This document shows, one piece after another, positions 1 to 13,460 of a DNA stretch of 13,460 bases. Both the position numbers and the translations under genes were made by a program. Origin of the DNA: an uncultured archaeon. GTDB lineage: Archaea; Asgardarchaeota; Hermodarchaeia; Hermodarchaeales; Hermodarchaeaceae. Each line of letters begins with the position of its first letter. The stretch's first letter is position 1. Below the pieces are notes generated by a model. That model did not search any database. It had not been told where the DNA came from and worked only from the letters and a program-made list of their open reading frames with translations. Location of the stretch: NCBI GenBank assembly GCA_964347045.1, contig CAYFXC010000016.1, positions 26,628-40,087 on the forward strand. The letters are read 5' to 3'.

Positions 1-88
1 GCCGTTTGCCCCATATTATTCCATGTTTTCGTGTAAATCCGTTTCGAGGTTGAAATGCGATGTTCGCACGGTTTAATTGTGTTTTGGT

Positions 89-727
89 TCAGGTCTTTGC
101 CTTTCCTTTTGTAGCTGTTGCTCGTTTCGTTTTTGTCTTTGCAGTAGATGTTGTTTTCGTCTTCGCGGTGGCTTTTTTCGGTTTTGCCTTCGTTGTGGTC
201 TTTGGTTTTGGCTTGGCTTTAGGCTTAGCTTTAGGTGTAGCTTCAGGTACTTTTCTTAGGGCAGGAGCAGTATGCTTGGTGGGATCTTGAATGGTTCCTT
301 TGATTTTTCCTCCCGCAGCTTTAATTTTCTCCGCAGCACGATGAGTAAAGAGAGGTGCGGAAATTGTAAGAGGCACTGTAAGATTTCCTGCCCCGAGCAC
401 TTTATCGTATCCGAGAGCGCCTAAATCAATAGTTATGGGTGTTTCTTTGGCTGGAGGTTTTCCTTCATAAAATTTCGGGAGGTTTCGAGCAATATCGCCC
501 ACATTAATCGTGGTGTGGTTTTGGCGTAGTTTGTTATGGCGATGGAAACCATGTTTCCCAAAGCGATTGGGGTCGTGGGCAGTGACATAGGTCCAGTCAT
601 GCTTTTTACCACCTGTCTTTCCTTTTCCCCCGCGTTGACCACCTTTGCGGTGTTGACCAATCCGACCATAGCCATGCATGCGGCTTCCACGAAACCGGCG
701 AACCTTTTTGGGTTTCCTTGTTGTCAT
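89..727 (-). CDS. rpl15: 50S ribosomal protein uL15 with Lys/Ala/Thr/Pro-rich C-terminal extension
   Basis: RRFRGSRMHGYGRIGQHRKGGQRGGKG, FGKHGF, GYDKVLGAG and AAEKIKAAGG motifs; about 60 aa low-complexity tail; expected position near the end of the spc cluster. Confidence 0.97.
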   Translation of the reverse strand: MTTRKPKKVRRFRGSRMHGYGRIGQHRKGGQRGGKGKTGGKKHDWTYVTAHDPNRFGKHGFHRHNKLRQNHTTINVGDIARNLPKFYEGKPPAKETPITIDLGALGYDKVLGAGNLTVPLTISAPLFTHRAAEKIKAAGGKIKGTIQDPTKHTAPALRKVPEATPKAKPKAKPKPKTTTKAKPKKATAKTKTTSTAKTKTKRATATKGKAKT

Positions 728-746
728 GTTTAGTCTCTCCGTGTAG

Positions 747-1310
747 CTAACGTTTCTGAAGCTGGATTTCTAAGATACCATTGTTATAACTTGTCTTGGC
801 TGATGTAGTATCAACAGGACTTGGAAGATCAATTTTTTTGGCGTATTTTCGTTCTGTGGATTCAACCTGAATAGTAATTGTGTAATCGGTAACCTTGATG
901 TTGATTTCGTCTTGTTTCACGCCAGGAAGTTCAGCAATAATGATTACTTCATCATCCTGTTCCATTACATCAACGAGTGGTTCACGTTCCTTCCGAACTA
1001 TTGGAGGTGCACCCTCGGGGTTAAGGTTACCAAAGGGGTTCAATCGCATTTTGCCATCAGGACCAATACCCGCAGAAAAACCCCAAACCATTGGATTCTT
1101 TTGTAATTGTTCTAAAATCTCTTCAATATGATGTTGCGCATCGGATCCAAACATGTCTTCGGGATTGATGTCTGAAAACATTTTCATGATTTCTTCAAAC
1201 ATGCGTTGGAGCGCTTCAAATTGAGCATCTGTGGATTCATCATCCCACCAGCGTTTACGTTTTCGGCGATCGTCTTCTTCTTTCATTTTCAATCCTTCCT
1301 TCTTTCGCAT
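747..1310 (-). CDS. hsp20: Archaeal small heat-shock protein (Hsp20/alpha-crystallin family); start may instead be the ATG at 1286
   Basis: WGFSAGIGPDGK..PFGN archaeal N-terminal motif, then REPLVDV..IIAELPGV..DEI and AKTSYNNGILEIQLQK alpha-crystallin domain. Confidence 0.95.
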   Translation of the reverse strand: MRKKEGLKMKEEDDRRKRKRWWDDESTDAQFEALQRMFEEIMKMFSDINPEDMFGSDAQHHIEEILEQLQKNPMVWGFSAGIGPDGKMRLNPFGNLNPEGAPPIVRKEREPLVDVMEQDDEVIIIAELPGVKQDEINIKVTDYTITIQVESTERKYAKKIDLPSPVDTTSAKTSYNNGILEIQLQKR

Positions 1311-1318
1311 CCTTCCTC

Positions 1319-1813
1319 TTATGACATTCGTTTGAGGAGGGCATTAATGTCCTCACCACGATAGCCCAGCTCACCTTTCTGTTGAATAGTTCGCTTAAGA
1401 CTTCCACGAAATCCTTTCGATGGGGGTCGAAGCCGAAAGAATTTCTTCATTTTTGGAAGTGCCAGCGCTTTTTCCTTCTGAGAAACGAGGGCTTTGGCAT
1501 AATCGTCGATTGTTTTGTATTTTGAGTGTTTTGATACATAAGAATCTGTGATAGGTTTATCTCCAATCAGGCGACCTCGTTTTCGAATAAGTCGTGATAA
1601 AGTGGGTGCATCAATTTCTCCCCACGTTATTGCATCCTTCGCTCTCTGAAACATTCCCAGATAGGTGGGACGTTTATCCAAGACAACGGCATGATTAACA
1701 CGTGAAAGACTCAACATCGCCAGCGTATCTTTAGCTTCTTGCCGTAGTCCGATACTACTGCGTACTCGTATGACTGCAACCAATGCATGGGTATCTTTAG
1801 TTTCTTTTGCCAT
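1319..1813 (-). CDS. rpl30: 50S ribosomal protein uL30 (archaeal long form)
   Basis: AVIRVRS..DTLAMLSL.RVNHAV, ITWGEI, FRLRPPSKGF and GELGYRGEDINALLKRM motifs; follows rps5. Confidence 0.97.
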   Translation of the reverse strand: MAKETKDTHALVAVIRVRSSIGLRQEAKDTLAMLSLSRVNHAVVLDKRPTYLGMFQRAKDAITWGEIDAPTLSRLIRKRGRLIGDKPITDSYVSKHSKYKTIDDYAKALVSQKEKALALPKMKKFFRLRPPSKGFRGSLKRTIQQKGELGYRGEDINALLKRMS

Positions 1814-1814
1814 C

Positions 1815-2477
1815 TTATTCGGCTCTCCGTGTCCAATCTTGGGGGGTCATTATCTGATTAGTTTCTTTTAGTGCGTTAAAGACAGATTGAGCGAAGTTTA
1901 GGGTAGTTCGAGTATGACCTCGAGTGCGAGACCAGACATCGTGGATACCGGCAAGCCGTAAAACGACTTTGATGGTATCAGCTGTAACTAATCCAACGCC
2001 CTTAGGTGCAGGAAGAAGCATAACGCGGACGCTACCCGTTTTTCCATTTACTTGGAAGGGAACCGAGTGCGGATCTTGGCATCCGCATTCCCAGCTTCCA
2101 CATCCACGACGAACTGAGATAAGGTTCAGTTTTGCCCGAAGAATAGCTTTACGAATAGCCGGCCCAATTTCAGGAGCCTTACTTTCACCGATGCCGACAA
2201 ACCCATTTTCATTTCCCACAATTACTGTGGCTTTAAATCGTGATTTCTCACCTGCATCGGTCTGTTTTTGAACCAGATTAATATCAATGACTTCTTCTTG
2301 AAGATCTGGGAGTAGTAGGTCAATAATTTCAGGTTCTTTAATAGGTAAAGCTAGTTGAAACAAATCCTCAAGGGATGTTATTTCCCCTGCCTTCACTTGC
2401 CGCCCGACTTTAGTAACCGGTTCCCATTCTTCGACATTGAACTGCCTTGGACGTTGCGAACGAGATGCTCGACTCAT
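1815..2477 (-). CDS. rps5: 30S ribosomal protein uS5
   Basis: [49 protein letters not shown] and [11 protein letters not shown] motifs. Confidence 0.98.
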
Positions 2478-3082
2478 TTAGTTGCCCTCCCTCGAGTGAA
2501 TTTCGTTGTAATATTCTTTTTTGTGGTATCGTACATGCCAGGGAGCTGGGTGAGATCAATGCGTCTCTTTGAAATCTTTCCAAATTGACGTTGGAAGGTA
2601 GAGGGTTGATTATCACTGAGATCTTTCGCATACCCAGCAATGTGCTCCCCTTTGATTCGTTTTTCAACAGGAAACATCTTGTCTGAACAAGGAACGGAGA
2701 GACCTGCATCAATGGCGCCTTTAACTGCAGAGAAAATCCGTGATCCAGGAATCGGGCTGATTAGTCCAAGATCGACAATGGCTGTATTCGTTCCGGTTTG
2801 CAGAGCCCGGTGACCCGCCAAGAATCCTGTGAGATATGCAGCAGGGAGGTTTTTCACTCCAGCTTGCCAGCCGAATTGGCTTAGTTGTCGCGAATCTGCG
2901 ACAGCAATGCATCGGTCACCGTCTGGTAAAGCTTCCATTATCTGGACAATGATTCGTGTGCTTGTTTTTCGAACAACTAAGCGTGGCCGTCCAGAGCCCA
3001 CCATGCGGCGTCGAGCGTGATAATCTGTTTTACTTTCACGACGTCGACGGAAAGGAACTTTGTATCGTGGTCCATGTGCCAT
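2474..3082 (-). CDS. rpl18: 50S ribosomal protein uL18
   Basis: [38 protein letters not shown] and KGAIDAGL motifs. Confidence 0.98.
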
Positions 3083-3083
3083 T

Positions 3084-3536
3084 TTATTTTCGCCTCTTCA
3101 TTTTGTGATCTTGAATATACATGTCGACTCGTCGAATGGAAGGAAACATTCCCCCTTTCGAGAGCCGGTATAGTCGTCGGTAATCTCGTGGTTTGATAAT
3201 TCGCCGAGCTCGGAGTTTCTTAAGGTGTCGGCGAATTGCACGAATTTTTATCATCCATCGTTGTTTTCCTGAGAGCCTTGCCGTACGTTTACCCTTTCTA
3301 CTGCCAGGTCCTGAGCGAAGTCCTCGTTTTTGTTTTTCATGTACTTCTTTAGCTCGTCCACGACTTATGCCTTGGATAGAGATCTTACGAATAGCCCCTT
3401 CATGGATTAATCGGCGAATATCATCTCGTCGAATTGCCAGGGCTACGTCATCTAGCCGATCAGGATCAATCCAAACCCGGTTTTCCCCGACTTTTAGGAG
3501 ACGAGCTGCTAATTTTCGTTGGGAACTCACATTCAC
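3084..3536 (-). CDS. rpl19e: 50S ribosomal protein eL19; GTG at 3536 preferred over 3548
   Basis: QRKLAARLLKVGENRVWIDP, GPGSRKG and YRRLYRLSKGGMF motifs; AGGTGA Shine-Dalgarno about 8 nt upstream of the GTG at 3536. Confidence 0.97.
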   Translation of the reverse strand: MNVSSQRKLAARLLKVGENRVWIDPDRLDDVALAIRRDDIRRLIHEGAIRKISIQGISRGRAKEVHEKQKRGLRSGPGSRKGKRTARLSGKQRWMIKIRAIRRHLKKLRARRIIKPRDYRRLYRLSKGGMFPSIRRVDMYIQDHKMKRRK

Positions 3537-3551
3537 TGTTTTATTCACCTT

Positions 3552-3998
3552 CTAGAGGATCTCCTCAGTGTCAAGGTCGAGAAGTTCTCGTACCTCTGAT
3601 TTCAATTGTGGGTTGAGTACGCGGAGGCCAAGGTCATCAGCCCGTTCAAGAATTGCTAAACGTTTACGATCACCCACACGGCGTGCAATCCGAATCGCGT
3701 GAATTCTTGGATGAAGACCTTCCATTTCTTGGAGATTGTGAATTAGCACTTCCTCCATGCCAGACGGATGATAGTCTCGAAGGTCCGTAGGAGTCCGATA
3801 CCCGATACGAGGCATTTTAGGTTGATTTTTTTCACGCTTGCGGATCATGGAGTCAATGCCTTTAGGACGCCGCCATCCAGTGTCTAATCGTTTATATCGC
3901 CAACTCTCCGGACGTCGAAACTTAGGCTTTCGTTGATTCAGTAACCGTTTCTTGTAAAGCGCGTGTTGAAGTTTCTTAATGCGTTTACTCTTTTTCAT
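3552..3998 (-). CDS. rpl32e: 50S ribosomal protein eL32
   Basis: KPKFRRPESWRYKRL..WRRPKGIDS, IGYRTP, HPSG.EEVL and RVLNP motifs. Confidence 0.97.
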   Translation of the reverse strand: MKKSKRIKKLQHALYKKRLLNQRKPKFRRPESWRYKRLDTGWRRPKGIDSMIRKREKNQPKMPRIGYRTPTDLRDYHPSGMEEVLIHNLQEMEGLHPRIHAIRIARRVGDRKRLAILERADDLGLRVLNPQLKSEVRELLDLDTEEIL

Positions 3999-4019
3999 TG
4001 TCTATCACATCCGTGTTGG

Positions 4020-4583
4020 CTAAATTTTCCAGTGTCGTTCACCTAGTTGTTTTTCATAAACATAGATTCCATCATGAAACTTCCGAGGGTCTTTTCGACG
4101 AAGTTTTGTAGAATGTTGAATGTTAGCTGCAGTTTGCCCGACGAGTTCGATGTCAATGCCTTCCAGGATAACGTCGTCGCCTTGTACAGTCACTTTCACC
4201 CCAGGGAGTATCTTAGCGCGGCGCGGAGCTTTTTCGCCATAAAAGTTTTCGATGATGAGTCGATCACCTTCAATTTTGACTGTGGGTGGAAAGTGGGCAA
4301 ATACGACCTTCATTTTGTATGTGACTCCATGAGTTACACCAAGCATCATGTTCTTGATGTGGGAAACAATGGTGCCTACTAGAGCAATTTGTCGGCTCCG
4401 AGGATATTCTACCGACACTATGACGCTGTTTCGAGCCTTTCTGATGTTAACGTCGATATGGCTGAAGTCGCGGATGACTTCGCCTTTGGCACCTTGGACG
4501 GTTACACGCTTATCTTCAATTGTTACTGTGGTGTCTTCCAGAATTGGAGTCGATCTTTCAAAGTGTGTTGTTTTTGCAGGCAT
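4020..4583 (-). CDS. rpl6: 50S ribosomal protein uL6; start MPAK at 4583 (the ORF-track extension to 4733 overlaps rps8)
   Basis: SHIKNMMLGVTHG..YKMKVVFAHFP, IENFYGEK.PR, VGQTAANI and KDPRKFHDGIYV motifs; GGAGTGG Shine-Dalgarno upstream. Confidence 0.97.
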   Translation of the reverse strand: MPAKTTHFERSTPILEDTTVTIEDKRVTVQGAKGEVIRDFSHIDVNIRKARNSVIVSVEYPRSRQIALVGTIVSHIKNMMLGVTHGVTYKMKVVFAHFPPTVKIEGDRLIIENFYGEKAPRRAKILPGVKVTVQGDDVILEGIDIELVGQTAANIQHSTKLRRKDPRKFHDGIYVYEKQLGERHWKI

Positions 4584-4603
4584 TTTTTCTATCCACTCCA
4601 TGG

Positions 4604-4996
4604 TTAATAGACATAGGCGATGAGTCGTCCTCCGTGACCTTGTTCGACGGCATCTCGATGTGTCATGAAGCCCTTTGGGGTTGAAACAATGAGAAATCCG
4701 AATGCTCGAGAGGGCAGGAAGCGTTTCTCCCATTCTTCAAAGTCGTGACGTTTTACTGGATGATGTGGGCTAATTATTCCACATTGGTTAATCCGGCCTA
4801 GAAGTTCCACCCGGAGCATTCCTGCTTTACCATCGTCGATAAATTCAAACTCGCCGACATAGCCCATTCGCTGCATGATGCGTAAAGCGGCACCGATTTT
4901 CTTCGAAGCAGGGGCGATAATAACCTCTGATTTGTGAAGTAGCTCATGATTCATGATGGTTGAGAAGGCATCCGCCAATGGATTCTTCACGGTCAT
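4604..4996 (-). CDS. rps8: 30S ribosomal protein uS8; start at 4996
   Basis: [40 protein letters not shown] and GGRLIAYVY motifs; GAGGTGA Shine-Dalgarno at 5011-5005. Confidence 0.98.
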
Positions 4997-5010
4997 TGTC
5001 TTTTTCACCT

Positions 5011-5160
5011 CTAACTGAATTTCCGAAAGCCGAGCTCTTCGGCGACTTCCCGGAAGCATCGCCTGCATAGTTCAATATTGTAGCTACGAATAATTGCGCG
5101 GTGTGTCCCGCATCGCTTGCATGTACGGTGTCCTTTACCCTGTTTTTTCTCCAGTGACAT
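5011..5160 (-). CDS. rps14: 30S ribosomal protein uS14, Zn-binding type, 49 aa (not in the ORF track)
   Basis: Hand translation [49 protein letters not shown]; CxxC..CRxCFRE motif; ATG overlaps the rpl5 stop (TGATG). Confidence 0.97.
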
Positions 5161-5822
5161 CAGTATTCATCCTCCAATTCTGGTCGGGTAAATTGTACTC
5201 CCAGCTCTGCTGTAAGTACAGACATCGCTTCATCGGGCGTGATTCGATGACGGCGAGGAACCTTGTGGCGTCCGCGTCGTCGGCGATTAATTCGAAATCC
5301 TGGACGTTCAGTGCAAATACAGACGTCCATTCCAAAGATTCCTAAACTGGGATCATATTTGACACCGGGAATCTGAATGTGTTCGGAGATACCGAAACAC
5401 ACGTTACCAGAATGGTCAACCGCACTGACTGGAATCTGGAAATCAGTCACGTCCAAAGCGCGTTTAGCAAAGTCTTTGGCTCTTTCACCACGAAGGGTGA
5501 CCTTACAACCCATGGGTTCACCTTGGCGAAGACCAAAGTCACGATTGGTGCGCTTTGCTAAGACATCTACAGGTTTCTGCCCCGTCAACTCTTTAAGAAT
5601 CGTTTTAGCTTTGGCTAAAGGTTCACCACCAGTACCCAGAGACATGTTTACGACAACTTTTGAGATGAAAATTTGCCGCATTACATTCTCCTTCTTTGCC
5701 TTTGGTTTCGGAGTTGGTTGAGGTTTTGCTGGTTTGGTAGCTGACGAAGTTGGTTTTGTCTTCGCTGAAGTAGATCGCTTCGTTGTGCTTTTGGGTTTAG
5801 ATGTTTTTTTCGCAGTTGACAT
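5160..5822 (-). CDS. rpl5: 50S ribosomal protein uL5 with about 45 aa Lys/Thr/Ser/Pro-rich N-terminal extension
   Basis: NVMRQI.ISKVVVNM, LTGQKP, GCKVTLRG, GNVCFGISEHI and YDPSLGIFGMDV motifs. Confidence 0.98.
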   Translation of the reverse strand: MSTAKKTSKPKSTTKRSTSAKTKPTSSATKPAKPQPTPKPKAKKENVMRQIFISKVVVNMSLGTGGEPLAKAKTILKELTGQKPVDVLAKRTNRDFGLRQGEPMGCKVTLRGERAKDFAKRALDVTDFQIPVSAVDHSGNVCFGISEHIQIPGVKYDPSLGIFGMDVCICTERPGFRINRRRRGRHKVPRRHRITPDEAMSVLTAELGVQFTRPELEDEY

Positions 5823-5824
5823 GG

Positions 5825-6565
5825 TTAGCTAGCCTCCGGAATAGAAACTAAAGGTTGGTCGACACCAAGGGGAAAGACGTAGCGAATGGCTGTTAGAATG
5901 GTCTTATCCGTGGTAGTTTTGATGGTTCCTAATCGATTCTCTGGATCAATTTTGATGAGTTTGCCCACATTGCCCGTATGGTCACCGCCGGTAATGACGG
6001 CAGTGATACCCTTTTTGAGTGGGATATGTTCCTGAATGGTTTGTTCCGGTAACTTGATCAGGAGCATATCGCCGGGACGGTATGGTTCCTTGGGCTTAGT
6101 TTTGGGGTCTTTGACTTGAAGCAGAATTGTGCGTCCATCATGGAGATGGAGTTGGATGTTTCCCTTTGCTACGGTGTTCTTGCCTGTGATTTTACAGGGT
6201 TTGAGATTTTGTTCTTTCTTCGGGATTCTAATAAGTTGGAGGAGGTGTCGAGAATCAGGGACTACGCGAACTCGCGTTTTGGTTTCATCAATCTCAATAA
6301 CATCCATTAGCCCAACAGAATATTTGTAGTCTTTTCGTGTTCGTCCGTCTACTTTCACGTGTCCTTGAGAGATGACCCGTCGGGTTTCATTTAGTGTAGT
6401 GGTGAGTTGAAGCATTTCTCGTACAACAATACCCAAGGGAATACCTTCATGTAGAGCATGGGGACCTGGGTTGGCACGAATAGTAAAGGGACGAACTTTA
6501 CGCTTAATTTGCCAATGACCAGGAGCCGCTAATCGCTTCATGTGTTTTCTAGGACCTTTTGCCAT
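5825..6565 (-). CDS. rps4e: 30S ribosomal protein eS4; start MAKGPRKH at 6565
   Basis: KHMKRLAAP.HW, PGPH, VKVDG..RKDYKY.VGLMDVI, QLHLHDGR and ITGGDHTG motifs; AGGAGG Shine-Dalgarno upstream. Confidence 0.97.
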   Translation of the reverse strand: MAKGPRKHMKRLAAPGHWQIKRKVRPFTIRANPGPHALHEGIPLGIVVREMLQLTTTLNETRRVISQGHVKVDGRTRKDYKYSVGLMDVIEIDETKTRVRVVPDSRHLLQLIRIPKKEQNLKPCKITGKNTVAKGNIQLHLHDGRTILLQVKDPKTKPKEPYRPGDMLLIKLPEQTIQEHIPLKKGITAVITGGDHTGNVGKLIKIDPENRLGTIKTTTDKTILTAIRYVFPLGVDQPLVSIPEAS

Positions 6566-6569
6566 GTTT

Positions 6570-6956
6570 CTAATCCTCCTTTTCCGCAAGTTCGCCACGG
6601 GCCGCAGCTATACGATCAATGACGGCTTGACGTGTCTTATCGATTTCCAGTTTGGTAATCATGACATTTTCAGGACGGATGGGGAAGGCAACCGCTGAAC
6701 CATCCACTTTTTCAATTGTGATGTTTTCGACACTCAGTTTTAGATTTTTCATGTCAATTTCAAGTACATCACCTTCTGAGTCTCGGAAAGCTCCACGAGT
6801 GATGTAGACAGTGTCCCCTTTATGAATAGGAATCCGTTTGATACCATGTTTTTCCACTAAATCAGGAGCCAGCTTCGCGGTAAGGTATTTGTGGCGACGA
6901 TGCCAAGGTGCAGTATAGCGGGCTTTGCGCTGTTTCTTGGGTTTTCTTGAGGTCAA
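6570..6956 (-). CDS. rpl24: 50S ribosomal protein uL24 (TTG start)
   Basis: SRKPKKQRKARYTAPWHRR, KOW motif IHKGDTVYITRG and PIRPENVMITKL. Confidence 0.97.
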   Translation of the reverse strand: MTSRKPKKQRKARYTAPWHRRHKYLTAKLAPDLVEKHGIKRIPIHKGDTVYITRGAFRDSEGDVLEIDMKNLKLSVENITIEKVDGSAVAFPIRPENVMITKLEIDKTRQAVIDRIAAARGELAEKED

Positions 6957-6967
6957 TTTCTCAACTC

Positions 6968-7390
6968 CTAAACGATGATACTAGCGACGCTGGCGATACG
7001 AGGCCAACGTTCAGCCGCTTCTCGTGCAATGGGACCACGAATTTCAGATCCAAGTGGATCACCAGTTTCTCCTGTAATGACGATTGCATTATCTTCAAAA
7101 CGAATCCATTGTCCGCCCTTGCGTCTGTAGGGTTTGCGTTGTCGAACAATAATGCCACGGAGTACTTGGCGGCGCATCTTGGGAGTGCCTGCCTTGCAGG
7201 AGACTACCACCATGTCTGCTACGCTAGCTGAAGGTTGTCGACGAAGCCGCCCGTGATAGCCAATGACGGAGATGATTTCGACGATTCGTGCACCACTGTT
7301 ATCTGCTACCGTGAGCCGAGCACCTGTGGGGAGCCCACGACTAATCCGTGGTCTTGCAATACCAGCGGTTTTACGTCCTCGTTTCACCAC
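6968..7390 (-). CDS. rpl14: 50S ribosomal protein uL14 (GTG start overlapping the rps17 stop)
   Basis: [26 protein letters not shown] and [16 protein letters not shown] motifs. Confidence 0.98.
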
Positions 7391-7734
7391 TAGTCAGACG
7401 CCTCCTTGGTTTTAACACGTTCCACAACAACAAAAGATACGGTCTTACTAAGTTGTCGACATTCAGCAACCCGAACAGTGTCTCCCACTTCAAGGGGAAT
7501 ACAGGGGGGGTGATGGGCAGCGGTCATGGAATGGCTGCGTGCGTATCGACGGTATTTCTTGATAAACTTTAGATAGTCACGGCGAATTGTTACTGTACCT
7601 CTCATCTTTGTACTGGCGACAACGCCTTCGATGAGACGCCCTCGAACAGGCAGTGTACCATGGAATGGACAATGAGGGTCTTCACATTCCTCTTCAGGTG
7701 GATTAACTTTTAGACCAATATTACGAGTTACCAT
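7390..7734 (-). CDS. rps17: 30S ribosomal protein uS17
   Basis: [33 protein letters not shown] and [13 protein letters not shown] motifs. Confidence 0.98.
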
Positions 7735-8015
7735 CGTAGTTTTTTCGCCCTCCTTAATCGTTCGGCAGGATGCCCTAATAGAGCACTTCCTTCAATTTCT
7801 GCTGTCTCGCCGCTAGGCAAAGACAGTTCAAAGGAACTTGATGTCTTCGGAATCTGACGGTTTCGAAGCCCATCAAATAGTGTAAGCATGTTATGTGTGT
7901 CATCCACAATGATCCCTGAAATCTTGTAAAGTGCGGGGTTCTTTGTCTGCTTCACTGCAGCGGATAGACCAATGAGAGGACGAAGTGCGAGCCAAGTGAA
8001 ATGAGGCATACTCAT
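7728..8015 (-). CDS. rnp1: RNase P protein component 1 (Rpp29/Pop4), divergent
   Basis: LIGL..V..NP..ISG.IVDDT.NML, IPK..FE and IEG..L.G.P.ER motifs; canonical position between rpl29 and rps17. Confidence 0.92.
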   Translation of the reverse strand: MSMPHFTWLALRPLIGLSAAVKQTKNPALYKISGIIVDDTHNMLTLFDGLRNRQIPKTSSSFELSLPSGETAEIEGSALLGHPAERLRRAKKLRW

Positions 8016-8245
8016 TCGCCTCCTCCGAAGCCTTCGACAGCTGATTGCCGCGCTTCTTCATTATTAACTGTAAGAATTCGAGCGATGTTTTTTCGAATCC
8101 CACGAATAACACCTGGGTTTTCCATGCCCGCCCCTGACATCATAGCAGCACGTTGTTTTGCGAGCTCGGCACGGAATTCTTCAAGCTTCCGTTCACGTTC
8201 TTCCAGATTCATGTTCCGGATTTCTTCCATCGTCAGTAATGCCAT
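8012..8245 (-). CDS. rpl29: 50S ribosomal protein uL29
   Basis: EIRNM..EER..KL.E.R.EL and ENPGVIRGIRKNIARILTV motifs; GGAGG Shine-Dalgarno. Confidence 0.96.
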   Translation of the reverse strand: MALLTMEEIRNMNLEERERKLEEFRAELAKQRAAMMSGAGMENPGVIRGIRKNIARILTVNNEEARQSAVEGFGGGE

Positions 8246-8268
8246 GCCCTAATCGCCTCCTTGCTATC

Positions 8269-9579
8269 TCACTTTTTCGAAGACTCCTTCTTGGATTTTA
8301 AGGCCTTATCCTGGGACTCTTTGGATTTCGTCTTCTTTTCTTTCTTTGCCGCTTTCTCAATCTTTGCCTTGGTAGCAGTCTTGGACTTGGCTTTTGGTTT
8401 CTCTTCCGCCTTCGGTTTCTTGGGCTTAGTTTCCGCCTTCGGTTTTGGCTTGGCTTTTTCTTTCTTTGCCTTTGGCTCAGCCTTTGTCTTTGCTTTGGGT
8501 TCCACTTTGGCCTTGGGCTTCGCTTTTGGTTTCTCCTCTACCTTCACCCGCTTAGCCTTAGGTTTGCCTTTCGGTTTCTCTTCTACCTTTTCCTTCTTCA
8601 CTTTGGGTTTGGCTTTGGGCTTCTTTGGTTCTTCCTTTACTTTCTTTGGCTTGGGTTTGACCTTGGGCTTTTCAGGTTCCTTTTCCGTGGGGGGTTCAAC
8701 TTTGGGTTCCTTTTTGGGTTTTGCCTTCGGCTTTGGCTTTTCAGGCGCGGGTTTCTCTTCAGGAGGCGGAACCGCTTCGGGGACTGGTTCAGGTAAAGGT
8801 TCTGGTGTTGGTTCAGGCTCGGGGACTATCGGAGCTTCTGGTTCAGCTGACTCGGGAGCCGGTTCAGGACCTTCTTCCACAAACTCTTCGATTGAAGGAG
8901 CCTTTTCAATAGGAAGTTCTTCTTCAACAACCTCCATTTCAGTAGCATCAGGGGCGGGAGCAGGAATGACTTGAACTTCCACTTCTTTATGAATAATCAC
9001 CGGATGATCAGGTGCAACAGTGTCTGGTAGCATTATTCGGACCTGGACACCAAGAATACCGGGTTTCATAATTGCAAAAGCCCACCCGTGACTCACGGCT
9101 TTTCGTACCGGTTCACCAGTTTTGGCAACGAAGCCACTGCGGAATTTCTGATATCGCGCCCGACGACTGGTGAGTTTACCTGAGATGGAAATTTCCACAC
9201 CTTTGGCACCTGCTCCAATGATGCGGCGAAGAACACCATAGGCTGCACGACGGAAGTGGTCACCCCGTTCAAGACGTTGTGCTAATCGTTCAGCCATAAT
9301 GGGACCATTTAATTCTGGTACTTCTACTTCGCTTACTTCAATTTGTGGCGCTTCTAACCCGAAATCGTGTTCTAGCGTTTCAGTTAATTCGCGGACCGTG
9401 GTTCCTCGTCGACCAATAACCATACCAGGACGTGCAGCATAGACAACAACGCGCATTCCCAATGGTGTTTTTTGGAGATCTACGCCAGCATAACCTGCAC
9501 GTCGCAGCTCTCGACGCAAGTAGTCATTTACTTTGACTTTCAATAACCCACGGTTGATAAAATGATCTTCTGCTGGCAT
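8269..9579 (-). CDS. rps3: 30S ribosomal protein uS3 with about 230 aa low-complexity C-terminal extension
   Basis: KH domain KTPLG.R..RPGMVIGRRG, HFRRA, GAKGVEI.ISGKL and KPGILGVQVRIM.P motifs; then a Pro/Glu-rich tract and a Lys/Pro/Ala-rich tract. Confidence 0.97.
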   Translation of the reverse strand: MPAEDHFINRGLLKVKVNDYLRRELRRAGYAGVDLQKTPLGMRVVVYAARPGMVIGRRGTTVRELTETLEHDFGLEAPQIEVSEVEVPELNGPIMAERLAQRLERGDHFRRAAYGVLRRIIGAGAKGVEISISGKLTSRRARYQKFRSGFVAKTGEPVRKAVSHGWAFAIMKPGILGVQVRIMLPDTVAPDHPVIIHKEVEVQVIPAPAPDATEMEVVEEELPIEKAPSIEEFVEEGPEPAPESAEPEAPIVPEPEPTPEPLPEPVPEAVPPPEEKPAPEKPKPKAKPKKEPKVEPPTEKEPEKPKVKPKPKKVKEEPKKPKAKPKVKKEKVEEKPKGKPKAKRVKVEEKPKAKPKAKVEPKAKTKAEPKAKKEKAKPKPKAETKPKKPKAEEKPKAKSKTATKAKIEKAAKKEKKTKSKESQDKALKSKKESSKK

Positions 9580-9581
9580 TC

Positions 9582-10043
9582 TTACTCCTCCGTTAATACA
9601 ACCTCAACATGCACCAATTGCTCATTGAATTGAGTCGACCGCCCACGAGCGCGTTCGATAAAACGCTTGATAACCCGACCCGGATACGCTGAAATGTGGG
9701 TTACACGAAGCCGGTCAAGATCCAACCCCTTGTAATCTGCATTATTCTCCGCGTTAGTTAACACACGCATGATCTCTTTCGAAGCTTTCACCGGGTATCG
9801 ACCAGAATCGGCCTTATGCAGACCCTTGCGGTGTCCAACTTTCTTATCATGCCGTCGATAGGGCACCGCCTGACGCATAGCAATAACCGCTTCCAAATAG
9901 GTCTTTGCAGCTTCTAAACGGAGACCACGGAGTTCGTTACAGATTTCTCGAGCCGCTTTGGGTGACATTCGAAGCTCGCGTCCGCTAGCCCGTGCGGTTT
10001 TGTCTGGATCCAGACCAATGATGGAATAGCCGAATTGGGGCAT
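9582..10043 (-). CDS. rpl22: 50S ribosomal protein uL22
   Basis: MSPKAAREIC, AVPYRR..KKVGHRKG, GRYPVKA, NAENNA..KGLD and RARGRST motifs. Confidence 0.98.
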   Translation of the reverse strand: MPQFGYSIIGLDPDKTARASGRELRMSPKAAREICNELRGLRLEAAKTYLEAVIAMRQAVPYRRHDKKVGHRKGLHKADSGRYPVKASKEIMRVLTNAENNADYKGLDLDRLRVTHISAYPGRVIKRFIERARGRSTQFNEQLVHVEVVLTEE

Positions 10044-10176
10044 GAGGTATCCAACCTAGATTGTTACAACACTCACTTTGCAGGTTGCAGCAGCAAGAAC
10101 GAGAATCACAGGAACCCTCGGCGCTGGTCCGCACTCCCAAACAATGTGAGAGCGAAGAGAGTGAACCCCTGTGCCC

Positions 10177-10193
10177 TATATAAAAATTCTGCT
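10177..10193 (-). promoter_or_regulatory. Putative BRE/TATA promoter for rpl22 and downstream genes
   Basis: Minus strand AGCAGAA-TTTTTATATA; usual archaeal spacing predicts a start near 10153 and a leader of about 110 nt. Confidence 0.7.
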
Positions 10194-10208
10194 AGTCTGT
10201 GCCCCCCA

Positions 10209-10712
10209 CTAGTCCTCTTCTAATGCAAAGGGTTTAGACCCTGTTACAATCACTTGGGGAAGCACATCACGATGCGTCTGAAGAAACGTAACATCCGCCT
10301 TTTTATCTCGCCCCGCATCGGGTAACAATTCTGGAATCGTTTCCACGCGACTGCCAATCGGATACCATCGTTGACACTTCTCGCACCGCATAGCCCCCAC
10401 TTGAATCTCAATCCCATGGAAATATTCTACCAAGGGCACCAAATCCGCGGGCTCAGGCTTCTGCTTCGATAACGCCGCAAACACCTTCCGGGCCTTTGCC
10501 AACCGCTGATCAAAGATCTTATCCTTCGACAGATTATGCACCGGCTCCAGCGACGGCTCACTCAACACGCCCCGCTGATGATGCATAACCAACTCCCCTG
10601 CTAACCCTTTTTTATCCTTCAAGCGATTTTTTTTCACATCCACCACATAGGTAGTCAACGGATGCTCCTTACAAATCGGACACGCTAAAATATTAAGTAA
10701 CCAGGGCTTCAT
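10209..10712 (-). CDS. trm112: Trm112-family methyltransferase activator, long form with a central insertion
   Basis: MKPWLLNILACPICK..PL and EIQVGAMRCEKCQRWYPI..IPELLPD: split Zn knuckles with all four Cys present; GAGGTTGA Shine-Dalgarno. Confidence 0.9.
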   Translation of the reverse strand: MKPWLLNILACPICKEHPLTTYVVDVKKNRLKDKKGLAGELVMHHQRGVLSEPSLEPVHNLSKDKIFDQRLAKARKVFAALSKQKPEPADLVPLVEYFHGIEIQVGAMRCEKCQRWYPIGSRVETIPELLPDAGRDKKADVTFLQTHRDVLPQVIVTGSKPFALEED

Positions 10713-10755
10713 CGCGTCAACCTCTGAAAAACCAACTCTCCTTCGCAGCCAGCCC

Positions 10756-10763
10756 CTATTAAA
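10756..10763 (-). promoter_or_regulatory. Putative TATA box of trm112
   Basis: TTTAATAG on the minus strand, about 45-50 nt upstream of the ATG, in a divergent intergenic region. Confidence 0.45.
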
Positions 10764-10800
10764 CCTAGCTCTTTACTAACCAATACCCCGCAGTGCCCCA

Positions 10801-10817
10801 GCACGAATGTTTAAGCA
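10801..10817 (+). promoter_or_regulatory. Putative BRE/TATA of the hydrolase gene (leaderless transcript predicted)
   Basis: GCACGAATG-TTTAAGCA with the first T 29 nt upstream of the ATG at 10839. Confidence 0.5.
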
Positions 10818-10838
10818 CCATTGCTTCAAACAATAAGT

Positions 10839-11450
10839 ATGCCAACACTCCTTGCACACATCGCCATTGCAGGCCTCATCTGCCTTGTTCTCGTCAAAGA
10901 GCCCAAATGGGTGCTACTCCTCGCCTGGGTCGCCATTCTCCCCGACTTCGATATCTTCTGGGGATTACATCGCATCGCCTTCCATTCCCTCATTCTACTA
11001 GTGCCGATCAGCGTAGCCATCATCGGTATTACCTATAACTGGTTTCCGACCTACAAGGAACCCGCCTTCATCGTCGCCTTCTCCCTCCTTAGCCACACCA
11101 TCCTCGACTGGCTCCAATACTGGAACGCCCTTCTTTGGCCCATCCCCCTCGCCTTCTGGCTCAACCTCCACATCATCCTCCTCCCCACCAGCCCCATTCC
11201 CACTCCCCTCCTCAGCATCGGACCCATGATTGCCCCCCTCCACGTCCTCTTCGAACCCTCCACCGGCACCCTCTTCGACCCCTACACTACCACCCTTTTT
11301 ATTCTCTTCCTCGCAGTCGCCGTCATCCGCACTTGGCCCAACATCTTCAAAGGACTCCGAAAACCCCAAAACGATACCAACGCACCTACGACACCGGACG
11401 AACCAACCGATACCGACCCCGCCCCACCCGCACAAACACGCCCTGTTTAA
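10839..11450 (+). CDS. Membrane-bound metal-dependent hydrolase (YdjM/DUF457-like); start at ATG 10839
   Basis: N-terminal AH, LPDFD, HRIAFHSL and SHTILD motifs with hydrophobic helices between them; Pro/Thr-rich tail. Confidence 0.85.
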   Translation: MPTLLAHIAIAGLICLVLVKEPKWVLLLAWVAILPDFDIFWGLHRIAFHSLILLVPISVAIIGITYNWFPTYKEPAFIVAFSLLSHTILDWLQYWNALLWPIPLAFWLNLHIILLPTSPIPTPLLSIGPMIAPLHVLFEPSTGTLFDPYTTTLFILFLAVAVIRTWPNIFKGLRKPQNDTNAPTTPDEPTDTDPAPPAQTRPV

Positions 11451-13251
11451 TCAGCTTCGCCATCCGATCCGCCAAATACGCAGAATACCGATTCGCCACC
11501 AACCCCTGTAACACCAAATCCCCCTTCAACTTCCCCAGCGTTACCTCTCCGGCTTGGGCTTCCGCCAATTCAACAATACGATCTCGAACCGCCGCCGCAC
11601 TCTGCAACTTCACTGCAAACTCAGCATCCAACAACTTCTCCGACCGCCCCACCTCCCGCCCATGACGTTCCAACCACTCCTCAAACCCAATCGCTCCCAT
11701 ACTCAACTGCCGATACACCACCAAGTCCTTGCCCAAGAAATCACACTGCTCATACCGCGGCGCCACCTTCCTATCAAATCCCACCACGACCCCCCGCGAC
11801 ACCTCATCAATACCCCATTCCACCACCTCAGCCAGCGCAACGACCCACTTGCCATCCATCCACTGCCGACGCCCCTGTAAATACGCCCTTGTCGTCGTCT
11901 CCGGCAGCCCCGCCACCCGCGCCACGGCCGCCCCCGTTCCAAATTCATCCAGCAGCGCCTTTCGCAATTTGCTCCACCACCCCTCCTCCATCACCACCCG
12001 ATCCGCTACTCTCCATCCCCGCGCCCAAACCCGCTCCAAAAACGCTTCACCCTTCACCGTCGTCTGATACATTGTAGTAAACTTTTGTTTTTCCACCACC
12101 CGAATCCATCCTAACTTTCGCAACCGCTGCACCACCTTAAACACAAAATCCTCACGCACCACAAACCGCCGCGCCACCTCCCCCACAGACCCGACATCCC
12201 GCAGCCTAATCAACGTCAAAAAATCCAAATCAAACCCATCCAATCCCCGCTCTTGCCAAACCCTGTCACATTCTAACTGAAACGCCAACCGCTCCGCCCG
12301 CCCCGGATGCGTAAAACCAATGTGCTCCGCATACCACCGATACACCGGTCGATACACATCCAAAATAAACCAACTCCGAAACGCCTTCACCGCCCCCAGT
12401 GATTTCATCAATTCCTCACACTCATCATGAGGCAACGTCGCTCCCATCAACTCGAGAATGAGTGTCCGCATTTGCTCAAGAATTGTTGACCCACCGGATG
12501 TAAATCGAATCGAATGCGTCCCCACATGCCCATCATCATCCCCAAACGTCCGCACCATCTCTGCCTTCAAATCCAAAGGTAATTTTAAAAATACAGCTGG
12601 TAAAGATCCTGATTTCTCATCAAATCTAGCATCAGGATACAAGTAGCGAATTAGATAACCAATCCATTTTGTAAAAGCTACATATGAACGGGATTTTCCA
12701 CTTCGATCAGAATAACTACGAGTACAGTCTGAAACATCTCCGAACACTGCTGACATTTTGTGAAGAAACTGATTTCGGAGGAAGGCACTTCCATTAGTAT
12801 AGTGCGGAGTTTTTGAAGTGCCATATTCTTCAGTTAATGTTCCATCTCCAATTAAATGGATCACCAACCGAATAAGATGAACATCCTCTTTAATTGGTAG
12901 TCGCGGATTTCGTAAAATCCCTGATCTTCCATAACCTTTGATGGCGCGAATATTCCTTTCTATGTCAGAGAGAAGGTCTGGGTTTTCCTCCAATTCATTA
13001 TAGGTTTTAAGGAGTTTCAGCAGAATTTCAAGTTCGAGGAAAACTGGCTCCAACAAATCCTCGCGATAGTCTACAGCATATCGAGCTAGCAAATCAATCT
13101 CTACTTCAAGCTTCTTCGAAAGAGCACTCAAAGAGATATTGCTCAGAATTTTTGAAAAGAACGTTTTACCAAAATTTTGGTTCAATTGTACGAAAATATT
13201 CTTTCTAAGAAAATCAGTTATATGAAACACACGTAGGTTCTGCTTACTCAT
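11386..13251 (-). CDS. Free-standing two-motif LAGLIDADG (intein/DOD-type) endonuclease-like protein with N-terminal HTH and C-terminal wHTH-HTH-wHTH modules
   Basis: Motif 1 RLVIHLIGDG (D136) followed by YTN..L..F..VFG; LP..LP..K motif 2 MVRTFGDDDG (D240) followed by IRFTS..ILEQ..L; YAEHIGFTHP block; no intein splice termini (no N-terminal Cys/Ser block, no terminal HN). Confidence 0.8.
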   Translation of the reverse strand: MSKQNLRVFHITDFLRKNIFVQLNQNFGKTFFSKILSNISLSALSKKLEVEIDLLARYAVDYREDLLEPVFLELEILLKLLKTYNELEENPDLLSDIERNIRAIKGYGRSGILRNPRLPIKEDVHLIRLVIHLIGDGTLTEEYGTSKTPHYTNGSAFLRNQFLHKMSAVFGDVSDCTRSYSDRSGKSRSYVAFTKWIGYLIRYLYPDARFDEKSGSLPAVFLKLPLDLKAEMVRTFGDDDGHVGTHSIRFTSGGSTILEQMRTLILELMGATLPHDECEELMKSLGAVKAFRSWFILDVYRPVYRWYAEHIGFTHPGRAERLAFQLECDRVWQERGLDGFDLDFLTLIRLRDVGSVGEVARRFVVREDFVFKVVQRLRKLGWIRVVEKQKFTTMYQTTVKGEAFLERVWARGWRVADRVVMEEGWWSKLRKALLDEFGTGAAVARVAGLPETTTRAYLQGRRQWMDGKWVVALAEVVEWGIDEVSRGVVVGFDRKVAPRYEQCDFLGKDLVVYRQLSMGAIGFEEWLERHGREVGRSEKLLDAEFAVKLQSAAAVRDRIVELAEAQAGEVTLGKLKGDLVLQGLVANRYSAYLADRMAKLIKQGVFVRVGRGRYRLVRPVS

Positions 13252-13253
13252 AT

Positions 13254-13269
13254 TTCATCGAAAGATGAA
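13254..13269. repeat. 6-bp inverted repeat (hairpin) immediately upstream of the endonuclease start codon
   Basis: TTCATC-GAAA-GATGAA; ends 2 nt before the ATG at 13251. Confidence 0.7.
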
Positions 13270-13280
13270 TTAAAAGGAGA

Positions 13281-13288
13281 TACTTAAA
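13281..13288 (-). promoter_or_regulatory. Putative TATA box of the LAGLIDADG gene
   Basis: TTTAAGTA on the minus strand, 30-37 nt upstream of the ATG, framed by a GGAG/CTCC inverted repeat. Confidence 0.55.
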
Positions 13289-13309
13289 CTCCACAATTAC
13301 AATGAATCT

Positions 13310-13338
13310 AATCTATATAGATTTTCAAAATCTATATA
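13310..13338. repeat. Overlapping perfect palindromes directly after the rps19 stop
   Basis: TATATAGATTTT-C-AAAATCTATATA (13314-13338, 12-bp arms) overlaps AATCTATATAGATT (13310-13323). Confidence 0.9.
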
Positions 13339-13339
13339 T

Positions 13340-13460
13340 TTATTTGAGAGGTACATATTGGCTTCCCCTTGTAGCTCCTATGCCGGGGTTGCCGTGGCGG
13401 ACGGTTTTGTTGGTGGGGGCGTATTCGCCGAGGTAGTGGCCGATGTGTTCGATTTTGATG
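13340..13460 (-). CDS. rps19: 30S ribosomal protein uS19, 3' end (partial, runs off the window; not in the ORF track)
   Basis: Hand translation ...[39 protein letters not shown], matching the archaeal/eukaryotic uS19 C-terminus IGHYLGE..HG.PG.GAT..S..VPLK. Confidence 0.96.

Follow-up and report, generated by a model that had tools for sequence, protein, structure and literature searches.

Several described systems combine some of the features reported here. WHO elements, located at FBA1 in Torulaspora and Lachancea yeasts, cut in an allele-specific manner and leave asymmetric conversion tracts (Coughlan et al. 2020, PMC7282813); the terms strand skew, codon usage and base composition each have no occurrence in that paper. 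At human meiotic hot spots, a 2-kb mutation asymmetry has been assigned to the resected 3' tail (PMC7615360), and asymmetries at breaks have been attributed to single-stranded intermediates and gap-filling synthesis (PMC7615360; PMC9262586). We found no description of such a footprint at homing sites in the papers searched.

The locus described here lies at the right end of the window, a stretch of 13,460 nucleotides from an uncultured archaeon of the Hermodarchaeales. Like a WHO element, it comprises a free-standing, putative LAGLIDADG-type nuclease gene directly downstream of a conserved housekeeping gene, whose 3' end differs between alleles and appears to travel with the nuclease, here with a sharp border. 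Reminiscent of the asymmetric conversion tracts of WHO elements, the tracts flanking the nuclease, E621, are unequal in length (left about 2.3 kb versus right about 0.35 kb). The locus is unlike WHO in its archaeal host and its rps19 target, in that neither stacks of old tails nor clusters of nuclease genes were found at rps19/E621, and in that the exchanged unit appears to hold only the N-terminal half of the nuclease. With break-associated mutagenesis it shares mirror symmetry about a site and an extent of 1-2 kb per side, but the excess there concerns the rate of new mutations, whereas here it is a near-fixed base composition (PMC7615360; PMC9262586). The features, in window coordinates, are as follows.

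9582..10043, minus strand: rpl22 (Pfam Ribosomal_L22, E 2.3e-25), bounding the left tract on its outer side; composition normal, with A.17, C.17, G.29 and T.36 at four-fold sites.
10209..10712, minus strand: Trm112-like gene (Pfam Trm112p, E 6.9e-11), lying where the left tract decays outward; silent sites G-rich on the coding strand, with third positions G.46 and C.10 and four-fold sites G.56.
10713..10820: non-coding spacer with skewed base counts (plus strand A31, C41, G14, T22).
10821..11450, plus strand, opposite to its neighbours: gene of a YdjM-like membrane protein (Pfam YdjM, E 5.9e-7; 29.6 bits, cut-off 29); silent sites C-rich on the coding strand, with third positions C.60 and G.10.
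11386..12560, minus strand: C-terminal 390 aa of E621, from the second LAGLIDADG motif through a winged-helix-like region; the main left skew tract, coding strand G/T-rich.
12520..12546, minus strand: codons for FGDDDGHVG (LAGLIDADG motif 2), the left border of the core, nearly invariant at the nucleotide level in alignments across species.
12561..13251, minus strand: N-terminal 230 aa of E621 with LAGLIDADG motif 1 (IGDG, residues 134-137); AT-rich, unskewed, hypervariable core.
13252..13339: spacer of 88 nt separating the rps19 stop codon from the start of E621, AT-rich, part of the core.
13310..13347: 19-nt tandem pair, the second copy of which extends 8 nt into the rps19 tail.
13340..13381, minus strand: rps19 tail, the last 13 codons and the stop, at the right end of the core; codon usage is normal here.
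13382..13460 and on to about codon 10 on contig C41, minus strand: rps19 body, with PF00203 matches on both contigs (C16, which holds the window, and C41); the right skew tract, coding strand C/A-rich.

The plus strand of 10250-12560 is rich in C and A (A.244, C.399, G.145, T.212), and in a 300-nt profile its GC skew ranges from -0.26 to -0.60 over about 10200-12600, being close to 0 at 9750-10200 and again over 12600-13350. The core (12561-13380: A.329, C.193, G.166, T.312) is AT-rich and unskewed, and from 13382 onwards the plus strand becomes rich in G and T (13381-13460: A.087, C.163, G.438, T.312). Genome-wide, 500-nt windows have a mean GC skew of 0.001 (sd 0.112, 0.1% quantile -0.449), and only one patch of this kind in the 2.58-Mb assembly is longer than these 2.3 kb; the mirror-image strand skew at the rps19/E621 locus is thus real and extreme. 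An earlier note, made from the sequence alone, had reported hand counts per 60 nt, all eight of which we reproduced exactly (for example 34 C and 3 G at 11161-11220, 11 C and 29 G at 13381-13440), and had described the geometry correctly, the C-rich strand being on either side the one whose 3' end points toward the core.

This bias follows the strand, not the gene, and silent sites are complementary in oppositely oriented genes. Third positions favour C in the plus-strand YdjM-like gene (.60) and G in the minus-strand C-terminal half of E621 (G.60, C.04), but C again in rps19 (.64), which is likewise on the minus strand. At four-fold sites, the E621 C-half has 70% G here, with G+T at.82-.95 in all 8 species compared, and rps19 reaches C.95 (A.04, G.02, T 0); silent sites of rpl22 and rps3 are normal. 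Since the non-coding spacer at 10713-10820 is skewed as well, the bias is not a codon-level effect, as the earlier note had argued from the C excess over genes on both strands. The bias extends to the proteins in the sense expected there: compared to its N-half, the C-half of E621 is enriched in V (11.8 versus 4.8%), G (9.5 versus 5.2%), R (11.0 versus 7.0%) and W (3.1 versus 0.4%), and the YdjM-like protein contains 12.0% P, 16.7% L and 9.1% T. A G+T excess on the coding strand is a known mark of transcription-associated mutation and would fit the E621 C-half and the Trm112-like gene; nevertheless, transcription-associated asymmetry, an R-loop effect or selection on mRNA or codon usage is a very improbable cause, as rps19, YdjM, actin, the PolD N-extein and the N-terminal part of mcm have the opposite coding-strand bias, non-coding DNA is skewed, the skew reverses within individual transcription units (E621, PolD, mcm and a hydrogenase subunit), and one and the same mcm protein segment is encoded with T-ending codons in one species but with C-ending ones in a congener.

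Contig C16 ends inside rps19 and shares an exact 55-nt overlap with the end of C41; the G-rich tract therefore continues through rps19, covering about 350 nt (codons ~10-126) and ending at the 5' end of the gene. The G-rich plus strand thus does extend to the right of the window, as foreseen, but not with the anticipated decay over a few kb into rps19, rpl2 and rpl23: it is confined to rps19, and rpl2/rpl23 lie on a separate contig, C7. Within rps19, codon usage switches after ...AAC CCC GGC, placing the border at codon 126/127. Up to this border, the nucleotide sequence of the preceding ~115 codons is nearly invariant among 8 species, while in the 13 tail codons every silent position varies between species and the protein sequence is kept. 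A tblastn search found no second rps19 tail anywhere in the assembly. The composition of rps19 is normal in 27 other Asgard genomes; in the congener G001, rps19 is fully skewed yet no E621 adjoins it.

That a contig ends inside rps19, here and in another congener, and that the GC content of the tracts departs from the genome mean might suggest that the tracts are foreign DNA with an atypical composition, or that assembly or binning has produced an artefact. We regard this as extremely improbable: the pattern is present in at least eight independent genome assemblies with differing isolate and contig names, the two contigs join by an exact overlap, the skew affects conserved host genes, and these only in part, and mirror polarity would be unexpected for transferred DNA.

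The mirror pattern is found at the syntenic locus in 8 Hermodarchaeota species. Between genera, the four-fold sites of the E621 C-half are no more alike than expected for independent sequences (identity versus expectation.61/.59,.36/.34 and.40/.41); silent sites are thus saturated, which indicates that the skew is maintained by each lineage and not inherited. In the left tract, the Trm112-like gene has normal four-fold sites in its genus g2 orthologues, and the YdjM-like gene is conserved in 6 species, with four-fold C at.42-.66. The two borders of the core are intragenic and fall on the same nucleotide in all species, one at rps19 codon 126/127 and the other at E621 motif 2; in gene orientation, silent sites 5' of motif 2 are A/T-rich and variable, and those on its 3' side are G-rich. 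Between these borders, GC content is.31-.42 and skew about 0, with four-fold sites of the E621 N-half at A.37 and T.36. Nucleotide identity of the N-half drops to.37-.6 within g2, versus.8-.93 in the flanks there, and the rps19/E621 spacer is unalignable between most species. Conversely, the loci of two species of genus g1, L028 (genome G003) and L029 (G008), are.83-.97 identical in the core, with.93 at its four-fold sites versus.64 in the flank. The unskewed core, consisting of the rps19 tail, the spacer and the E621 N-half, thus behaves as a hypervariable, exchangeable cassette with sharp, conserved borders, which according to these alignments has demonstrably been exchanged. The suspected association of the skew with variable cassettes is thereby supported, and a mirror flip is also present at an empty intein site in mcm.

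E621 is a 621-aa open reading frame directly behind rps19 (start 13251, rps19 stop 13340), present as a single copy in the assembly. It is full-length and free of stops in 8 genomes and occupies the same syntenic position in 8 species. Its 8 orthologues share invariant I134-G135-D136-G137 and F236-G237-D238-D239-D240-G241, that is, two motifs with conserved acidic residues. Pfam LAGLIDADG_1/2/3 did not match E621 even at E values up to 5, nor did a sequence search of the PDB yield a match, but in a Foldseek search with a predicted model of residues 95-330 (mean pLDDT 68.7; second half near 90, first half poor) the matches examined were all LAGLIDADG proteins, with a best E of 7e-4 at probability 1.0 and TM scores of only.35-.47. 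TliVMA, PI-PfuI, PI-SceI, I-DmoI, I-WcaI and I-SceI ranked at the top; WhiA was also present. Thus, E621 is predicted to fold like a LAGLIDADG protein and is a putative homing-type nuclease. In its two acidic motifs, and in that its predicted fold matches these enzymes first, it resembles the monomeric two-motif nucleases I-DmoI, I-SceI and PI-PfuI. It differs from them by a variable N-terminal extension of 100 aa and a C-terminal winged-helix-like extension of 290 aa, the C-terminal part giving only weak MarR/TrmB/PadR-type matches, and by being held at one syntenic position in two genera, in contrast to their sporadic distribution.

Scanning the genome for similar flips, we found that the four strongest (score at least 0.35) all have C|G polarity and all lie at LAGLIDADG-type genes, namely E621, a PolD-DP2 intein (Pfam LAGLIDADG_3 and Intein_splicing), a 377-aa ORF on contig C30 and a 656-aa ORF on C3. 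A fifth C|G flip (score 0.33) is located at a free LAGLIDADG_3 gene; the top flip of reverse polarity scored 0.31. The PolD pattern is also kept in the congener G008. About 1 kb of the skewed tract at this locus lies inside the intein itself, which would not be expected if the insertion site were simply cut. The intein-free mcm has a weaker flip at the P-loop intein site: third positions of the 68 codons up to and including the P-loop motif are C37 A19 T9 G3, those of the following 55 codons T30 A11 G10 C4. In G008, whose mcm carries inteins at this site, the same 55-aa segment reads C28 A13 G8 T6; the flip point hence differs between the two congeners according to intein occupancy. The proposed link to LAGLIDADG genes therefore stands in so far as mirror flips of the same polarity occur at other such loci, but most intein loci tested are unskewed: no such skew is seen at 7 of the 8 Pfam-detectable LAGLIDADG intein loci in G008, at one or two in the present genome, or at any of the 12 tested in two further Asgard genomes.

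The change of the plus strand from C/A-rich to G/T-rich, with its keto/amino character, also resembles that at replication origins. The same sign change and keto/amino character are found in the strand asymmetry of vertebrate mitochondrial DNA. It is thus conceivable that DNA is synthesised locally from the core in both directions, either at an origin or by nuclease- or nick-primed strand-displacement or recombination-dependent replication, and that the displaced strand on each side would be single-stranded and become G/T-rich. GC and AT skew both have the polarity of an origin, the core is AT-rich with a short tandem repeat, and break-induced replication is known to leave nascent single strands open to mutation (PMC9262586). 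Unlike origin skew, however, the asymmetry is 5-10 times larger in amplitude and vanishes within 0.35-2.3 kb, with no consistent long-range shift on C1, C3 or the joined C16 and C41 (5-kb bins), and the 2.6 Mb contain at least five such sites, all of them located at nuclease genes or homing sites. Cdc6_C matches place the three orc1/cdc6 genes on C1 only, at 66, 79 and 205 kb, none being on the window's contig and all being at least 30 kb from the five flips at nuclease genes, though the one at 205 kb is about 2 kb away from the weaker flip in mcm; moreover, the mcm flip point tracks intein occupancy. We therefore consider local synthesis quite improbable. As to the process envisaged in the earlier note, a strand-level, position-dependent one centred on a nuclease and a variable cassette is what the pattern supports; local replication initiation, its other option, finds agreement in polarity but in none of the other origin features tested.

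Taken together, the composition pattern acts at the level of the strand, is conserved, surrounds an exchangeable cassette and recurs at nuclease and homing sites. We think it probable, with some reserve, that the locus is a hot spot of recombination and repair, where nuclease-targeted breaks and repair synthesis recur; where the cut would fall, that breaks occur and by what chemistry the bias would arise we infer from the pattern. E621, if active as a nuclease, would cut alleles with a different rps19 tail, judging from the border position at or near ...CCCGGC|AT, and a homologous copy would serve to repair the break. On each side, the 5'-ended strand would be resected and made anew, the 3'-ended strand being kept. 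If the re-made strand repeatedly gained G and T, through G.T misinsertion by the repair polymerase or deamination-type damage to the new or displaced single strand, the kept strand would become C/A-rich. The 3'-ended strands at the core are indeed C/A-rich, not C/A-depleted. This polarity is opposite to that predicted from damage to the resected 3' tail at hot spots (PMC7615360) and matches that of the nascent strand in break-induced replication (PMC9262586), so that the model has to place the bias on the re-made or nascent strand. Over very many cycles, silent sites would approach fixation and the amino-acid make-up of flanking genes would shift, although to reach 95% C at four-fold sites the bias would have to be very strong, or repair of breaks so frequent that it overrides the errors of normal replication.

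An unlikely variant, though one to be weighed, retains the hot spot and attributes the skew to strand-specific biased gene conversion, i.e. mismatch correction in heteroduplexes, instead of new mutations. Such a drive can push composition further than mutation bias, the core has demonstrably been exchanged between lineages, GC content is 0.50-0.62 in the tracts versus.43 genome-wide, and in g1 four-fold sites are driven specifically to G or C, a classic mark of GC-biased conversion. Base-specific mismatch correction alone, however, is strand-symmetric and yields no skew by itself, so that an extra strand rule must be assumed. In addition, the intein-free mcm tract is T-rich, not G-rich, and in two of the three g2 species (L032 and L033), where the transition-type pattern is clearest, tracts are rich in G and T alike (G ~.47, T ~.40-.44, A+C at most.15) with no GC gain at four-fold sites. 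The higher GC of the tracts fits biased conversion at the hot spot, and under the break-repair model a GC-raising conversion bias would be superimposed on the strand bias. A point against the break-repair model is that in parsimony polarisation of terminal branches, G losses exceed gains (122 versus 22 and 168 versus 39); this may reflect a bias of the method or an episodic process.

The skew resembles an enduring trace left by breaks repaired again and again, of a kind that has apparently not been described before. Tentatively, and with rather less assurance than for the hot spot itself, we propose that Hermodarchaeota have nuclease-marked sites at which break repair recurs often enough to overwrite the silent positions of essential genes and, in part, their proteins. 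If so, rps19, actin, PolD, mcm and a hydrogenase subunit would all be overwritten with fixed polarity and mirror symmetry, and homing sites that are or once were active, including those that are now empty, could be read from base composition alone. The rps19 element would constitute a homing system of archaea that swaps gene tails, the tail of rps19 being the target half-site and moving in one cassette with the corresponding half of the nuclease. In a bolder version, the local, recombination-dependent synthesis of DNA that these nucleases would prime has a function in the cell.

On the plus strand, the rps19 locus of this Hermodarchaeaceae genome (G000) combines an AT-rich, unskewed core with flanking tracts of opposite compositional bias. 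Positions 10250-12560 contain C.40, A.24, T.21 and G.145, 12561-13380 is AT-rich and shows no skew, and 13381-13460 contains G.44, T.31, C.16 and A.09; the hand counts of C and G per 60 nt in the earlier note were all reproduced exactly on recount. In 300-nt windows, GC skew lies between -0.26 and -0.60 across about 10200-12600, and GC content rises there to.50-.62. Relative to a baseline of 500-nt windows over the 2.58-Mb assembly (sd 0.112, 0.1% quantile -0.449), this left patch is the second-longest among the extreme patches. Transcription runs from right to left through rps19, a spacer, E621 (a predicted LAGLIDADG nuclease ORF), a YdjM-like gene, a Trm112-like gene, rpl22 and rps3, all on the minus strand except the YdjM-like gene.

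Features of the rps19-E621 locus and base fractions at third codon positions
rps19, minus strand: C.64, G.09, T.04
Spacer between rps19 and E621, 88 nt: AT-rich
11386-13251, minus strand: E621, 621-aa ORF; C-terminal half (C-half) G.60, C.04
10821-11450, plus strand: YdjM-like gene, convergent with E621; C.60, G.10
10209-10712, minus strand: Trm112-like gene; G.46, C.10
rpl22, rps3 and rpl29: ordinary

The bias is a property of the strand and not of the gene. Silent four-fold sites are 95% C in rps19 codons 10-126 and 70% G in the E621 C-half, and the non-coding 108-nt spacer at 10713-10820 is skewed too (C41/G14). Both borders fall inside genes, the left one at the E621 codons for FGDDDGHVG and the right one after rps19 codon 126 (...AAC CCC GGC / ATA GGA GCT...). 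Codon preference, already discounted in the earlier note, and expression can be rejected as causes, because opposite-strand genes are complementary in their bias, non-coding DNA is biased and the flips occur within genes. Its suggestion that the skew reaches the proteins was likewise borne out: codon positions 1 and 2 are shifted as well, altering amino-acid use. At 8269-8970 (minus strand), rps3 encodes a K/P/E-rich C-terminal tail of about 230 aa, which accounts for the plus-strand AT skew of -0.7 to -0.8 there.

The end of the window's contig (C16) shares an exact 55-nt overlap with the end of contig C41, and joining the two completes rps19. A G-rich plus strand had been predicted to decay over a few kb into rps19, rpl2 and rpl23; instead, it extends for only about 350 nt, across rps19 codons ~10-126, and then ends. 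Upstream of rps19 lies an epimerase gene with normal composition, and rpl3-rpl4-rpl23-rpl2, also of normal composition, is found on contig C7. The ribosomal protein operon is split in this lineage, with the latter genes at C7:125251-128067, followed by glycine-cleavage-type genes, and a glycosylation gene cluster upstream of rps19. The contig break itself lies within rps19 (window 13382-13460 and C41:6229-6582), a contig of the congener G012 (C19) also ends within this gene, and rps19 was not found in three more congeners. Assembly appears to be difficult at this locus, and variation in the core cassettes within populations may be the reason. An RNA-gene search yielded no Rfam match and no tRNA.

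A genome-wide scan was made for pairs of tracts with opposite skew. The four top-scoring flips (score of at least 0.35) share one polarity, C-rich to the left and G-rich to the right on the plus strand, while the best flip of reverse polarity scored 0.31.

Strongest skew flips in the genome
Flip 1, rps19-E621 locus: in the window
Flip 2, PolD-DP2 gene: intein with LAGLIDADG_3
Flip 3, C3:92 kb: 656-aa ORF carrying LAGLIDADG-like motifs, next to a gene for a hydrogenase or complex-I large subunit
Flip 4, C30:4 kb: 377-aa ORF behind actin, nearest language-model neighbours all LAGLIDADG_3 clusters

A free LAGLIDADG_3 gene at C1:237 kb has a flip score of 0.33. Whichever way the nuclease gene points, the flip polarity is the same. 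The skewed tract of PolD lies partly within the intein, and the PolD pattern is conserved in the congener G008. The skew is not a general property of LAGLIDADG inteins, as it is absent at seven of eight loci in G008 and, in two other Asgard genomes, at every one of the 12 tested; within G000, the intein locus on C14 is weakly skewed and that at C1:146 kb not at all. The association with other LAGLIDADG genes raised by the earlier note therefore stands for the four strongest flips, but does not extend to most Pfam-detectable intein loci of G008 and the two other Asgard genomes. Weaker flips (0.30-0.34) at C32, C12, C5, C4 and C16:25325 lack the keto/amino signature and do not represent the same phenomenon; the genes there are ordinary (SecY, GTPase, nitroreductase, GNAT acetyltransferase). 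Behind actin and the 377-aa ORF, C30:4301-14150 (L004) carries at least five more patches whose skew has the same sign, including 7451-8200, 8501-9100, 9751-10550 and 13451-14150, a series that suggests stacked units. More keto/amino-skewed patches occur at or near contig ends (C13:1-650, C19:1-650, C15:46600-47900, C8:121-129 kb, C26:21-27 kb), a placement that would fit additional cores having interrupted the assembly.

A natural experiment on the bias is provided by mcm. The G000 gene (C1:205634-207715) is intein-free, and its third positions switch from C/A to G/T exactly at the P-loop GDPGTAKS, the intein site: the 68 codons up to and including this motif have C37 A19 T9 G3, the 55 codons after it T30 A11 G10 C4. 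In G008, mcm is split over two contigs (L037, L039) and contains three inteins, after GDPGTAKS, ADRGTA and AMEQH. The 55-residue segment following GDPGTAKS is identical there at the protein level, with third positions C28 A13 G8 T6, and the G/T-rich tract starts only past the third intein. Thus, the bias is set by the side of the homing site, not by the gene or its product.

Full-length E621 was found in 11 of the 18 family genomes searched. The order epimerase, rps19, E621, YdjM, Trm112, rpl22, rps3 is kept in six species and partly in two more, and the skew profile is the same in all eight species compared. Between the two Hermodarchaeota genera g1 and g2, four-fold identity in the E621 C-half (.61,.36 and.40) equals that expected of independent sequences (.59,.34 and.41), indicating that silent sites are saturated and that the skew is maintained in each lineage. 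All lineages have in common that the strand coding for E621 is depleted in A and C (A+C.05-.22). The G:T ratio depends on the lineage, with G at.60-.84 in g1 and the g2 species of L034, and G at ~.47 and T at ~.40 in the other two g2 species (L032, L033). Constant A+C depletion with a variable G:T ratio indicates that the basic asymmetry is of the transition type (A to G, C to T on the E621-coding strand); a GC-raising component is superimposed in some lineages. Four-fold sites of rps19 are normal in 27 other Asgard genomes (C.03-.49) and reach C.98 in another Hermodarchaeota genome. Polarising the tract substitutions by parsimony, as had been proposed, gave more G losses than gains on terminal branches; we treat this net loss as unreliable under such skew, and it may be an artefact of the method or reflect a process acting in bursts. 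In the congener G001 (C85:1-7000, L059), rps19 is fully C-skewed without E621 beside it, its neighbours being a convergent gene for a 649-aa secreted-type protein and an FKBP-type gene instead of E621 and rpl22; a search of this genome, which is 83% complete, did not turn up E621.

The core (about 12640-13400) comprises the rps19 tail, the spacer and E621 residues 1 to ~205. Within g2, its nucleotide identity is only.37-.6, compared to.8-.93 in the flanks. Conversely, core identity between two g1 species (L028 and L029) is.83-.97, and.93 at four-fold sites, while the E621 C-half stands at.64 and epimerase third positions at.41. This discordance indicates that the core has a separate history, as expected of an exchanged module. 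In the 13 tail codons of rps19, the protein is kept and all silent sites vary between species, while the nucleotide sequence of the preceding codons is almost invariant. No duplicated rps19 tail was found.

E621 contains two LAGLIDADG motifs with invariant aspartates. Its nuclease domain had no match in Pfam, NCBIfam or PDB sequence searches, and the best structural matches of a predicted model of residues 95-330, the first half of which is of low confidence, are LAGLIDADG enzymes. Profile comparison of E621 with the nuclease-like ORFs at C30 and C3, whose LAGLIDADG assignment rests on motifs and language-model neighbours, gave weak, motif-level similarity only. The convergent E621 and YdjM-like ORFs overlap by 65 nt at their 3' ends (11386-11450). 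A 19-nt AT-rich unit forms a tandem pair at 13310-13347, AATCTATATAGATTTTCAA followed by AATCTATATATTTATTTGA, mostly within the rps19-E621 spacer, with the final 8 nt reaching into the rps19 stop and last codons; it could be a promoter or binding site. In addition, 11920-11934 and 13385-13399 form an inverted repeat in which 13 of the 15 positions are complementary, one arm being the invariant rps19 border sequence CGCCACGGCAACCCC and the other lying within the E621 C-half. The match may be due to chance in DNA this rich in C, or the repeat may represent a duplicated target half-site.

We propose that a break would occur at or next to the core, and that 5'-to-3' resection would retain the strands whose 3' ends face it. 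The retained strands would be the C/A-rich ones, the degraded and re-made strands the G/T-rich ones. Two processes could produce this. One is G.T misinsertion in the course of repair synthesis, which turns A into G and C into T on the new strand; the other is deamination-type damage to a single strand that has just been synthesised or displaced, a process reported for break-induced replication (PMC9262586). The 2-kb asymmetry around human meiotic hot spots has been ascribed to damage of resected 3' tails (PMC7615360); such damage does not fit here, since the polarity expected from it is the reverse of that observed. The raised GC points to an additional conversion bias. A rival in which strand-specific biased conversion acts at this same hot spot deserves serious consideration, albeit as the less probable reading. 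The cut itself would fall at the rps19 border ...AACCCCGGC/AT, the rps19 tail and the N-terminal half of the nuclease probably being exchanged together. With its sharp rps19 border, variable tail and adjoining nuclease, the locus recalls the WHO elements of yeasts, for which the describing paper mentions no compositional effect (PMC7282813). A bias this strong implies that repair is very frequent. Local replication initiation at the cores would give the right polarity, but it is hard to square with the mcm comparison; moreover, long-range skew was not found at the nuclease-gene sites, nor was orc1/cdc6 nearby (the flip in mcm does have a copy, at 205 kb, about 2 kb away). Intragenic flips, non-coding skew and the recurrence of the pattern in many independent assemblies, at least eight, contradict explanations by transcription, codon selection, foreign origin or artefact, and the contigs are joined by an exact overlap. 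A literature search on skew or strand asymmetry with homing endonucleases, inteins or co-conversion, covering only a minority of subscription journals, found no such footprint described.

If break repair is indeed responsible, this would be, to our knowledge, the first known case of homing or break repair leaving a near-saturated, strand-specific compositional footprint, under a pressure strong enough to alter the amino acids of essential proteins and to drive four-fold sites of a ribosomal protein gene to 95% C. In uncultured archaea, it would offer a simple, sequence-only route to homing sites that are or were active and to the points at which they are cut, as the empty mcm site illustrates. 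It would also provide a natural record of the errors or damage typical of recombinational repair in archaea, with a polarity unlike that reported for human meiotic hot spots. For Asgard phylogenomics, it means that markers such as rps19, PolD, mcm and actin, with their strong local compositional bias, can mislead trees.

Follow-up and report, generated by a model that had tools for sequence, protein, structure and literature searches.

Background

The seg and mob genes of phage T4 are free-standing homing endonuclease genes that exhibit intronless homing. Target-recognition domains are shuffled in the HsdS subunits of Type I restriction systems, and WhiA, a universal bacterial regulator, has lost its catalytic residues. 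Engineered meganucleases are built on LAGLIDADG enzymes, and to our knowledge half-domains have until now been swapped for new specificity in the laboratory only. In the laboratory construct E-DreI (PDB 1mow), a LAGLIDADG domain and a different partner domain are fused at the helix interface. In yeasts, HO and the WHO elements have, immediately 3' of a conserved housekeeping gene, a LAGLIDADG-type nuclease gene related to inteins; WHO elements have adjacent parts with discordant phylogenies, allele-specific cleavage has been proposed for them, and they replace the 3' end of FBA1, leaving FBA1 fragments behind (Coughlan et al. 2020, PMC7282813).

The window analysed here, a stretch of 13,460 nucleotides from an uncultured Asgard archaeon, contains ORF621 next to the ribosomal protein gene rps19 (Table 1). 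Like the intronless homing genes, ORF621 is a putative nuclease gene between conserved genes, found in some close relatives and missing from the same site in others, with flanks that behave as co-converted DNA; unlike the phage genes, it is of the LAGLIDADG type, archaeal and chromosomal, with large HTH additions, and between its occupied alleles only half of the enzyme appears to be exchanged. Like WHO, it lies directly behind a housekeeping gene and has discordant adjacent parts; unlike WHO, its discordant part falls within the nuclease gene, the rps19 tail shows the same relaxation at empty sites, and no second rps19 fragment was found in the genome at E<=10, the single rps19 being split over contigs C41 and C16. 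It resembles HsdS in having variable DNA-recognition modules, with incongruent phylogenies, between conserved segments that would serve as crossover anchors, whereas its fold and system are unrelated and a methylase partner is absent. As in E-DreI, one LAGLIDADG domain is combined with different partners, except that the exchange at ORF621 and at the PolD DP2 intein appears natural and recurrent. Two LAGLIDADG domains followed by an HTH domain recall WhiA, in contrast to which the catalytic residues are kept and occurrence is patchy. Literature searches found no paper on the ORF621 family or on skew near intein sites. The best explanation of the locus, and probably the correct one, is a mobile LAGLIDADG-type gene behind rps19 with recombining classes of N-half cassette and homologous, skewed flanks.

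Table 1. Features around rps19 and ORF621, in window coordinates.
Feature	Position	Strand	Remarks
rps19 (uS19) body	13382..13459	-	Cut by contig end; Pfam Ribosomal_S19; left skew arm
rps19 tail	13340..13381	-	Last 13 codons and stop; protein invariant
Intergenic region	13252..13339	-	AT-rich; assigned to the putative variable cassette
ORF621	13251..11386	-	Adjoins rps19 of Asgard (Thor-type) archaeon
ORF621 codons 1-225	12577..13251	-	N-terminal helical (HTH-like) domain and LAGLIDADG domain I; unskewed centre, putative exchanged cassette
LAGLIDADG motif 1, HLIGDG	12858-12841		aa 132-137 of ORF621
ORF621 codons 226-621	11386..12576	-	LAGLIDADG domain II, winged helix, family-specific C-terminal HTH region; right skew arm
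LAGLIDADG motif 2, FGDDDG	12546-12529		aa 236-241 of ORF621
Branch point in k=31 assembly graph of source run	12350..12379
YdjM-like membrane protein gene	10821..11450	+	Pfam YdjM, 29.6 bits; convergent with ORF621
Trm112-like gene	10209..10712	-	Pfam and NCBIfam Trm112; outer part of right skew arm

Composition break inside ORF621

In 200-nucleotide windows, positions 12600-13399 have a GC skew of -0.03 to -0.08 and a G+C content of 0.31-0.42, versus a skew of -0.49 to -0.64 and a G+C content of 0.53-0.64 at positions 11000-12399; the genome has a mean absolute skew of 0.087 and a mean G+C content of 0.4286 (SD 0.034, from 500-nucleotide windows). These values bear out the original prediction that an AT-rich, unskewed stretch adjoins a GC-rich, skewed remainder of the same gene, with the reading frame uninterrupted across the transition. 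The third positions of codons 1-230 are T.40, A.30, G.17 and C.13, and those of codons 240-621 are G.60, T.24, A.12 and C.04. When all 1001 ORFs of at least 300 codons in the genome were scanned for likelihood change-points, ORF621 ranked first both for G3 (LLR 60.9; runner-up 38.3; median 1.9) and for GC3 (LLR 35.2; runner-up 22.7). The break falls at codon 225 (nucleotide ~12577), shortly before LAGLIDADG motif 2, where it had been placed. Plus-strand ORFs opposite the C half were considered as an antisense gene and rejected: they are fragmented shadow frames of the stop-poor, C-rich strand, and it is the minus-strand frame that shows conservation, at a dN/dS far below 1.

The AT-rich piece had been taken for the odd part. 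It lies only about 1-1.5 SD below the genome mean G+C, within the normal range; the anomaly is the GC-rich flank, the most skewed stretch of the whole genome, which extends across gene borders and onto both strands and occurs also at a locus that lacks the ORF. The composition break would be the edge of an exchanged piece and not a sign of foreign origin. That a foreign AT-rich N half was recently joined to a resident GC-rich C half in this genome, as the sharpness of the break at codon 225 might suggest, is hardly credible: the same mosaic is present in eight of eight loci examined, from two genera, the N half has the normal composition of the genome, the unit of insertion or deletion is the whole gene, and the two LAGLIDADG domains are contiguous in approximately 500 archaeal relatives (~375 aa), which also means that no unrelated halves were fused at aa 235.

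At the other end, the transition was correctly placed at the GNPG motif of uS19. Up to this motif the third positions of rps19, a gene rebuilt in full through a 55-nucleotide overlap with contig C41, are nearly all C or A (C24/T1 at twofold pyrimidine sites, A21/G2 at twofold purine sites, and C at 54 of 58 fourfold sites), and the DNA of the gene body is 91-98% identical between species. The synonymous sites of the tail are of mixed composition and vary from lineage to lineage. Since the ORF-less loci of genomes G001 and G013 have tails that are just as relaxed, membership of the tail in the cassette is not demonstrated; in loci L002 and L003 it differs at 11 of 45 nucleotides, and their cassettes are about 90% identical. 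A general loss of C3 bias at gene ends was rejected as a cause (mean C3 of.44 in tails and.47 in bodies of 36 C3-rich ORFs). The bias does relax at the ends of actin and of one hydrogenase gene.

The result is a C/A-only arm upstream of an unskewed centre and a G/T-only arm downstream. The bias of the downstream arm is regional: the ORF621 C half (T60/C5 at twofold pyrimidine sites; G at 135 of 193 fourfold sites) shares it with ydjM on the opposite strand, with trm112, and with the last ~120 codons of the beta-propeller gene, where it is found also at the empty locus of G013. The ends of ydjM and ORF621 overlap by 65 nucleotides, and ydjM is C/A-rich on its own strand (C3 0.60; C at 77 of 116 fourfold sites), hence its DNA is skewed in the same sense as the ORF621 C half. 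Third positions of trm112 are G/T-rich, and the bias fades in rpl22 and rps3 (G3+T3 of 0.74, 0.61 and 0.48, respectively). No further copy of ORF621 or of the skewed DNA was detected in the genome by tblastn and blastn.

Codon usage combined with uneven rates is a very improbable account of this layout. It would give the C half and its neighbours the G/T-ending codons of low expression, rps19 the C-ending codons of high expression, and the N half fast evolution under weak constraint. Actin and NiFe hydrogenases are indeed among the C3-rich genes, a few other genes such as an AsnC-type regulator and a flavin reductase are G3/T3-rich, and aa 1-100 of ORF621 are just 16-40% identical between cassette classes. 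However, one gene cannot have two expression levels, the bias switches within the genes for MCM, DP2 and the beta-propeller protein, and the C3 of ~.7 in rps19 is local, since 20 other ribosomal protein genes in the window have a C3 of only.15-.27. Rate differences cannot be the cause either, because in one pair of loci (L002/L003, below) the C half is the older of the two.

Predicted protein of ORF621

The AF2 model of ORF621 (pLDDT 86) has a pseudo-dimeric alpha-beta-beta-alpha-beta-beta-alpha fold, and Foldseek matched it with probability 1.0 to PI-TkoII, the TliVMA intein homing endonuclease, I-DmoI (TM 0.65-0.69), I-Tsp061I and E-DreI; WhiA (PDB 3hyi, 8dy9) was also among the structural matches. 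Model and matches delimit the N-terminal helical domain as aa 1-100. Each of two LAGLIDADG helices ends in a conserved acidic residue followed by glycine: D136, G137 and D239 are invariant among 119 relatives, and position 240 is always E or D. A family search returned 535 matches, mostly archaeal proteins of ~375 aa that span both LAGLIDADG domains; the proteins of Thor-type Asgard archaea have an extra C-terminal HTH region.

No Pfam LAGLIDADG model and no NCBIfam model matched P0001. The relative P0040 passes PF14528 (26.1 bits; cut-off 22.5), and P0038 and P0033 fall just under the cut-off. The C half has weak wHTH/HTH matches in Pfam, a search of PDB sequences with the family profile gave weak MarR/wHTH matches only, and the sole PADLOC hit was a marginal match to AbiEi (E 0.006). 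In Pfam searches ORF621, a separate ORF with its own start, lacks the Intein_splicing (Hint) domain, which the DP2 gene of the same genome does match. Three proteins of 356-358 aa (P0026-P0028) that might have been stand-alone C-half genes owe their length to contig starts or to an N-gap in a scaffold at aa ~232-256. As part of the reading that we consider probable, model and sequence point to a free-standing gene of the endonuclease type, with two LAGLIDADG domains in a single chain, from a family without a current Pfam model, and its protein presumably cuts DNA.

Presence and absence behind rps19

In genomes G001 and G013 the site is empty: rps19 is followed by a spacer of 101 or 368 nucleotides and then by the convergent beta-propeller gene. 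At exactly that position an insert of 1.96 kb containing ORF621 is found in G003 and G008, and the homology between empty and occupied sites ends at the stop codons of rps19 and of the downstream gene. These features, and the same position behind rps19 in a relative of 35% identity (below), mark ORF621 as an apparently mobile or losable unit, with the whole gene as the unit of insertion or deletion.

ORF621 might instead be a domesticated DNA-binding protein, either a resident regulator or a defence-type nuclease comparable to WhiA, in which balancing or diversifying selection maintains a variety of N-terminal recognition modules as a trans-species polymorphism, with occasional recombination and without homing. 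Several features would suit such a role, namely the several HTH/wHTH domains, the weak AbiEi-like match, the presence of WhiA among the structural matches, the occurrence of the gene in 11 of 18 genomes of the family under purifying selection in all its parts, and its position behind rps19 even in a relative of 35% identity with otherwise different neighbours. We nevertheless regard domestication as unlikely: the catalytic acidic residues are invariant, unlike those of WhiA, presence and absence are cleanly polymorphic between species (G001 and G008) that are 92% identical upstream, and the same cassette and skew layout occurs in a bona fide intein, that of DP2.

Discordant histories of the two halves

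Trees of the N half and of the C half conflict, the clades of each being rejected for the other in AU tests (p 1e-46 and 4e-8), and divergence is not uniform, in line with the original prediction. Between L002 and L003 identity is 88% in the N half (dS.23-.48) but 75% in the C half (dS.89), whereas between L006 and L007 the N half is 47% identical with saturated dS and the C half 85% (dS.44), C-half dS being calculated over aa 341-618 in both pairs; the order of synonymous divergence of the two halves is reversed. The N half falls into at least eight deep classes with star-like divergence, and the C half into two main clades, in a tree that agrees with the species groups defined by rps19. The four C halves of genus g2 are paired with four different N classes. 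A 25-nucleotide palindrome in the intergenic region (about 13314-13338) is conserved only in the cassette class of L001-L003, and the intergenic regions of L004-L008 (64-106 nucleotides) are unrelated in sequence and in length. Positive selection behind the divergence of the N half was ruled out at the level of regions: dN/dS is well below 1 in all parts of ORF621 (0.12-0.44), including the N half of L002/L003 (0.12-0.23).

These comparisons support independent assortment of the intergenic region and codons 1-230 with respect to codons 240-621. The original prediction had included the rps19 tail and the promoter in the exchanged unit; the intergenic region and the N-terminal codons are retained in it, and support for the tail as a part of it was not obtained. 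Conserved motifs had been proposed as crossover anchors, and breakpoints in sliding identity plots and protein mosaics do cluster near the conserved motif-2 region, but they occur also around aa 150-300 and aa 400 and, in the source sample, at 12350-12379. In the mechanism that is probable on this evidence, the intergenic region and codons 1 to ~230 would form a cassette with several deeply diverged classes, which homologous recombination would reassort against the conserved remainder of ORF621, with rps19 as the anchor at one end and the conserved DNA of motif 2 and domain II as that at the other. The composition break would be the border of a heterologous, unskewed centre with a homologous flank of extreme strand-asymmetric synonymous bias, and DNA cutting by ORF621 may drive the exchange.

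All compared sequences come from metagenome assemblies that are repeatedly broken at the ORF621 junction, and some individual mosaics could be mis-joins. If exact k-mers of co-occurring Thor-type species in rps19 and motif 2 had caused N and C halves to be mis-joined throughout, the discordance would be an artefact. At least four public assemblies have contigs or scaffolds broken at aa ~232-276, and the source genome and G012 have such breaks inside rps19, sites at which assemblies break because of the conserved anchors there. The Logan graph (k=31) of the source run branches as well: two C-half variants, ~83% identical, with depths of 8.0 and 6.8, both end at the branch point, from which one contig with a depth of 12.5 runs on through the N half and rps19, the comparison of summed depths being approximate and possibly affected by GC bias. 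Among the sequencing runs, ORF621 DNA is present in the probable source run only, two sister runs having only short conserved pieces. A general artefact is nonetheless quite improbable. Shuffling of labels cannot alter the shapes of the trees, with their deep N classes and two C clades, nor does it suit the pairing of four N classes with the g2 C halves. P0004, P0012 and P0023 were each recovered full length from more than one source, including Logan assemblies, in which mis-joining is unlikely because k=31 contigs break at branches. The same pattern is found, moreover, in DP2.

Skew arms at DP2, MCM and other sites

The PolD DP2 intein has the same layout, C/A-rich in codons 820-1236, unskewed in codons 1240-1437 and G/T-rich in codons 1441-1560. 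Between G008 and G001 the arms are 83-100% identical and the centre only 23-59%. On these alignments the centre is apparently likewise a swapped half-nuclease cassette, with domain II exchanged where ORF621 exchanges domain I. In the MCM gene the skew flips at the Walker A intein site (position per PMC10643990), which is empty here and occupied in relatives; the skewed arm is absent from four intein-free genomes of other families.

The skew may have built up in the homologous flanks as a footprint of repeated break repair or gene conversion. Deamination of resected 3' tails was rejected as its source, the predicted polarity being opposite to that observed, and with G far above T at fourfold sites, transitions alone are no explanation. 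A bolder version, for which we have only tentative confidence, is that competing alleles of a single LAGLIDADG element attack one another, so that just one nuclease half and the adjoining junction are replaced and the skew is left as a scar. If so, specificity would change through cassette exchange, and the mirrored C/A and G/T arms would be the cumulative scar of an undescribed strand-asymmetric bias of repair or conversion in Asgard archaea, strong enough to fix nearly all silent sites and, as a side effect, to keep flanking DNA near-identical between species.

Two independent natural loci, ORF621 and the PolD intein, each appear to swap precisely one of the two LAGLIDADG halves, at the junction between the domains, and their alleles offer a ready-made set of natural chimeras for testing. 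A C/A arm, an unskewed centre and a G/T arm may also serve as a cheap signature by which homing sites, with the heterologous core of each, can be located in genomes of uncultured Asgard archaea, and would point to an unknown polarity in archaeal break repair. Two ORFs at other skew flips, C30:4114-5247 and C3:90560-92530, had no Pfam match and aligned weakly with the ORF621 family in hhalign (E 0.16 and 0.013, respectively). Two further strong skew flips lie between convergent genes (actin, hydrogenase) that are probably highly expressed, and codon selection may contribute to them.

Composition break in ORF621

ORF621, the LAGLIDADG-type gene behind rps19 at the end of contig C16, is sharply divided at its third codon positions: codons 1-230 have G.17, C.13, A.30 and T.40, and codons 240-621 have G.60, C.04, A.12 and T.24. 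Of all 1001 ORFs with 300 or more codons in the genome (83 contigs, 2.58 Mb, GC 0.4286), ORF621 ranks first in a change-point scan for both G and G+C at third positions (G3 and GC3), with its break at codon 225, a few codons ahead of LAGLIDADG motif 2 (aa 236-241). The changes of G+C content and GC skew that the original prediction described along the window are confirmed as real and extreme, as is its left transition at motif 2; its choice of the AT-rich part as the odd one is reversed, the AT-rich half being within the normal range of the genome and the skewed half being the most skewed DNA of the genome.

The composition mosaic is old: the profile and third-position regime of ORF621 recur in seven colinear, full-length homologues (57-71% identity) of two genera, all of them behind rps19. 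Among the eight loci, four have the change point at aa ~217-233 and four have a less sharp one at 185-284. A 35%-identical relative from another lineage is also behind rps19, with otherwise different neighbours, and shows only a mild rise of GC3 and no G/C skew. Close relatives carry the source names 'Promethearchaeota archaeon' and 'Candidatus Thorarchaeota archaeon'.

Features of the ORF621 region (window coordinates) and of the gene for the PolD large subunit DP2 (codons)
Feature	Position	Strand	Remarks
rps19, 3' end	13459..13340	-	
Spacer	88 nt		between rps19 and ORF621
ORF621	13251..11386	-	
YdjM-like gene	10821..11450	+	convergent with ORF621
Trm112-like gene	10712..10209	-	
rpl22, rps3 and more ribosomal protein genes	beyond the Trm112-like gene	-	
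DP2 left arm	codons ~820-1236		N-extein flank, splicing domain, nuclease domain I; C/A-rich
DP2 centre	codons 1240-1437 (aa ~1239-1442)		nuclease (LAGLIDADG) domain II and intein C-terminus; unskewed
DP2 right arm	from codon ~1441		C-extein; G/T-rich

Contig C16 ends within rps19, its last 55 nt (window 13406-13460) overlapping exactly with C41:6528-6582, the contig that holds the rest of the gene. The G012 contig likewise terminates inside rps19. Nearly identical rps19 DNA in co-occurring species is the probable cause of these assembly breaks. In relatives (L002-L008, L023 and L024), the gene ahead of rps19 is a divergent NAD-dependent epimerase-like gene, not rpl2, so that rps19 there stands at the head of a unit separate from the remaining S10-type operon. 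A 25-nt palindrome (TATATAGAT..ATCTATATA, window 13314-13338) immediately past the rps19 stop codon, which could be a terminator or operator, keeps its stem and varies in its loop in L001-L003, and is missing in other cassette classes. The convergent overlap of ORF621 with the YdjM-like gene (65 nt, window 11386-11450) recurs in relatives, as does the antisense-coded YdjM tail (PTDTDP). Ribosomal protein S3 (436 aa) has a Lys/Glu/Pro-rich C-terminal tail of ~170 residues (window 8269-8780, minus strand); this tail produces both the AT skew of -0.75 and the change of G3 at codon 268.

Protein family

ORF621 itself has no Pfam or NCBIfam match. Its AlphaFold2 model, based on 29 relatives (pLDDT 86), resembles LAGLIDADG enzymes in structure comparison: PI-TkoII, the TliVMA intein, I-DmoI (TM 0.65-0.69), I-Tsp061I, E-DreI and WhiA. 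The majority of the 535 proteins found by exhaustive profile search are archaeal proteins of ~375 aa, one of them named Woesearchaeota by its source, which cover ORF621 from position 5 to 330-400: the N-terminal helical domain, both LAGLIDADG domains and a winged helix. Residues ~400-621 are an addition of the ~620-aa form. Because the shorter relatives span both LAGLIDADG domains, an ancient fusion at residue 235 is ruled out. Across 119 relatives D136, G137 and D239 never vary and position 240 always carries E or D, a pattern that fits a predicted active nuclease. In other archaea, ~375-aa family members adjoin housekeeping genes (L013, contig of P0049; L011, contig of P0040), with SRP54 directly downstream and an AlaX-like gene and Dus alongside; a reverse transcriptase gene adjoins one of them.

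Separate histories of the two halves

Separate trees of the N-terminal and C-terminal halves (26 sequences) have conflicting topologies: the N data reject the clade that genus g2 forms in the C tree (AU test, p 1e-46), and the C data in turn reject the main clade of the N tree (p 4e-8). Three g2 loci (L006, L007 and L008) are 80-85% identical over aa 240-621 and 89-95% in rps19, but just 46-49% over aa 1-230, whereas L002 and L003 show the reverse, with 88% identity in the N half versus 75% in the C half. At the DNA level, L006 and L007 are 91-98% identical in rps19, 34-66% from the rps19 tail to ~aa 217 and 80-94% thereafter; L002 and L003 are 84-97% identical from rps19 to ~aa 235, versus 55-70% in the upstream gene. 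The ratio dN/dS is well below 1 in every part of ORF621, and dS is.23-.48 in the N half versus.89 over aa 341-618 for L002/L003, compared with saturation versus.44 for L006/L007, a reversal of order by which these contrasts reflect age rather than rate. The original prediction of an N-terminal half that is exchanged as a module anchored on conserved sequence is borne out by the tree conflict and by the reversals of identity and dS. Protein mosaics switch at ~aa 150-300, and further switches lie near aa 400.

Apparent reassortment could also be produced by assembly chimeras, public assemblies being broken at least four times at aa ~232-276; however, such joins cannot account for the difference in tree shape, with at least eight deep classes in the N half and two main clades in the C half, and several full-length family proteins were recovered from more than one source, Logan assemblies included. 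In the probable source run (k=31), a contig of depth 8.0 and a ~83%-identical variant of depth 6.8 both stop at 12350-12379, from where a single contig of depth 12.5 continues through the N half and rps19, which suggests, by approximate depth reasoning, that two C halves feed one N module.

The whole gene also comes and goes at this site. At the empty loci of G001 and G013, an AT-rich spacer of 101 or 368 nt separates rps19 from a convergent beta-propeller gene; at the occupied loci of G003 and G008, the spacer is replaced by a 1.96-kb segment with ORF621. Homology between occupied and empty loci ends at the stop codons of rps19 and of the downstream gene, and the upstream DNA of G001 and G008 is 92% identical. 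The rps19 tail, which had been proposed to travel with the cassette, is not demonstrably part of it, because it is relaxed to the same degree at the empty loci and differs at 11 of 45 nt between L002 and L003 although their cassettes are ~90% identical. A mechanism of the WHO type (PMC7282813) is not supported, since this genome contains no relic rps19 fragment.

Mirror-image skew and a second cassette

The G/T richness of the strand that codes for the C half of ORF621 extends over ydjM (coded on the opposite strand, C3.60) and trm112 and declines in rpl22 and rps3, and the last ~120 codons of the beta-propeller gene are skewed both in occupied loci and in the empty G013 locus. The bias of rps19 is opposite to that of the C half (C at 54 of 58 fourfold sites, other ribosomal protein genes in the window having C3.15-.27). 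Read 5' to 3', either strand is first C/A-rich, then unskewed in the centre and finally G/T-rich; genome-wide, adjacent segments of opposite skew have this polarity 17 times versus 6 times for the reverse.

The strongest intragenic G3 shifts after that of ORF621 are in the genes of MCM and DP2. The DP2 gene (C1:27291-32384; L027, L043; relatives L044-L049) carries a LAGLIDADG intein, and between G008 and G001 its arms are 83-100% identical versus 23-59% for its centre. This centre is thus another half-nuclease cassette that has been swapped, with the inter-domain junction at one edge and the host flank at the other. Another DP2 intein type (L048, L049) is unskewed over its full length. The MCM gene (C1:205640-207715; L026, L029; relatives L030-L042) is free of inteins in this genome; its codons change over from C/A-ending to G/T-ending at the Walker A motif (aa ~340), the position of the MCM-a intein site (PMC10643990). 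That site holds an intein in six relatives, and three have one at a second site (aa ~412-424). The left arm of MCM, rich in C3, is pronounced in genomes of genus g1 that carry inteins and nearly absent in the intein-free G002 and four intein-free genomes of other families.

We infer that the skewed arms originated in biased repair. The unskewed centre would be the stretch that is heterologous between alleles and copied whole, and the arms would be homologous DNA hosting pairing, resynthesis and mismatch correction during repeated break repair. A strand-polar bias would act there: along the strand that leads 5' to 3' outward from the centre, G is preferred to T, and both are strongly preferred to A and C. 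If resected 3' tails were simply deaminated, the polarity would be the opposite one, and this source of the skew was rejected for that reason; break-induced synthesis across the site that leaves long nascent strands exposed, a bias of misincorporation or mismatch repair in gap filling, or local origin-like synthesis would each fit.

Two other skew flips adjoin unnamed ORFs. At C30:2903-5247 (L017), the flip lies between an actin gene (C3.64) and an ORF of 377 aa that is convergent with it, belongs to no known family and contains a LITDGG stretch; the skewed DNA extends to ~14 kb, and an AsnC-type regulator gene within it, coded on the other strand, is G3-rich. At C3:90560-92530 (L018:1561-3531), a 656-aa ORF without a Pfam match, beside a NiFe hydrogenase gene, has GC3.61 up to codon 345 and.34 afterwards; a weak similarity to aa 108-213 of ORF621 (NPRFP..., YPNARLPE; hhalign E 0.013) marks it as a possible diverged relative.
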